Shown: piece after piece, positions 1 through 50,563 of the stretch
How positions within the stretch are numbered: the first letter of the stretch is position 1
Layout: every line of letters starts with the position of its first letter
IMG/VR virus record: IMGVR_UViG_3300045988_105923
Length of the DNA: 50,563 nucleotides
Direction: 5' to 3' (one strand)
From: a virus
The notes under the pieces: model-generated
The model's input: the letters and a program-made list of their open reading frames with translations, nothing else
Databases searched by the model: none
What the model was told of the DNA's origin: nothing
Translations under genes and position numbers: made by a program

Positions 1-77
1 TGTCGTGAAGCACTGATGATAGTCCCCGCTCTCTCATGAGGGCGGGGATTATATTACATAATATTACTGCAACTACA
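1..77. repeat. Left copy of the 77-nt direct terminal repeat, identical to 50487..50563
   Basis: Read directly. The string tgtcgtgaagcactgatgatagtccccgctctctcatgagggcggggattatattacataatattactgcaactaca occurs at both ends. Confidence 0.95.
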
Positions 78-91
78 GAGGAAGTAATATT
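60..91. repeat. Inverted repeat AATATTACT-N14-AGTAATATT, a candidate attP core for the adjacent serine integrase
   Basis: The 9-bp arms lie at 60-68 and 83-91 in the AT-rich gap between the last cargo gene and the 3' end of the integrase gene. Serine-integrase attP sites are typically imperfect inverted repeats next to int. Confidence 0.3.
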
Positions 92-117
92 AAGTAATAA
101 ACTTTTGGAAATTTTTT

Positions 118-1479
118 TCACACATTTAAGGAATATTCTATGTGCCTATCAGGGTATATTTTGATTTCTTTGACAATAATTCTCCAAAATTCTCGTTTTT
201 CTTCGCGGTTGAGTCCGTCGTAAGATTCTTTCCAGTTTTCGGTTAACACCCTATCAATACTCTCGAAGTCTTGCTTTTGCTCAGGGAGTGCGGCTTTCTC
301 CAAATCACTGATTTTTGCAAGCAATGCTTCACGGTCTGTCTTTAATTCTTCTAGTGTGATGATATCATTCAAATATAAATCCTTCAGTTTGTTTAACTTT
401 GACTTTGCAGCAGAGATTTCTGCACGTGACCTTTTGTTGATTTCCGCATTTTTGAGAGCGGAAAAGTTGGCCTTGTATTCGTGAAATTTATTGGCTACTG
501 TCGCAAGAAGATACTCTTCAATTTTCCTTTCACCAAGATTAACGCGATTTTGGCATCCATTCTGCTTTGTATAGTGTCCGTTGCAATTGTAGAACACATA
601 CGTCTGCTTTGTGTTAATACGAGCACCCATCCTGTTGCCGCACTCCGGGCAAACCACTAATCCGGAAAACAGATAGGTACGATTATTCTTTGCCTTTCGG
701 ACAACCTTCCTCCGCATAGCTTGAATTTGTTCATGATCTTCTTTAGTGATATAGGCAGGACACATTCCGTCCATATTGTAATATTTCCCATAATATGTAG
801 TGCTGCGCAGCATCTTATCAATAAGATGGTATCTCATTAAAACACCATATTTTTCTCTGATAAATTCGGAAGTTTTAGAAATGGAACCGGAGGCTAAATA
901 CTTCTTAAAGAAATCGTTAACAAGAGCCTCTTTGGATTCGTCTTTTTTGAATGATTTTCCTTCAATTTTATAACCAAAAGGTATATTCCCGGTAAGAGGC
1001 TCCAACCGCGCCCGCTTTCCCTCAAAAACGAATTTGATACGCTCACTGGTCCGGTCTGCTTCATCTTGGGCAACGGACAACATGATATTTACTTTCAGCC
1101 GCCCGGATGCGGTTGTCGTCTCATAATCCTCTTGTGTCGCCTGCCAAGATACACCATATTGATCTAGGATTTCCTGAACAGCATAGTAGTTCCCCACATT
1201 TCTAAACCATCGGTCCAGTTTTATAAACAATATCAGATCAATTTTTCCAACCCTGCAATCATCCAGAAGTTTTAGGAGTGCAGGGCGTTTCTTATATGGT
1301 TTTCTGGCGGAGATGCCAGCATCTTCATAGATGCCGACAATCTTCATTCCATGGGATTTTGAAAATTGGGTCAGACTATTTTTTTGGTCTTCCAGAGACA
1401 AGCCATGCCGGGCTTGTTCTTCTGTACTAACCCTTATATATAATGCAGCTCGTTGCATAGCTCCACCACCTAAGATCAC
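118..1479 (-). CDS. int: Large serine recombinase (phage integrase)
   Basis: The N-terminal resolvase/invertase motif is AALYIRVSTEEQ...GLSLEDQ. This is followed by a recombinase domain, a zinc ribbon (CPECGNRM...YNCNGH) and a C-terminal coiled coil. Confidence 0.93.
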   Translation of the reverse strand: MILGGGAMQRAALYIRVSTEEQARHGLSLEDQKNSLTQFSKSHGMKIVGIYEDAGISARKPYKKRPALLKLLDDCRVGKIDLILFIKLDRWFRNVGNYYAVQEILDQYGVSWQATQEDYETTTASGRLKVNIMLSVAQDEADRTSERIKFVFEGKRARLEPLTGNIPFGYKIEGKSFKKDESKEALVNDFFKKYLASGSISKTSEFIREKYGVLMRYHLIDKMLRSTTYYGKYYNMDGMCPAYITKEDHEQIQAMRRKVVRKAKNNRTYLFSGLVVCPECGNRMGARINTKQTYVFYNCNGHYTKQNGCQNRVNLGERKIEEYLLATVANKFHEYKANFSALKNAEINKRSRAEISAAKSKLNKLKDLYLNDIITLEELKTDREALLAKISDLEKAALPEQKQDFESIDRVLTENWKESYDGLNREEKREFWRIIVKEIKIYPDRHIEYSLNV

Positions 1480-1513
1480 GCCGCCAGGAAATTCCTGGCG
1501 GCTTATTTATATG

Positions 1514-2233
1514 TTATTGATCGTTGGTTTCCATCTCATATTCTAATTTTTCTTCATTTACAATGTACATTTTATCGGTATATGTTTCTATTCCATCAAT
1601 ATGTTCGGATAGTTTGGGCTTAATGTGTTGTTTCATTGGGTCCAGTATAAAATCAATTCCGCTTTTTCTTGCCATCTTCGCTACAGGAATGAAATCGCTA
1701 TCTCCTGCAATTAAAACGATTTGGTTTACATATTTTCCATAAGATAAAGAGGCTACATCCAGACCTATTCTCATATCGACGCCCTTTTGTTTAACATCTA
1801 ATTTAAAGTCATCTTTGGTTAAATCAGAAATTAACTTCTTTTCTGATATAATTTCAGATAACGCAGACGGCTTTAAAATATAAGTGGCTTGCGATTCAGC
1901 CAATTCTCCGCGCCGAATTGCAAATTTTCTTTTTTTGGATAGAGCCTCAAAAAATGCATTTGTCCAGCGTGTTCCAGCCATTTCTGCATACGATATGGTT
2001 TCTTTTGTGAGCGGATGAATAATCTCACGTGTCATTGGGGGGCAGTCATAATAAAATATTCTATATAAATCGCGAGGTTCATCTGGCTCTGATATATGAA
2101 GTAAGCAGTACCTGAATAATTCATCTGCGCGTTCAGCAGCGGTTTTGTTTTTCCCCCATAAAGCGATGGCTCGCTTTCTATAATATCCTCCGTCTACAAG
2201 AATTGCGGTTTTTCTAGTCTCTCTTATATTCAT
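1514..2233 (-). CDS. NYN (LabA/DUF88-like, PIN-fold) domain protein, copy A
   Basis: It carries TAILVDGGYY near the N-terminus and a later GVDMRIGLD...IVLIAGDSDFIPV motif, both typical of NYN ribonuclease-like domains. A GAGG RBS precedes the ATG. Confidence 0.8.
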   Translation of the reverse strand: MNIRETRKTAILVDGGYYRKRAIALWGKNKTAAERADELFRYCLLHISEPDEPRDLYRIFYYDCPPMTREIIHPLTKETISYAEMAGTRWTNAFFEALSKKRKFAIRRGELAESQATYILKPSALSEIISEKKLISDLTKDDFKLDVKQKGVDMRIGLDVASLSYGKYVNQIVLIAGDSDFIPVAKMARKSGIDFILDPMKQHIKPKLSEHIDGIETYTDKMYIVNEEKLEYEMETNDQ

Positions 2234-2250
2234 AGTCTCCCTCGATATAT

Positions 2251-2309
2251 AAAAATAAAACCTCTGGGGTCAGATCATCCCGAAAGGTGGGAGCCCTCGC
2301 CCAGAGGTT
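2251..2309 (-). terminator. Intrinsic-terminator-like hairpin in the leader of the NYN-A gene (possible attenuator)
   Basis: A 10-bp stem forms between AACCTCTGGG (2259-2268) and CCCAGAGGTT (2300-2309). On the minus strand it is followed by TTTTATTTTT. It sits between the promoter at 2344-2372 and the RBS/ATG at 2233. Confidence 0.5.
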
Positions 2310-2343
2310 ATGATAGCTTATACAGCTCTTTGCTGTATGATAT

Positions 2344-2372
2344 ATATTATGCTCCCAAATTGAATTTGTCAA
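2344..2372 (-). promoter_or_regulatory. SigmaA-type promoter reading toward NYN-A
   Basis: On the minus strand, TTGACA (2372-2367) is followed by a 17-nt spacer and TAATAT (2349-2344). Confidence 0.6.
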
Positions 2373-2590
2373 TAGTTTTTATTCGTGTTTATTTCTGTAT
2401 ATTCAAACTTGTTCGAGTGGGTTAGTGTTTGTAAGTGTTTATTTGATTAAATTATCAGGTGATTCCTGACGGCGGCTTTTCACTAGAATGAAAACCTATC
2501 ATAGAAAGTAAAATTGTGGTATAAAAGTAAAGACCACTAGATATAGGTCAATACAAAATATAAATGGAAAGAATTGTGAAAATCTGCTGA

Positions 2591-2619
2591 TTGCCTTATA
2601 TTCTCCTCGGTGCTATGAT
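2591..2619 (+). promoter_or_regulatory. Plus-strand promoter overlapped by a LexA box
   Basis: TTGCCT (2591-2596) is followed by a 17-nt spacer and TATGAT (2614-2619). A TG sits at the extended -10 position. Confidence 0.5.
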
Positions 2620-2633
2620 ATTATCAAATCACT

Positions 2634-2647
2634 AGAACAAATGTTCT
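2634..2647. promoter_or_regulatory. Cheo-type LexA (SOS) box
   Basis: AGAACAAATGTTCT is a palindrome matching the Gram-positive consensus GAAC-N4-GTTC. It lies about 15 nt downstream of the -10 element. Confidence 0.6.
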
Positions 2648-2671
2648 CAAACGAGGAGGGGCAACTGGAAT

Positions 2672-2833
2672 ATGGATGAACGAGATATGACCTGCGGTGA
2701 ATTGCTCTGCGAAAGAGTCGATAATGAAAATGATTTTATTTCATTTCTTCGCTTTTGCGCTGATCGGCTAAATAAAGACGAGCCAGTTCAATCAATTTGG
2801 AACGCCTATCAAGAGATAAGGAATCAAAAATAG
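2672..2833 (+). CDS. 53-aa ORF downstream of the LexA-controlled promoter, either a candidate SOS-induced antirepressor or a carrier of antisense RNA
   Basis: The product reads MDERDMTCGELLCERVDNENDFISFLRFCADRLNKDEPVQSIWNAYQEIRNQK. A GAGGAGG RBS sits 11 nt upstream. The 3' 98 nt are antisense to the repressor gene. Confidence 0.35.
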   Translation: MDERDMTCGELLCERVDNENDFISFLRFCADRLNKDEPVQSIWNAYQEIRNQK

Positions 2834-3059
2834 ATAAGATTTCAGCTTTACCGTCCTCAGAAATGGGGGCGGTATTTTTTTCGCCCAAAATATCTCCGAC
2901 GGTCACTCCGAGCGCCGCTGCGACTTTAGACACACGGTCTATAGACGGAGAACTTTTATCCCATTTATTTATTGTCCCGTTTCCAAAACCGCATTCTTTT
3001 TCCAAAGAAAATAAAGATTTTCCAGTTAAAGAACACAATTCTCTAATCCTGTCGACCAA
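2736..3059 (-). CDS. CI-like XRE-family HTH repressor without an S24 peptidase domain
   Basis: The HTH_3 motif is IRELCSLTGKSLFSLEKECGFGNGTINKWDK...VSKVAAALGVTVGDIL. The C-terminal tail is short. The gene is oriented with the integrase. Confidence 0.85.
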   Translation of the reverse strand: MVDRIRELCSLTGKSLFSLEKECGFGNGTINKWDKSSPSIDRVSKVAAALGVTVGDILGEKNTAPISEDGKAEILSIFDSLSLDRRSKLIELARLYLADQRKSEEMK

Positions 3060-3083
3060 AAAATCACCCCTTGAAAATAATTA

Positions 3084-3126
3084 GTAAATTTCCTAAATTT
3101 TTGTTGACAATCGGTAAATTTGCTAA
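3084..3126. promoter_or_regulatory. Two copies of the 13-mer GTAAATTT(C/G)CTAA, candidate operators
   Basis: The copies are at 3084-3096 and 3114-3126, exactly 30 nt apart. The second fills the spacer of the plus-strand promoter. Confidence 0.4.
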
Positions 3127-3132
3127 TATAAT
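3104..3132 (+). promoter_or_regulatory. Consensus sigmaA promoter (early lytic, PR-like)
   Basis: TTGACA (3104-3109) is followed by a 17-nt spacer and TATAAT (3127-3132). The -35 lies in the palindrome TTGTTGACAA, which also gives TTGTCA on the minus strand toward the repressor. Confidence 0.7.
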
Positions 3133-3263
3133 AGAGGCATAGGGTAACAAAAACCAAGCCCCTATATGATACGGGCCTAATCGGAATATATGTAATTGTA
3201 TCAGCAATTCAATGTTAGCATATTTTCCGATTTCCGTCAAGGAAAAGGAGGGTGTTTTCTAAT

Positions 3264-3782
3264 TCATTTTAAGAAATTTTGGGAGGGAGGGATTTGTTTT
3301 TCTGATAGAAATTTACTGGAAGATTCATAAATCGCTTTTACTCTTTCATAATTCTTCCAAGTATAAAGAGGCCCAGTATAGTGAGGGAATCCAGCATTTC
3401 CAGTCCAAAATGTGTTTGCGCAATCAAACGCTGCAATCAATGCGGACGTAAACTTTTCGTAGTTTCTTCTTTTGGCTCCATCTGTTTTTAAGGTCTCGAT
3501 TTTCTTCTGATTGCTCTCCAATGCACGATCTATAAACTTATCGACTGTTAACTCTATATTTTCCAATATTATATTGTAGTCATGTGTTGGAGTAGCCCCT
3601 TTAAATATTTTGTATTTTTCATATTGCGATAAATGAAGAAGCAAATCTAATGTAAAATTGATCCTTCCAAAAAACACCGCTGGATTTACAGTTGTATTTA
3701 TCAATTTTTCGCTGTCTTTGAGCTGTCGTATATTCGATTCGATACATTGGATTTCGGACCTTGATAGTTTTTTCCAAAACAT
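3264..3782 (-). CDS. Hypothetical protein encoded between the repressor and cro (an immunity-region moron)
   Basis: A long AT-rich ORF with no motif I recognise. The start is uncertain: either the ATG at 3782 with AGGAGG 15 nt upstream, or the GTG at 3821. Confidence 0.6.
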   Translation of the reverse strand: MFWKKLSRSEIQCIESNIRQLKDSEKLINTTVNPAVFFGRINFTLDLLLHLSQYEKYKIFKGATPTHDYNIILENIELTVDKFIDRALESNQKKIETLKTDGAKRRNYEKFTSALIAAFDCANTFWTGNAGFPHYTGPLYTWKNYERVKAIYESSSKFLSEKQIPPSQNFLK

Positions 3783-3867
3783 AATCGTAAATATCTCCCT
3801 CCTTTGTCCCAATAATATCACTAAGGGGGGGACGATTCAAGAAGATATTCCAATCGGAGGTGATACC

Positions 3868-4089
3868 TTGATTCTTGACAATATCAAGCGTCTTTGTCGG
3901 GAGAACAGCATAAACATCACGGCCTTGGAGAAGGCTGTCGGACTTGGTTTCGGGACGGTTTACAAGTGGGGTAAGGTTTCTCCCAGCGTGGACAATCTGA
4001 AACTGGTAGCCGATTATTTCTGCATCACGGTGGACGAGCTTCTTTCAGAAGATAGCAGCACCAACAGAGAAAAGGAAGCCCTCCAATGA
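3868..4089 (+). CDS. Cro-like XRE-family HTH regulator
   Basis: A TTG start sits 7 nt after GGAGG. The HTH motif is LDNIKRLCRENSINITALEKAVGLGFGTVYKWGK...LKLVADYFCITVDELL. Confidence 0.75.
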   Translation: MILDNIKRLCRENSINITALEKAVGLGFGTVYKWGKVSPSVDNLKLVADYFCITVDELLSEDSSTNREKEALQ

Positions 4090-4152
4090 TAGAGGGCAGC
4101 AGAATCAAATCCAAAAATAACTGCGCACGCAAATAGAGTGAGGGGAGTGAGA

Positions 4153-4332
4153 ATGATGGACACTTTTAGAGTAACAAAAGACAAAATGTTTCTTGGAGAA
4201 AAAGAGATCGTGTGTTGCACTGGGTTCAAAATCATCGCAAAAGCAGGCGAAGACCCGGAGGTGGAGCTCCGAGTCATCGTTGAAAATGTAGATATTGAGA
4301 ATTACGGTGCAGTCCCTATGCAAACGGAATAG
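4153..4332 (+). CDS. Hypothetical small protein
   Basis: The ATG follows a GAGGGGAG RBS. The 59-aa product begins MMDTFRVTKDK. Confidence 0.5.
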   Translation: MMDTFRVTKDKMFLGEKEIVCCTGFKIIAKAGEDPEVELRVIVENVDIENYGAVPMQTE

Positions 4333-4651
4333 CGGACTTGATTTTGCCGAGCCAATCAAGGATTTGAGAAATACCGCCCGGAAATCTCTGTTCCATGTAG
4401 ATGATTCCTTCATCTTCAAGTTGGAAGCCTCCGAGGACAAATCTCTTCACGAACCCCTTCGACTTGAGTTCGTTTAGCGATTCTAAAAAGTCCGGTAATC
4501 CAGCATCTTTCGGAAAAGATTCAGGCCATTGGTCGCGGGAAGAAAAATCTTTTGCAGTCTTCTTCGATGCCCCGGATTCTCTCCTTGCGAGATATTCCTT
4601 ATAAATCAAACAAATAGCCTTATCTGCATCTTTTGTTAGGTTAATTTCCAC
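4316..4651 (-). CDS. Hypothetical protein
   Basis: A GTG start follows a GGGAGGTG RBS. An extended -10 (TGTTACAAT, minus strand, 4683-4675) lies upstream. The ORF track begins at 4684. Confidence 0.6.
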   Translation of the reverse strand: MEINLTKDADKAICLIYKEYLARRESGASKKTAKDFSSRDQWPESFPKDAGLPDFLESLNELKSKGFVKRFVLGGFQLEDEGIIYMEQRFPGGISQILDWLGKIKSAIPFA

Positions 4652-4776
4652 AGTTTCACCTCCCTTCTTTCTGGATTGTAACACAGAAAAGCATGGAGGG
4701 AAAAGCTAAATTTCAAAAAAACGTGAGCTGTTTGCACATTCTGAAGATCAAGGTGCATGAGGGGGGGTAAGCATCA

Positions 4777-4959
4777 GTGCTGACAGTGCGCTTACTGATT
4801 TATCTAATCATGTCATTAGCGTTTATGTTTTCTTCTCTAATATCATGCGACATTATAAAGCAACATCCGGAGAGCAACAAACCTTGGCTCATTGCGCTAC
4901 CGTCACTGATACTGACGGTCATGCTCTTGGTGGTCATGGTACATGACTTACTTTCTTAA
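4777..4959 (+). CDS. Possible small two-TM membrane protein
   Basis: A GTG start lies 9 nt after GAGGGGGGG. The product has two hydrophobic segments (LLIYLIMSLAFMFSSLI and LIALPSLILTVMLLVVMV). Confidence 0.35.
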   Translation: MLTVRLLIYLIMSLAFMFSSLISCDIIKQHPESNKPWLIALPSLILTVMLLVVMVHDLLS

Positions 4960-5379
4960 ATCTTTTTGCATAGAGATTACCAAATTTTCTGTAATTTCTT
5001 CATATTCAGAAAGTAACTTTGAAAAATTTGGGGGTGGATTCAATTTCATAGTGGAAATAAGTGTGATGCTATCTTTATATGAGCGTATCAGTTCAGCAGA
5101 TCCAGGTGACGCGAACAGAAGCGCTTTTGTATAAGCGTCCATAAATCTGGTCACCTGTTGTTGATTGAAGGCATCAGAAAATTCACCGCCTACTTTCAGC
5201 AGTTCATAATAGGCAGAAATCGTCTCCTGAAGTATCAATTCTGCCTGTTTTGCTTTCCGTGCTCCACGTTGGGTTATGAAAGCCGAAAGAACGGAGCAAA
5301 TAGAAACGGCAGCAATAGAAACTACAGATGCAATGATAGTGGTGTTAATAGATATCGCATTAACTAATTCATTTTCCAT
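4948..5379 (-). CDS. N-terminally membrane-anchored hypothetical protein
   Basis: An AAAGGAGG RBS precedes the start. The N-terminal TM segment is TTIIASVVSIAAVSICSVLSAFI. The gene has its own promoter at 5401-5429. Confidence 0.7.
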   Translation of the reverse strand: MENELVNAISINTTIIASVVSIAAVSICSVLSAFITQRGARKAKQAELILQETISAYYELLKVGGEFSDAFNQQQVTRFMDAYTKALLFASPGSAELIRSYKDSITLISTMKLNPPPNFSKLLSEYEEITENLVISMQKDLRK

Positions 5380-5400
5380 TTTTATACCTCCTTTGCGGCT

Positions 5401-5429
5401 ATTCTACCAAAACAGAAAGAAGGTGACAA
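5401..5429 (-). promoter_or_regulatory. Promoter with an extended -10 for the 4948..5379 gene
   Basis: On the minus strand, TTGTCA is followed by a 17-nt spacer and TAGAAT, with the TG of TGGTAGAAT in extended -10 position. Confidence 0.55.
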
Positions 5430-5567
5430 TGGTATGCCAGCAAAGTGGACTGCTGACCTTCTTGGCGAGACGCACTTGATCGGGTTGTTCAGAAGAATTC
5501 TTCTACCTTGTCGCAACAGTAGACGAGTTGCTTTCCGATCAGGACATAGGACAAACAGGAGATTGAA

Positions 5568-5720
5568 ATGGCGGTTTTTAAAACGATTGTGTTTATGATC
5601 TATATTTTATGTGCAGCATCCGCTACCTATTTTAAATATGAGAAAGAGAATGACGAGGCATTATGGTGGCTTGGGTGGGCTATCATTTTTTACATGACAT
5701 TCGTTTCTTATGGATGGTGA
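5568..5720 (+). CDS. Possible 50-aa two-TM protein (below the ORF-track cutoff)
   Basis: The product reads MAVFKTIVFMIYILCAASATYFKYEKENDEALWWLGWAIIFYMTFVSYGW. An AGGAG RBS sits 6 nt upstream. Confidence 0.4.
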   Translation: MAVFKTIVFMIYILCAASATYFKYEKENDEALWWLGWAIIFYMTFVSYGW

Positions 5721-5798
5721 GGGGGTGAGAGGATGGACTCTTTTAACAAAAAGGAGTGGGAAGCATGAAATATAAAATTCGAGAAATATATGGCGGGG

Positions 5799-6269
5799 TT
5801 AATTCTCCGACGGCAGTGGAATTGACAATATTTTTGACCGGCCCCGATTGGTATAAACTTGCAGGTTCGCCAGTTTGGCATCGTCTGGAATCATACATTG
5901 ATCAGCTTGAAAAAGGACATACCCACTCACGGCACCAAGAGAAGATATTGCGATAGGCATTTGCATTGAGTAATAACTTCTCTGCGATATGATTTCTTTT
6001 CCGATTTTGTGTGTACTGTCTAAAACCCAAGTCGGAAATGGCTCGCAATCCACTTTTTCTTGATTCGAGATGAGGACAATTCGTGTAATTGCTATCGGCA
6101 ATCGAGATTTATTTTCAATATGAATAAAAAAGAGTGCGATTTTCTCATCTGCCCGAAATTCAGTAATTCTGATTCCGACATTTCGCCTTTGCGATAAAAA
6201 TGTATGCACCCATGTTGCTAAAGACATCAGAAAACCAGCAACTGCAATACCGAATGTTATCCAATCCAT
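5799..6269 (-). CDS. N-terminally membrane-anchored hypothetical protein (156 aa)
   Basis: An internal ATG at 6269 follows AGGGGGTG. The TM segment is WITFGIAVAGFLMSLATWV and the remainder looks beta-rich. The upstream 118 codons of the tracked ORF do not look protein-like. Confidence 0.7.
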   Translation of the reverse strand: MDWITFGIAVAGFLMSLATWVHTFLSQRRNVGIRITEFRADEKIALFFIHIENKSRLPIAITRIVLISNQEKVDCEPFPTWVLDSTHKIGKEIISQRSYYSMQMPIAISSLGAVSGYVLFQADQCMIPDDAKLANLQVYTNRGRSKILSIPLPSEN

Positions 6270-6295
6270 CAAATTTATCACCCCCTTTCGCCCAC

Positions 6296-6324
6296 ATTCT
6301 ACCATATCCCGGCGAAAGGAACAA
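6296..6324 (-). promoter_or_regulatory. Promoter with an extended -10 for the 5799..6269 gene
   Basis: On the minus strand, TTGTTC is followed by a 17-nt spacer and TAGAAT within the same TGGTAGAAT 9-mer seen at 5401-5409. Confidence 0.45.
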
Positions 6325-6364
6325 TAAAAAGCGGGCTGCCTCTGGCGATAACAGAGGACAGCCC
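6323..6364 (-). terminator. Minus-strand intrinsic terminator (insulator upstream of the moron promoter)
   Basis: The stem pairs GGGCTGCCTCTG (6333-6344) with CAGAGGaCAGCCC (6352-6364). On the minus strand it is followed by GCTTTTTATTGT. Confidence 0.45.
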
Positions 6365-6447
6365 ATGACACCACGTGAAACGACCACGAGGTATCGGAGA
6401 CAGTATAACACATCCTCCGGCCTCTGGCAAGAATGGGAGGATATTTT

Positions 6448-6615
6448 GTGAACGAAAAAGACAGTATCAAAGACCTGGAAGCCCAGGCGCGAAACACGAA
6501 GCACCTGATGGACAAGCTCAACCGTGCGGCGTATGGAATGACCTTTGACGAAGCAATCCGGCTGGGCAAAGAAAATCCCCCGCCGTGTTCGCAGCACGAC
6601 GAGGGCAAGGATTGA
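6448..6615 (+). CDS. Hypothetical small protein
   Basis: A GTG start lies 7 nt after GGGAGG. The product begins VNEKDSIKDLEAQARNTKHLMDKLNRAAYGMTFDEAIRLGK. Confidence 0.5.
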   Translation: MNEKDSIKDLEAQARNTKHLMDKLNRAAYGMTFDEAIRLGKENPPPCSQHDEGKD

Positions 6616-6717
6616 GGCACCACACAACAATCCCTTTTACACTATATCACTTCCGAAGGGATTGGACAAGATGCAATCACATAAAATTTACCAAGTTCTT
6701 GAGGAGGTTAGTTTGCT

Positions 6718-6840
6718 ATGGAAGAAAATCTGGATTGCTTTCAAAAAGCGCTGATTTACTTAAAGACAAAGCGTTTGGAGCAGCTAGGCGTTACAGCAGA
6801 AATTACTGTTACAAAGGTTGAGAAAGATGACAACGATTGA
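6718..6840 (+). CDS. Possible 40-aa protein
   Basis: The product reads MEENLDCFQKALIYLKTKRLEQLGVTAEITVTKVEKDDND. A GAGGAGG RBS sits upstream. Confidence 0.4.
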   Translation: MEENLDCFQKALIYLKTKRLEQLGVTAEITVTKVEKDDND

Positions 6841-6922
6841 ATTGGTTTTCGTTTTGATTGGAATAGGGACAGCCACAAGCTGGCTGTTCCGCCTAGTGGA
6901 CAAGCTGGAGGGGCGGGCATGA
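6827..6922 (+). CDS. Possible 31-aa TM peptide coupled to the next gene
   Basis: The product reads MTTIELVFVLIGIGTATSWLFRLVDKLEGRA. Its stop overlaps the next ATG as ATGA. Confidence 0.3.
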   Translation: MTTIELVFVLIGIGTATSWLFRLVDKLEGRA

Positions 6923-7467
6923 AGCGACGGCTTACCCGCGAGGAGCGACGGCGGCGCAGTAATCGAACGCTGAGGATTCTTACATATCTTTGCTTCGTCG
7001 GGCTTTTGGCAATCTGGCTAATTGGATTCCTGGCGCTGAATGTGGATGCGGAGCCTCCGCGCCCGGAACACACAAAAGCCATCATGCCGGAGATCACGTT
7101 GGACGAGCTGGAGGCGGCTGAAAATGAGCTGATTGAGGCCGCGCTGTTGGCCCGCTCAACCAAAATGGAGGACGTAACCATCACCTTCTATTGCTGCGAG
7201 GAGCGCCCACACATCTGCGGGACAGGCTCCGGCATCACTGCCAGCGGACGGCGCGTGACTCCGTATGTGAGCTGTGCTGTAGACCCTGCCGTGATTCCGC
7301 TGGGCAGCACCATCATGATCGCGCACAACGGCGAAATGTTGTATCTGCGGGCGGACGATACCGGCCCTGCTATCCGGGGAAATCGTATAGATTTGGCAGT
7401 CCAGGGGCACCAAGAGGCCTTATCACTGGGTGTGAAAACGGCTGATATTTGGTGGTGCGAGGAATGA
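6919..7467 (+). CDS. Membrane-anchored 3D-domain (MltA/RlpA-like) cell-wall-binding or lytic protein
   Basis: It has a basic N-terminus and a TM segment (ILTYLCFVGLLAIWLIGFLAL). A 3D-domain-like pattern follows: ITASGRRV...CAVDPAVIPLGS...ADDTGPAIRGNRIDL. Confidence 0.7.
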   Translation: MKRRLTREERRRRSNRTLRILTYLCFVGLLAIWLIGFLALNVDAEPPRPEHTKAIMPEITLDELEAAENELIEAALLARSTKMEDVTITFYCCEERPHICGTGSGITASGRRVTPYVSCAVDPAVIPLGSTIMIAHNGEMLYLRADDTGPAIRGNRIDLAVQGHQEALSLGVKTADIWWCEE

Positions 7468-7691
7468 GCCTGATTGAGGATTCGGTTTCCGCACGTAAAG
7501 CCCATATGACCTACGGGCAATGGAAATTGCTTCACCCTGGAGACCCACCGCCAAGAAAAGGACATCCATCAATTGGAACCCGGTACTGTGAGGTGTGCGG
7601 CGCAGTTTTGAAGCGACGGCAAAAACGATTCTGCTCTGTCGATTGTTCCGGCAGGGTTTGGAAACAGCAAAAGCGGAAGGAAGAGAAATGA
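7464..7691 (+). CDS. Small zinc-ribbon protein
   Basis: The start overlaps the previous stop as ATGA. It contains the Cys pairs CEVCG...CSVDC. Confidence 0.55.
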   Translation: MSLIEDSVSARKAHMTYGQWKLLHPGDPPPRKGHPSIGTRYCEVCGAVLKRRQKRFCSVDCSGRVWKQQKRKEEK

Positions 7692-7885
7692 AAGCTCTAA
7701 AATGCTGCCGGTGTGATGCAGAAATTAGACCCGGAGATCAATATTCCGTTATTTTAGGTGAAATTTACTGCAAAGACCACGAAGAAGAATTTCTTAAAGA
7801 TGAACTGGAAGCTCGGTTTGATGAACTAAGAGAGCAGTTAGAAGAAATGGTTGGTATTCCGGTTTACTATTTGGAGGAATTATGA
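7688..7885 (+). CDS. Small Cys-containing protein
   Basis: The start overlaps the previous stop as ATGA. The product begins MKALKCCRCDAEIRPGDQYSVILGEIYCKDH. Confidence 0.55.
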   Translation: MKALKCCRCDAEIRPGDQYSVILGEIYCKDHEEEFLKDELEARFDELREQLEEMVGIPVYYLEEL

Positions 7886-8526
7886 GCAAGCTGATTTGCG
7901 TGATGGGTGAGTCTGGTTCCGGAAAGACCACAGCCATGAGAACATTAGACCCCAAAACAACGTATTATGTCGATTGCGATGGAAAGGGATTGGCTTGGAA
8001 AGGATGGCGCAAGCAGTACCATTCAGAAGCCAAGAACTATACCGTTTCAAGAGACATTCCAAAAATAACAAAATTGATCGTTGATATCAGCGAAAAGAAG
8101 ACCGAAACCAAAACTATTGTTGTTGACACACTAAACACCTGCATGGTGGACAAGGAAATCAAGGGCATGAAAGAAAATGGTTATGGAAAATGGATTGACT
8201 TGACGCAGTTTGTATGGGACTGCATCGAGACAGCCGGAAAACAGAGAGCCGATCTGACCATCATCTTTATCATGCACAGTGAGACGGTTCGTGATGATTT
8301 TGGTTACAGCTTTACCAGGGTAAAAACCAACGGACGGAAGTTGGAAAAGCTGGTTCCTGAAAGCCTGTTTGGAACGGTTCTTCTGGCAAAGAAGAACGAG
8401 GAGAACCGCTATGTATTTGAGACCCAATCTCAAAACAGCACGGCAAAAAGCCCAATGGGAGCCTTTGAATCCTTTGAGATCGACAACGATATGGCAATGG
8501 TCTTAAAGGCACTGGAGGATTTCTGA
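7882..8526 (+). CDS. AAA_24/Sak4-like P-loop ATPase (recombination-associated)
   Basis: The Walker A motif is VMGESGSGKTT. Size and position upstream of a DUF669-like gene are typical of Firmicutes phage recombination modules. Confidence 0.8.
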   Translation: MSKLICVMGESGSGKTTAMRTLDPKTTYYVDCDGKGLAWKGWRKQYHSEAKNYTVSRDIPKITKLIVDISEKKTETKTIVVDTLNTCMVDKEIKGMKENGYGKWIDLTQFVWDCIETAGKQRADLTIIFIMHSETVRDDFGYSFTRVKTNGRKLEKLVPESLFGTVLLAKKNEENRYVFETQSQNSTAKSPMGAFESFEIDNDMAMVLKALEDF

Positions 8527-8744
8527 TGGCAAAATGTGAGGGTGTTACACATTATATTAAAGCAACAGCAGAGATTTATTTCCCAGATGGTCATGTTTGC
8601 TGCGAATTGTGTCCATTACTGGAGACCTATGCCAGAAAGCAATGTAGAAGAACTGGTGAGTACCTTTTAGATACGAGAATCACAGGTTTTTATTGTCCAT
8701 TGAAATTTAAAAATACGGAGGAAAACAAGAATGAAGCAGTTTAG
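8526..8744 (+). CDS. Small Cys-rich hypothetical protein
   Basis: The 72-aa ORF carries CCELCP...C...YCP and is coupled to its neighbours. Confidence 0.55.
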   Translation: MAKCEGVTHYIKATAEIYFPDGHVCCELCPLLETYARKQCRRTGEYLLDTRITGFYCPLKFKNTEENKNEAV

Positions 8745-9297
8745 CGGTTATGAGGCAAAGAAAGCGGTAACCAGAGAAAATTTACCAGTTGGCGGCTATG
8801 TAGCAAAAATCCTGAACGCGGAGGAAATGTCCTATTCCTGGGGGGCCGTCCTTCTGGTTTCTTTCGACATCGCGGAGGGCCAATACAAGGATTTCTTTGC
8901 TAATGATTACAAGGGCCAGGACCGTGAAGATAAGAAGTGGCGCGGTACATATCGACTTCGCATTCCTAACGATGACGGAAGCGAGCAAGACGGCTGGTCT
9001 AAAAGATCATTCAACAATGCCATGTACTGTATCGAGGACGGAAACCCTGGTTATCACTGGAACTGGGACGAGACAACCCTGAAAGGAAAAACCGTCGGTG
9101 TCCTGTTCCGCAACAAGGAATGGGAGAAGGACGGTAAAACTGGCTGGTTTACTGAGTGCTGCGCTCTGGCATGCATTGGAGATATCCGGGACGGCAATTT
9201 CAAGACGCCGAAAGACAAGCCCTTGAAAGATAAGGAAACTTCTTCTGGTGGATTTGCAGAGATTCCGTCCAGCCCTGACAGTGATCTTCCGTTTTAA
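8731..9297 (+). CDS. DUF669-like protein with an SSB-type acidic C-terminal tip (putative ssDNA-binding protein)
   Basis: It follows the AAA_24 gene. The C-terminus PDSDLPF resembles the SSB tip motif D-D-D-I/L-P-F. Confidence 0.7.
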   Translation: MKQFSGYEAKKAVTRENLPVGGYVAKILNAEEMSYSWGAVLLVSFDIAEGQYKDFFANDYKGQDREDKKWRGTYRLRIPNDDGSEQDGWSKRSFNNAMYCIEDGNPGYHWNWDETTLKGKTVGVLFRNKEWEKDGKTGWFTECCALACIGDIRDGNFKTPKDKPLKDKETSSGGFAEIPSSPDSDLPF

Positions 9298-9812
9298 TGG
9301 ACCACTTCGCTGTTGACAAGGCCCTGTCTACCATGACAGTGCTCTGTGATACCAGGGAGCAAAACACGCTGCGGGCCAGAAAACGTTTCAAGCAGATCGG
9401 AGTCCCGATTGAGAGGGCAGCCCTCTCTTTCGGGGACTACTCCGTAAGGTGTGACGTTTTGGATTTGCGGGACAATGTAGCCATAGAACGAAAGATGGAT
9501 TTGTCTGAATTGGCCCATTGCTACTGTCAGGAACGGAAACGCTTTGTGCGCGAGTTTGAGCGGGCCAAAGAGGCGGGGGCTAAGTTATATCTCTTGGTCG
9601 AGAATGGGAGCCTTGACGAGGCTTACAGCGGCCACTACAGGGCGAGAGTTCATCCCAAGTCTTTGACCGCTTCCATGCTTGCTTGGCTGGCTCGTTATAA
9701 CTGCCAAATCCTGTTTTGCAAAGAGGAGAACAGCGGCCAGGTGATTCATGATGTGCTGTACCGGGAATTGAAAGAACGACTGGAGGCAATGCCGGATGAA
9801 GAAGCAATTTAA
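9297..9812 (+). CDS. ERCC4/XPF-Mus81-like nuclease domain protein
   Basis: The motifs DTREQ, FGDYS and AIERK occur in the order and spacing expected for ERCC4-type nucleases. Confidence 0.6.
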   Translation: MDHFAVDKALSTMTVLCDTREQNTLRARKRFKQIGVPIERAALSFGDYSVRCDVLDLRDNVAIERKMDLSELAHCYCQERKRFVREFERAKEAGAKLYLLVENGSLDEAYSGHYRARVHPKSLTASMLAWLARYNCQILFCKEENSGQVIHDVLYRELKERLEAMPDEEAI

Positions 9813-9978
9813 GATCACCTGCACCCACAATCCACAGGACTTTTATAACGGCATTGAACCGTCAGAATTAACAAAAGTTTATACTACGAGTAATCTTGAA
9901 GAAGATGCCGCAAAAGAACTGGAGAACGGCTATCAGGTGATCGTAACAAAGGCAGGTGATGATCTTGCAGATGTATGA
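9796..9978 (+). CDS. Hypothetical small protein
   Basis: The 60-aa ORF overlaps both neighbours in the same operon. Confidence 0.5.
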   Translation: MKKQFKITCTHNPQDFYNGIEPSELTKVYTTSNLEEDAAKELENGYQVIVTKAGDDLADV

Positions 9979-10573
9979 TGGTGGATTTGTCCTTTTATAC
10001 CGCTCCATCCTCAATTGGGAATGGTACGGGGACAAAAACACGACGCTGCTCTTTTTTCACCTGATTTTGACGGCTAATTACATGCCTGGAGAGTGGCGTG
10101 GGCGGCGTATTGAGGTGGGTCAACGGGTCACTTCGTTAACAAAAATTTCACAAGAAATTCACATGTCAATTAAGGAAATTCGGACAAGCCTAAAGCACCT
10201 TCAACAGACAGGCGAAGTGGCATGCGAATCAACGAACCAATACACTGTGATTACAATAAAAAATTACGAAAAGTACCAAAGCGGGGCAAGCGCAACGGCA
10301 AGCAAAAGGCACACAGATGGGCAATCCAGAGGCAAGCGAGGGGCAGGCAAAGGGCAACAATATAACAAAGGAATAAAGGAACAAAGAAATAATAATAAAA
10401 AAGGCGCGTCCCCGGCTTCGCCCTTGACGGACGAGCGGGTCCCCGCCATAGGGGACGGCGAGCGCATGATCGAGCTTGATGGAGAGAACCACAGATTCCC
10501 GAAAAGCTGGTATAGGCTGGCTGAGGAAAAAGGCTGGACGATTGAACAGTATGTGAGGTGGCGGCATCAATGA
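9959..10573 (+). CDS. Putative replication organiser or winged-helix DNA-binding protein
   Basis: The N-terminal segment is LLYRSILNWEWYGDKNTTLLFFHLILTANY...SLTKISQEIHMSIKEIRTSLKHLQQTGEV, followed by a basic low-complexity linker. It lies directly upstream of the primase-helicase. The start is uncertain (9956, 9959 or 9971). Confidence 0.55.
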   Translation: MILQMYDGGFVLLYRSILNWEWYGDKNTTLLFFHLILTANYMPGEWRGRRIEVGQRVTSLTKISQEIHMSIKEIRTSLKHLQQTGEVACESTNQYTVITIKNYEKYQSGASATASKRHTDGQSRGKRGAGKGQQYNKGIKEQRNNNKKGASPASPLTDERVPAIGDGERMIELDGENHRFPKSWYRLAEEKGWTIEQYVRWRHQ

Positions 10574-12342
10574 GCTACATATTCAAGTCAGAAGATGCTT
10601 TTGGACTGGCTAGGGCAATCGGGATTGAAACACACGAACATGGAGACGAACTGTTTTTCAAGTTCTGCCCGAAATGCAAAGGCGGGGAACACCACGACAA
10701 AGACACGTTTTCGATCAATTTGAAGACTGGCCTGTTTAAATGCTTTAGAGCCGGGTGCGATTATCGCGGGCACTTTGTGGAGCTGGCAAGGGATTTTGAC
10801 TATGACCTTGGATTTGGAGAAAAGCGGGTTTACAGGAAGCTGCCGCAGAAGCCGGTTGTGGTTCGTGACGGGGCTGTTGAGTACATGGCTAGTCGTGGGA
10901 TTAGTGCAGAGGTGTGCAAGCGATATGAGCTAACCACCAGGACCGATAATAAGAACATTCTGGTTTTTCCCTTTTATGACGAGTCCGGGACGCTTCAATT
11001 TGTGAAGTACCGGAATATGAAGTTTAGAAAGGGAATTGATAAAAACAAAGAATGGTCCGAGGCAGACGCCATGCCAATCCTTTTTGGGATGAAGCAGTGT
11101 GTTGGATTTGATCGGCTGATTATCACAGAAGGCCAGATAGATAGCCTTACAGTTGCGGAGTGTGGTCTTGACAATGCGGTATCTGTTCCAACAGGGGCCA
11201 ATGGTTTTACTTGGCTGGCTAACTGCTGGGACTGGATTACACGATTCAAAGAGATCGTGGTATTCGGGGATAACGAACATGGCAAAATCACATTGGCTGA
11301 TACATTAAAAGCGCGGCTGACCCAAGTTATCAAAGTTGTTCGGCGGAAAGACTATCTGGGAGAAAAAGATGCCAACGACATACTCAGAAAATACGGAAAA
11401 GAAGCTGTTAAAACTGCTGTCAACAATGCGGAGGTTCCGAGGCTGGAAAACGTCAAGGACCTGTCAACAGTCGAAAGCATAGATCTAAATAGCCTACAAA
11501 AGATTAAAACCAACATTCCAGAGATTGACCGTGTAATTGGTGGGCTAGTCATGAGCCAAGTGGTGTTACTTACCGGAAAACGCGGAGAGGGAAAGTCCAC
11601 GTTTATGAGCCAACTTGTGTGTGAAGCTTTAGACCAGGGAGAAAACGTATTTGTGTATTCCGGTGAACTGGCTGATTATCATTTTAAACGGTGGCTGGAC
11701 TATCAGTTAGCCGGAACAGGGAATATCCAGTCTCACTTGAATCCCTATGGAGATTACGAATACAGCATTGCAAAGTCGGTCTTAGATCAAATTTCCAACT
11801 GGTATAAAGGCCGGGCTTACATATATGACAATAGTTGGGTTCCGGATGGTGGCGAAGAAATGGAAACCCTTCCGGAGACGATTGAGAAAGTCATCCGACA
11901 GTATAGCGTCAGACTGGTTTGCATCGACAATCTGATGACGGCCATGGAAACAGTGGCTGATAATTCTCAGCTCAATTTGGCTCAGAGCAATTTTGTTGGA
12001 AAACTCAAACAAATAGCGGCAAAGTACGACGTGGTCATTATTCTGGTGGCACACCCAAGGAAAAGCAAGGACGATTTTAGCAATGACGATGTTGCTGGGT
12101 CTGCAGACATTACCAATAAGGCTGATGTAGTAATGTCTTATCAACGATCAGATTCTACAGATTGCAATAGCATCTTGCAGGTCACCAAAAATCGTTTGTT
12201 TGGGAAATATGCCGTTAAGGATGACGCTGTCAGGCTTATGTACAGCGAAAAGTCCAAGCGGATATTTTCCAGTGACGGCGACAGACATTATGGATGGGAA
12301 AAAAATTTTACCAAAACAGACGAAGATGCCTGGATGATTTGA
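10570..12342 (+). CDS. Bifunctional primase-helicase (zinc finger, TOPRIM and DnaB-like ATPase)
   Basis: The Zn finger is CPKCKGGEHHDKDTFSINLKTGLFKCFRAGC. TOPRIM motifs are IITEGQIDSL and VVFGDNE. Walker A is LTGKRGEGKST and Walker B is LVCIDNL. Confidence 0.88.
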   Translation: MSYIFKSEDAFGLARAIGIETHEHGDELFFKFCPKCKGGEHHDKDTFSINLKTGLFKCFRAGCDYRGHFVELARDFDYDLGFGEKRVYRKLPQKPVVVRDGAVEYMASRGISAEVCKRYELTTRTDNKNILVFPFYDESGTLQFVKYRNMKFRKGIDKNKEWSEADAMPILFGMKQCVGFDRLIITEGQIDSLTVAECGLDNAVSVPTGANGFTWLANCWDWITRFKEIVVFGDNEHGKITLADTLKARLTQVIKVVRRKDYLGEKDANDILRKYGKEAVKTAVNNAEVPRLENVKDLSTVESIDLNSLQKIKTNIPEIDRVIGGLVMSQVVLLTGKRGEGKSTFMSQLVCEALDQGENVFVYSGELADYHFKRWLDYQLAGTGNIQSHLNPYGDYEYSIAKSVLDQISNWYKGRAYIYDNSWVPDGGEEMETLPETIEKVIRQYSVRLVCIDNLMTAMETVADNSQLNLAQSNFVGKLKQIAAKYDVVIILVAHPRKSKDDFSNDDVAGSADITNKADVVMSYQRSDSTDCNSILQVTKNRLFGKYAVKDDAVRLMYSEKSKRIFSSDGDRHYGWEKNFTKTDEDAWMI

Positions 12343-12352
12343 GAGGATAGAT

Positions 12353-12817
12353 ATGGATTTTATTTGGGAAAAAGAAGCTGCTAACCAGGAACCTATGCCG
12401 GACGGGCTTTTGCTGGCAGAACAAAAAGCATTTCAAGTAATATCTGCCCTTTATGCGCGGTTTTATGCGAAGATGATTACAAAAGAACAGGCGGCTATGG
12501 ATAAGCAAAAAATTAAGGCTGCACTGAAAGAAGAAATCAGCGCTGATAACTTCCGGGACAATACCGCCTATGAGCGGGAGAAAATCCTGCGGCTTTCAGA
12601 GCAAGCTAGAATCAAGGCGCGGAAAGAACCAACAACAGAAAACTGCCTTGCGCTGGTGAATACCATTGATGGAATTTTAAAAAACGAGCTGCAACAAAAT
12701 GTGATCCTATCAGAACATGGAGCGAACTGTCCGTGCTGCAGGAGATTTTTTAACCGGGAACACGCAGATAGAAGGCCGCGATTCTGTGAGGACTGTGGTG
12801 CGATGCTGGTATGGTGA
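12353..12817 (+). CDS. Hypothetical protein with a C-terminal zinc ribbon
   Basis: The C-terminus carries CPCC...FCEDCG. Confidence 0.6.
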   Translation: MDFIWEKEAANQEPMPDGLLLAEQKAFQVISALYARFYAKMITKEQAAMDKQKIKAALKEEISADNFRDNTAYEREKILRLSEQARIKARKEPTTENCLALVNTIDGILKNELQQNVILSEHGANCPCCRRFFNREHADRRPRFCEDCGAMLVW

Positions 12818-12845
12818 ATAGTTGCTTGCTGGAAGGGAAGAGAAC

Positions 12846-13127
12846 ATGACGGATGATATGAAACGCGCCCTCTTGGGCGACCACGAGGCAAGTAAGCGAC
12901 TGAGCGAGGCGGGGGTGCTGGTACCATGCCCGTTCTGCAAAGGCGAGGTACGCAGAGTAATTGGCTTTGGTGGGCTGAATTTTTTCAAGTGCAGGAAATG
13001 CGGGGCGGTGGTGAGCTTTGACAATGACTATTTCAATGAGCACCCGAATGAAGCCCTCCTCGCCTGGAATACTCGTACACCAATTCTGAGCGCGGAGGAG
13101 ATGGAGATGCTGGAGGGGATGGAATGA
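12846..13127 (+). CDS. Lar-like restriction alleviation family protein
   Basis: The pattern CPFCKG...KCRKCG...ALLAWNTR matches the Lar-family CPFCG...AWN(R/T)R signature. Confidence 0.55.
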   Translation: MTDDMKRALLGDHEASKRLSEAGVLVPCPFCKGEVRRVIGFGGLNFFKCRKCGAVVSFDNDYFNEHPNEALLAWNTRTPILSAEEMEMLEGME

Positions 13128-13375
13128 AGAACCCGGGAGAATATGTTGACATTGGGGACCCAGCCTTGCAATTCAGAACAGACGAGGATGGAAACACCGT
13201 GGCCTCTGCAACGATACAGGCGGTTGTCCTCTGGAAAGAAGATATCGAAAACTACATCATGGACGAGATCATCAAGATGTGCAAGGAGCACGGAATTACG
13301 GACCTGTATGTGCTGAACCGGGATTTCATCCTATCGGCTATCAAGGAGAAGATGGAAAAGGAGGCCCACCAATGA
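13124..13375 (+). CDS. Hypothetical protein
   Basis: The 83-aa ORF is translationally coupled on both sides. Confidence 0.6.
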   Translation: MKNPGEYVDIGDPALQFRTDEDGNTVASATIQAVVLWKEDIENYIMDEIIKMCKEHGITDLYVLNRDFILSAIKEKMEKEAHQ

Positions 13376-13758
13376 CGCGGGAAGAAGCTGCCATCAAAAG
13401 CTGTGAGGATAGAATCAAGCACCTGAAAAGCGCGCCAACTCACCATTATGGGAAACGGCAGTGGGAAAGAGCCATTGAGCTGGAAAAGGTAAAAATAAAG
13501 GCCCTCCGCCCCGTCAGCCGGGAGCAGGTGGAGAAGGTGTTTCCTGGGTGCCCGGCATGTAAAAACGGGCCGCCGAAACTTCACATCCCAGCGTTTAGAG
13601 CTATGGCGGTATGTAATCAACACATGGATCACGAGGCTTTTGACATAGAGCTGAACAGTAAATTTTGCCTGAATTGCGGGCGGCCGTTGACGGACAAGGC
13701 CGTGGAGATGGTGATGGAGAAAATTAACAATATGGAGGAAATGAAAAATGAGCATTGA
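13372..13758 (+). CDS. Hypothetical Cys-containing protein
   Basis: An ATGA overlap marks the start. It contains CPACK...CLNCG. Confidence 0.6.
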   Translation: MTREEAAIKSCEDRIKHLKSAPTHHYGKRQWERAIELEKVKIKALRPVSREQVEKVFPGCPACKNGPPKLHIPAFRAMAVCNQHMDHEAFDIELNSKFCLNCGRPLTDKAVEMVMEKINNMEEMKNEH

Positions 13759-14083
13759 TTGCAGATATTTTACCAACGGGACGAAAACCGCATACACATT
13801 GAAGCATACTGATACTGGGCTGGTTGAGGAATTTGAAAAATTCGAGGAAATCCCGGTAGGAGTTCGAGAGCATTTTAAGCGGTTGACTACGCCGAAGTTC
13901 TGTGGCCCTGACCTCTCTACCATTCTTGGGCTAAACAGTGTATTTTACCCTGATTGGCCGAAAGCGTGTGGACACCCTGACTATCAAGGAAAACGGTGTA
14001 TAGCTGAATCCTGTAAGTATGCAGACGAAGCGGGAGGATGGGAAAAGTGCCTGTATTTACAGAGTGGAAAAGGGGGGCGCTGA
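13748..14083 (+). CDS. Hypothetical protein
   Basis: A 111-aa ORF in the same operon. Confidence 0.6.
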   Translation: MSIDCRYFTNGTKTAYTLKHTDTGLVEEFEKFEEIPVGVREHFKRLTTPKFCGPDLSTILGLNSVFYPDWPKACGHPDYQGKRCIAESCKYADEAGGWEKCLYLQSGKGGR

Positions 14084-14086
14084 AAG

Positions 14087-14359
14087 ATGGCAAGGGCGGT
14101 TGATGCTGATGTAATGTTAGCAGAACTGAAGCCAATTGACTATGAAGCTGAACATAGTGCTGTCCTCATATCAGACGTGGCAAAAATCATGCGAGAATGG
14201 GTTGAGCGTCAGCCCACCCTCACTCCGCCGAACGAGGCGCTAATATGCGATGGGTGTCTATGGGCGGAAATGGGGGCACTTGAAAAATGCTCGTCTTGTA
14301 TGAGAGACAAAAAAGATAATTACTACCGCCGCCCGCCGGAGGGAGAGGAGGACACCTGA
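14087..14359 (+). CDS. Hypothetical protein
   Basis: A 90-aa ORF containing CDGC...CSSC. Confidence 0.6.
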   Translation: MARAVDADVMLAELKPIDYEAEHSAVLISDVAKIMREWVERQPTLTPPNEALICDGCLWAEMGALEKCSSCMRDKKDNYYRRPPEGEEDT

Positions 14360-14667
14360 TGGACTACGAAAAGCTGATTGAGCAATTAAAACAAAAAGAC
14401 GGGCTGTGGTGTTCTGTGCCTACAGGAGAAAAACTTGTCACTGACGCTGCCGACGCCCTCACCGCCCTGCTGGCCGAAAACGAGAGGCTGCGGGCCGAGC
14501 TGGAGCAGAAATCAAAACTGATTGCTCAGCAGGCCGCAGAATTGGAACGGCGGGACAAACTGCTGAAAGAACAAGAGATCGAGTTGGATCAGATGAAGCG
14601 GGAGAATGAGACCCTAAAACATGCATTACAAAATTGGCACGAGGAGGCCGGGCATGAGGCTGATTGA
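14359..14667 (+). CDS. Coiled-coil hypothetical protein
   Basis: The 102-aa product has heptad-rich sequence (LLAENERLRAELEQKSKLIAQQAAELERRDKLLKEQEIELDQMKRENETLK). Confidence 0.6.
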   Translation: MDYEKLIEQLKQKDGLWCSVPTGEKLVTDAADALTALLAENERLRAELEQKSKLIAQQAAELERRDKLLKEQEIELDQMKRENETLKHALQNWHEEAGHEAD

Positions 14668-14929
14668 TATTGATGCATTGCCAAACTATAAGTTAATAGG
14701 GACAATGGCATTGGGGAGCGAAAGAAGCCCTGCTGAACTAAGAATAGTTTTATGGGAAGATATTAAATCTATGCCCACCATCGACGCCGCGCCTGTGGTC
14801 AGGTGCTGGGAGTGCGTACATAGAGATGGAACACCTGGACAGCCCAATATTCTTTGCGGACAAATGCACGATGACGATTTCTGCTCCTACGGCCAGCGAA
14901 AGGAGGCCGACCATGAGACTGTGCAATAA
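14654..14929 (+). CDS. Hypothetical protein
   Basis: The ATG lies 6 nt after GAGGAGG. The product begins MRLIDIDALP. Confidence 0.6.
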   Translation: MRLIDIDALPNYKLIGTMALGSERSPAELRIVLWEDIKSMPTIDAAPVVRCWECVHRDGTPGQPNILCGQMHDDDFCSYGQRKEADHETVQ

Positions 14930-15098
14930 AGACTGTATTGCCAATGTATGCGGAGAATGTGCCGTCGAAAAATGCGAGGGACAGATTCAAAGGATAGGCT
15001 GGCAGCAAGATTCAAAAATAGCAGCATGGGCTTATAAAATTGCCGTAGATTCATTCCATGACTATTTTGGAAATAGGGAGGCCGCCCATGAGCAGTGA
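14913..15098 (+). CDS. Hypothetical small Cys-rich protein
   Basis: The ATG lies 6 nt after AGGAGG. The product begins MRLCNKDCIANVCGECAVEKCEG. Confidence 0.55.
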   Translation: MRLCNKDCIANVCGECAVEKCEGQIQRIGWQQDSKIAAWAYKIAVDSFHDYFGNREAAHEQ

Positions 15099-15174
15099 AC
15101 TATGGCTTGGCTATGTGGCCGGTGCGCTAACCTTTGGATGGCTACTGCTGTGGATTGGGAGGAAGATTAAATGA
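15088..15174 (+). CDS. Possible 28-aa TM peptide
   Basis: The product reads [34 protein letters not shown] sits 7 nt upstream and the stop overlaps the next ATG. Confidence 0.3.
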   Translation: MSSELWLGYVAGALTFGWLLLWIGRKIK

Positions 15175-15944
15175 AGTTTCGAGACCCTGATACGGGGGAA
15201 GTAATTCCTATTTACATTGCGGTGACACGTTATTGCGCCACAAATGGTGGAGGGTGTTGCAAGTGCTCAATTCCGGAGTCCGTGAATTACCCAGAAAACA
15301 TATGTGAACCATGGGTTGAAACTCACCCCCACGAAGCCGCCCGCCTGATGGGCTATGAGGTGGTGGAGGATGAACCCGTTTCAGATTGTAACGGATTGAA
15401 TGAGGGTACAAATTGTACCCCGGTAAAGGGGGAGGCCAACACGGCTAACGCCGTGGAGGGTATGTGCTGCGACTGTGCTCATGGCGGCCCCTGTTGCTCT
15501 TGGGACGAAAACGAGGATTGTCAGCACAGGAAAAAGGACGGCACTTGCTGGGTACCATACACGAAGGAGGAGGCCAACATGGACAAGCCATTGAAGGAGT
15601 GGACACTGGGGGAACTGAAAGAGTGGTGCTATCAATACAGAAAGGCTCACACAGACAAGCCGTGCGAACAGACCTGCCCTATCTATCAGAGATGGATTTG
15701 CTGTCGTGAATGGGTACATGAGTGGGATTTGGAGGAAAAGCCCCGCTGGACGGAGCAGGAGGTGGAGAGGGCGAAGGCGATCAAACTTATTTATCCAAAT
15801 GCTGAAAAACTGGAATTAATACCATGTGCTATTCGTGTTTACACGGATATTGGGGCAATAGCCTATCTGCATACTGACCTATTTCCAAGCATGAAAAATG
15901 GACAAATTTCCACCCTTGACGAGATCATCGGAGGTGCGGAATGA
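15171..15944 (+). CDS. Cys-rich hypothetical protein
   Basis: A 257-aa ORF with many CxxC or CC clusters. Confidence 0.65.
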
Positions 15945-16318
15945 ACGAAGTTATGATTACCAACAAATGGGTCCATGAAGATGACCAGCAGGCCAAAGCC
16001 GACGCGGGGACTCTCTCAAAGAATGGGATGATCTCTACCAATAAGGAAGGCGGGCAACAGCATGCAAGACCTTATCGCTCTGAATGGCTCCCGCCCCGTG
16101 CCCTCTTGGCGGTATCACATGTGCGCTGGGAATCCGAGGCGGTGCATGGTTACAGTGAGGAGAACTATAAACTCATTCCGGCAAAGGAGCATGTTGGGCG
16201 GGCGATCACGCATCTTCTGGCGTGGCTGGCAGGTGACACCTCAAATGATCATCTGTCGCACGCTGCCACACGGGTATTGTTCGCACTGGAAATGGAGGAG
16301 GAAAGCCAAGATGAATAG
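15941..16318 (+). CDS. DUF5664-like (dATP/dGTP diphosphohydrolase N-terminal-like) protein
   Basis: The pattern [12 protein letters not shown]...[14 protein letters not shown]...[16 protein letters not shown] resembles that family's conserved helices. Confidence 0.5.
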
Positions 16319-16745
16319 AGAAATCCTTTTCAAAGCCAAGCGGCTCAGTGATGGTGCATGGGTGGAAGGTTATCTATACCGACTCCATGACAGCTTAAAT
16401 CCCTTTATTATGCTCAGAAATCGACATGGTGAAGCTTACGAGGTTGACCCCTCCACAGTCTGTCAGTACATAAACGTTGATACACGAGAAGAGTGCTGCA
16501 CAGGCTTTGAATCCCACAAGATATTTACGGGTGATATGCTGGGCGAATGGGGAGAGGACGAGGACGGTAACGAGTGCGTCTGCATCCTCGGTATTGTAAC
16601 CTATTGGGAAAGTGAAGGGCGCTATGTGCTGGCAGATGAAGATGGACTGTGCAACGACTGGACGCTGGAAGATATGGCACAACCGGAAAACTGGCCGAAC
16701 CTGATTCACTGCGGCTCCATCCACGACGGGGAGGACGGGCAATGA
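16311..16745 (+). CDS. YopX-family protein
   Basis: The start overlaps the previous gene's 3' end by 8 nt. The N-terminus [20 protein letters not shown] is typical of YopX. Confidence 0.7.
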
Positions 16746-17149
16746 CAAAAGAAGAATCACTGGCATGGGTGAAATCGTTAAAGCCGGGAGATATCGTGAT
16801 ATACAGCGGGTTTGGGGTTGCGGGAAGGATTCAAACTGCCAAAGTAGAAAAAGTCACTCCATCTGGTATTGTCAGGACCAATCGGGGCAGTTTTAAAGAA
16901 TCTCCATGGAGCTGGTCTGGAAGAGTAGGCGGCTATGGGAAAACACCTGGAGAGATTAGCCCGCCAACGGCAGAATTGCTTATCGAGGCAGAGCTTCAAG
17001 AAGCGGAAGATGCTGCTGAGAAGAAGCGGCGAGACACCATCTACAAGGCGCGGAACCTGATTTCCGAACTATATTATAATAGATTCCGTATCGACTATGA
17101 CACGGCAGTTGAGATAATCAATGTGTTAGAGAGGTGGCGGACAGCATGA
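16742..17149 (+). CDS. Hypothetical protein
   Basis: The 135-aa ORF starts at an ATGA overlap. Confidence 0.6.
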   Translation: MTKEESLAWVKSLKPGDIVIYSGFGVAGRIQTAKVEKVTPSGIVRTNRGSFKESPWSWSGRVGGYGKTPGEISPPTAELLIEAELQEAEDAAEKKRRDTIYKARNLISELYYNRFRIDYDTAVEIINVLERWRTA

Positions 17150-17361
17150 GTGAGTGGATTCGCGTCAAGGATAGGCTGCCGCAAGTAACTGGGAAGTATT
17201 TATGCGCAGTAAAAGATAAAAGAGGGGATTTATGGACAATTGCCAGCGATTGGAGCCTTGAGATGAAATCATGGTTTGGCGATTATGGGGAAATCAAAAA
17301 CATAGTCACACACTGGATGCCCCTCCCCGAACCACCAAAGGAGAATCAGCAGCATGAGTAA
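17146..17361 (+). CDS. DUF551-like protein
   Basis: It has WIRVKDRLP at the start and THWMPLPEPP near the end, a DUF551-type signature. Confidence 0.65.
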   Translation: MSEWIRVKDRLPQVTGKYLCAVKDKRGDLWTIASDWSLEMKSWFGDYGEIKNIVTHWMPLPEPPKENQQHE

Positions 17362-17638
17362 AAAAGTCAATCCCCGCAGACAGCCGGCGTCAAAGGCAGA
17401 TGTAAAACGGGCTGAGCTTCGTGGGCGGGATGATGGCATCAAATTCGCAAGCACTCTATTTTTGATGGCCCTGCGCGATAAGGAGGGCTTTGATCTGGAA
17501 GCTCTGCAAAAGGTCTGGAAAGGGGTTGGAGACTTGGCGGACAGCATCGCGGAAGGCTACTGCAGCATCGAGGATTTACATACCGTTTTAGAGTCTGAAG
17601 CGGGCGCTAGAATTGTGGGAGGGATAGCCCTTGAATGA
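17354..17638 (+). CDS. Hypothetical protein coupled to the downstream HTH gene
   Basis: The 94-aa ORF overlaps the next gene by 8 nt. Confidence 0.6.
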   Translation: MSKKVNPRRQPASKADVKRAELRGRDDGIKFASTLFLMALRDKEGFDLEALQKVWKGVGDLADSIAEGYCSIEDLHTVLESEAGARIVGGIALE

Positions 17639-17843
17639 GTTCCCGGATAGGCTGAGGAGGCTGAGGGAAAGTATGCGGCCAGTTCGGAGTATGACAGTTA
17701 CATCACAGCTGATGGGGCTAAGCCCTGATGCCTTACGAAAATATGAGAGAGGAGAAGTTGAGCCTAAAATGACAGCTCTAAAGTTGATTGCAGCATATTA
17801 TCACATCAGCCTAGACGAGCTTTGCAAAATGGAGGAAGATTAG
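17631..17843 (+). CDS. Small XRE-family HTH regulator
   Basis: The HTH motif is LRRLRESMRPVRSMTVTSQLMGLSPDALRKYERGEVEPKMTALKLIAAYYHISLDEL. Confidence 0.75.
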   Translation: MNEFPDRLRRLRESMRPVRSMTVTSQLMGLSPDALRKYERGEVEPKMTALKLIAAYYHISLDELCKMEED

Positions 17844-18087
17844 ACCATAAACTTTCATAATCTCATAGAAAAAATAGCGAATTCATAAAGTTTTATGAGT
17901 GAGCGGAAATATGTATGCGAAAATGGGAGTGTGGGGGAGTATCTCTGCACTCCCACTCCTTTTCCCCTCTGCCCGGAGGTTCACCTCCGCCTCCGGGCCT
18001 TCCAACAAGCGCTGTCTCGCTGAAAACTGCGCCAGAGTTCCGCAATCGGGGCCGATATGCGGCGTGTGACAATTAAGCGGGAAGCGC

Positions 18088-18115
18088 AAATAAAAACCGC
18101 CCCACTATGGGGCGG
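18088..18115 (-). terminator. Intrinsic terminator of the TIR-like gene
   Basis: The stem pairs CCGCCCC (18097-18103) with GGGGCGG (18109-18115). On the minus strand it is followed by TTTTTATTT, 9 nt past the stop codon. Confidence 0.6.
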
Positions 18116-18123
18116 CGATAAGA

Positions 18124-18540
18124 TTATTTACCAAGGATAGCGTTGATAACCGAACTTTTATTCCAGCCGACCATTATATCTGCATTATTCTGGATTTTAA
18201 CTGGAATCCTCTCTTGTCCCCAAGGTTTTAACCCGATTATATATTTTCCCTTGGAAACAGATGTATCAATTTCAAAGTCAATCCAATCGCTATAGGCAGC
18301 ATACATCCCAGAAATAACAATTATTTTTGATGCGGGAGAAATCTGGTTTTCTAGTAATTTTTGGAGTTTATTTTTTCCTACTGTAGTGGAGGGATCAACC
18401 AAAGGATCATGATATGGAACAGAATAGTTACTCCAATTTAATATCCCGTCTGCTTTTGCTTCATCGATCCACTTGACGACCGTCTGATAATCGTCAGAAT
18501 ATTTCCATGCGTGACTAATGAAAATGTGATAATGATCCAT
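18124..18540 (-). CDS. TIR-like domain protein (ThsB/DUF1863 family)
   Basis: The ATG at 18540 follows AAGGAG. The product begins YHIFISHAWKYSDDY (betaA) and contains KIIVISGMYAAYSDWIDFEIDTSVSKGKYIIG, which matches the S-x-W-x(3)-E catalytic-Glu region of TIR/ThsB-like domains. The gene is AT-rich. Confidence 0.75.
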   Translation of the reverse strand: MDHYHIFISHAWKYSDDYQTVVKWIDEAKADGILNWSNYSVPYHDPLVDPSTTVGKNKLQKLLENQISPASKIIVISGMYAAYSDWIDFEIDTSVSKGKYIIGLKPWGQERIPVKIQNNADIMVGWNKSSVINAILGK

Positions 18541-18579
18541 AATGAACAACTCCTTTATGTTCTGTTTTGAGGTGAGAGA

Positions 18580-18771
18580 ATGGGAAAATATAGAAAAAAA
18601 CCAATTGAAATTGATGCCTTTCAAATTGAACAAGATATGATTATTAAAACGCTTGAAGGAGATATGAGGGCTCAAAGAGGAGACTGGATTATCACCGGAG
18701 TAAACGGGGAGCAATATCCATGTAAACCGGATATATTCGATAAGACTTATGAACGAGTAGATGTGGATTGA
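18580..18771 (+). CDS. Small PGDYG-like protein on the opposite strand between the TIR-like and SLATT genes
   Basis: A GAGGTGAG RBS precedes the start. The product [12 protein letters not shown]...[28 protein letters not shown] resembles the small phage/bacterial PGDYG family. Confidence 0.55.
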
Positions 18772-19232
18772 TCCGGCAATTCCGGCTTTTTAACTGGTTC
18801 TTGCTGTAGCATCTTCCATTGATTGTTTTCAGCTGAAATTATTTGTTCAATATTTCGAACAAATAGGTTATCTATTGTGTCATCATTGTTGTTATATGGA
18901 GATGAACCCGTCAAATATAGGCTCTTTTGGTATCGAAGAAGTTCACATGTAGAACGATACTGTATATAATTTTCGTGATATTTATATAATTTTGTGATAG
19001 ATTCCAAAATTGTTATAATCACACCTAAAACACCGATGACGATAGGTATAATAAAGCATCTTGTAGAATAACCGGACAGAAGAGGGATGGTTGCAGCAAA
19101 AATAATTTCCCAAAATTGTATTCGCTTGTAACACTTTTGACAATGCAATGATTTTTTATCGTACCAGTCGATTTGGTTATCTACTCGTGTTTTTATATAT
19201 TCATTAATGTCCATTTTACAGAACCGCCCCAT
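18747..19232 (-). CDS. DUF4231/SLATT-like two-TM protein
   Basis: The sequence [33 protein letters not shown] is followed by a second TM segment ([20 protein letters not shown]) and then [26 protein letters not shown]. This is the DUF4231 pattern. The start may instead be the ATG at 19214. Confidence 0.7.
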
Positions 19233-19271
19233 TTGCTACTTTAAAAGCTGCATAAATTTGGGATTTTTTAT

Positions 19272-19301
19272 ATTATCACATAAAAACAACAGGGTAGTCA
19301 A
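19272..19301 (-). promoter_or_regulatory. Promoter of the SLATT gene, possibly of a SLATT/TIR transcript
   Basis: On the minus strand, TTGACT (19301-19296) is followed by an 18-nt spacer and GATAAT (19277-19272) within TGTGATAAT. Confidence 0.5.
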
Positions 19302-19356
19302 TACATTAGAAAAATATTTCGGAGAAATTCGCTACTCCTCGCCGCATGAGGCGGGC

Positions 19357-19638
19357 GGTGGCATCATTGAGCGGTGATGGAATAGGTAGACAGTAAACAA
19401 GGCAACGAGGACGGACAAACGTGCTGCCACCTTGCTGACGAGTAAGGCCGTCTCTCCGATCGTAGCTGCGCCATGTGAGGTGCAAATCCTCACCCGCTCA
19501 AATATGCCGCCCCGCAGTTGCACGAGACGGGGGTGGGGATAATGGGAGGAAACGCATGGCGGGGTAATCTCCCGCCGTCTCTCGAAAAATGGTTGAATAC
19601 CGGGGATAGGCCGACGGGCCGAAAAGGGAGGTGCCACC
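19357..19638. ncRNA. Candidate structured non-coding RNA of unknown class and strand
   Basis: This GC-rich stretch has no convincing ORF. Nested complementary segments are 19357-63/19632-38, 19368-74/19494-500, 19475-80/19488-93, 19524-30/19575-81 and 19544-48/19569-73. Confidence 0.3.
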
Positions 19639-19701
19639 TTACTCCTCTTCCCTGGGTCAACATAAATGGTGGAAACGAAAATTCAGAAAGGCGGTATATC
19701 C

Positions 19702-20337
19702 ATGAACGACTTGATGATTTTTAACAACCCTGAGTTTGGGGAGATTCGTACTGTGGGATTGGACGGGGAGCCATTGCTGGTTGGTAAGGATGTGGCATTA
19801 GCACTGGGTTACACGAACCCACAAAAGGCAATCCGTGACCACGTTGATGATGAGGATAAGACGGTGAACGAAACGTTCAGCGTCAACGGGACACCGATTG
19901 TACTTATCAACGAGAGCGGCCTGTATTCCCTCGTCCTTTCCAGCAAGCTTCCCGGGGCCAAGAAGTTCAAGCGCTGGGTGACGAGTGAGGTATTACCCAG
20001 CATTCGCAAGCACGGGGCTTACATGACCTCGGACACGATCGATAAGATGATAAACTCTCCGGAGTTTGGCATCAAACTGCTTACTGCGCTGAGAGACGAA
20101 CAGGATAAGAGAAAGGCGCTGGAGACAGAGCTGGATAGGAGCAAGGAATGGTATTCCATCAAACGAGTAGCACATCTGAATGGAGTATCATATAAGGTTT
20201 TTGACTGGCGGAAGCTCAAACTCGAAAGCCAACGACAGGGATATGGAGTTAAAAAGATTTTCGATGCCAATTATGGCGAAGTCAATACTTACCACGTGAA
20301 CGTGTGGGAAAAAGTTTACCCCAATATGGAACTATAA
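19702..20337 (+). CDS. Bro-N / KilAC-type antirepressor-like protein
   Basis: The N-terminus FNNPEFGEIRTVGLDGEPLLVGKDVALALGY...AIRDHVDDEDK is the Bro-N signature. The C-terminal half resembles KilAC/ORF6C. Confidence 0.8.
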   Translation: MNDLMIFNNPEFGEIRTVGLDGEPLLVGKDVALALGYTNPQKAIRDHVDDEDKTVNETFSVNGTPIVLINESGLYSLVLSSKLPGAKKFKRWVTSEVLPSIRKHGAYMTSDTIDKMINSPEFGIKLLTALRDEQDKRKALETELDRSKEWYSIKRVAHLNGVSYKVFDWRKLKLESQRQGYGVKKIFDANYGEVNTYHVNVWEKVYPNMEL

Positions 20338-20362
20338 GAATAGTTGACAGGAAGGTGGTGTT

Positions 20363-20782
20363 ATGGCTGCACGGCTGACAGATCGCCAGAAAAAGAAAAT
20401 AGTGGCTGATTATCTGGAAACCGAGAGTTATAACGCCACGGCAAAGATGAATGGTGTATCAAAGGACACGGTAAAACGCATTGTGCTGAATTGCGAAGGA
20501 TTCTTCCAAAAAGCGCAACAAAAAAAGAAACAGAATACATTGGATATGCTTGCCTTTATGGATTCCCGTAAAGAGAAGATGCAAGAGGCAATAGACCTTC
20601 ATCTTAATGCACTGACGGACCCTGAAAAGATAGACGATGCTGGTTTGTCTCAAATTGCGACTTCCTTCGGGATCATCGTTGATAAAGCCACAAAGAACAC
20701 GGCAAGCGGAAACGACAGCTTAAACAAATTGGATGGGCTGTTAAAGGAGTTCAAAGATGCTGTTAAGTCCGAAACAACATGA
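20363..20782 (+). CDS. terS: Terminase small subunit
   Basis: It has an N-terminal HTH (LTDRQKKKIVADYLETESYNATAKMNGVSKDTVKRIV). It lies directly upstream of, and overlaps, the large subunit gene. Confidence 0.65.
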   Translation: MAARLTDRQKKKIVADYLETESYNATAKMNGVSKDTVKRIVLNCEGFFQKAQQKKKQNTLDMLAFMDSRKEKMQEAIDLHLNALTDPEKIDDAGLSQIATSFGIIVDKATKNTASGNDSLNKLDGLLKEFKDAVKSETT

Positions 20783-21932
20783 ATTTGTTCTGAACGCCAA
20801 TAGGCGGTGGAATTTCAAAGGTGGCGCAACCAGAAGCGGAAAGACTTATCTTGATTTTCGGTGGATGATTCCAATTCGCATCCGAGATCGCGTCGGGAAA
20901 GATGGGCTGACAGTTATTCTTGGGGTTACAAAATCAACGATTGAACGAAATGTATTGGAGCCGATGCGGAACCTATATGGAGACACGCTGGTTGGCTCAA
21001 TTTCCAGTGACAACACAGCATGGTTGTTTGGAGAGAAATGCTATTGCCTGGGAGCTGAGAAGGTTTCCCAAGTATCAAAAATTCGTGGCGCATCCATTAA
21101 ATACTGCTATGGGGATGAGGTGGCCGACTGGAGCGAAGAGGTATTTGAACTTCTGAAAAGCCGCCTAGATAAAGAGTATTCTTGCTTTGATGGTACCTTC
21201 AATCCGCAATATCCCGGACACTGGCTAAAACAGTTTCTTGATAGTGATGCGGATATATTCAGCCAGACATATACCATTGATGATAACCCGTTTTTGCCAA
21301 AAAAATTTGTTGACGATTTAAAAAGAGAGTACGCCGGAACGGTATTTTATGATCGGTACATATTAGGAGAATGGGCGCTGGCAGAGGGACTTGTCTACCC
21401 TATGTTCAGCATGGACAAGCATGTTATTCGCGGAAACCCTGATGGACCTGGATTATATTATATCGCTATCGACTACGGCACAATGAATCCAACGGCGATG
21501 GGGCTGTGGCGCGTTTATCGCGGGGAGGCTGTCATGCTGAAGGAGTATTATTACGATGGTCGGGCCAAGAAAAAACAAAAGACCGATGAAGAATATTATC
21601 AGGACCTGGAGAAGTTTGCGGATGGGAAGAAGATCGAACGTGTGATCGTTGACCCTTCTGCGGCAAGTTTCAAGGAATGTATACATCGGCATGGGAAATT
21701 TGCCGTGTGGGATGCGGATAACTCTGTTTTGGATGGAATCCGGCTGACGGCAACTTTACTGCAAACCGGACGGATCAAGTTTCACGAGAGCTGCGAGAAT
21801 ACGTTCCAGGAATTTCAATCCTACATGTGGGATGGAGATGCCGGGGAAGACAAAGTTATTAAAGAGTCAGATCACTCAATGGACCAGATGCGCTATTTTT
21901 GTAACACCATTATGTGGAGAGAGATTGCATGA
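20757..21932 (+). CDS. terL: Terminase large subunit (PBSX/XtmB-like)
   Basis: Walker A is GGATRSGKT and Walker B-like is YCYGDEV. The C-terminal RNase H-like nuclease motifs are IAIDYG and VIVDPSAAS. Confidence 0.92.
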   Translation: MLLSPKQHEFVLNANRRWNFKGGATRSGKTYLDFRWMIPIRIRDRVGKDGLTVILGVTKSTIERNVLEPMRNLYGDTLVGSISSDNTAWLFGEKCYCLGAEKVSQVSKIRGASIKYCYGDEVADWSEEVFELLKSRLDKEYSCFDGTFNPQYPGHWLKQFLDSDADIFSQTYTIDDNPFLPKKFVDDLKREYAGTVFYDRYILGEWALAEGLVYPMFSMDKHVIRGNPDGPGLYYIAIDYGTMNPTAMGLWRVYRGEAVMLKEYYYDGRAKKKQKTDEEYYQDLEKFADGKKIERVIVDPSAASFKECIHRHGKFAVWDADNSVLDGIRLTATLLQTGRIKFHESCENTFQEFQSYMWDGDAGEDKVIKESDHSMDQMRYFCNTIMWREIA

Positions 21933-23311
21933 GTGTTTTTGTCGGCTGGTTGGGCCGCTTGAAAAACTTCATATTTCCGCAGGCGGTGACTCAGCGGGAA
22001 TTTGGCGTTAAGCCTGCCACGGGACAGACAATGGAGCGGAACATCAACCTGTGGTTTGCTATGTATGTCAACCGACCACCCTGGGCGGTTCCTCCTGTGG
22101 TTCCGATGGGCCTGCCAGCAGCGGTCTGTAGAGAGATTGCCCGCCCGACGCTGGCGGAACTCACAGTAAGTATTGCGGGCAGTGCCAGGGCGGACTATCA
22201 CAACGAGCAGTTTCAAGCAGCGCAAGAAAGGTTCCTACAACAGCTTGAGCTTGGGCTTGCAACAGGTGGTATTGCGCTGAAACCGTATGTTTATGGGAAC
22301 CGTATTTTGGTGGACGGAACTAGCGCAGCAGCGTTTCAGCCCACAAAATTTGATGCTTCTGGTACCTGTGTTGGAGGCGTGTTCCGTGAAAAAGCACAAG
22401 CCAATGATAAATACTATGTCCGGCTGGAATACCACAACTTAGAGGGTACTACATATACCATCCAGAACAAAGCATACCGCAGCGACAGCAGCGGTTCCGT
22501 GGGACCTGCAGCCGCTTTGAATGAGGTTCCGGATTGGGCGGATATCCCGCCAGAAGTCAAGATAGAAAACCTGGAAGGACCGCTCTTTGCCTATTTTAAG
22601 CCCCCGCAGTCAAACAATGTGGACACCGATGATAAAACCGGTGTGTCCGTATATGGAGGGTCCGCGGTAGACCTCATCCAAAGAGCGGACGAGCAGTGGG
22701 ATTTGATCCGGTGGGAGTACAAGAGCGGCCAGAGAAAGATATTTATGGACGCTACAGAAACAGTAGCAAGGGACTTCGACAAACGCTTGTTTGAGATTGC
22801 TCCGTTCTCCAAGGACGGCAAGTTTTTTGAACAGTTTGAACCCTCTTTTCGGGACGAACCGCTTTATCGAGGGCTACAAAATATTCTGAAACAAATTGAG
22901 TTCCAGGTTGGCCTCTCTTATGGCACGCTGTCAGACCCACAAAGTGTTGAAAAGACGGCGACAGAGGTTCGCAACAGCAAACAGCGGATGTTTATCACTA
23001 TCGATAGCATTCAAAAAGCGTTACAGCATACCTTTGACAGCCTGATCTATGCCATGGACGTGTATGCTACACTGTACAATCTGGCGCCTGCTGGAGGCTA
23101 TGAAGTCACCTATTCTTGGGGAGACAGCGTTCTTGATGACGCTGACGCAAAGGAAAAGGAGCGGGCTAACGACCGGCAGGATGTTTCCATGGGCGTGATG
23201 AATGATTGGGAATACCGGGCAAAATGGTATGGAGAGGACGAGGCCACAGCCAAGAAAATGCTGCCGAAAATGGAGGACATGACGAACGAAGGAGAGAATG
23301 AGATTGAATGA
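21929..23311 (+). CDS. Portal protein (SPP1 gp6-like)
   Basis: Size, position after terL and an acidic C-terminus support the call. The start overlaps the terL stop as ATGA. Confidence 0.85.
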   Translation: MSVFVGWLGRLKNFIFPQAVTQREFGVKPATGQTMERNINLWFAMYVNRPPWAVPPVVPMGLPAAVCREIARPTLAELTVSIAGSARADYHNEQFQAAQERFLQQLELGLATGGIALKPYVYGNRILVDGTSAAAFQPTKFDASGTCVGGVFREKAQANDKYYVRLEYHNLEGTTYTIQNKAYRSDSSGSVGPAAALNEVPDWADIPPEVKIENLEGPLFAYFKPPQSNNVDTDDKTGVSVYGGSAVDLIQRADEQWDLIRWEYKSGQRKIFMDATETVARDFDKRLFEIAPFSKDGKFFEQFEPSFRDEPLYRGLQNILKQIEFQVGLSYGTLSDPQSVEKTATEVRNSKQRMFITIDSIQKALQHTFDSLIYAMDVYATLYNLAPAGGYEVTYSWGDSVLDDADAKEKERANDRQDVSMGVMNDWEYRAKWYGEDEATAKKMLPKMEDMTNEGENEIE

Positions 23312-24870
23312 GATACCCGTTTTCTCCAGAAGTTTTGGATGCGCTTTCGGAAGAATTAGCGGAGTTGTTCCGAAGCCTGGAAGAGACGCTCCTTGATGAA
23401 ATATGCTCTCGGCTGAAACTGGCCGGAGAACTGAATGAGGTCATGGTGCAGGATATCCGGGCTCTGCGGTCACATGGAATTGGCCTAAAAGAGATAGAGA
23501 GGGCCATCCAGCGAACGGCCAATATCAGCGAGCAACGGCTCAATAGGCTGCTGGAGGACGTGGTGGAACGTAACCAGCGGTATTACAAAGAGGTCATAGA
23601 CCTTGCGGGGATGACGGCTCCTGAGACATTGGTAAGTGCTATGGATATTGCCGCGATTACGGCGCAGGCACAGAGAGAGGTCAGCAACCTGACCCGATCC
23701 ATGGGCTTTCTGGTGGACAGTGGGCGGACGATGCTGACACCAGCCCGTGCTTATCAATGGGCGCTGGATAACGCGGAGATGCAGGTTATGAGCGGAGCAG
23801 TCAGCTATAACCAAGCTATTAGAAATACTGTTAAGCAGCTTGCAGACAGCGGCATCAAGATCGTGGCTTATGAGAGCGGACACCGGGACCAAATCGACGT
23901 AGCAGCCCGCCGAGCAGTGATGACGGGCGTCTCCCAGCTCTGTGCCAAATACACGGAGCAGAGTGCGGAATACTTAGAAACGCCATATTTTGAAGTATCA
24001 GCCCATATCGGGGCACGAGATCAAGGTACTGGATGGCAGAACCATAAAGCGTGGCAGGGCCGGGTGTATTCTGTTAGAACCGGAGACAAATACCCAAGTA
24101 TCTATGAAGTATGCGGACTTGGCTATGTGGATGGTTTAGAGGGAGCCAACTGCCGTCATATCAGGACCGCTTTTGTAGACGGCGTGATGGAGCGGACGTA
24201 TACCGACAAAGAACTGGAACACATTGACGACGGGCATGATGTGGAGTTTGAGGGCAAACGTTATACAGCTTATGAAGCTACACAAAAGCAACGCCAGATC
24301 GAGCGGACCATCCGAAAGCTGAAGCGGGAACAGACTGCATATAAGGCGGCAGGGCTTGAAGAGGACGCCCAGACGGTGACAGCCCGCATCCGGCGTCTGA
24401 ACAAGGAATACAGAGATTTTAGCGAAGCTGCGGGTTTGCCATTGCAGCGGGAAAGGATGCAGGTTACCTATACGGATATTGAATCCGAACAAACCGCCTC
24501 GGCACTCAAAGTGCAGCGTGATGCAGAAGCGCCAATCAGGCAGGCGATCCGCAACGGTGAATATCCATTAGAGATCAATCCGGAGAAACAGGCGCGGCAT
24601 ATGGCCGGCACTGCTACACCGGGCAGAAGCGTGATAACGGTTTCTGTGGAGGAGTTGCAAGCGATCATAAACGCGAAGGCAGGTAGCGGAAAAATCAATC
24701 TTACAGATGATTTTACAAAGTGGAAAAACACAGAAATTATTGATGCCGGAAAAGAAATTGGCTATACAGTTAACAGAAACGGTGATATAATAATTGCAAG
24801 AAGTATCAAAATCCATTACAGCAAAAGCGGTACGCATGGTGTTCCGTTTTCAGGGGGGTGGAAAAAATGA
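23308..24870 (+). CDS. MuF/SPP1 gp7-like minor head protein with a C-terminal toxin-like extension (Ntox50/BECR-like)
   Basis: The MuF core is YNQAIRNTVKQL...SAHIGARDQGTGWQNHKAWQGRVYS...ANCRH. The extra roughly 100 aa (EKQARHMAGTATPGRSVIT...IKIHYSKSGTHGVPF) resemble polymorphic toxin type 50 domains. Confidence 0.8.
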   Translation: MRYPFSPEVLDALSEELAELFRSLEETLLDEICSRLKLAGELNEVMVQDIRALRSHGIGLKEIERAIQRTANISEQRLNRLLEDVVERNQRYYKEVIDLAGMTAPETLVSAMDIAAITAQAQREVSNLTRSMGFLVDSGRTMLTPARAYQWALDNAEMQVMSGAVSYNQAIRNTVKQLADSGIKIVAYESGHRDQIDVAARRAVMTGVSQLCAKYTEQSAEYLETPYFEVSAHIGARDQGTGWQNHKAWQGRVYSVRTGDKYPSIYEVCGLGYVDGLEGANCRHIRTAFVDGVMERTYTDKELEHIDDGHDVEFEGKRYTAYEATQKQRQIERTIRKLKREQTAYKAAGLEEDAQTVTARIRRLNKEYRDFSEAAGLPLQRERMQVTYTDIESEQTASALKVQRDAEAPIRQAIRNGEYPLEINPEKQARHMAGTATPGRSVITVSVEELQAIINAKAGSGKINLTDDFTKWKNTEIIDAGKEIGYTVNRNGDIIIARSIKIHYSKSGTHGVPFSGGWKK

Positions 24871-25076
24871 TAATTAACGATCCCACGATTTACTTTGGGA
24901 AGAAAATTAAAGTTTTTTCCACAAGTGGACGTGTAACGACCGGGGAACTCTATGGGTATGACTACGATTTTGATGATGATGGAAATGAATTTCTGGAGTT
25001 CGATGTGGAGAATGAACACGGCTTGTTGATTGGATTTACGGAGGACGAGATTGAGCGCATCGAGATTATTGGATGA
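24867..25076 (+). CDS. Small acidic protein, a candidate immunity protein for the MuF toxin domain
   Basis: The start overlaps the MuF stop as ATGA. The roughly 69-aa product is rich in D and E (YDYDFDDDGNEFLEFDVENEH). Confidence 0.45.
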   Translation: MIINDPTIYFGKKIKVFSTSGRVTTGELYGYDYDFDDDGNEFLEFDVENEHGLLIGFTEDEIERIEIIG

Positions 25077-25224
25077 AAAAACAAACAAAGAAACTATTAA
25101 AGCGTGGGCCATAATTGGGGCCATTCTTGACCGTGGGAATGACGCGATTATTCGAAAAAAAGAAAGTGGATTTCTCATCATCGAGGAAAAGAAAAAAACA
25201 GTATATCGCTCCCCCGACCGATAG
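25030..25224 (+). CDS. Uncertain small ORF
   Basis: A tracked ORF with a non-ATG start and no clear RBS. It may be shorter or non-coding. Confidence 0.3.
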   Translation: MDLRRTRLSASRLLDEKTNKETIKAWAIIGAILDRGNDAIIRKKESGFLIIEEKKKTVYRSPDR

Positions 25225-25244
25225 GGGCCGGGGAAGGACCGTTG

Positions 25245-25289
25245 GGGTCAACTACCGAGGATTTCTCGGTGGTTGACCCTTTTTCTTTT
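25245..25289 (+). terminator. Strong intrinsic terminator inside the head module
   Basis: The 15-bp stem pairs GGGTCAACTACCGAG with CTCGGTGGTTGACCC around the loop GATTT. It is followed by TTTTTCTTTT. Confidence 0.7.
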
Positions 25290-25410
25290 GACCGACCCGA
25301 AGTCGCTAAACTACGGGAGATTCAATTAAATTTGGCTATCCGCAAGCCTAAAAGTGCGGGGCGGTGGGTCACGGCAACGACCTAAAAAGCCTAGCCGCAA
25401 AGGAGAACGC

Positions 25411-26004
25411 ATGAAAACAGAAGAACTGCTTGAAATTGGACTGACAGAGGAACAAGCGACAAAGGTTTTGGCGATCAACGGGAAAGACATTGAACGATAC
25501 AAAAAGGCGGCAGATACAGCAAAGGCGGACCTTGAAGCGTCTCAGGAACAACTTTCACAGAGAGATGCGGATATTGAGAAGTTAAAAAAATCTGCCGGTG
25601 ATGTGGATGGCATCAAGCAGCAGTTGGCTGATCTGCAGACCAAGTACACCACGGAGACAGAGCAGTATCAGAAGCAGATTGCAGATCGTGACTATGCAGA
25701 TGCTGTCAATCATGCGATTGCCGACAAGGGTGTAAAGTTCAGTTCTAAAGCCGCGGAAAAGGCGTTTGTTGCGGACCTTACCGCCAACCGCCTAACGCTC
25801 AAAAACGGGGCTCTGGAAGGGTTTGAAGATTACCTGAAGGCGCAGCAAGACAGCGACCCAGCTGCGTTCCAGGGGGACAAGCCTGCCCCGTCGTTTGCAA
25901 AGCCTGTTGGCCCTGGCGGGCCTCCTGCTCACGAGAGCAAAGGAGCCATGTACGCCAAGCAGTTCAATCAAATGTACGCAACCCAAAATACTACGAAGGA
26001 GTGA
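25411..26004 (+). CDS. Scaffolding protein (GP20-like)
   Basis: An AAAGGAG RBS precedes the start. The product is a helical, charged coiled coil and lies before the decoration and capsid genes. Confidence 0.75.
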   Translation: MKTEELLEIGLTEEQATKVLAINGKDIERYKKAADTAKADLEASQEQLSQRDADIEKLKKSAGDVDGIKQQLADLQTKYTTETEQYQKQIADRDYADAVNHAIADKGVKFSSKAAEKAFVADLTANRLTLKNGALEGFEDYLKAQQDSDPAAFQGDKPAPSFAKPVGPGGPPAHESKGAMYAKQFNQMYATQNTTKE

Positions 26005-26009
26005 AACGA

Positions 26010-26573
26010 ATGTCTCATTTTTACAGAGTGAATGGCACTTTTCGGCCGAACTTCCTGGAAAGCGAGGTTGGGCTTGTCCTGAAAACCTATCAGATTCCAG
26101 CTTCTATGGGCGTGGCGGATGAGTATGGAAACAAAATCGTTGCCGCCGGAACTGTGTTCCCGTCCAATGATGGGAGCGCCGTGGGTATCGTTTTTGACGA
26201 TGTGGATGTCACCCACGGCGACCACGAAGGGAGCGTCATGCTGGCTGGCCGTGTTCTGAAAGAACGCCTGAATATCCAGAGCGCCGCCGAGACACCGCTG
26301 AAAGCGGCTGGGATTGTGTTTGTGGATGCGCCCGAAGTTACCAGGGGATATTGCCTGACCTATGAAAAGGACGATGGTACAGGCACGCCTCCGGTTGATA
26401 CCCATGAATACCAGGAGGGCAGCTATGCTCCTGTATCAACCGATTATCCGCTGACTAAAGCGAGCAATACACAAACCGGATGGGCGCTCTCCAGCGGCGG
26501 GCCTGCGGTTACATCGGTCAAGATGACCAAGGATGCAAAGCTCTATCCCGTCTGGACTTCCGCAGGCGTCTAA
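26010..26573 (+). CDS. Head decoration-like protein with a C-terminal Listeria-Bacteroides (Flg_new) repeat
   Basis: Its position mirrors lambda D before E. The C-terminus YCLTYEKDDGTGTPP...TQTGWALSSGG...DAKLYPVW fits the Flg_new repeat pattern. Confidence 0.5.
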   Translation: MSHFYRVNGTFRPNFLESEVGLVLKTYQIPASMGVADEYGNKIVAAGTVFPSNDGSAVGIVFDDVDVTHGDHEGSVMLAGRVLKERLNIQSAAETPLKAAGIVFVDAPEVTRGYCLTYEKDDGTGTPPVDTHEYQEGSYAPVSTDYPLTKASNTQTGWALSSGGPAVTSVKMTKDAKLYPVWTSAGV

Positions 26574-26589
26574 CAAGGAGGATTGACAA

Positions 26590-27633
26590 ATGGCTGATAT
26601 TTTAACTTTGATTTCCGATGCTGAAAGACTGGACTTCTCTCAGAATCTGTCTGTTGCCCGTCCTGCATACCTGGGCGACCGGCTTTTCCCTGATCAGAAG
26701 ACCGAAAACCTCAAGGCGGAATATATGCGGCTTGCCAATGGCGCTACCCTGCCTGTGATGGCTACCGTCCACGCCTTTGACACAGAGGCGGAGATCGGTT
26801 CCCGGCCTACCTTTGACAAGATGGAGGTCGAAAAGCTGCTGATCAAGCGCAAGATCAATCAGACCGAGCGCGTGCGGCTCCTGACTGAATCCGGCGTGTA
26901 TGGCGATGAGGCTATCGTGCGCTATGTGTTTGATGATATGCGTCTGATGGCGGATGCAGTCAAGGTCCGAACCGAAGTTGCCAAGATGGATGTGCTTGCC
27001 ACCGGCAAGATGAACATCAATGAGAATCGCCTTAAGATGACCGTTGATTATAAAGTTCCCAGTGAAAACCTGGCCTTCGATTTGGACATGTCCGCTGATG
27101 CTGATGTCATTGGTCAGATTCAAGCCATTGTGGACCAAGCCGCTGAGATGGGGTACACCATCAACGAGGCGATTACCTCTAACAAGGTAGTCCGTAAGTT
27201 AGCGACCAACAAGGGCATTCAGACCCTGATCTTTGGTTCTGTTGGACAGGGGACCTATGTTCCCAACGAGCGTCTACGCGGTTTGTTTTCGCAGCTCTTC
27301 GGATTTGGAACCATCACAACCTATGATCTGCGATATAAGACTCAGAAGGCGGACGGCACGGAGGCGACGCATCGCTTCTATCCGGAGGATAAGATCACTT
27401 TCACCGCAGTTCCGCAGGTGGGTGTTGGCTTGTGGGGCGTGTCTCCAGAAGAGGCGGAGTATGGACAATACAACGAAAAGTCCGCCGATCAGTACATCAC
27501 CATTACCCAATGGGCGACGCCTGACCCTGTAGCGGTGTGGACGAAGGCCACCGGATTGTTTATCCCGGTCCTTCCTGACCCCAACGGCCTGTTTGTGGCC
27601 GCTGTAAAGCCAGACGCTGCCTCGGGGGGTTAA
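26590..27633 (+). CDS. Major capsid protein (HK97-fold, gpE-like)
   Basis: The 347-aa size and position support the call. The N-terminal region LDFSQNLSVARPAYLGDRLFP...ATVHAFDTEAEIGSRP is typical of gpE-family capsid proteins. Confidence 0.88.
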   Translation: MADILTLISDAERLDFSQNLSVARPAYLGDRLFPDQKTENLKAEYMRLANGATLPVMATVHAFDTEAEIGSRPTFDKMEVEKLLIKRKINQTERVRLLTESGVYGDEAIVRYVFDDMRLMADAVKVRTEVAKMDVLATGKMNINENRLKMTVDYKVPSENLAFDLDMSADADVIGQIQAIVDQAAEMGYTINEAITSNKVVRKLATNKGIQTLIFGSVGQGTYVPNERLRGLFSQLFGFGTITTYDLRYKTQKADGTEATHRFYPEDKITFTAVPQVGVGLWGVSPEEAEYGQYNEKSADQYITITQWATPDPVAVWTKATGLFIPVLPDPNGLFVAAVKPDAASGG

Positions 27634-27641
27634 ATGAGCTG

Positions 27642-27791
27642 TTGAGCGCGGCTTCACTCTCCACGCCCGACTTCTCCAGCATGACTCGGGCAGAAATGCT
27701 TGATTATGCTGTGGAGAACGGCGTGGGGGGTGTCAACAGCTCCATGAAAAAGGCCGATATTTTAGCGGTACTCCGGAGGACGGCGCTATGA
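27642..27791 (+). CDS. Small HeH/SAP-like (Rho-N-like) domain protein
   Basis: MTRAEMLDYAVENGVGGVNSSMKKADILAVL is an HeH-type motif. The start is either the TTG at 27642 or the ATG at 27681. The stop overlaps the next ATG. Confidence 0.45.
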   Translation: MSAASLSTPDFSSMTRAEMLDYAVENGVGGVNSSMKKADILAVLRRTAL

Positions 27792-28210
27792 TTTATGCGA
27801 GTTACGAGTTCTATTCGTATGTGTACTTCGGGAAATCTATTGAGCCATCTGATTTTCCGAGACTCGCGCTTCGGGCAAGTTCTTATATTGACTACTGCAC
27901 AGCAGGAAGAGCTGAAAAACACGCAGATCTTGACGCAGTAAAAATGGCGTGTTGTGCAATCGCTGAAGCTTATCAGACGATTGACGCGGCAAGGAGCTCG
28001 GCAAGCAAAAGCTTATCTGCGTCTGTCGGAGATTCCGGTGAACTACAAAGCCAAACCGTTGGAAGCTGGTCCAAAACCTATCGTTCCGGGGGGTCAAGCG
28101 CCAAAGACGCGCTGAATGCGGCAGAAAGTGCACAAGGAGCTCTTATGGAGACGGCGAAAATGTATCTTGCTGGAACTGGGCTTTTGAAAGCAAAGGGGTA
28201 CTACGCGTGA
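27788..28210 (+). CDS. Head-tail connector (gp6-like adaptor)
   Basis: Position and the N-terminal pattern YASYEFYSYVYFGKSIEPSDFPRLALRASSYIDYCT support the call. Confidence 0.55.
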   Translation: MIYASYEFYSYVYFGKSIEPSDFPRLALRASSYIDYCTAGRAEKHADLDAVKMACCAIAEAYQTIDAARSSASKSLSASVGDSGELQSQTVGSWSKTYRSGGSSAKDALNAAESAQGALMETAKMYLAGTGLLKAKGYYA

Positions 28211-28659
28211 GCATGTTTCCACATGTTGTTACACTCTATAACACGAAGAGTATAGAGCTGCCGGAAAACAAATTTGAGCCTACTTTGGTCAATCACATCA
28301 CTGTTCTGCGTGGTGTACTCCTGGACGCCTCCAAGGGCGTTAATGTGAACAAGAGCGGCCTGGAAGGGGCGGACGCCGTTACCTTGTATATCCCGGTCAA
28401 TGTTGATGCTGTGGATGGCTTAACAGGCAGAAAGAAGCGGTATGTCGGACCAAGAGAATTTTGGAATGCAGACGACAAAACCGGCCTGTGGACGCTCTCT
28501 GTAAGCCGCGACTGCTTTTTCGTCAAAGGGGAGGCCGTACACCCAGATTGGACGGTGCAGACCATCAAAGCGGCATATGATAACGTCTACGATGTGAGTA
28601 AGGTGGACTTCAAGGATTTTGGCGGAGATATGTCGCACTTTCAAGTGGGAGGTGCTTGA
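28207..28659 (+). CDS. Head closure or head-tail joining protein
   Basis: The call rests on position and size only. Confidence 0.5.
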   Translation: MSMFPHVVTLYNTKSIELPENKFEPTLVNHITVLRGVLLDASKGVNVNKSGLEGADAVTLYIPVNVDAVDGLTGRKKRYVGPREFWNADDKTGLWTLSVSRDCFFVKGEAVHPDWTVQTIKAAYDNVYDVSKVDFKDFGGDMSHFQVGGA

Positions 28660-28660
28660 A

Positions 28661-29071
28661 ATGCTGAAACTCACGGTACACACCAAAGGCCTGGAGGAAA
28701 TCAAGGATAAATTGATGCAAGCATCTTCAAAAGCTGAACACACTCTTGCTATTCAAATCCGGAAGGACACGTCTCCTTACGTGCCTGCGTTAACAGGAGA
28801 CTTGGATAGGAGAACAAAAGTAGACGGGTCTCGCATTATATATCCAGGGCCAGAATCCAGGATGCTATATTACGGGAAATTGATGGTTGATCCCGAGACG
28901 GGAAGCAGCTACGCGCCAAAAGGCGGCACAAAGGTGGTCACAGATAAGGACCTGGTTTTTAACAAATCGATGCACGCACAGGCGCAATCCCATTGGTTCG
29001 AGGCTAGCAAGTCAGAAAACCTTGAGAAGTGGGTGCGAGTAGCAGACAAGGCGGTGAAGAATGATCTCTGA
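28661..29071 (+). CDS. HK97 gp10-like neck or tail-completion protein
   Basis: A GGGAGGTG RBS precedes the start. Pattern DTSPYVPALTGDL and position support the call. Confidence 0.55.
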   Translation: MLKLTVHTKGLEEIKDKLMQASSKAEHTLAIQIRKDTSPYVPALTGDLDRRTKVDGSRIIYPGPESRMLYYGKLMVDPETGSSYAPKGGTKVVTDKDLVFNKSMHAQAQSHWFEASKSENLEKWVRVADKAVKNDL

Positions 29072-29537
29072 TAAAAAAGAACGGCCTAAAGTGTTAGCTG
29101 CGGCGGAGGAGGTTCAAACAATTTCCCGTTCTATGCTGGTTTGGGCAAATACCTTTCCGGACAAGCCCGTTGCCATCATCAACTATGAATTTTTAGATGT
29201 GGACATGGCAAAGCCCGCTGAGGTAGGAATGACTCTCTCCACGATTCCGGGAACTTACATTACAAGCAAATACATTCTGGGCGGATATCAAGCGGAATAT
29301 CAGTTTGAAATGCTCTATCGAATCAAACCGGGAGACAGCATAGATGCACGATTAGAAGCTGTCGAGCTGTTGAACAGATTCGGAGACTGGGCCAGAACGA
29401 ATAAACCGGAGCTGGGAGAGGGAATCCGCGCACTGAGAGTGGAGCCTACCACACAGGCCGCAAAGCTGGCCGCATTTGAAAACGGCTATGAAGATTATCA
29501 AATTTTAATGCGCCTGACTTATGAAGTCGGAGTTTGA
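29061..29537 (+). CDS. Tail terminator or completion protein
   Basis: It lies immediately before the major tail protein gene. Confidence 0.5.
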   Translation: MISDKKERPKVLAAAEEVQTISRSMLVWANTFPDKPVAIINYEFLDVDMAKPAEVGMTLSTIPGTYITSKYILGGYQAEYQFEMLYRIKPGDSIDARLEAVELLNRFGDWARTNKPELGEGIRALRVEPTTQAAKLAAFENGYEDYQILMRLTYEVGV

Positions 29538-29552
29538 AAGGAGCAATAGACT

Positions 29553-30089
29553 ATGGCCGATTTAACTTTCAATACTACACCTGGTCAAACTGTAGGACGG
29601 GAAATGTTGATTGCTTACCTAAATACAGCGGAGGATATTGGCACTCCGAAGTGGTCTGCAATTGGCAAGCGAGTAGAAGATAGTTCGTCTGAGTATGACT
29701 GGCAAACAGAGACGAAGGTTGACATCTTCGGAAATACCTACACCAACGGAAAGAAGCCCACAATCACTCAGACTTTTGACCCGTGCGAATTAGATGCGGA
29801 TGACGCAGCCCAAAAGAAAATTTGGAATCTTGGCATTAAAGACCAGAATGTAAATGCCCTGATGAATCAAGACATGCTTATCGTCCATTTATATGCAGGT
29901 ACGGCTAATACAGCTGTGTTTGCAGAGAGATATGCATCTTGTTCTATTCTTCCCTCTGGGCTTGGCGGAGAGGGCGGCGGCACAATTGGTATGCCGCTTG
30001 AAGTGACTTATGGTGGAACTCGTACTGTAGGGACAGCCTCCGTTAGTGGCGGGACAGTGACATTTACACCTAGTGATGAAGAGGTCTAA
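29553..30089 (+). CDS. Major tail protein
   Basis: The 178-aa gene sits between the neck genes and the chaperone and tape measure genes. Confidence 0.65.
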   Translation: MADLTFNTTPGQTVGREMLIAYLNTAEDIGTPKWSAIGKRVEDSSSEYDWQTETKVDIFGNTYTNGKKPTITQTFDPCELDADDAAQKKIWNLGIKDQNVNALMNQDMLIVHLYAGTANTAVFAERYASCSILPSGLGGEGGGTIGMPLEVTYGGTRTVGTASVSGGTVTFTPSDEEV

Positions 30090-30092
30090 GAC

Positions 30093-30524
30093 ATGAAAGA
30101 ACTTAGTTTTGATTCAGGTCTCACTACATATTCCCTAAACGGTAAGTGTGAGGTGTCATTTAACCCGACTGACAGCAACTTTGTGGAACGGCTTTACTCC
30201 GCTTTTGAGGACTTGGACAAGAAGCAGGAGAGTTACAAGGCACAGATCGAGAAGATGACGGATAAGAGGGAAATCTTTGAATTTGCCAAAGAGCGGGATG
30301 CAGAGATGCGTGACATCATTGATGGTGTATTTGAAGCACCCGTGAGCGAAGCGGTATTCGGCGGCATGAACGTCTACGCAATCGCTAATGGCCTCCCCGT
30401 GTGGTGTAATCTAATGATGGCTATCATGGATGAAATCGACACCACATTCTCAAGAGAGCAAAAGCTTACTAATCCAAGGATCAGTAAATATACGGCAAAA
30501 TACCAAAAGTATCAGAAGAAGTAA
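30093..30524 (+). CDS. Tail assembly chaperone
   Basis: Position after the major tail protein and an acidic, helical composition support the call. Confidence 0.5.
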   Translation: MKELSFDSGLTTYSLNGKCEVSFNPTDSNFVERLYSAFEDLDKKQESYKAQIEKMTDKREIFEFAKERDAEMRDIIDGVFEAPVSEAVFGGMNVYAIANGLPVWCNLMMAIMDEIDTTFSREQKLTNPRISKYTAKYQKYQKK

Positions 30525-30539
30525 TCAAAGGAGTACGTC

Positions 30540-31142
30540 ATGAGATATGGGCTGCCAAAAACCGTTGAAATAGACGGAGAAGAGTTTGCTATCCGCTATG
30601 ATTACCGCGTTATCCTTGATGTTTTCGAGGCCATGAACGACCCGGATTCCAGCGAGGAAGAACGCGCTCTTGACGTACTCCAAATCTTCTACATTGACTT
30701 TGACGATCTGACCGACTATGACGCGGCGATGAAAGCGATGTTCTGCTTTATCAATGGCGGCGAGGAGCCCCAAAAGCAGAAAGGTCCACACCTTGTAGAC
30801 TGGCCGATGGACTTCCCGCGCATTATTGCGCCGGTCAACCGTGTGTTAGGCTATGAGGTCCGCGCTGTGGACTACGACATCGAAACCAATACAGGAGGAG
30901 TCCATTGGTGGACTATTCTTTCCGCCTATGCAGAGATTGGGGATTGCCTATTTGCCCAGATAGTCCGCATCCGCGATAAGAAAGCAAAAGGTAAGCCGCT
31001 GGACAAGTCAGACAGAGAATTTTATCGGAAAAATCGTGACATTATCGACATCAAACAGAACTATAGTGAGGCGGAAAACAATCTTGTAAACCTCTGGACG
31101 GGCGAAAAAAATAGGACGGCACCCGAAACAGGTACCGTCTGA
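30540..31142 (+). CDS. Gp15-family tail assembly protein
   Basis: The N-terminus LPKTVEIDGEEFAIRYDYRVILDVFEAMNDPD is typical of the Firmicutes phage Gp15 family. Confidence 0.6.
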   Translation: MRYGLPKTVEIDGEEFAIRYDYRVILDVFEAMNDPDSSEEERALDVLQIFYIDFDDLTDYDAAMKAMFCFINGGEEPQKQKGPHLVDWPMDFPRIIAPVNRVLGYEVRAVDYDIETNTGGVHWWTILSAYAEIGDCLFAQIVRIRDKKAKGKPLDKSDREFYRKNRDIIDIKQNYSEAENNLVNLWTGEKNRTAPETGTV

Positions 31143-31150
31143 GGCATTCA

Positions 31151-31420
31151 TTACTGAGCTTTTTTCAATTCTTCAATTTGCCGGGTATGTATAGCCACCG
31201 TTTTTTCAAGATCATCCACGCGATCTTCCATAATGTCTATAGCTTCTTGCGGGATCATTTTAGACCCCATCGAATCTAGCTTTTCAAACAATAATTTGAA
31301 TTGTGGGGCAAATGTATTCTCAATGATTACCTGCATATTTGCCATAGACTCTTTGAGGATTTCTTTCTTCTGCTGCTCCATCATTGTATGAATCGCTTGC
31401 AGGTCCTTTTCATCTAACAT
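31151..31420 (-). CDS. Reverse-strand coiled-coil hypothetical protein (moron)
   Basis: The ATG at 31420 lies 8 nt after AAGAGG. The gene has its own consensus promoter and is AT-rich. Confidence 0.6.
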   Translation of the reverse strand: MLDEKDLQAIHTMMEQQKKEILKESMANMQVIIENTFAPQFKLLFEKLDSMGSKMIPQEAIDIMEDRVDDLEKTVAIHTRQIEELKKAQ

Positions 31421-31441
31421 CCCGATCACCTCTTGTTTGCT

Positions 31442-31470
31442 ATTATACGGGCTGGCTGGATAGCTGTCAA
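31442..31470 (-). promoter_or_regulatory. Consensus sigmaA promoter inside the tail module
   Basis: On the minus strand, TTGACA (31470-31465) is followed by a 17-nt spacer and TATAAT (31447-31442). Confidence 0.65.
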
Positions 31471-31517
31471 GAAACTTGATTTGTTAACAACTCCATATTG
31501 AAACGGAGGAGGTTTTA

Positions 31518-31772
31518 CTAATTTATGTCCTCTTTACAAATTACAAAATGCTGTTTGCTTTCCACAGCTGTTCCGGCGTCTATGTAAGATGTTTGAAATT
31601 CATCCCAATCCGATGGTAGTTCCCAAACTACGTGACCAACGATTTCCATTCCAGGAGAAACGGCTCCTACAAAGACAACTGCATCATCAATACTGCCAAC
31701 TACGACTTTTGGAATTACTTTACTATCGTATGGAGCAATCAGATAGCTGTACCTGAGCCAGCGGAACACCAT
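31518..31772 (-). CDS. DUF4352-like fragment or small beta-sandwich protein, possibly the frameshifted 3' part of the upstream gene
   Basis: The ATG at 31772 lies 6 nt after GGAG. It overlaps the upstream ORF by 50 nt in another frame. Confidence 0.45.
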   Translation of the reverse strand: MVFRWLRYSYLIAPYDSKVIPKVVVGSIDDAVVFVGAVSPGMEIVGHVVWELPSDWDEFQTSYIDAGTAVESKQHFVICKEDIN

Positions 31773-32493
31773 CACATTCTCCGACAATAGTGATATAGTC
31801 TCCGTCATTTAATTGAGCAATCAAATCTGTTTGCTCGCCATCTTTTGGGAAGAAACACTGGATGGGATAAAGTCCATAACCATCATTTGTCTCAAGAGAA
31901 ATGCATGGGGCCTTTGTAACAATATCCTGCCCTATATTTTGAATAGTTCCGGCCACAACTAGAATCTTATCTTTATATAGTGCATCTGCGTTCACAGTGT
32001 TCTCTTTATACGCTGCCCACAAATCAGCGGCGGAAATGGTAATTTCCTCCGATTGGCTGGCCTGCGTGGGCGTAGACTGTGGCAGATTGTTTGAATCAGA
32101 GTTTAACGAACTATCAAAGCGGCTCCCAAAAGTAAGAAATACAGTGGAAAGCACAGCAACAACAATCACGGCCGAAAATGCAATATTTCCCTTAATTCGT
32201 CTGCTGCTTTTTCCTGGGGCGTTCTTGCTGTCGAAAGAGACGGTTTCTGGTGTGTTTGTTGCGTATTCGCTATCAACCACAATATGAGAACCAGATATAA
32301 TCGTATTCACGACCCTTGCCCTATCCTCCGGCAACAAGAGAATCGAAATAGAGCAGTCTATCTTTCGGCCCTTTTGGAACGAAATGGTATGCGGCCCGTC
32401 TTGGGCGTATGCAGAAATGGTCGTCCCATTTCGCAATGTCCCGACGACCTTACCGTCTAAAAGGACAGTAAAATCAACCGCACAGCCCCACAT
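31723..32493 (-). CDS. Membrane protein with a C-terminal tRNA_anti-like OB-fold domain
   Basis: The ATG at 32493 lies 6 nt after AAGGGAG. A central TM segment is IAFSAVIVVAVLSTVFLTF. The C-terminus ISAADLWAAYKENTVNADALYKDKILVVAGTI...DGDYITIVGEC fits the tRNA_anti-like pattern. Confidence 0.65.
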   Translation of the reverse strand: MWGCAVDFTVLLDGKVVGTLRNGTTISAYAQDGPHTISFQKGRKIDCSISILLLPEDRARVVNTIISGSHIVVDSEYATNTPETVSFDSKNAPGKSSRRIKGNIAFSAVIVVAVLSTVFLTFGSRFDSSLNSDSNNLPQSTPTQASQSEEITISAADLWAAYKENTVNADALYKDKILVVAGTIQNIGQDIVTKAPCISLETNDGYGLYPIQCFFPKDGEQTDLIAQLNDGDYITIVGECDGVPLAQVQLSDCSIR

Positions 32494-32566
32494 GGATTTC
32501 TCCCTTGTAATAATGATTTCTTTATATCCATCCACATAAATCTCTCCCCTCAAGGTGGTGTTTCAT

Positions 32567-35146
32567 ATGTCTGCTGACGGTTCTATCGTCATTGAGACCA
32601 ATATTGATGATAAAAACGCTCAGAAAGAACTTAATCGCCTTAATAGGCAGATCAAATCTTTGGAAGAACAGCTTGCCGCAAAAAAACATGGCAGGATTCC
32701 GCTTGAAAACAGCCTTAACTCAGTCAACACAAAGCTAGAAGAGGCTAGAAAACGACTTGCAACACTGCAGGATGAGCAAAGTGCCATCAATGTTTCAATG
32801 CAGCCTGGCGTGTCAGCGGATGACTTTATGCGCTCATACGCAGATAAACCCATAGTTGACGCTGCGTTGAAACAGCAACAGGCCGAGGTCAATGCGCTTG
32901 AAAAAGAATGGAAACAGGCCAACAGTGCTCTATCAACCTATGATTCCAAAGTTTCCAGTTTGGAAGGAAAACTAAACCGGACGAAGAAAGAAGCCGGCAA
33001 CATCCAGCAGAACATGGCAAAAGCTGGCCCTGCTTCTGAAAAAATGGCAAAATCTGTTGATCATGCGCAGAAAAGTGCAGCCAAATTTTCCATGCGTCTA
33101 CGTGAAGTTATCAGGAGCGCGCTTGTTTTCACGATTATCACACAGGCGCTTGCAAAGTTCCGGGAGTGGATGAGCAAGGTCATTAAGACGAATGACGAAG
33201 CAAGGGCTTCCATCGCAAGACTGAAAGGCGCCCTTTTGACACTGGCCCAGCCGTTTATTGACGTGATTATACCAGCATTTGCTAAGTTTGTCGATATACT
33301 GGCTCAGATTATTTCAATGGCGGCACGGTTTACTGCGGCCATTTTTGGGACTACCGCAGACAAGGCGGCGGATTCCGCTGAAAGCCTGTATGAGGAAACA
33401 GAAGCCATTGAGGGAACTGGAGAGGCGGCGGAGGAAGCGGAAAAATCTCTGGCGTCTTTCGATGAAATCAATCAGCTTTCAGGTGGGAGCAAAAAAGCGG
33501 CTGATCAAGATCAGGAGATTGTTCCAGATTTTTCCGCAATCAATCAAAACAGCGGATGGTTACAGCAAGTCATGGAAAGCGTATCTGCGTGGGTCCCGAT
33601 CGCATTAATGCTTGGAGGAATTGCGCTTATCGCAATCGGCGCATCAATGGGCAGTTTGCTTCTTGTTATTGCCGGCTTGTTATTGCTTGGAACTGGGATT
33701 GCATTTTCGGAGGAAAATGAACAACTCCAATCTTGGGTAGATGCGCTTGGACTTAACAGTGTGCAGGAATTTGTAGTAATTGCTGTTATCCTTGGAGGAA
33801 TTGTGATGGTAGCAATCGGAGCTGCTACAGCAAATATACTTTTAGTCATAGCGGGACTGGTTTTAATTGGTGTAGCCGTTGTGTATGCGGCACAGAGCGG
33901 TATGATGCAAGATTGGGCAGAAACCCTCGGGCTTTCGAGAGCGGCTCAGTTTATAACTGCAGCACTGCTAATTGCAGGATTTGCGCTCGTCTGTATCGGG
34001 GCAGGACTCGGTAATATTCTAATGGTGATATCCGGAATCGCTTTATTTGCAACTGGAATTTATGTAGGAATCGAAAGCGGGACGATGAAATCATGGGCAG
34101 AAACCCTTGGACTTAATTCAGCATTTGAGTATGTAGCAGCTGCAATTCAAATCGCAGGGATTGCGTTGATTTGCATCGGAGCAGCGATGGGTAACATCTT
34201 TATGGTTGTCGCAGGAGGAGTTTTACTTGCTGCAGGTATCACGGCAGAGTTAATTGGGGAGCAAACATTGATGGCGTGGTGGGAGAAATTAAACCTAACG
34301 ACTGTTGTCCAGTGGATATCTGTTGTCATACTTTTAGCCGGAATTGTAATGGTAGCTGTTGCGGCGGCTACAGCAAATATTCCATTATTAATTGCTGGTA
34401 CAATTATTCTTGGGCTTGGAATCGTTGCCTCAGTAAATGATGGACATTTGCAGGATTGGGTCGAAACGTTGGGTCTTGAAAAAGTCATGGGATATGTAAC
34501 CACTGCGGTTTTGCTCGCCGGTATTGGACTTGTAGCGATAGGCCTTATGACACAGAGCATACCAATGTTTCTCGGCGGACTTGCTTTGCTTGTAGCAGGT
34601 ATGGTTATTGGAAACGAAAGTGGAACATTTCCAAGCTGGGTTGAATCCCTACACCTCGAAGAAGTGGCAGGATGGGTATCTACAGCACTTTTACTTGCTG
34701 GCATAGCCCTAATTGCCATCGGTGCCATGACATTGAATCCAGTCATGTTGCTAGCCGGTATTGCCCTTCTTGGCGGTGGTGCGGTTCTAAAGTTAGGAAG
34801 CAACGGAACAACAAGTAGTGGAAGAAGCGGCGGCTTTAGTGGCAGAGTGTCCGCTCCCCGCCTCGCCCTGGAGGATGTCCCCGCCCTGGCTCGTGGGGCC
34901 GTCATCCCGCCCAACCGGGAGTTCCTTGCCGTGCTGGGCGACCAGAAACGCGGTACGAACATTGAGGCCCCCACATCGGAGATCGAGGCGGCAGTCGTGC
35001 GTGGCATTCAGAGAAGTGGGATGAACGGAGGAAGCGGAGATCATACCGTCATCCTTCAGATCGGAGAGCAAGAGATGGGACGAGTGATGTACAGGCTAAA
35101 CAACCAGCAGACGCAGAGAATCGGTGTGCGTCTTTCGGAGGGATAA
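32567..35146 (+). CDS. Tape measure protein
   Basis: It is the longest tail-module ORF, with an N-terminal coiled coil and a central hydrophobic repeat array, in the expected position. Confidence 0.9.
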   Translation: MSADGSIVIETNIDDKNAQKELNRLNRQIKSLEEQLAAKKHGRIPLENSLNSVNTKLEEARKRLATLQDEQSAINVSMQPGVSADDFMRSYADKPIVDAALKQQQAEVNALEKEWKQANSALSTYDSKVSSLEGKLNRTKKEAGNIQQNMAKAGPASEKMAKSVDHAQKSAAKFSMRLREVIRSALVFTIITQALAKFREWMSKVIKTNDEARASIARLKGALLTLAQPFIDVIIPAFAKFVDILAQIISMAARFTAAIFGTTADKAADSAESLYEETEAIEGTGEAAEEAEKSLASFDEINQLSGGSKKAADQDQEIVPDFSAINQNSGWLQQVMESVSAWVPIALMLGGIALIAIGASMGSLLLVIAGLLLLGTGIAFSEENEQLQSWVDALGLNSVQEFVVIAVILGGIVMVAIGAATANILLVIAGLVLIGVAVVYAAQSGMMQDWAETLGLSRAAQFITAALLIAGFALVCIGAGLGNILMVISGIALFATGIYVGIESGTMKSWAETLGLNSAFEYVAAAIQIAGIALICIGAAMGNIFMVVAGGVLLAAGITAELIGEQTLMAWWEKLNLTTVVQWISVVILLAGIVMVAVAAATANIPLLIAGTIILGLGIVASVNDGHLQDWVETLGLEKVMGYVTTAVLLAGIGLVAIGLMTQSIPMFLGGLALLVAGMVIGNESGTFPSWVESLHLEEVAGWVSTALLLAGIALIAIGAMTLNPVMLLAGIALLGGGAVLKLGSNGTTSSGRSGGFSGRVSAPRLALEDVPALARGAVIPPNREFLAVLGDQKRGTNIEAPTSEIEAAVVRGIQRSGMNGGSGDHTVILQIGEQEMGRVMYRLNNQQTQRIGVRLSEG
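33557..34810 (+). repeat. About seven in-frame tandem repeats of 180 nt (60 aa, two TM helices each) inside the tape measure gene
   Basis: The W-x-E-(T/K/S)-L-(G/N/H)-L anchor codons recur at 33734, 33914, 34094, 34277, 34457 and 34637, a period of 180-183 nt. Confidence 0.8.
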
Positions 35147-35542
35147 ATGAGCTACATCAAACTGAATGGCGTGGAATTTGATGCTGATGTTGCAATTTCC
35201 GCTTACAACAGAAATTTTAATGTACTGGATGGCCCTAACGCAGGGCGAGTTTTGGCCGGGAAAATGATCCGGGATATAATCGGGACATATCTTGGACATA
35301 AGATTACTGTATTCAGACGTGGGGATGATTACGCCGGCTTAGATGAGTTCTGGGAATATCTGTATCAGCATTCTATCGATGATTCCGTATTACTAGAGGC
35401 TGCGGACGGGCAGAAAACTATCAGTTACCAGGCCTATTACACCAGTGCATCACAGGATATTGAGAAGGTTGAAAAGGGCGTGAATTTTTGGGGTGAAATC
35501 GAAGTGAATTTCATTCCTATTGACGCACAGCTAAAGAGATGA
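35147..35542 (+). CDS. Putative distal tail protein-like component
   Basis: It lies directly after the tape measure gene. It is short (131 aa) for a Dit protein. Confidence 0.45.
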   Translation: MSYIKLNGVEFDADVAISAYNRNFNVLDGPNAGRVLAGKMIRDIIGTYLGHKITVFRRGDDYAGLDEFWEYLYQHSIDDSVLLEAADGQKTISYQAYYTSASQDIEKVEKGVNFWGEIEVNFIPIDAQLKR

Positions 35543-35555
35543 AGGGGGTTCTGGT

Positions 35556-37817
35556 ATGGGACGAAGCAAGATTGAATACGAGGGCTGGGTGTTTACTGGG
35601 TCAGAAATCAGGTCCGGAAAAATCTATTCCACAATTTCCCTATTGCAGTCCGAACTTGAACCGAATTCGTTCGAAGCAGAGGTAGAGTGTACTGACTCGT
35701 CCATCCTGTCTTTCCAGAGGAACGCGCCGCTAAGATATTATAATGACGATATACTGACCGGCATTTTCTATGTCCAATCGATCAAGCGCACATCTGCATC
35801 GACATATACGATTGAAGCAGATTCTGCAATCGGTATTCTGGCAGAAGGTCAGCACTATGGAGGCATTTATACAGGCGAAACCGTGGAAGAAATTCTCCCG
35901 AGTATTTGTGGCAGCGTACCATATATTTTGCATTTCTCTTTCGCTAAAATCGCACTTTATGGGTGGCTTCCGATCGCAACACCGAGAGACAACTTAGCAC
36001 AAGTATTGTTTGCAATCGGAGCAACAGTTAAGACAGACAGGAAAGGCATTTTAAGGATTGAATCCCTTTGGGATGGCATCAGCGGAAATGTTGGGAAAGA
36101 CAAACTATTTGAGGGGCCAAAAGCATCGCATAGTTCTAAAGTAACGCGCGTTGCAGTAACTGAGCATCAATACGTACAAGGTACAGAAGAAGCAGATTTG
36201 TTTGAAGGCGCTACGCAATCAGGGGATATAATTACTTTTTCAGAACCAATGCACAGTTTGACCGCCTCTGGCTTTACTATTCTGGAAAGCGGCGCAAATT
36301 ATGCGAAGGTATCTTCTGGAACGGGTACATTAAAAGGAAAAAAATATATCCATAACACAAGACAAATTTCCAGGAATATAGAGGATGGAAGAAGCCAAGA
36401 AACAGAGAATGTAAAATCTGTAACAGAAGCGACTCTGGTTTCCCTTGTAAATTCAAGTGCTGTAGCCAATAGACTCAAGAATTATTATACATGTTCAGAG
36501 ACTATTGATGGAGACATTGTGCTTGGGCAGCTATCTCCAGGTGATGTTGTAACTGCTTATCATCCGTATGATGAAGTAAATGTACAGGCATGTATTGAGA
36601 GCCTTGATATTACAGTATCAGGGACGCTACGGGCAAAATCTAAACAACTTGTCGGCTACCGTCCACTCCAAATTGAGCAAACAGTTATTTATGATGAACA
36701 TGAACTGCTGACCGGAAGCGGTGAATGGGACGTTCCGGAAGGTGTATCTGAGGTACGAATAGTGCTGATCTCTGGAGGACAAGCTGGATATAATGGACAA
36801 TCTGGCGAGAAAGGCACAGCGGGCGGGAATATTGTGCGCAGAGACAACGATTATCAAACAACGAATGTTCAAGCTGGGCAAAGCGGCTCTATAAGCGCTA
36901 CGGCATCCCAATCGTACAGCGGAGGTTCGGCGGGTCAAGGCGGAGAGGGCGGTGCTTCGGGTATCGCCGGAAATGTTTTGCAAACAACTATTTCGGTAAA
37001 TCCAGGCGATAAAATATCCTATAGTTGTGGAACTGGCGGGGCATCTAATGGCGCGACTGGAGGGCAAACAACATTTGGAGATATGTCCTCTGAAAATGGC
37101 GGAATCCTTCCAGATGGATATACGGATATTGTCACCGGAATTACTTATGCGAAAGCAGGTTCGTCTGGTGGAAAAGGAGGTGCAGGTGGCTCAGTTGGGG
37201 CTTCCGGAGCTGCGGTTAATGGAGTTCCAGGAGGTTCAGGGTACTCTAGACTGAATGAGACATACCCAAGAGATGGCACTTCTTCTCAGACAACTTGGAA
37301 TGGATCTGCATCGTACAGTGACGGCGGCGCTGGTGGCGGTGGTGCAGGCGGGGCGTCTGGTAATTCAAACGGGTCCCCTGGCGGTAATGCTTCATATGGC
37401 TCATGGTCTAGAAGTGTTACACTTGATACTGGAGCAAGTTCAACATTAGGAACAAGCACAAGCGGAAGTGGAGGACGAGGCGCAAATGGGGCTCCTGGAG
37501 AAACCTACGGCTCGGCAGGTTCTGGCGGAGGCGGAGGCGGAGGAGGCGGCGCAAATGGAGATGGATCAGTTTCCGCCCAATACTCAAAGACACAGAAAAA
37601 TGTTAATACAAGCACTATATCCATTTGGGCAAGTGCTGAGGTAGCCATTTATCCCCGTAATGGTGGGGCAGGTGGGGCAGGAGGTTCAGGCGGCTCCGGA
37701 AAAGAAGGGTGCATCATTTTATACTACGGTAAGAAAACAGAAATCAAGCCCGGGAAACTCATGGATAAAAACAAAAAAACAGTTCTTGATAAAAACGGGC
37801 GGCTTATCATCGTTTAG
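35556..37817 (+). CDS. Tail tip or tail-associated protein with a C-terminal glycine-rich domain
   Basis: Its position is Tal-like. The C-terminal third is dominated by GGAGG/GSGG runs, including GGGGGGGGG. Confidence 0.7.
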   Translation: MGRSKIEYEGWVFTGSEIRSGKIYSTISLLQSELEPNSFEAEVECTDSSILSFQRNAPLRYYNDDILTGIFYVQSIKRTSASTYTIEADSAIGILAEGQHYGGIYTGETVEEILPSICGSVPYILHFSFAKIALYGWLPIATPRDNLAQVLFAIGATVKTDRKGILRIESLWDGISGNVGKDKLFEGPKASHSSKVTRVAVTEHQYVQGTEEADLFEGATQSGDIITFSEPMHSLTASGFTILESGANYAKVSSGTGTLKGKKYIHNTRQISRNIEDGRSQETENVKSVTEATLVSLVNSSAVANRLKNYYTCSETIDGDIVLGQLSPGDVVTAYHPYDEVNVQACIESLDITVSGTLRAKSKQLVGYRPLQIEQTVIYDEHELLTGSGEWDVPEGVSEVRIVLISGGQAGYNGQSGEKGTAGGNIVRRDNDYQTTNVQAGQSGSISATASQSYSGGSAGQGGEGGASGIAGNVLQTTISVNPGDKISYSCGTGGASNGATGGQTTFGDMSSENGGILPDGYTDIVTGITYAKAGSSGGKGGAGGSVGASGAAVNGVPGGSGYSRLNETYPRDGTSSQTTWNGSASYSDGGAGGGGAGGASGNSNGSPGGNASYGSWSRSVTLDTGASSTLGTSTSGSGGRGANGAPGETYGSAGSGGGGGGGGGANGDGSVSAQYSKTQKNVNTSTISIWASAEVAIYPRNGGAGGAGGSGGSGKEGCIILYYGKKTEIKPGKLMDKNKKTVLDKNGRLIIV

Positions 37818-37826
37818 GAGGACAAT

Positions 37827-37970
37827 ATGACGCAGGAAGAGTTCAATCAAATGCTCCAAATAGCTATTTCGGAAGGGCTTCCAGGCGGATATTATACAAG
37901 CAAATATTCTGGTGAGGAACAGGATGCTATGTTTGATTGGGTGAACGATCAGATGAATCCGACGGTGTGA
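37827..37970 (+). CDS. Possible 47-aa protein
   Basis: The product reads MTQEEFNQMLQIAISEGLPGGYYTSKYSGEEQDAMFDWVNDQMNPTV. A TAGGAGG RBS sits upstream. Confidence 0.4.
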   Translation: MTQEEFNQMLQIAISEGLPGGYYTSKYSGEEQDAMFDWVNDQMNPTV

Positions 37971-38021
37971 GGTGATGTTGCATGCTCTAATGGAATCGTC
38001 TTCACTGATAAAGCGTTCTTT

Positions 38022-38240
38022 ATGCTGTCTCGTATTGGCATGAAAGCCGCATACTCCGCAAGAAATTATACGGGAGTTTGGGATAGCGATGATATTTCTA
38101 GTGGAACGATCGACCCTACTAAACTATCGTTTTTCAACGACGTGGTAAATTCAAGGCTAGACATCATGGGGCCGTTAGATGGTATGTCAAATTTTGTGTG
38201 GGAAAACAGTATGACTTATAACGTTATGATGTTCTATTAA
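38022..38240 (+). CDS. Hypothetical small protein
   Basis: A 72-aa ORF in the tail operon with no clear RBS. Confidence 0.4.
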   Translation: MLSRIGMKAAYSARNYTGVWDSDDISSGTIDPTKLSFFNDVVNSRLDIMGPLDGMSNFVWENSMTYNVMMFY

Positions 38241-38301
38241 GCAGTACGGATAGAAAAATTTCTGGATAGGTTTTATAGTTTATTCCTCAAAGGAGGGCGT
38301 C

Positions 38302-38979
38302 ATGTTCCATCTACAAGCCAACAAAATATATTTGGAAGTCTGCGCAAAAGAGGGCGTGACCAGTGGTTCCGTTAATGTCTACACGGTTCGATTTTCCTTC
38401 AACTCGGATTGGGATGGCCTGGACAGGACGGCGGTATTCCACGCGGGCGACGATCAAATTTCCGTGGTGTTGGACGACTCCAACGAGTGCCAAATTCCGT
38501 GGGAGGTATTGGAAAATCCGGGACGAAACCTGTCGGTTGGCGTATATGGAACAAAGGGCGGCACAGTCGTTCTCCCCACCATCTGGGCGCAGCTGGGAGA
38601 AATTCGGGAGGGCGTGTCGCTGGGCAGCAACGCGCAGCCTCCCACGCCAGATGTGTACAGTCAGATTTTAGAAGCCGCCGAACAGGCGGAAAAGATTGCG
38701 CAGAGTGTACGGGATGACGCGGATGCCGGAAAGTTTGATGGAGAACCCGGCCCGGAGGGGCCACAGGGACCGCCCGGAGATGGAGTGCCGGAAATTACCC
38801 CAGAGGACGAAGGAAAGTTTCTGGGTGTTCTGGACGGCGCTGCGGAGTGGGTTTTGGGAGCCTCCGGTTCCGGCAATGTATCATCTCCGGAGATATCAGT
38901 GATCCGTGTGATGGACAGGCAGGAATATGAGGAGCTTCCCACAAAGAGCCCCACCACGCTCTATCTGATTCGGGGGTAG
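38302..38979 (+). CDS. Tail fibre or baseplate-associated protein with a short collagen-like G-X-Y run
   Basis: It contains GEPGPEGPQGPPGDG. Confidence 0.6.
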   Translation: MFHLQANKIYLEVCAKEGVTSGSVNVYTVRFSFNSDWDGLDRTAVFHAGDDQISVVLDDSNECQIPWEVLENPGRNLSVGVYGTKGGTVVLPTIWAQLGEIREGVSLGSNAQPPTPDVYSQILEAAEQAEKIAQSVRDDADAGKFDGEPGPEGPQGPPGDGVPEITPEDEGKFLGVLDGAAEWVLGASGSGNVSSPEISVIRVMDRQEYEELPTKSPTTLYLIRG

Positions 38980-38983
38980 CAAA

Positions 38984-39127
38984 ATGATTTATGCAGGAAC
39001 AGAGACCATAGAGACCTTGATGCTGGGAGAGATGGGGATTAAAACCATCATGGCTGGCAGCGAGAATGTTTATGAAAGGCCAGGGGCCTATGTATATATC
39101 CAACTTGACACAAAGGAGAGTCAGTAA
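38984..39127 (+). CDS. Possible 47-aa protein
   Basis: The product reads MIYAGTETIETLMLGEMGIKTIMAGSENVYERPGAYVYIQLDTKESQ and fills the gap between neighbouring genes. Confidence 0.35.
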   Translation: MIYAGTETIETLMLGEMGIKTIMAGSENVYERPGAYVYIQLDTKESQ

Positions 39128-39790
39128 ATGGCAAGCTATTTTAACCTAACTCTTGATACCACCGCACCGTCTGGCCTGACACTGCAAATCAATGATGGGG
39201 CACTGTATGCGACCAGTACAGCGGTAAAGCTGACCATTGGAGTCAGCGACGAGCAGACCACCGGCTACCAGATGAAAATCTGGGGAATTGATGGTGTCGC
39301 GGAGGAAGAGTCCGCCAGCTGGGAGACCTTTGCCACCAGCAAGAGCGTCAACCTGACTTCTGGGGATGGCCTGAAGACTGTACATATCAAGGTCCGTGAC
39401 GATGTGGGCAACGAGAGCGCCGAGGTGACGGATGATATCACTCTCAACACTACGGTTCCCGTGGTCACAGTCACCGGCCCGGACAAGAGCAAGATTTCCA
39501 AGATTGCGGGATTCAATCAGTCTGTTATCAACTTTACTTCCGATGTGGAGTTTGACGAGTACAAGGTTTGCGTGGTTCCTGCCAATTCCAGCGAGCAGGA
39601 TGCGGGCACCCTAATCCCCACCACTGGGGGCTCCATCAACACCAGCGGAAACGAGGGCAATTATCCCGCCACCACTAATATCCAGGTTACGATTAACGGA
39701 ACCGATTTGGAGAGCGCGTCCACCGGAGACGGCGTGAAGATTGTCAAGGTCTTCGTCAAGACTGCCGCAGGAATTTGGAGTGTGGCATAA
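39128..39790 (+). CDS. Ig-like-domain tail structural protein
   Basis: The beta-rich sequence carries LDTTAPS and TTVPVVTVTGPD motifs typical of bacterial Ig-like repeats. Confidence 0.6.
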   Translation: MASYFNLTLDTTAPSGLTLQINDGALYATSTAVKLTIGVSDEQTTGYQMKIWGIDGVAEEESASWETFATSKSVNLTSGDGLKTVHIKVRDDVGNESAEVTDDITLNTTVPVVTVTGPDKSKISKIAGFNQSVINFTSDVEFDEYKVCVVPANSSEQDAGTLIPTTGGSINTSGNEGNYPATTNIQVTINGTDLESASTGDGVKIVKVFVKTAAGIWSVA

Positions 39791-40164
39791 TGGCGGCCCC
39801 AAAGCTGACATTCTCTATTTCCGGAGAAAAGGTCTCCGCCGTGTCTGGCTTTGATTATATCATTGTGGCGTTTCAGTCGAATATTCCCTATCAGGCGTTT
39901 GAGTGCCGCGCTACGAAGGCTGGGGAGGAGTACGGCGTGGGGAAGGGGGCGCTGATCGCGTCCTTCTCCACCACCCCGGCGAACACACAGCGGAGTTTCG
40001 AGGTGTATGACGATTACCTTGTTCATGGAGACGGGAACTATCGAATTTCCCTCTTTGCACAGGGGGAAGACGGAAGCTGGAACGACAACTACTATTATAT
40101 TCCTGTTGGCAGCACAGCCTACATTACTGCCGATGGGGAGCCATATCTCTGCATGAGGGAGTGA
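39790..40164 (+). CDS. Tail structural hypothetical protein
   Basis: The ATG overlaps the previous stop. Confidence 0.55.
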   Translation: MAAPKLTFSISGEKVSAVSGFDYIIVAFQSNIPYQAFECRATKAGEEYGVGKGALIASFSTTPANTQRSFEVYDDYLVHGDGNYRISLFAQGEDGSWNDNYYYIPVGSTAYITADGEPYLCMRE

Positions 40165-40168
40165 TCAT

Positions 40169-41566
40169 ATGCCGACAACAGATGGATATAACGGGGCCTA
40201 CACGGGACCGGAAATTGACAAGGGAATCGCAAGAGCGAATCAGGCCGTTACGGTTCCCGGAAGCGGAACGGCTTTTATGTCCGAAACCCTCGGCTCCGGC
40301 CCGTACACGATTGAGTTTACGGAGGAGGCTGGTTCTGGGGAAAGTAGTGGAGAATCTTTCGCAATTGGAGATGTTCGCTTAACAACAAAAACCGAACTAG
40401 GTGAGAACTGGGTATTGGCAAACGGCACTATCATTTCGGCGGAAGATTATCCGAAGTATGTGGAAGAATTTCCGTTTAAGTTTGGGACATCATATAAAGA
40501 AAATCTGTTTGGAGAGACAAGTGGCCCATCTGGAAACAGTGTCTTGCAATATATCAACGGGAATTATATTTGCGTTTTTCAAAATAAAATCTACTACGCG
40601 AGCTCTCCTGATGCAAATTGGACAGAATCCGTCATTATCCCGGCGGGTTCTAGCGGGACAATCAATGATTTTCTGTTTGCGAACGGATATTATGTCGCGG
40701 CCAGCCAATTTTATGATTCAGATCATTGGGTTTCACGGGTATGGTACGCGTCTGATTTAAATGGCCCATGGAGCGCGGTGGATGTCCATCAATCAACAGG
40801 GACAGGTTCTTACGGCAGATCCGTCCAGTACATCAATGGTCAGTTTGTGCTGATGACATCGGAAACGGTCAACTCCGTAGCGAAACACTATTTTTACACC
40901 GCACAATCACCAGATGGGGCATGGGCCGCAATTCCCATGGATTTTATACCCCGGGTATGGCGGATTGTTTATGCGGAAGGCAAATACGTGCTGTGTGTAA
41001 TGCAGCAGGACGATAATTCAACTTGGCACGTTGGCCTAAAATATGCCAGCAGTTTAAATGGCCCGTGGGAGTATCAGGACGTATGTGAGAGGAAAAATAG
41101 TTATTCTCCAAACCTGTTCACATATCTAAATGGGAAATATCTTATTTTCCAAAAATACGTTGAAACGGCTGCCTCATATAATGCTATCCTCTTTTCAGAC
41201 TCTATTGGTGGAGAATGGACATTCAGTGAACTTTCGTTAAGAGACGGAACCATTAGCGCTGTTGTCTATGAAGGCGGAATGTATTATGCCGCATTCTGCG
41301 GTTTTAAAACGGTTTCAAGCAGTACAACTTATTATCTTGGTTGTGTGTTTTCAGAAGATTTGCAGAACTGGGAAATAGGGTATATTACATCGCTGGCAGG
41401 CGCAGTCTCTTCCTGCGGACTACTAGTGCATGACTATTTTCTAATATGTTCCGCACAACCTAATGCGTCGCCTGTTAATAACGGGATTAGATACTACGAT
41501 ATGAGGTTTCGGAAATTGCCGACAATCAATATTGCTGGGGTAAATACATTTATTAAAGTGGGGTGA
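40169..41566 (+). CDS. Tail fibre or receptor-binding protein with a beta-propeller-like repeat
   Basis: The N-terminus is YTGPEIDKGIARAN. At least six Y-x-(N/E/G)-G-x-(Y/F) blades follow: YINGNYI, FANGYYV, YINGQFV, YAEGKYV, YLNGKYL and YEGGMYY. Confidence 0.65.
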   Translation: MPTTDGYNGAYTGPEIDKGIARANQAVTVPGSGTAFMSETLGSGPYTIEFTEEAGSGESSGESFAIGDVRLTTKTELGENWVLANGTIISAEDYPKYVEEFPFKFGTSYKENLFGETSGPSGNSVLQYINGNYICVFQNKIYYASSPDANWTESVIIPAGSSGTINDFLFANGYYVAASQFYDSDHWVSRVWYASDLNGPWSAVDVHQSTGTGSYGRSVQYINGQFVLMTSETVNSVAKHYFYTAQSPDGAWAAIPMDFIPRVWRIVYAEGKYVLCVMQQDDNSTWHVGLKYASSLNGPWEYQDVCERKNSYSPNLFTYLNGKYLIFQKYVETAASYNAILFSDSIGGEWTFSELSLRDGTISAVVYEGGMYYAAFCGFKTVSSSTTYYLGCVFSEDLQNWEIGYITSLAGAVSSCGLLVHDYFLICSAQPNASPVNNGIRYYDMRFRKLPTINIAGVNTFIKVG

Positions 41567-41569
41567 ACA

Positions 41570-42313
41570 ATGGCAATCAAAGTAAATGGAAAGCTGGTGG
41601 CAGGGGCTGGTAAATCGGCCTATGAATCTGCCAAGGATGGCGGCTATACCGGCACAGAAGATGAATTTAATACATCGCTTGTGAATTCAGTCACCGTAGA
41701 TGGCGGGGGCGTAATGTCCATGAATGAATCCTTTGGTGCCGCCCCGTTTACCCTCACCTTCACAGAAGATGGCGAGAATGATGTAAGCGCCTCCAAGATC
41801 ACCTATGACAACACGGAGTCCGGCATGACCGCTACCAACGTACAGGATGCCATTACAGAACTGAGCACAGCGCCAAAAGGCGGCCCCGGCGTTCCGGTAG
41901 GGTCTGTATTCTGGCTGACGACACAGACAGCGCCGGAGGGGTACTTAATTTGCGATGGAAGCGCGGTCAGCCGTACAGAGTACGCGGACCTGTTTGCGGA
42001 GATTGGAACCACGTTTGGGGCGGGAGATGGAAGCACGACTTTTGCGCTTCCAAACTTGCAGGCGGCGTTTATTCGTGGTGCCGGGTCTCAGGATGGGTAC
42101 TCCGCCACGTTCGGACAGAAGCAGGAAGCGACTACTATAGAAGTCAGCAATACCGATCTACACATTCTAGCATCACCCATACAATATGTAGATAAATGGA
42201 TTTCGAAGGGTACCGAAACTGCGAACCGAGTTGATGGAACGGAACCTTCTTATGCTTATAATTCTTCTATTCGCCCCTATAACATCGCCCTAACCCCCAT
42301 CATCAAGTATTAG
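41570..42313 (+). CDS. Tail fibre protein with a phage tail collar domain
   Basis: PVGSVFWLTTQTAPEGYLICDGSAVSRTEYADLFAEIGTTFGAGDGSTTFALPNLQAAFIRG matches the collar-domain signature. Confidence 0.75.
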   Translation: MAIKVNGKLVAGAGKSAYESAKDGGYTGTEDEFNTSLVNSVTVDGGGVMSMNESFGAAPFTLTFTEDGENDVSASKITYDNTESGMTATNVQDAITELSTAPKGGPGVPVGSVFWLTTQTAPEGYLICDGSAVSRTEYADLFAEIGTTFGAGDGSTTFALPNLQAAFIRGAGSQDGYSATFGQKQEATTIEVSNTDLHILASPIQYVDKWISKGTETANRVDGTEPSYAYNSSIRPYNIALTPIIKY

Positions 42314-42322
42314 GAGGTCTCT

Positions 42323-42715
42323 ATGGCACTCTACGTAAACGGCAAAAAAGTGGCCGGGATTGGACTTCCCGGCAAATCAGCTTATCAGTATGCGGTTGAT
42401 GGGGGATATACGGGGACGGAGGGAGAATTTCAGGAAGTACTCGCCAATGCGGGCGGAAAGCCGATGGGGCATGGTGTGACGCTTCTCGCGTCTGCATGGT
42501 CTGGAAATGCTCAGACAATCACTGTTCCAGGAGTACTTGCAGACGAGACAAAGCAGCTGATTCAGCCTGTGCCTGCTATTGCCTCGCAAGCCGCTTACCT
42601 CGCTGCCGGAATCCTCTGTACCGGACAAGCCGCCAATAATCTGACCTTCACCTGCCAGACGGTTCCGGAAGCGGATTTGACTGTGTATGTAGTTATTACT
42701 GATGTGAAAAGCTAA
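42323..42715 (+). CDS. Tail fibre-associated protein
   Basis: It shares the N-terminal motif VNGKxVAG...GKSAYxxAxDGGYTGTExEF with the preceding gene. Confidence 0.55.
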   Translation: MALYVNGKKVAGIGLPGKSAYQYAVDGGYTGTEGEFQEVLANAGGKPMGHGVTLLASAWSGNAQTITVPGVLADETKQLIQPVPAIASQAAYLAAGILCTGQAANNLTFTCQTVPEADLTVYVVITDVKS

Positions 42716-42724
42716 GGAGGACAC

Positions 42725-43222
42725 ATGATTGCAAATCAGATGATCATTGGTACATCTCTTCCAGAGCTGTCTAATCCAGCAACAGCGGAGAATCTAGCCG
42801 CCGGAAAACAGGCCATAGATAGCAGCGGTGAAATAATCACTGGCACGGCAGAAGTTTGTGATATGCTTGCAAACCTGGGAACCGCTACTGCGGCAGATGT
42901 AGCGATCGGAAAGACGTTTACGAGCGCGGATGGTGTAAAAATGACGGGGACAGCATTAGTAAACCAAGCGTCCCTCAGATCAGTTACATACAGGAACTCA
43001 GGTATATCAAGTAATATTATGATATATTACTCATCTTTGAGTGGCCAAGGTTTGGTGATGCAGAACGCTTTTATAGTAACCCCTAATGCATCATCTGGAA
43101 CATTACAAGCAGTACAAAACACTTTCATTTATATGAAATATAGCTCATATCTGACATTATCAGGAAATGTTACCGATATGAATGCTCCTGGCACTGATGT
43201 GAGAGTATACAAAGTAACATGA
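42725..43222 (+). CDS. Tail fibre-associated protein
   Basis: It has repeated A-x(2)-(L/V)-A-x-GK-x(5,6)-G-x(3)-TGT segments and is the last plus-strand gene of the tail operon. Confidence 0.55.
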   Translation: MIANQMIIGTSLPELSNPATAENLAAGKQAIDSSGEIITGTAEVCDMLANLGTATAADVAIGKTFTSADGVKMTGTALVNQASLRSVTYRNSGISSNIMIYYSSLSGQGLVMQNAFIVTPNASSGTLQAVQNTFIYMKYSSYLTLSGNVTDMNAPGTDVRVYKVT

Positions 43223-43312
43223 AATCTTTGTGGCGTAATGTCCATACATTTTCAACAAGCAAATCACACAGGCTTTTTGTAAAAAAGCGAGATTAAGTAT
43301 GCGCGCCAAACC

Positions 43313-43507
43313 TTAAAGGTCCATTGGCTTCCCGGTTTTCCAGTCCCGGCCTGGTTCGTGGGCAACCCATGCAGTTTCCCCGCAAAAGGAACAGGGATGA
43401 TGCCAGTCCCAAGAACCCCATATATTGGAACCATCTGGCAGAGTGAAAGGGGCCATTCGTCCACACTTTGAGCAGATCACGGTAACTTTATACAAATCCA
43501 TATCCAT
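43313..43507 (-). CDS. Reverse-strand small zinc-ribbon protein (moron)
   Basis: A GAGGTGA RBS precedes the start. It contains the Cys pairs CSKCG...CSFCG. Confidence 0.5.
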   Translation of the reverse strand: MDMDLYKVTVICSKCGRMAPFTLPDGSNIWGSWDWHHPCSFCGETAWVAHEPGRDWKTGKPMDL

Positions 43508-43552
43508 ATCATCACCTCAAAAAGATTATACCACAGATAGGCGGTGCTGCCC

Positions 43553-43882
43553 ATGAGTAATGAAAAATGTATCATAGACCCACAGCGGGATTGTTTGGGC
43601 CTGCAAAAAGCAAACATGCTAGAAAAGCAGATGGAAAAATTGCAGGAACAGGCCAGAGACACCCATGGAAAACTGTTTGACCGGATTCGAGACCTGGAAA
43701 AGGCAGAGGCCGCCCGGAATGAGCAGTATGACAACATCATGGAAAAGCTGGACAAGCTGATCGCATGGCAGGAGACAGAACAGGCCAGCCCAAAGAAGCG
43801 CTGGGATTCCATTGTGGATAAAGTGATTTGGGCGGTCCTGGCGGCAGTAATTACGTTTATTCTGGCCCGAATCGGGCTGTAA
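43553..43882 (+). CDS. XhlA-like protein (coiled coil plus C-terminal TM, lysis-associated)
   Basis: The coiled coil LEKQMEKLQEQARDTHGKLFDRIRDLEKAEA is followed by the C-terminal TM segment VIWAVLAAVITFILARIGL. Confidence 0.6.
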   Translation: MSNEKCIIDPQRDCLGLQKANMLEKQMEKLQEQARDTHGKLFDRIRDLEKAEAARNEQYDNIMEKLDKLIAWQETEQASPKKRWDSIVDKVIWAVLAAVITFILARIGL

Positions 43883-43903
43883 AAAAGAAAGGAAGTACAT
43901 ATT

Positions 43904-44305
43904 ATGAACAAGACTATCAACGACATCATGGAGCAGTACAAGGCCGGTAAGATCACGGTGGAGGAAGCCAACGCGAAGCTGAAAGAGGCTGGCGCGAACT
44001 TTTCTCTGGACCCGAACAAGAATCCTGGAGGCGGCTGGACGAAGGAAGAGATGGAGGAGGGCTTTATTCCCGCTCCCGTTGAGACTCCCTGGTGGGCCTC
44101 CATGCACACCTTTGCTGGTGCTGTCGCGTGGCAGGAGGAGATCGACAAGTACATCCCCGAAAAGGATATGGTGTACAACCGGCCCAAGTATCATGGCGTG
44201 GACGTGGTGAAGGGCTCCCTGCGGTACATCTATGCTGAGGACGGGTCCTGCAAGTATCAGCCCAAGTCTATGGCGGATTACGACAAGGACCACGGCAGGA
44301 ACTAA
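43904..44305 (+). CDS. Hypothetical protein in the lysis region
   Basis: A 133-aa ORF with no motif I recognise. Confidence 0.6.
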   Translation: MNKTINDIMEQYKAGKITVEEANAKLKEAGANFSLDPNKNPGGGWTKEEMEEGFIPAPVETPWWASMHTFAGAVAWQEEIDKYIPEKDMVYNRPKYHGVDVVKGSLRYIYAEDGSCKYQPKSMADYDKDHGRN

Positions 44306-44312
44306 TTGAAAA

Positions 44313-44330
44313 GCCGCCCATCCGGGCGGC
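44313..44330. other. GC hairpin after the 43904..44305 gene
   Basis: GCCGCCC pairs with GGGCGGC around the loop atcc. No T-tract follows on the plus strand. A T-tract (TTTTCAATT) follows on the minus strand. Confidence 0.35.
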
Positions 44331-44387
44331 GAAGATTAACACAAAGCGGCGCTTTTGGTAGAATAAACCTGCCCTGAAAAGGGCCCT

Positions 44388-44610
44388 GGGCGCTGTTGTA
44401 TACGGCGGTTAGCTACTCCCCCAAGAAAGGGGGTGAGGCCGATGGGACATGGGCGCTGGATGAAAGTCTGGCGGTTCCTGGTGTGTTTACTCATAGTCCT
44501 TTGGATTATGATTTACATATCCCCAAAAGCGTGTTAGCCGCTCGGATGGTCCCCGAACGGCTAACGTGAGTTAGTTATGCAGAGGGGCTAACCGTCAAAC
44601 AACAGCGCCC
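44388..44610. repeat. Long-range inverted repeat enclosing about 170 nt upstream of the holin gene
   Basis: The left arm is GGGCGCTGTTGTatacggcGGTTAGC (44388-44413). The right arm is GCTAACCgtcaaACAACAGCGCCC (44587-44610). An inner 13-bp hairpin spans 44533-44565. Confidence 0.6.
44442..44537 (+). CDS. Possible 31-aa TM peptide inside the inverted-repeat element
   Basis: The product reads MGHGRWMKVWRFLVCLLIVLWIMIYISPKAC. An AAAGGGGGTGAGG RBS sits upstream. Confidence 0.3.
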   Translation: MGHGRWMKVWRFLVCLLIVLWIMIYISPKAC

Positions 44611-44690
44611 TTGTACATTCATTATACCAAATCAAGCTGCTTTGTCAAGCACGACAGGGCGGCTTTTGTGCTGCCCGGAAAGGAAAACAC

Positions 44691-44894
44691 ATGGAGCTTT
44701 TGAAGAAACGGCTGTCAAACCTGCTGGCCGTCAAGAGCATTGTCACGGTAATTCTCACGGCGGTGTTCGCCTACCTGACCTGTACCGGCGGCGTGACGGC
44801 AGAGCAGTTCCTCACCGTATTCACCGTGGTGATCGCATTCTACTTCGGTACCCAGGCCGAAAAGCGCAACTCCGGGAGTGATGGAAATGCCTGA
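44691..44894 (+). CDS. Holin
   Basis: The 67-aa product has two TM segments (IVTVILTAVFAYLTCTG and FLTVFTVVIAFYFG) and a charged C-terminus. It overlaps the endolysin start. Confidence 0.75.
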   Translation: MELLKKRLSNLLAVKSIVTVILTAVFAYLTCTGGVTAEQFLTVFTVVIAFYFGTQAEKRNSGSDGNA

Positions 44895-46221
44895 CCATCT
44901 GGCGGTAACAATCCCCCTGAAAGATATCCAGCGCATCCAGCTCTACATCAACACCGCTCGCCGGTCTCTCTCTCAAATTCAGAGGGAGACCGGGGTGGAT
45001 TACATCCTCAACGGCACGCTCTACAACATGAGCACGTTTGTACCTAATTGCCACTTGAAAGCAGATGGGAAGGTACTCTGCAAACCGGCTTACACAGTCT
45101 CCGGCTACTCCTGGAATGATGGGCCGGACATTTCTATGGACACGCTGCCAGACGCCTCTCAGCGCAATTATATCACTTGCACACCGCTGATTGTTTCCGG
45201 AAAGCCAGTCTCCAAATTGATCTATGACGAGGGGCAGGGCGGCAAACGGGGGCGCTCTGCCATTGGCGTCAAGGACGGCTCTCTGGCCCTTTACTGTACG
45301 AGGGACGGAGGGAGTATGACCCGGACGCCGGAAGCGCTCAGGGACGATCTGACAGCGGCGGGATGGGATTCCGCGGTTATGCTGGATGCCGGCGGCTCTA
45401 GCCAGTGTTATTTCAATGGAGCGGTCATCCAGAGCAGCAGGAACGTGCATGATTTGATTCTGGTCTATCTCAAGAAAGGGGAGACAACTGTGGAAAAGAA
45501 GAAGGTGGTCCTGGACCCGGGCCATGACGCGGGAAACCTCGCCAACAAAAGCCCGGACGGAACCTATTATGAGCATGAGTTTGCCCTGGACATGGGGAAA
45601 CGCATTCAGAGCATCCTGGAGCGGCATAGCGTTGCTGTCACCATGACCAGGACTGGCGGCGGGGAAGTCAGCCTTGCGCAGCGGTGTGCGATTGCAAACG
45701 CCATCAAAGACCTGGATTTGTTCGTGAGCCTGCACAGCAACGCCGCTGGAGATGGAGGCTGGTCCTCTGCCTCCGGATGGAGCGCATATGTCTACAAGAC
45801 CAGCGGGAGCGGCTATGAGGCAGCAAAGGATATCCTGGAGGCCGTCAAAGACGCCGGAATTACTGTCAGGTCTACACCGATTGTGGCGGACTCGTCGCTG
45901 TATGTCTTGAAAGGCACCGTGGCTCCGGCTGTTTTGATCGAGCATGGCTTCCACACCAATCAAACAGACACCGCAAATCTCAAAAACTCCGCATACCGGC
46001 AGAAACTGGCGGAAGCGGAAGCAAAGGGCATCCTGAACTATCTGGGGATTGCCTGGAAGGAGGAAACTGTGGACAATCCTTCTGAAAGTGATCTGGCGGT
46101 CCAGTGGGTGCAGGAGAACGGCATTATGCTGGGCAACACGAACGGCGACATGATGCTGGACCAGCCCGTTACCCGCAGACAGTTTGCCGTGATGCTGTAC
46201 AGGTATCACAATTTGAAGTAA
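44878..46221 (+). CDS. Three-domain endolysin: phosphodiester glycosidase-like domain, N-acetylmuramoyl-L-alanine amidase (Amidase_3) and an SLH-like cell-wall-binding domain
   Basis: The NAGPA-like region is GRSAIGV...MLDAGGSSQ. The Amidase_3 region is VVLDPGHDAGN...FVSLHSNA...IEHGFHTN. The C-terminus WVQENGIMLGNTNGDMMLDQPVTRRQFAVMLYRY is SLH-like. Confidence 0.92.
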   Translation: MMEMPDHLAVTIPLKDIQRIQLYINTARRSLSQIQRETGVDYILNGTLYNMSTFVPNCHLKADGKVLCKPAYTVSGYSWNDGPDISMDTLPDASQRNYITCTPLIVSGKPVSKLIYDEGQGGKRGRSAIGVKDGSLALYCTRDGGSMTRTPEALRDDLTAAGWDSAVMLDAGGSSQCYFNGAVIQSSRNVHDLILVYLKKGETTVEKKKVVLDPGHDAGNLANKSPDGTYYEHEFALDMGKRIQSILERHSVAVTMTRTGGGEVSLAQRCAIANAIKDLDLFVSLHSNAAGDGGWSSASGWSAYVYKTSGSGYEAAKDILEAVKDAGITVRSTPIVADSSLYVLKGTVAPAVLIEHGFHTNQTDTANLKNSAYRQKLAEAEAKGILNYLGIAWKEETVDNPSESDLAVQWVQENGIMLGNTNGDMMLDQPVTRRQFAVMLYRYHNLK

Positions 46222-46235
46222 AAGGACGTGGACCA

Positions 46236-46481
46236 ATGAGCGCAAGAGTGAAATTACCACCACCGCTAGATAAACTCTTGCGCTCTCAGCTGGAAAGAGC
46301 TATCTATGAAGCCGCCATGGACCAGGACGATGAACTGATCGCAAAACGACGCATCATTGATAAATGGGGGCAGATGGACGTGGCGGCGGAACTGGGATGG
46401 ACGCGAGGAACAGTAGCTTCTCATGAACGGCATATTATGTCCCGCCTTTATGATGTGGCGCGGAAGCTTTATCCAATGTAA
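46236..46481 (+). CDS. Small sigma-70 region-4-like / HTH protein
   Basis: The 81-aa product contains QMDVAAELGWTRGTVASHERHIMSRL, which resembles a region 4.2 HTH. Confidence 0.5.
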   Translation: MSARVKLPPPLDKLLRSQLERAIYEAAMDQDDELIAKRRIIDKWGQMDVAAELGWTRGTVASHERHIMSRLYDVARKLYPM

Positions 46482-46516
46482 ATCACAGTATATAATAACC
46501 AATTAAAAAGCAAAAG

Positions 46517-46548
46517 GGCATCCTCATATGAGGATGCCGCCTTTATTT
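46517..46548. terminator. Bidirectional intrinsic terminator between convergent genes
   Basis: The stem pairs GGCATCCTC with GAGGATGCC. It is flanked by an A-run upstream and a T-rich tract downstream. Confidence 0.65.
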
Positions 46549-46638
46549 AGGCTATCATTCAATATGAATGTAGCAACTATTTACATGCACTATTATATGC
46601 CGAAAAGGAAAAAAGTCAACCCTGGATTAAAAACTTTT

Positions 46639-47190
46639 TTATTTTTTAATAGCGTCAATGTCGTCTTGTGTCAACTCTCTTCTAACATCAGCAATTAGTG
46701 TCAAACTAGTGTGCGGATGGTGCGCTCTATCATATACTAACTCTATTTCAACGCCCTCGTTTTTTGCCGTTTCAATGGCTGGGATAAAGTCGCTATCTCC
46801 TGTAACAATAATAGCTTTTTCAATTCGCTGTTTGGCCGCCAGTAAAACCAGATCACACCCCAGTAAAATGTCAACCCTTTTTTGCTGGAAGATCGGTGCA
46901 CCATTCTTGTCTCTTCCTCGATATTCTAGCTTTCCGAGCCGAACCTCATATCTATCAAGCATTTCAAGAGAGGTCACAAATCTCTGCATATTATTGTACC
47001 TATCAAGATCACCTTTACTCGGAGTTTGGCTTTTATATGGCATACAGTTATAGTAATATGTACGAAGAATAGGATCACCACCAGCCAAACGGCTGCTTAA
47101 TTTTGAAAAATCGATCTGAGGTGAAGCAAAACTTTCTTTTAAAATTTTAGACAAATAAGCTCCGTCAACAAATATGGCAATTTTTCCCAT
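46639..47190 (-). CDS. NYN (LabA/DUF88-like) domain protein, copy B
   Basis: The ATG at 47190 lies 6 nt after GGAGGTG. The product carries KIAIFVDGAYL and QKRVDILLGCD...AIIVTGDSDFIPAIE. Confidence 0.8.
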   Translation of the reverse strand: MGKIAIFVDGAYLSKILKESFASPQIDFSKLSSRLAGGDPILRTYYYNCMPYKSQTPSKGDLDRYNNMQRFVTSLEMLDRYEVRLGKLEYRGRDKNGAPIFQQKRVDILLGCDLVLLAAKQRIEKAIIVTGDSDFIPAIETAKNEGVEIELVYDRAHHPHTSLTLIADVRRELTQDDIDAIKK

Positions 47191-47213
47191 ATCTAACACC
47201 TCCATTTTTCTCC

Positions 47214-47242
47214 ATTATAATACAATATTTTCAAAAAGTCTA
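47214..47242 (-). promoter_or_regulatory. Promoter of NYN-B
   Basis: On the minus strand, TAGACT is followed by a 17-nt spacer and TATAAT (47219-47214). Confidence 0.5.
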
Positions 47243-47402
47243 TGAGTGTTTTAATAATGGTTCTGTTTGGCATAAACCGAGCAGGGATTTTATTTTTGAT
47301 TACCGCGCTACAAGGAAGCCGCCTCAAAACATACATAAGTTAAGCATATCTTTGGCAGAAACTGCGCCCATGCGGGGATTTTTTATGCGACAATATAGAC
47401 AT

Positions 47403-47469
47403 GGAGGACGTGAGGATTCAAGGGTTGGTACACGTCGCCGCCCTCCTCACGGACTCCTTATTTTTGTTG
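47403..47469 (+). terminator. Terminator-like hairpin in front of the cargo operon (leader, attenuator or insulator)
   Basis: GGAGgaCGTGAGGA (47403-47416) pairs with TCCTCACGgaCTCC (47444-47457). It is followed by TTATTTTTGTTG. Confidence 0.45.
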
Positions 47470-47485
47470 CAAAGGACGTGTTATT

Positions 47486-47656
47486 TTGCTTGTGAATGGG
47501 TCTGAGCTTGTCAAGCGGCTGGTGGCCTGCGGATATACAGCATCTTCAGCGGAGGACATATGCCAGCGATACGCCGCAGCGGGAAATTTCTCCGGGCTGG
47601 AGACCTTTATCAAACAAATAGAGCTTCTTTATGATGACAGAAAGGAGTATGCATGA
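47486..47656 (+). CDS. Possible 56-aa first gene of the cargo operon
   Basis: A TTG start lies 9 nt after AAAGGA. The product reads ...NGSELVKRLVACGYTASSAEDICQRYAAAGNFSGLETFIKQIELLYDDRKEYA. The stop overlaps the next ATG as ATGA. Confidence 0.4.
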   Translation: MLVNGSELVKRLVACGYTASSAEDICQRYAAAGNFSGLETFIKQIELLYDDRKEYA

Positions 47657-48138
47657 TGGCATTCCCTAACTATACTTATCCGGCTTACGGAGGCTACAAC
47701 CCCGTGACTCCATTTGCCCCGGCACCACAAGTATATCAGCCCCAGCAACCGCCTCAACAGCCTTCGCAGGCCGTGCAGCCTCAGGGAAATGTAAACACAC
47801 AGCCCACCTTCTTCTGCCGCCCTGTGGCTTCCAGGGAGGAAGCTCTGGGAGTTCCGGTTGACTTCATGGGAAATCCCATGTTTTTCCCGGACCTGGCCCA
47901 TAATGTGATCTATATGAAGCGGTTCAATACCAACACCGGCGCGGCAGATGTGTTTGAGTTTCATAACCAACAACAGGCACGGGAACAGCAGGCGGAGAAT
48001 CCGGTCCCTGCCTTCGCGCCTCTGGATGAATTTATGGATATGAAAGACACCATCAACAATCTCAAAGAGGAGATAGAAAGGCTGAAAAAGCCCGCTTCTA
48101 TCGGAAAGGCGGGAAAGAAAAATGATGCCGATGAATAA
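47653..48138 (+). CDS. Hypothetical protein with a P/Q/Y-rich N-terminus
   Basis: An AAAGGAG RBS precedes the start. The N-terminus NYTYPAYGGYNPVTPFAPAPQVYQPQQPPQQPSQAVQPQ is followed by a globular core and a coiled-coil tail. Confidence 0.65.
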   Translation: MMAFPNYTYPAYGGYNPVTPFAPAPQVYQPQQPPQQPSQAVQPQGNVNTQPTFFCRPVASREEALGVPVDFMGNPMFFPDLAHNVIYMKRFNTNTGAADVFEFHNQQQAREQQAENPVPAFAPLDEFMDMKDTINNLKEEIERLKKPASIGKAGKKNDADE

Positions 48139-48364
48139 TCCCATGATGGCTATGCTCCAAATGATGCGGGCAGGGAGGAATCCTATGCAGCTCCTCCAAC
48201 AGATGGCAGGGCAAAACCCGCAGGCGGCTCAGGCTATGAGACTTATCCAGGGGAAAAACCCACAACAGCTCCAGCAGATCGCGGAGAATATGGCGAAGGA
48301 GCGGGGAATCTCTATTGACGATCTTGCCCGGCAGCTTGGTGTGTCGATTCCAAGCAGCAGATAA
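48122..48364 (+). CDS. Hypothetical M/Q/N/P-rich small protein
   Basis: It has repeated NP-x-Q-x-x-Q-Q-M-like segments (NPMQLLQQMAGQNPQAAQAM, KNPQQLQQIAENM). Confidence 0.55.
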   Translation: MMPMNNPMMAMLQMMRAGRNPMQLLQQMAGQNPQAAQAMRLIQGKNPQQLQQIAENMAKERGISIDDLARQLGVSIPSSR

Positions 48365-48471
48365 CTTTATAGCATCTTTTTCAGTTTTCGGGTCTTGATA
48401 AAAACCGCTCTTTGGAAACATCCGGGGAGCGTACGGCCCCGATGTAATAACTGATAAAGGAGTATCTACAA

Positions 48472-49236
48472 ATGGATAACGATTTTGCGACCGGCTATGC
48501 GCTGGGAAGCGATTCCAACGGCGGCAACTGTAACAACGGTTTCGGTGGCGGTGCTTGGGAAGGCATTTGGGGCATCATCATTCTGGCTATGGTATTCGGC
48601 TGGGGTCGCGGAGGCTTTGGTTTTGGCGGGTTTGGAGGCGGTGCATCCGACAGTCCTGGTCTGCAGGGCCTTGCAACCCGCGCCGACGTGCATGAAGCTA
48701 TCGCCTTCAACGGCGTGGAGCGTGGAATTCAGGGCATCCAGCAGGGCATCTGCGACAGCACGTTTGCTCTGAACAACACCATGACCAATGGCTTCCACGG
48801 GGTAGATACGGCTATCTGCAATCTGGGCTATCAGACTCAAACCGGTTTTAACTCTCTGGGCGCACAGCTGGCGCAGTGCTGCTGCGATACCCAAACTGCC
48901 ATTCAGGGAGTCCGGTATGATATGGCTACTCAGGCCTGCGATACCCGCAATACCATCCAGAATACCACCCGTGATATCCTGGAAAACAACAATGCCAACA
49001 CGCGCGCGATTTTGGACTACCTTTGCCAGGACAAGATTTCTAGCCTCCAGGCAGAGAATCAGTCCCTGAAGCTGGCGGCCTCCCAGGCGGCCCAGAACGC
49101 CTTTATTACAGCAAATCAGGAAGCGCAGACTGCGGAACTCATTCGGCGTATCAACCCCATGCCTGTGCCTGCCTACCAGGTGCCCGCGCCTTATCCCTAC
49201 TGTGGGACCTATAATGGCTGCGGCTGTGGCTGCTAA
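48472..49236 (+). CDS. Gly/Cys-rich membrane-associated protein with a YjcZ-like N-terminus
   Basis: An AAGGAG RBS precedes the start. The segment GGNCNNGFGGGAWEGIWGIIILAMVFGWGRGGFGFGGFGGG resembles YjcZ-type sporulation peptides. Cys-containing repeats of roughly 20-25 aa follow, then a coiled coil and a C-terminal CGTYNGCGCGC. Confidence 0.7.
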   Translation: MDNDFATGYALGSDSNGGNCNNGFGGGAWEGIWGIIILAMVFGWGRGGFGFGGFGGGASDSPGLQGLATRADVHEAIAFNGVERGIQGIQQGICDSTFALNNTMTNGFHGVDTAICNLGYQTQTGFNSLGAQLAQCCCDTQTAIQGVRYDMATQACDTRNTIQNTTRDILENNNANTRAILDYLCQDKISSLQAENQSLKLAASQAAQNAFITANQEAQTAELIRRINPMPVPAYQVPAPYPYCGTYNGCGCGC

Positions 49237-49281
49237 TCAGTAAGAACCACTTACATCTTCCGGCTTTGCCGTGACTATTTC

Positions 49282-49318
49282 GGGGCGGCAGGCTGAACGT
49301 CTGCTGCCCCTGATTTTT
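49282..49318 (+). terminator. Intra-operon intrinsic terminator or attenuator
   Basis: A 10-bp stem pairs GGGGCGGCAG with CTGCTGCCCC (one G-U pair). It is followed by TGATTTTT, just before the RBS of the next gene. Confidence 0.6.
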
Positions 49319-49329
49319 GGAGGAGTAAT

Positions 49330-49725
49330 ATGTCTTGTAAACCTGTATGCAAACTGTGTGACCGTCTGGTGATCTCTCAGGCTGTCACCTTTACCGGTGG
49401 AAATCTGGAGATCAACCTTCCCGCTGGCGCCTATAACAACGGAGAGAAATACTGTATCGTTGTTTCACAGGCCATTCCGGACACTGCTACCATTAATGCT
49501 CCGGTGTACATCACCATCGGCACAGGAACTACCCTTTATCCACTGACCAAGCGTACCTGTGCTCAGGTTAATGCATGTGGAATCCGTACACGCACCCGCT
49601 ACTCTGTCTGTGTAGTAACGACGCCAACCGGTGGCTCGTTCCGTATGCTGGGCCAGCCTTGCTGCTCCCCCAGCAACAATCTTGCCAGCATCGACGGTGG
49701 TACCGCACCAGCACCTACGGCGTAA
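49330..49725 (+). CDS. Cys-rich beta-rich small protein of unknown function
   Basis: A GGAGGAG RBS precedes the start. The N-terminus is MSCKPVCKLCDR and there is a C-terminal CC. The composition is reminiscent of spore-surface or appendage subunits. Confidence 0.65.
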   Translation: MSCKPVCKLCDRLVISQAVTFTGGNLEINLPAGAYNNGEKYCIVVSQAIPDTATINAPVYITIGTGTTLYPLTKRTCAQVNACGIRTRTRYSVCVVTTPTGGSFRMLGQPCCSPSNNLASIDGGTAPAPTA

Positions 49726-49737
49726 GGAGGCAGCAGA

Positions 49738-50563: not shown

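Follow-up and report, generated by a model that had tools for sequence, protein, structure and literature searches.

A locus in a 50,563-nt viral sequence (IMG/VR record IMGVR_UViG_3300045988_105923; the whole stretch is hereafter called the window) is probably an SOS-inducible antirepressor unit of a temperate phage, repressed by LexA and acting on the C-terminal tail of the phage repressor. The host is Dysosmobacter/Pusillibacter (Oscillospiraceae, human gut), as identified via the flanking genes of integrated copies. The locus comprises the following features.

2506..2707, + strand: conserved cassette with an A/T-rich stretch, promoter, LexA box, ribosome-binding site (RBS) and the first 12 codons (MDERDMTCGELL)
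2591..2619, + strand: predicted sigma-70-type promoter, TTGCCT-17-TATGAT with an extended −10 TG (consensus scan)
2634-2647, no strand assigned: candidate LexA (Cheo/SOS) box AGAACAAATGTTCT, at about +8 to +21 of the promoter
2653..2659, + strand: putative RBS GAGGAGG, 12 nt 5' of the ATG (read from the sequence)
2672..2833, + strand: 53-aa small gene, putative antirepressor, ATG start (listed ORF); residues 1-12, conserved leader; residues 13-53, specificity part
2849..2881, + strand: predicted intrinsic terminator of the small-gene transcript, hairpin 2849-2874 plus T7 (terminator scan)
2736..3059, − strand: repressor, 107 aa, TTG start (Pfam HTH_26/HTH_3)
2886-3059, − strand: repressor HTH domain, residues 1-58
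2853-2885, − strand: repressor disordered linker, residues ~59-69
2739-2852, − strand: repressor C-terminal helical hairpin, residues 70-106

In a lysogen, host LexA bound to AGAACAAATGTTCT, just 3' of the −10 element, would block an otherwise constitutive promoter, as the motif, position and conservation of the box suggest. DNA damage would lead to RecA-stimulated LexA cleavage and free the promoter. A transcript of ~255 nt would then be made, ending at the terminator inside the DNA for the repressor linker, a step backed by the conservation of the hairpin and by covariation. Its translation would yield a 53-aa helical protein that binds the C-terminal helical-hairpin oligomerisation tail of the repressor. 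We infer this binding from the co-segregation of the small protein with the tail type, from tail homology in three of the variant types described below (D, E, and F), and from the mechanisms of AimX/AimC and SinI/SinR. Once bound, the repressor could no longer dimerise or oligomerise on its operators near the early promoter (3104-3132), and induction of the phage would follow. Convergent transcription may contribute, as may antisense pairing with the final ~146 nt of the repressor mRNA.

The initial annotation had left the SOS link to either a LexA-controlled antirepressor or an antisense RNA. Judging from sequence comparison and analogy, the antirepressor is most likely the best explanation, and an antisense RNA acting by itself is less supported. 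The evidence favours the protein over a purely antisense mode of action, because the ORF is conserved across unrelated variants and is under purifying selection, and because AimX provides a precedent.

The small gene, the repressor and the terminator

The 53-aa ORF and its GAGGAGG RBS were found where the initial annotation had placed them. A purine-rich GGAG block followed by GCAACTGGA is kept in all diverged versions. The 12-nt gap between the RBS and the ATG is rather long. The same promoter, box and 12-codon leader are joined to at least six unrelated C-terminal parts (types A to F; the window carries type A), and the resulting ORFs, all 49-57 aa long, stay open. The pN/pS ratio in the non-overlapping parts was 0.28-0.42 (about 0.3), with 16 synonymous differences at 37 sites and 22 non-synonymous differences at 155 sites in the pooled non-overlapping codons. 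Within the overlap, synonymous divergence falls in both reading frames. The leader of one relative (L078) contains an in-frame indel. Based on the conservation of the ORF and the purifying selection, we judged it to be coding, and it appears to be a real gene. Matches to the 53-aa ORF in L011-L024 were set aside, being best explained as homologous repressor tails on the opposite strand; some of these copies have in-frame stops.

Three helices were predicted in the small protein (residues 8-15, 19-33, and 37-52), and its AlphaFold2 model had a pLDDT of 86. A PDB sequence search with the 53-aa protein returned no match and Foldseek no significant fold match, and the small proteins matched no Pfam or PHROG family.

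The repressor lacks an S24 autopeptidase domain, in agreement with the initial annotation; its only Pfam matches were HTH_26/HTH_3. Neither an S24 domain nor an ImmA or Ant-type gene was found among the ORFs of the immunity/early region, scanned to ~16 kb. The AlphaFold2 model consists of the HTH domain, the linker and the helical hairpin, with pLDDT values below 50 at residues 61-67. Its top fold match in the PDB was SinR in the SinI complex (1b0n_A; Foldseek, 100/103 columns, E = 1.2e-3), with a high RMSD owing to the flexible linker, and the SinR HTH was the top, albeit weak, PDB sequence match. As modelled, the repressor is a SinR-like, HTH-only protein. Among its homologues, HTH domains and tails are shuffled.

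The terminator on the + strand, absent from the description in the initial annotation, is embedded in the DNA for the codons of the disordered linker. All 11 overlapping versions that we compared (types A, C, D, E, and F) had a hairpin of −17 to −25 kcal/mol followed by a T-run at the equivalent place, and 5 of the 10 stem pairs showed compensatory changes. In variant B, the sole + strand terminator likewise lies in the linker. The predicted transcript thus extends from ~2626 to 2881. The 98 nt over which the initial annotation had the transcript run antisense to the repressor gene is the correct figure for the ORF overlap; given the terminator at 2849-2881, the overlap of the transcript itself would be ~146 nt. 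Because the terminator is located in the linker, the transcript would always cover the whole tail-coding part, even in the non-overlapping variant B.

Co-segregation of the small-protein type with the repressor tail

The type of small protein tracks the repressor tail, not the HTH domain and not the integrase. The small-ORF type remained constant with the tail when the HTH domain changed, over at least three different HTH partners in type A, at least three in type F, and two in type E, and the type A small protein was found with serine as well as with tyrosine integrases. Moreover, in parallel alignment, three types have a small protein similar to the cognate tail (F2, 12/24 identical, p = 0.0002; F, p = 0.0005; D, p = 0.004; E, p = 0.02), and the cognate small-protein/tail pairing ranked within the top 7 of 720 permutations.

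The window's own pair, of type A, showed no sequence similarity between small protein and tail (p = 0.17), type A small proteins compared with type A tails gave an hhalign probability of 0.1, and in types B and C the small protein has no significant similarity to the tail. Since the type A pair has no such similarity, tail binding in the window's phage rests on linkage and analogy. No Pfam SinI-type helical-hook domain was detected at E ≤ 10 in six small proteins and four tails; these small proteins and tails match no Pfam family, and hence not the SinI family of Pfam. The small ORF overlaps the gene for the tail in five of the six types, by 38-98 nt, and the overlap phase is identical in all variants (2 mod 3). 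The co-segregation of small ORF and tail is partly forced by this physical overlap.

The constant overlap phase and the terminator in the repressor linker of every variant would also be compatible with an effector that is the RNA or transcription itself, as was originally proposed for aimX. Convergent transcription and the ~146-nt antisense would then reduce the amount of repressor made in full length, whether by colliding polymerases, cleavage of the duplex, or a truncated, tail-less repressor, and the ORF would be secondary. We consider this unlikely. It leaves unexplained the six unrelated open frames of 49-57 aa, the pN/pS of ~0.3 in non-overlapping codons, the conserved leader peptide with its synonymous changes, and the parallel tail homology in types D, E, and F. 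The transcript shows no unusual degree of structure (z = −1.8), and Rfam contained no known RNA family matching 2200-3900. Furthermore, the antisense effect was experimentally negligible in phages phi106 and phiW23, and a recoded aimX allele was functional while a start-to-stop mutant was not, indicating that the protein is required and the antisense RNA dispensable (bioRxiv 10.1101/2025.11.23.689978).

A protein that is SOS-induced and does another job is somewhat more doubtful still. The small gene sits between the integrase and the immunity region, and its product is close in size to GIL01 gp7 (50 aa) and to small Xis proteins, so that a recombination directionality factor, a LexA modulator like gp7, or a host cell-division or toxic peptide might be considered. 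The first of these was rejected in view of the pairing of type A with both integrase classes. The invariant 12-residue leader could touch a constant partner, and the type A protein has no similarity to its own repressor tail; however, the variable part follows the repressor tail, homology to the cognate tail is present in types D, E, and F, and six or more unrelated specificity parts in phages of one host group would be superfluous for a protein that binds LexA or acts on the host. Action on the repressor tail remains our preferred reading of the small protein.

The promoter and its candidate LexA box

The promoter proposed in the initial annotation was borne out by a consensus scan: TTGCCT at 2591-2596 and TATGAT at 2614-2619 are separated by a 17-nt spacer, with the TG of the extended −10 element at 2611-2612 and transcription predicted to start at ~2626. 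Just downstream, as had also been noted, lies AGAACAAATGTTCT (2634-2647), which matches GAAC-N4-GTTC, 14 nt 3' of the extended −10 element and 5' of the RBS. It is the single occurrence of this motif across the 50.5-kb window and contains a perfect 12-mer palindrome. By itself, a lone copy is unremarkable, because 0.7 bare GAAC-N4-GTTC matches per window are expected by chance; what makes the box significant beyond chance is the combination of its matrix score, its placement at the promoter and its conservation amid diverging flanks.

The initial annotation had suggested scanning with a Firmicutes LexA matrix. Using a matrix of 30 experimentally validated B. subtilis sites, we obtained 18.2 bits for the box and 12.0 bits for the runner-up site in the window. 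The box outscored 25 of the 30 validated sites (leave-one-out; median 16.3), and no site in 20 shuffles reached 18.2 bits.

The cassette was ~100% identical between contigs differing in both their left flanks (serine or tyrosine integrase, NYN gene, membrane proteins) and their right flanks (ORF C-terminus plus repressor); as most copies are near-identical, they do not provide independent evidence. In four diverged promoter contexts from related gut phages, the box was either unchanged or CGAACAAAAGTTCT. Differences were confined to one N4 base and one flank base, and the promoter spacers were ~35% identical. The spacer has diverged in L047, L072, L077, and L078, with TTGnnn-17-TGnTATnnT retained, and the box lies 9 nt from the −10 element in L072, L077, and L078. 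Between the window and L077, 6/17 spacer positions and 12/14 box positions are identical, and the palindrome is fully kept. Because the cassette is common to phages with different repressor HTH domains, the factor binding the box cannot be immunity-specific.

The GAACAAATGTTC core, as in the box, is bound by B. subtilis LexA in EMSA (PMC3998124 Table S4), and in gut metagenomes the exact 14-mer of the box precedes a uvrB-type gene (PMC3998124 supplements). The site of clostridial LexA proteins is GAAC-N4-GTT(C/T) (PMC4234289). No LexA gene was found in the related loci, 573 kb in total, and the matches in a protein search with B. subtilis LexA as the query were all from Bacillus. In L079/L010, which carry a related small protein with another leader, the LexA box score was 0 bits, so that SOS control is not universal in the small-protein family. 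For the window, these sequence data support a high-scoring Cheo-type LexA operator positioned to block a sigma-70-type promoter.

It is very improbable that the palindrome matches by chance, or that it is an operator for another regulator, encoded by the phage or the host, with the promoter outside SOS control: about one GAAC-N4-GTTC per 50 kb arises by chance, the scoring used B. subtilis sites and not the host's own motif, and most cassette copies are near-identical, but against this stand the score of 18.2 versus 12.0 bits with none in shuffles, the retention of the box in diverged promoters despite changed flanks and spacing (14 versus 9 nt from −10), its occurrence with different immunity types, a sign that a host factor is involved, the binding of the core by LexA in vitro, and the candidate operators of the repressor (AATYRGTAAATTT and others), which are unrelated to the box.

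The heptamer CACTAGA, for which three copies had been reported (2481, 2535, and 2630), is present as listed but at chance level, and we rejected it as a signal. Some 7-mer occurred at least three times in 29% of simulated intergenic regions, TATGATA is likewise found three times, and copies 1 and 2 of CACTAGA are not conserved in relatives.

Relation to known systems and wider meaning

The initial annotation had compared the locus with coliphage 186 Tum and the Gifsy-type phages. Only the logic is shared with these; the closest analogues are AimX/AimC and SinI/SinR, in both of which the C-terminal oligomerisation hairpin of the repressor is the target of a small helical protein. In coliphage 186 (Tum), Gifsy (GfoA/GfhA), and N15 (AntC), a LexA-repressed antirepressor links a non-cleavable repressor to the SOS response, as we propose here. 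These antirepressors differ in being unrelated, mostly larger proteins, their LexA boxes are of the CTGT-N8-ACAG type, and their genes are neither convergent with nor overlapping the repressor gene. Mimicry of an oligomerisation hairpin is not known among them.

In SinI/SinR of B. subtilis (PDB 1B0N), the repressor is similar in size and architecture (107 aa in the window versus 111 aa for SinR), the antagonist is helical and ~55 aa long, and SinI is homologous to the C-terminal hairpin of SinR, as are the small proteins of types D, E, and F to their repressors. In contrast to the locus described here, sinI precedes sinR and shares its strand, is controlled by Spo0A and not LexA, and belongs to a chromosomal developmental switch rather than a phage; in addition, the window's type A antagonist and tail have no sequence similarity.

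The AimX/AimC pair of the 'extended arbitrium' Bacillus phages (phi106, phiW23, and BMBtp14) shares with the window a short HTH-only repressor that has no autocleavage domain and is built from an HTH, an unstructured linker, and a small helical C-terminal oligomerisation domain. In both, the repressor gene faces a very small convergent ORF (AimX, 29-80 aa), which in many cases extends into its 3' end, antirepressors differ greatly from one another and co-vary with their repressors, and a cro-like gene lies on the other side. The window also has a candidate LexA site just 5' of the small ORF, as in the phi106 family. In phi106, the small aimX ORF behind the LexA site runs into the 3' end of aimC, and AimX binds the C-terminal oligomerisation domain of AimC; according to Kabel et al., very few aimC/aimL homologues exist outside arbitrium systems (bioRxiv 10.1101/2025.11.23.689978). 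Unlike these systems, the window has no AimR/AimP upstream, and LexA is apparently the sole input. The genes 5' of its small ORF are an NYN-domain gene and a serine recombinase, and those in relatives are tyrosine integrases, or membrane or Zn-ribbon proteins. The host also differs (gut Oscillospiraceae, of the Clostridia, not Bacillus), interchangeable specificity parts are joined to an invariant promoter/LexA-box/leader cassette, and the linker codons hold a dedicated terminator, whereas aimX transcripts can cross all of aimC.

Two further systems from Firmicutes phages, Sar/SroF of SPbeta-like phages (bioRxiv 10.1101/2025.11.27.690993) and GIL01 gp7/LexA (PMC4551915), likewise combine a LexA box with a small protein that decides induction. 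Sar is a DNA mimic that inactivates an integrase-fold repressor (bioRxiv 10.1101/2025.11.27.690993), gp7 binds LexA itself in a phage with no CI-like repressor (PMC4551915), and neither has the tail-linked, antisense-overlapping layout. The S. aureus phiETA2 locus was rejected as a counterpart because its layout differs. A tblastn search of 50,697 phage records gave only HTH-level matches below 60% identity, with Bacillus outside the ten commonest organism names listed, and a blastn search of cultured phages gave no match.

More tentatively, the locus could be a plug-and-play SOS-induction cassette, in which an invariant LexA-promoter/leader is recombined with interchangeable modules, and represent an ancestral, arbitrium-free core; we regard this as possible rather than probable. 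The antirepressor, encoded antisense to the oligomerisation hairpin of the repressor, may in some lineages have descended from that hairpin, and the terminator in the linker codons may double as a joint for shuffling DNA-binding domains and tails. Bacillus arbitrium systems may later have been built on such a LexA/small-antirepressor circuit. The conserved leader may have a separate, constant function, e.g., as a degron or a host-factor contact.

Within the metagenome collection, 317 index blocks contain the repressor protein and 153 a related small protein, indicating that the cassette is common. Gene callers predicted the small ORF on 13 metagenome contigs, which, set against the 317 blocks, reflects the tendency of annotation pipelines to report one gene of such an overlap, be it the repressor or the small gene. 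The locus also offers a clean example of overlapping antisense genes with a terminator-in-linker design. The AimX/AimC principle, described in late 2025 for Bacillus arbitrium phages only, would be extended to arbitrium-free phages and to another bacterial class. In the dominant gut Clostridia, where little has been learnt about DNA-damage sensing by prophages, many prophage repressors have no self-cleavage domain; the locus provides a concrete candidate route, from LexA through the 53-aa protein to the tail of a SinR-like repressor.

The phage and its promoter–LexA box cassette

The window holds a temperate phage genome of ~50 kb, in which a serine recombinase is followed by an NYN-domain gene, the immunity region and the replication genes. 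Its left part contains the following features.

Features from the integrase to the repressor gene
52-68 and 83-99: attP-like 17-nt inverted repeat, 94% complementary, arms 14 nt apart
118-1479, - strand: large serine recombinase, beside this repeat
1514-2233, - strand: NYN-domain protein (PHROG 5783, E=5e-80), between integrase and cassette
2591-2596, + strand: -35 element TTGCCT, then a 17-nt spacer, extended -10 TG (2611-2612) and TATGAT (2614-2619)
2634-2647: LexA box AGAACAAATGTTCT
2653-2659, + strand: RBS GAGGAGG
2672-2833, + strand: small ORF, 53 aa, ATG start
2736-3059, - strand: repressor, 107 aa, convergent with the small ORF (98-nt overlap)
2849-2874, + strand: terminator hairpin, then T7, 16 nt past the small ORF stop codon and within the repressor gene
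2853-2885: codons of the repressor linker (GE-KNxAP-xEDG), the HTH/tail joint in the repressor alignment (A3), which also encode the antisense terminator

The phage/host junction of an integrated copy (L064), at ACAGAGG, falls inside the attP-like repeat, so the window seems to be an entire phage genome in excised or circular form. In metagenome scaffolds with integrated copies, the exact proteins of the flanking genes are named Dysosmobacter hominis or Pusillibacter faecalis; judged by these neighbors, the host belongs to the human-gut Oscillospiraceae. The NYN-domain gene is found in some relatives and missing from others, and thus has the appearance of an accessory gene or moron.

The promoter, palindrome, RBS, 53-aa ORF and convergent repressor gene described in the initial annotation were all found at the positions it gave. 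The motif GAAC-N4-GTTC occurs once in the window and 0.7 copies are expected by chance, so its presence proves nothing by itself. We derived a position weight matrix from 30 B. subtilis LexA sites with experimental validation (PMC3998124 Table S1). The scan with a Firmicutes-type matrix, proposed earlier, returned the box as the best site in the window: the 16-mer at 2633-2648 scored 18.2 bits on this B. subtilis matrix. This value exceeds those of 25/30 training sites (leave-one-out), was reached in 0/20 shuffles, and lies 6 bits ahead of the second-best match. The latter (CCGAACTTTTATTCCA, 18150-18165, 12.0 bits) falls within the low-GC segment at 18-20 kb, where a - strand ORF has its 3' end, and is probably not functional. 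B. subtilis LexA binds two human gut metagenome sequences, TCGAACAAATGTTCTT and TCGAACAAATGTTCGA, in EMSA, and a uvrB gene (COG0556) has the exact 14-mer AGAACAAATGTTCT in its upstream region (PMC3998124 supplements). GAAC-N4-GTT(C/T) is the site used by clostridial LexA proteins (PMC4234289). The CACTAGA heptamer, which the initial annotation found three times in this spacer, was rejected, its repeats being neither significant nor conserved.

A stretch of about 200 bp (~2506-2707), which comprises the promoter, the box, the RBS and the first 12 codons, hardly varies among many viral and metagenome contigs that differ in both their left and right flanks. Near-identical copies were not counted as independent, and diverged versions were sought through homologues of the small protein. 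Among these related loci, L047 has a diverged -35 element and spacer; the spacers of L072, L077 and L078 are only ~35% identical to that of the window (6/17 by our own count), and their -10-to-box distance is 9 nt vs 14 in the window. All four retain TTGnnn-17-TGnTATnnT and, after it, AGAACAAATGTTCT or CGAACAAAAGTTCT (15.6-17.2 bits), and the palindrome is thus an island of conservation. The same cassette is used by phages whose repressors differ widely in their DNA-binding domains; the factor that binds the box must therefore be one that they all share, pointing to a host protein and not to an immunity-specific phage repressor. Close relatives of the type A protein (the window's own type) in L079 (2380-2653) and L010 (2850-3108) begin with another leader (MKPTLKEQ / MTPTIKDQ); their promoter has an extended -10 but lacks a LexA box (AAGAAGCATTGTGCCT, 0 bits on the B. 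subtilis matrix). SOS control goes with the cassette and does not extend to all members of the small-protein family. Given its motif quality, position and conservation, the box is very probably a functional LexA operator, at which LexA would bind in this host.

The small ORF and its terminator

At codon 13, the invariant leader MDERDMTCGELL gives way to one of at least six C-terminal sequences that are unrelated to each other (types A-F), and the frame stays open for 49-57 aa with each type. In the non-overlapping part, pN/pS was 0.33 for A vs A2, 0.28 for L079 vs L010, and 0.42 for F vs F2 (pooled, 16 differences at 37 synonymous sites and 22 at 155 non-synonymous sites). Synonymous divergence was 0.15-0.17 within the overlap vs 0.40-0.45 adjoining it, and this drop in both reading frames marks both strands as coding. 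The L078 leader contains an in-frame codon indel. AlphaFold2 predicted three helices for the small protein (best model pLDDT 86), which had no family match in Pfam or PHROG and no fold match in the PDB. The ORF is very likely a translated gene.

All overlaps with the repressor gene are 2 mod 3 (98, 86, 38, 68 and 77 nt; window 2736-2833, L035, L040, L036, L048, L072, L078). Unrelated sequences thus have the same antisense phase, which could reflect a coding-compatibility constraint or common origin.

In 11/11 overlapping versions examined (types A, C, D, E, F), the equivalent place holds a hairpin (-17 to -25 kcal/mol) with a T-run. Ten different versions aligned to a consensus stem of 10 pairs, five of which show compensatory double changes. 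Type B has no overlap between small ORF and repressor gene, and the sole + strand terminator still lies in the repressor linker. An additional 89-aa ORF containing a CxxC motif (L037, 8659-8928) stands between the LexA-controlled small ORF of type B and this terminator; type B also has a 60-aa - strand ORF after the repressor.

The predicted transcript, from ~2626 to 2881 (some 255 nt), would be antisense to the entire tail-coding part of the repressor mRNA (~146 nt). Antisense or convergent-transcription effects may contribute, but they leave the protein-level constraints unexplained. Of the two products envisaged initially, a LexA-controlled antirepressor or an antisense RNA, these constraints favor the protein and argue against RNA as the sole explanation.

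The repressor and the target of the small protein

Pfam identified only Cro/C1-type HTH domains in the 107-aa repressor and no S24 peptidase, in agreement with the earlier claim that it lacks an autopeptidase. In the AlphaFold2 model, the HTH domain (2-58) is followed by disordered residues 61-67 (pLDDT <50) and a helical hairpin (70-80, 83-106), the tail. The terminator occupies codons of the disordered linker, the least constrained segment, which is why it is tolerated within the repressor gene. The best of 350,000 PDB chains for the model was 1b0n_A (E=1.2e-3 over 100 aligned columns), which is SinR in complex with SinI; a PDB sequence search gave the SinR HTH domain as a weak top match. 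Repressor homologues are mosaics, in which one HTH occurs with many tails and one tail with many HTH domains, joined at the linker. The terminator hairpin may serve as the recombination joint for this shuffling.

Features beyond the repressor gene
3079-3096 and 3109-3126: 18-nt direct repeats, 30 bp spacing, flanking the next promoter
3104-3132, + strand: perfect TTGACA-17-TATAAT promoter
3179-3192 / 3219-3232: related inverted pair AATCGGWAAWWTWTG
3264-3821, - strand: 172/185-aa gene (PHROG 7974, no Pfam), between repressor and cro-like gene
3868-4089, + strand: cro-like HTH gene

The repeats at 3079-3232 are candidate operators at which the repressor would control early and maintenance promoters that face each other. 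The gene at 3264-3821, opposed to the presumed early promoter, may be a lysogeny-expressed moron.

Each small-protein type always pairs with its tail type, a linkage that is partly forced by the physical overlap. HTH partners vary (at least three for type A, three for F, two for E), and the type is independent of the integrase, type A being found alongside both serine and tyrosine integrases. Aligned in parallel orientation, the small protein's variable part resembles the cognate tail in F2 (12/24 identical, p=0.0002), F (p=0.0005), F3 (p=0.003), D (p=0.004) and E (p=0.02), and the cognate pairing ranked in the top 7 of 720 permutations. No such similarity was found for types A (the window's own), B and C, in which the small protein and tail share only a helix-turn-helix-hairpin architecture. 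It is fairly likely that the small protein serves as an antirepressor whose target is the repressor tail.

Regulatory model and known systems

In the best-supported reading, LexA would repress the small-ORF promoter in the lysogen. DNA damage would remove LexA, allowing the 53-aa helical protein to be made; by binding the C-terminal oligomerization hairpin, this protein would prevent the repressor from occupying its operators. The analysis itself established the motif quality, placement and conservation of the box, the coding status of the ORF, the terminator, the architecture of the repressor and the linkage to its tail; LexA binding in this host, damage inducibility and the contact between the two proteins are inferences. 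The interpretation in the initial annotation was essentially right, and the finding is real. The Tum and Gifsy antirepressors that it named have nothing but the regulatory logic in common with this locus.

Among known systems, AimX/AimC from the 'extended arbitrium' phages of Bacillus comes closest (bioRxiv 10.1101/2025.11.23.689978). AimC-type repressors are short HTH proteins without an autocleavage domain, consisting of an HTH, an unstructured linker and a helical oligomerization domain; AimX is encoded by a convergent 29-80-aa ORF, often overlapping the 3' end of the repressor gene. In phi106, a LexA site lies directly upstream of the aimX ORF, and recoded and start-to-stop alleles identified the AimX protein, not an antisense RNA, as the effector. 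Its authors, Kabel et al., themselves likened AimX/AimC to SinI/SinR, and reported very few aimC/aimL homologues outside arbitrium systems (same preprint). The present locus differs in having no AimR/AimP genes, a host of another bacterial class, an invariant promoter/leader cassette with swappable specificity parts, and a dedicated terminator in the linker; no homology of its proteins to AimX/AimC was apparent, and tblastn against 50,697 phage records gave only HTH-level matches below 60% identity.

Rather than a new principle, the locus offers a clean, widespread and experimentally tractable example from phages of gut Clostridia. Its genetic economy is unusual, combining overlapping antisense genes, a terminator within linker codons and a modular cassette.

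Follow-up and report, generated by a model that had tools for sequence, protein, structure and literature searches.

A probable type VII Thoeris pair of TIR and SLATT genes on a gut prophage, with a conserved PGDYG gene encoded antisense between them

Type VII Thoeris, in which a TIR protein (ThsB) is paired with a SLATT protein (ThsH), was validated in bacteria in December 2025 and uses canonical cADPR as its signal (bioRxiv 10.64898/2025.12.03.692087). Operons of the TIR+SLATT kind protect E. coli and B. subtilis; canonical cADPR is made only upon infection, and cADPR, when added, poisons cells that carry the TIR+SLATT system. Of four Bacillus type VII systems tested, three gave no defense in B. 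subtilis (bioRxiv 10.64898/2025.12.03.692087), and neither Tad1 nor MoTad2 inhibits type VII Thoeris. A TIR gene beside a gene for a two-TM SLATT protein had been found in phages of Streptococcus (Javan281) and Staphylococcus (SN10), and a role in limiting superinfection was proposed in 2022 (Iyer, Burroughs and Aravind, PMC9503650). With the firmicute-phage examples of 2022 and the type VII work of 2025, the pair is not new. The novelty implied by the original prediction for the locus presented here was therefore overstated, and its statement that this is no canonical Thoeris locus has been overtaken by the cataloguing of the pair as Thoeris type VII.

The locus lies within a stretch of viral DNA of 50,563 nucleotides (IMG/VR record IMGVR_UViG_3300045988_105923), hereafter the window, and the coordinates of its features are collected in Table 1. 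A composition scan of the window gave a GC content of 0.32-0.37 for positions 18200-19400, against 0.47-0.54 on either side, so that the AT-rich island described earlier at 18088-19301 is real, with flanks at about 0.50. Judged from its sequence, the island probably belongs to the TIR+SLATT family, type VII Thoeris, as a prophage-borne cassette acquired by horizontal transfer. Like the type VII systems, it joins a stand-alone ThsB-type TIR with a catalytic Glu to a small two-TM SLATT protein encoded on the same strand, and the predicted course of events is likewise from TIR signal to SLATT oligomerization and membrane breach. It differs in that the two genes are split by a PGDYG gene on the opposite strand, the gene IDs of the tested systems being adjacent, and in that the cassette resides on a temperate phage; the preprint mentions neither prophages nor a third gene. 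The neighborhood described by Iyer, Burroughs and Aravind represents the same family in the same firmicute-phage setting, and both Javan281 and SN10 were recovered as relatives of the window cassette. That report, however, lists HTH and zincin-like neighbors and no PGDYG gene, and the window has the order SLATT, reversed PGDYG, TIR, with a TIR of a different clade.

Table 1. Features of the island and its surroundings; positions are those of the 50,563-nucleotide window.
Feature	Position	Strand	Basis
Intrinsic terminator closing the minus-strand unit 3' of the TIR gene	18088..18116	-	Consensus scan and RNA fold
thsB-like gene, 138-aa stand-alone TIR-like protein	18124-18540	-	Pfam ThsB_TIR, PADLOC ThsB, phrog_6988
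Candidate extended -10 TGTGATAAT for the PGDYG gene, within the first TIR codons	18525..18533	+	Weak basis
Small gene (63 aa, short PGDYG-domain protein), antisense to SLATT and TIR and lying between them	18580..18771	+	Pfam PGDYG, phrog_419
thsH-like gene, 155-aa SLATT_1/DUF4231 two-TM protein	18747..19214	-	NCBIfam SLATT_1, DUF4231; in-frame alternative start 19232
Sigma-70-like promoter with extended -10, facing the SLATT gene	19272..19301	-	Consensus match only, predicted
Insertion relative to Flavonifractor phage Chenonceau, all three genes inside	17966..19326		blastn vs ON453904
Block common with the unrelated phage backbone L004, 99.8% identity	18018..19536		blastn

The TIR protein matched Pfam ThsB_TIR (PF08937) at 1.3e-13 and 51.7 bits (cut-off 21.2), PADLOC ThsB at 4.7e-15 and phrog_6988 at 1e-27. 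The motifs IFISHAW and SDWIDFE are both present. In an alignment with seven reference ThsB domains, F7, S9, G78, W86 and E90 were invariant, and E90, the putative catalytic Glu, was aligned with the Glu of the motif RWVRYE in ThsB of B. cereus MSX-D12. An AF2 model (pLDDT 86.1) was placed by Foldseek with the ThsB/TIR structures 9b7d, 8fz9, 8wcf and 6lhy at E 4e-5 to 9e-4. Profile searches, the E90 alignment and the AF2 model thus agree on the ThsB-like TIR that had been called at this position, and the protein is predicted to be a synthase of an NAD-derived signal. It groups with TIR cluster 2734565194, which is home to the validated type VII ThsB of Pseudohongiella (36% identity, 3e-25).

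The product of the 18747-19232 ORF matched NCBIfam SLATT_1 at 1.8e-35 and 121.8 bits (cut-off 41), DUF4231 at 2.4e-22 and 79.8 bits, and Pfam SLATT_1 at 1.7e-11 and 44.7 bits. A strong hydrophobic segment was found at residues ~52-72 and a weaker one before it, at ~32-48, a strict hydropathy threshold being passed by the second segment only. The profile scores and the hydrophobic hairpin at ~32-72 sustain the DUF4231/SLATT assignment. Its start was probably placed 18 nt too far upstream in the original prediction; a start at 19214, giving 155 aa, is more likely because all 15 aligned homologs begin at the second Met (MDI...). Gene callers chose the MDI start in eight of eight TIR-anchored loci, and the 161-aa start was kept by them in eight short contigs anchored on the SLATT protein. 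For the SLATT protein, the link to validated type VII systems was made via a neighbor: it shares 44% identity with the effector adjoining a ThsB homolog at another locus (L065), and that ThsB is 68% identical to the one of Pseudohongiella. The domain identities, the conserved catalytic residue and the homology to validated members are in this way directly supported. A signal-gated membrane effector is what the SLATT sequence predicts.

Type I Thoeris (ThsB with the SIR2/SLOG protein ThsA) shares with the window a ThsB-type TIR as signal generator, as the matches of the TIR model to 6lhy and 9b7d indicate, but the window effector is a membrane protein and not an NADase. A ThsA-type effector (SIR2-SLOG, or Macro with TM) was found neither in the three island proteins nor in the called neighbors of a 99.8%-identical contig (L003), which agrees with the absence of SIR2, SLOG and Macro domains reported before. 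CBASS with 2TM/SLATT effectors follows the same principle of a small two-TM effector gated by a nucleotide. A CD-NTase (SMODS) is absent from the island and its neighbors, however, and the TIR is the signal generator, so that this is not a CBASS locus, as had been stated. When the models of PADLOC were compared, Rst_2TM_1TM_TIR and other systems included, only ThsB models and weak CBASS 2TM effector models matched; the latter matches were at E 0.004, and no PADLOC v2 model recognizes the window SLATT.

A scheme of signal chemistry, effector gating, defense phenotype and transcript structure may be inferred from these homologies. In the lysogen, a minus-strand unit running from the promoter at ~19272-19301 to the terminator at 18088-18116 would yield the ThsH-like two-TM SLATT_1 protein and the ThsB-like stand-alone TIR. 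Upon infection by a second phage, the TIR would turn NAD+ into a cyclic ADP-ribose signal by means of E90; the signal would bind to the cytoplasmic face of SLATT, which would then oligomerize and breach the membrane. The infected cell would be halted before the invader matures, as in abortive infection or superinfection exclusion, and the resident prophage would gain. The functional part of the original prediction, namely an NAD-derived TIR signal and a SLATT membrane effector in a phage-borne module for abortive infection or superinfection exclusion, matches the later type VII work on homologs.

Canonical cADPR would be the likeliest signal, being the product of all three validated SLATT-linked TIRs; since these come from three clusters, it appears to be the effector that sets the signal. 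The identity of the signal is nevertheless uncertain because the TIR cluster of the window serves several effectors, with partners that are caspase-like (type IV, N7-cADPR), SLATT (type VII), CMP-hydrolase (type VIII) or '3TM', and because the window TIR is slightly closer to a type IV and a 3TM-linked TIR: it is 45% identical to a 3TM-linked TIR and 39% to that of E. coli 328 type IV, against 36% for type VII and 35% for Yersinia type VIII. A different chemistry, in which the TIR makes another ADPR-derived signal, e.g., the N7-cADPR of type IV, and the SLATT subfamily is tuned accordingly, draws on these relationships. It is considered improbable in view of the uniform product of the SLATT-linked TIRs tested and of the clear homology of the window SLATT to the family of cADPR-linked effectors. 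Despite the common TIR cluster, the window is unlike types IV and VIII in having neither a caspase-like protease nor a CMP-hydrolase/TPR effector.

The terminator that had been predicted at the island end on the minus strand was borne out by its fold: the stem at 18096-18116(-) has 9 bp, seven of them G-C pairs, with a 3-nt loop and a following T-run (U-run in RNA), and the RNA folds at -17.8 kcal/mol (z -3.1). The promoter-like site at 19301-19272(-) reads TTGACT-18-TG-GATAAT, with 10 of 12 matches to the consensus. One promoter-like site thus lies upstream and one terminator downstream of the SLATT-TIR pair, whose members are on the same strand and are separated by a 206-nt gap filled by the opposite-strand gene. 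Since the two defense genes are not contiguous, their co-transcription is predicted only, and a weak TIR-specific promoter may lie within the PGDYG gene. The earlier proposal, in which the SLATT promoter also drives the TIR gene by a transcript antisense to the small gene, agrees with a geometry that is kept in 58 distinct split cassettes, in which the 3' ends of SLATT and PGDYG overlap or abut and the starts of PGDYG and TIR are usually 11-59 nt apart. In such a nested antisense layout, transcription of the defense genes and that of PGDYG would have to collide.

The specific 9-mer that was part of the same proposal fared differently. TGTGATAAT is indeed present at 18525-18533, where no -35 accompanies it on the plus strand, but it is not restricted to the island: the window has five copies where 0.55 would be expected. 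A more stringent extended -10 pattern, TGnTAnn[A/T]T, to which the 9-mer of the window itself does not conform, precedes the PGDYG gene in only 8 of the 58 homologous cassettes. Based on these two counts, TGTGATAAT was rejected as a shared regulatory element; it does not look conserved across cassettes. No Rfam family was found inside the island, the sole match being int-alpA just outside, and no tRNA was found.

Homology to Flavonifractor phage Chenonceau (ON453904) ends in blastn at 17965 and restarts at 19327, and tblastn found none of the three island proteins at the Chenonceau locus. Since it is absent from this closely related phage, the cassette is dispensable for the lytic cycle. Comparison of the window by blastn with contigs carrying an identical TIR protein revealed the cassette at >99.7% identity in at least three different phage backbones; the same block occurs in L004, L005 and L008, the packaging modules of which differ. 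The mobility of the cassette is directly supported by these comparisons, and the mobile block is wider than the AT-rich part whether delimited against L004 or against Chenonceau; the block common with L004 represents a unit of recent transfer among phages. With its own promoter-like site and terminator, its absence in Chenonceau and its occurrence in several backbones, the AT-rich cassette is moron-like. The statement of orientation rests on the window and five phage isolates (SpT5, X2, phiCDKH01, IME197 and Javan235), in which SLATT and TIR are co-oriented with integrase or repressor genes and PGDYG is on the strand of the lytic genes; in IME197, PGDYG directly follows the endolysin. A flank-orientation test of all loci, which is crude, placed most cassettes within lysogeny modules whose genes share the SLATT strand.

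These features may also be read without defense, as an addiction or toxin-antitoxin-like cassette or as a lysis-timing device in which SLATT would act on the membrane in the manner of a holin. SLATT proteins are indeed toxins of the membrane, and the compact, mobile cassette has a small gene on the opposite strand that recalls the layout of an antitoxin. Such a role is nonetheless highly improbable: homologous TIR+SLATT operons were validated as phage defense with infection-dependent signaling, a separate lysis region seems to be present in the window, the lytic cycle can do without the cassette, as its absence from Chenonceau shows, and the cassette is usually located in or beside lysogeny modules in the phages examined.

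The gene between SLATT and TIR is preceded by the ribosome-binding site GAGGTG, and its 3' end overlaps that of SLATT by 25 nt. Its product scored 27.2 bits against Pfam PGDYG (PF14083; cut-off 27.0), over profile positions 2-35 of 102, and matched phrog_419 at 1.4e-28. Since the match covers 34 of 102 profile positions, the window protein is a short form consisting of the conserved core alone. The PGDYG-like small ORF with a good ribosome-binding site, as originally predicted, is hence upheld by a profile match above cut-off and by phrog_419. The AF2 model (pLDDT 86.7) contains six strands and one short helix and matches models of 'PGDYG protein' in BFVD with TM 0.84. The orthologs comprise 63 distinct sequences, and 19 columns are invariant in an alignment of 18 of them. 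Treated as incidental before, the small gene turns out to be the most conserved part of the cassette: between the copies of Staphylococcus and Flavonifractor phages, amino acid identity is 66% for PGDYG versus 42% for SLATT and 24% for TIR. No published mention of a PGDYG gene in a TIR+SLATT context was found, the term 'PGDYG' being absent from the literature searched, and the conserved backwards PGDYG gene in or beside the cassette is the previously undescribed part of the locus.

Known inhibitors of phage origin were compared with this protein. The Tad2 (DUF2829) sponges are small phage proteins as well, and Tad2 structures were the top Foldseek PDB hits of the PGDYG model, at a non-significant E of 0.5-2.6 and TM 0.40-0.47 (the best, ModTad2, at E 0.52 and TM 0.44). 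The PGDYG protein is, however, outside that family: hhalign against a Tad2 alignment gave a probability of 0.2%, Pfam PF11195 (Tad2/DUF2829) had no match in the small protein, and a profile search of all PDB sequences with PGDYG returned nothing; moreover, Tad2 is not active against type VII Thoeris. A Tad2-like sponge was rejected on these grounds and survives as no more than a weak lead. Compared by published description, Lockin has no annotated domain and does not occur in INPHARED, Sequestin (PF21825) is alpha-helical, and TadIV-1 is confined to Straboviridae; none of them was retained as an identity for PGDYG. A dedicated Thoeris-specific lineage of PGDYG was rejected too, the stand-alone and cassette-linked copies being intermixed.

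PGDYG is a conserved companion of SLATT in Bacillota and their phages. It is found no farther than 1.6 kb from SLATT_1 in 76 of the 77 informative IMG/VR viral loci and in 18 of the 20 informative Bacillota genome loci, always on the strand opposite to SLATT_1, and this holds with three TIR types and two gene orders. These linkage statistics answer directly whether the trio, as had been suggested for checking, is co-localized elsewhere. SLATT_1 has a ThsB-type TIR before or after it in 73 of the 80 viral and 34 of the 80 genome loci; further genome loci with SLATT_1 have other TIR types, which the TIR queries missed. The split architecture, with PGDYG between SLATT and TIR, is the most frequent arrangement in Clostridia and among the IMG/VR viral loci (57 of 80). 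For the role of PGDYG, the candidates are an antagonist, a regulator and a hitch-hiker.

As a bystander, PGDYG would be a common and conserved phage gene of unrelated function, perhaps in nucleotide or DNA metabolism, beside which SLATT/TIR morons settled early in a lineage of Bacillota phages; tight packing would have kept the trio together, and any regulatory effect would be a cis effect of convergent transcription. This is possible, if on the unlikely side. Neither SLATT nor TIR is near about half of the closest PGDYG homologs or near any of the more distant ones. The domain occurs widely among phages of many phyla and is often N-terminal in longer proteins, sometimes in fusions with MazG-like enzymes, and PGDYG is missing from the type VII systems of Proteobacteria, two of them validated. 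Pure hitch-hiking is hard to reconcile, on the other hand, with a link that outlived three TIR replacements and a change of gene order, or with the overlapping 3' ends in the 58 split cassettes and the transfer of the block as one unit.

Alternatively, a model may be proposed in which PGDYG is a built-in antagonist that sequesters or degrades cADPR or blocks SLATT or ThsB. Free phages would use it against defense, and in the prophage the nested antisense copy would let lytic transcription turn the defense off and the antidote on, so that replication of the phage itself is spared. This model is judged unlikely as a whole, in spite of several observations that point to it: the near-constant place of PGDYG beside SLATT_1 on the opposite strand, its conservation far above that of its neighbors, its orientation with the lytic genes in the window and the five isolate phages, and its small size, as in known sponges. 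Stand-alone copies in hundreds of other phages are up to 93% identical, with homology limited to the gene, and sit in co-directional phage gene strings; among 50,697 INPHARED records, PGDYG-domain matches occur in 801, including large phages such as Twort, and SLATT_1 in 34. No antagonist of type VII Thoeris is known so far, because Tad1 and MoTad2 fail. Against the model, none of the known sponges or inhibitors is significantly similar to PGDYG, which is by published descriptions not Lockin, Sequestin or TadIV-1 and which occurs with the other two genes in two chromosomal islands without visible prophage genes (L031 and L033). The broader idea that short PGDYG proteins form a large, unrecognized family of phage antagonists of cADPR/SLATT (type VII Thoeris) immunity, with an antisense strand-switch, is rather unlikely.

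Read as a type VII Thoeris cassette, the TIR+SLATT pair of the window adds a gut-phage example to a system already described, and one that moves almost unchanged between unrelated human-gut phages. For annotation, pipelines that demand an adjacent TIR and effector miss or mislabel the split architecture. The cADPR of type VII Thoeris is a second messenger that also acts in human immunity, and PGDYG is a candidate viral inhibitor of this system or a new kind of built-in regulator. If the antagonist and the strand-switch were both true, transcription in lysogeny would provide the defense, and lytic transcription would silence it and supply the antidote.

The AT-rich island proposed at 18088-19301 was confirmed by window composition, with a GC content of 0.32-0.37 against 0.47-0.54 in both flanks, and all three of its genes are intact. 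Profile searches agreed with the original prediction on a ThsB-like TIR protein, a DUF4231/SLATT protein and a PGDYG-like product on the opposite strand; the proposed terminator, a strong one, closes the minus-strand unit. The PGDYG match lies just above the Pfam cut-off of 27.0 bits and covers one third of the profile. The SLATT start at 19232 is probably too far upstream; since the second Met is the first residue in 15/15 aligned homologues, translation probably begins at 19214. The 9-mer TGTGATAAT (TG-extended GATAAT), proposed as an island promoter element on each strand, was found at 18525 and 19272 but also at 11119, 17797 and 33134, five copies in the window versus 0.55 expected from shuffles, and may reflect the -10 sequence that the phage or its host favours in promoters rather than an island feature. 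In related cassettes, few PGDYG genes are preceded by a more strictly defined extended -10, one that the 9-mer itself fails to match.

Features of the island and of the surrounding phage genome
Feature	Coordinates	Strand	Evidence
Terminal direct repeat, 77 bp	1-77 and 50487-50563		identical copies
Lysogeny module, including large serine recombinase	118-5379	-	
Large serine recombinase (integrase)	118-1479	-	Resolvase, Recombinase, Zn_ribbon_recom domains
NYN-domain (LabA-like nuclease) gene	1514-2233	-	Pfam NYN 2e-7
Insertion relative to Chenonceau	17966-19326		
Terminator	18096-18116	-	-17.8 kcal/mol
TIR gene, ThsB-type, 138 aa	18124-18540	-	Pfam PF08937 1.3e-13; PADLOC ThsB 4.7e-15; phrog_6988 1e-27
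PGDYG-domain gene, 63 aa	18580-18771	+	good ribosome-binding site; Pfam 27.2 bits; phrog_419 1.4e-28
SLATT_1/DUF4231 gene	18747-19232	-	NCBIfam SLATT_1 1.8e-35; DUF4231 2.4e-22; phrog_7395 4e-46
Promoter-like site, extended -10, facing SLATT gene	19301-19272	-	sequence match
GC-rich non-coding hairpin (arms 19357-19374, 19494-19511)	19350-19520	+	-71.1 kcal/mol, z -3.75
int-alpA RNA motif	19599-19669	+	Rfam RF02996, 45.1 bits (gathering score 35.8), E 1.5e-7
Bro-N antirepressor gene	19666-20337		
Two reverse-strand genes in forward-strand tail module	31151-32553	-	276 aa, tRNA_anti-like OB-fold domain (4e-21); 92 aa, no family match in searches
NYN-domain (LabA-like nuclease) gene	46639-47205	-	Pfam NYN 7e-16; PADLOC NYN 9e-9; candidate model HEC-09 1e-6

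The TIR and SLATT pair belongs to a known type of system that had already been recorded in phages of firmicutes. Phages such as Javan281 and SN10 were described as encoding TIR domains whose conserved gene neighbours include the two-TM SLATT domain, and a role in limiting superinfection was proposed for the pair (Iyer, Burroughs, Aravind 2022, PMC9503650). Such operons were then named type VII Thoeris, ThsB/ThsH, with defence demonstrated for three systems, canonical cADPR produced by the TIRs upon infection, toxicity specific to cADPR, and no sensitivity to Tad1 or MoTad2 (Yirmiya et al., bioRxiv, December 2025, 10.64898/2025.12.03.692087). Among sequences from Table S1 of that study, the window TIR groups with TIR cluster 2734565194 and is 36% identical to the validated Pseudohongiella type VII ThsB (3e-25), 35% to the Yersinia type VIII TIR, 39% to the E. 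coli 328 type IV TIR and 45% to a '3TM'-linked TIR. Residues F7, S9, G78, W86 and E90 are invariant between it and seven reference ThsB domains, E90 falling at the position of the catalytic Glu in B. cereus ThsB, and crystal structures of ThsB/TIR proteins match its AF2 model (pLDDT 86.1), as does the related fold of nucleoside 2-deoxyribosyltransferases. In a marine Alteromonadaceae locus (L065), the ThsB is 68% identical to the Pseudohongiella protein and the adjoining SLATT 44% identical to that of the window. No SIR2, SLOG, Macro or CD-NTase gene was found among the island proteins and their neighbours, so that type I/II-style and CBASS parts are absent from the island, as first proposed; a non-canonical status is superseded by the type VII name. 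Based on the TIR/SLATT homology together with this absence, the island is assigned, by homology, to the type VII Thoeris family.

The functional reading of a TIR signal acting on a SLATT membrane effector is supported by the published TIR+SLATT systems. A lysogen would make SLATT and TIR from the minus strand; an incoming phage would switch on the TIR to cyclise NAD+, and the signal would gate the SLATT protein, leading to its oligomerisation and a membrane breach. Canonical cADPR would be the most likely product, because the three SLATT-linked TIRs tested, from three different TIR clusters, all make it. Signal identity is the main uncertainty, since type IV systems, which use N7-cADPR, also draw on TIRs of the cluster to which the window TIR belongs.

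Synteny, named at the outset as a check, was borne out in a survey of 160 SLATT_1 loci, half of them (80) taken from species genomes in GTDB and half (80) from IMG/VR, the trio occurring together in 57 plus 16 of the latter. Because three of the four viral SLATT-alone loci are truncated by a contig end, PGDYG is present in 76/77 informative viral loci; it is present in 18/20 informative Bacillota genome loci, and the genome loci that lack it belong to phyla such as Proteobacteria and Acidobacteria. The split three-gene form is the dominant one in Clostridia and viral metagenomes, and no earlier description of it was found; the type VII preprint mentions neither a prophage nor a third gene (10.64898/2025.12.03.692087), and the term PGDYG is absent from the literature searched. 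One Clostridiales locus (RUG055, 5001-6000 of L047) carries a window-type TIR (4e-40) directly after SLATT without PGDYG, an arrangement rare in Bacillota and a naturally occurring two-gene control against which the contribution of PGDYG could be judged.

Gene arrangements at SLATT_1 loci (several of the 45 SLATT-alone genome loci hold TIR types missed by the queries used)
Arrangement	IMG/VR	Genomes
SLATT, reversed PGDYG, TIR (window order)	57	15
SLATT, TIR, reversed PGDYG (Staphylococcus phage SpT5 order)	16	2
SLATT, reversed PGDYG, TIR undetected	3	1
SLATT, TIR, without PGDYG	0	13
TIR, SLATT	0	3
TIR, SLATT, TIR	0	1
SLATT without detected partner	4	45

PGDYG lies opposite to SLATT in every case and accompanies three TIR types, namely that of the window, that of SpT5 and B. 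nitratireducens, and a 197-aa type of IME197 and of Javan phages and satellites. In satellites of Streptococcus intermedius and S. oralis, an XRE regulator gene is followed in turn by a SLATT_1 homologue, a 197-aa gene (equal in length to the RefSeq-annotated TIR of Enterococcus phage IME197) and a reversed 60-aa gene at the PGDYG position, as in satellite phage Javan277 (L260, 2501-3718); satellites, and not phages alone, therefore seem to carry the cassette.

In 58 distinct window-order cassettes, the 3' ends of SLATT and PGDYG overlap by 4-25 nt or abut and the start codons of PGDYG and TIR usually lie 11-59 nt apart, so any SLATT-TIR transcript is antisense to the entire PGDYG gene. That PGDYG is a cis- or trans-acting regulator without antagonism is considered rather unlikely. 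In the window and in SpT5, X2, phiCDKH01, IME197 and Javan235, SLATT and TIR share direction with integrase or repressor genes and PGDYG with lytic genes, in IME197 immediately 3' of the endolysin. This pattern, from few and non-independent samples, fits a lytic-phase antagonist or switch, but the trio is also found in two chromosomal islands without visible prophage genes; that PGDYG is an antagonist or antidote sparing the phage's own replication is rated improbable to a similar degree.

The PGDYG protein is far better conserved than its cassette neighbours: Staphylococcus and Flavonifractor phage copies are 66% identical (87% in DNA over 91 bp) versus 42% for SLATT and 24% for TIR, and 63 distinct orthologues have a common core starting KKP...TLEG.... 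Specificity to the cassette was rejected. Among the best 80 PGDYG loci in IMG/VR, 23 adjoin SLATT, 24 are stand-alone with a single match and 33 are stand-alone with a match that an insertion splits into two parts, apparently representing a longer form; those stand-alone loci examined lie in ordinary runs of phage genes that share one direction. INPHARED has 801 records with PGDYG-domain matches, including large phages such as Twort, and 34 with SLATT_1. Cassette-linked and stand-alone copies do not separate from each other: identity between nearest neighbours reaches 93%, and the DNA homology does not extend beyond the gene. That PGDYG is a conserved bystander is somewhat doubtful, the three role estimates being separate and rough, not shares of one whole.

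The AF2 model of PGDYG (pLDDT 86.7) is a small beta protein of six strands and one short helix, a fold that is widespread among phage proteins, where it often forms the N-terminal part of a longer chain and is sometimes fused to MazG-like enzymes. No significant match to solved structures was obtained. A Tad2-like anti-Thoeris sponge was rejected, as the top structure matches to Tad2 were non-significant and profile comparison denies homology. The core also occurs inside or beside genes annotated as MazG-like nucleotide pyrophosphohydrolase in Microbacterium phages Pajaza and Schubert (H55, H66) and in a protein annotated as nicotinate ribosyltransferase in Arthrobacter phage Qui (BFVD A0A5B8WIM2), annotations that hint at a function connected with nucleotides or NAD.

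At about 50.5 kb, the window represents an entire temperate phage, circularly assembled as judged from the identical 77-bp repeat at its contig ends, with replication, packaging and structural genes on the plus strand. Its backbone resembles that of the Flavonifractor phage Chenonceau (ON453904), which lacks all three cassette genes. The cassette (18018-19536) is found at >99.7% identity in three or more different phage backbones whose terminases differ, including one with a tyrosine integrase and an S24 repressor, and hence is a moron that moved recently and derives from a low-GC source. An assembly collection indexes the identical TIR protein in 121 blocks, and contigs of visible origin come from human-gut samples. 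Just outside the mobile cassette, the int-alpA motif ends at the start codon of the antirepressor gene. The long hairpin between this motif and the SLATT promoter matched none of the Rfam families searched; its interior corresponds to a blastn gap at 19368-19471 in otherwise identical cassette copies (L009, L012-L014, L017), beyond which the L012 and L017 alignments resume. The two NYN genes may be further defence-type morons of this phage.

In conclusion, PGDYG can be put to the test as a candidate for the viral counter-measure to, or regulator of, cADPR immunity that is still missing, and the cassette would be of high interest if the antagonist hypothesis were true.
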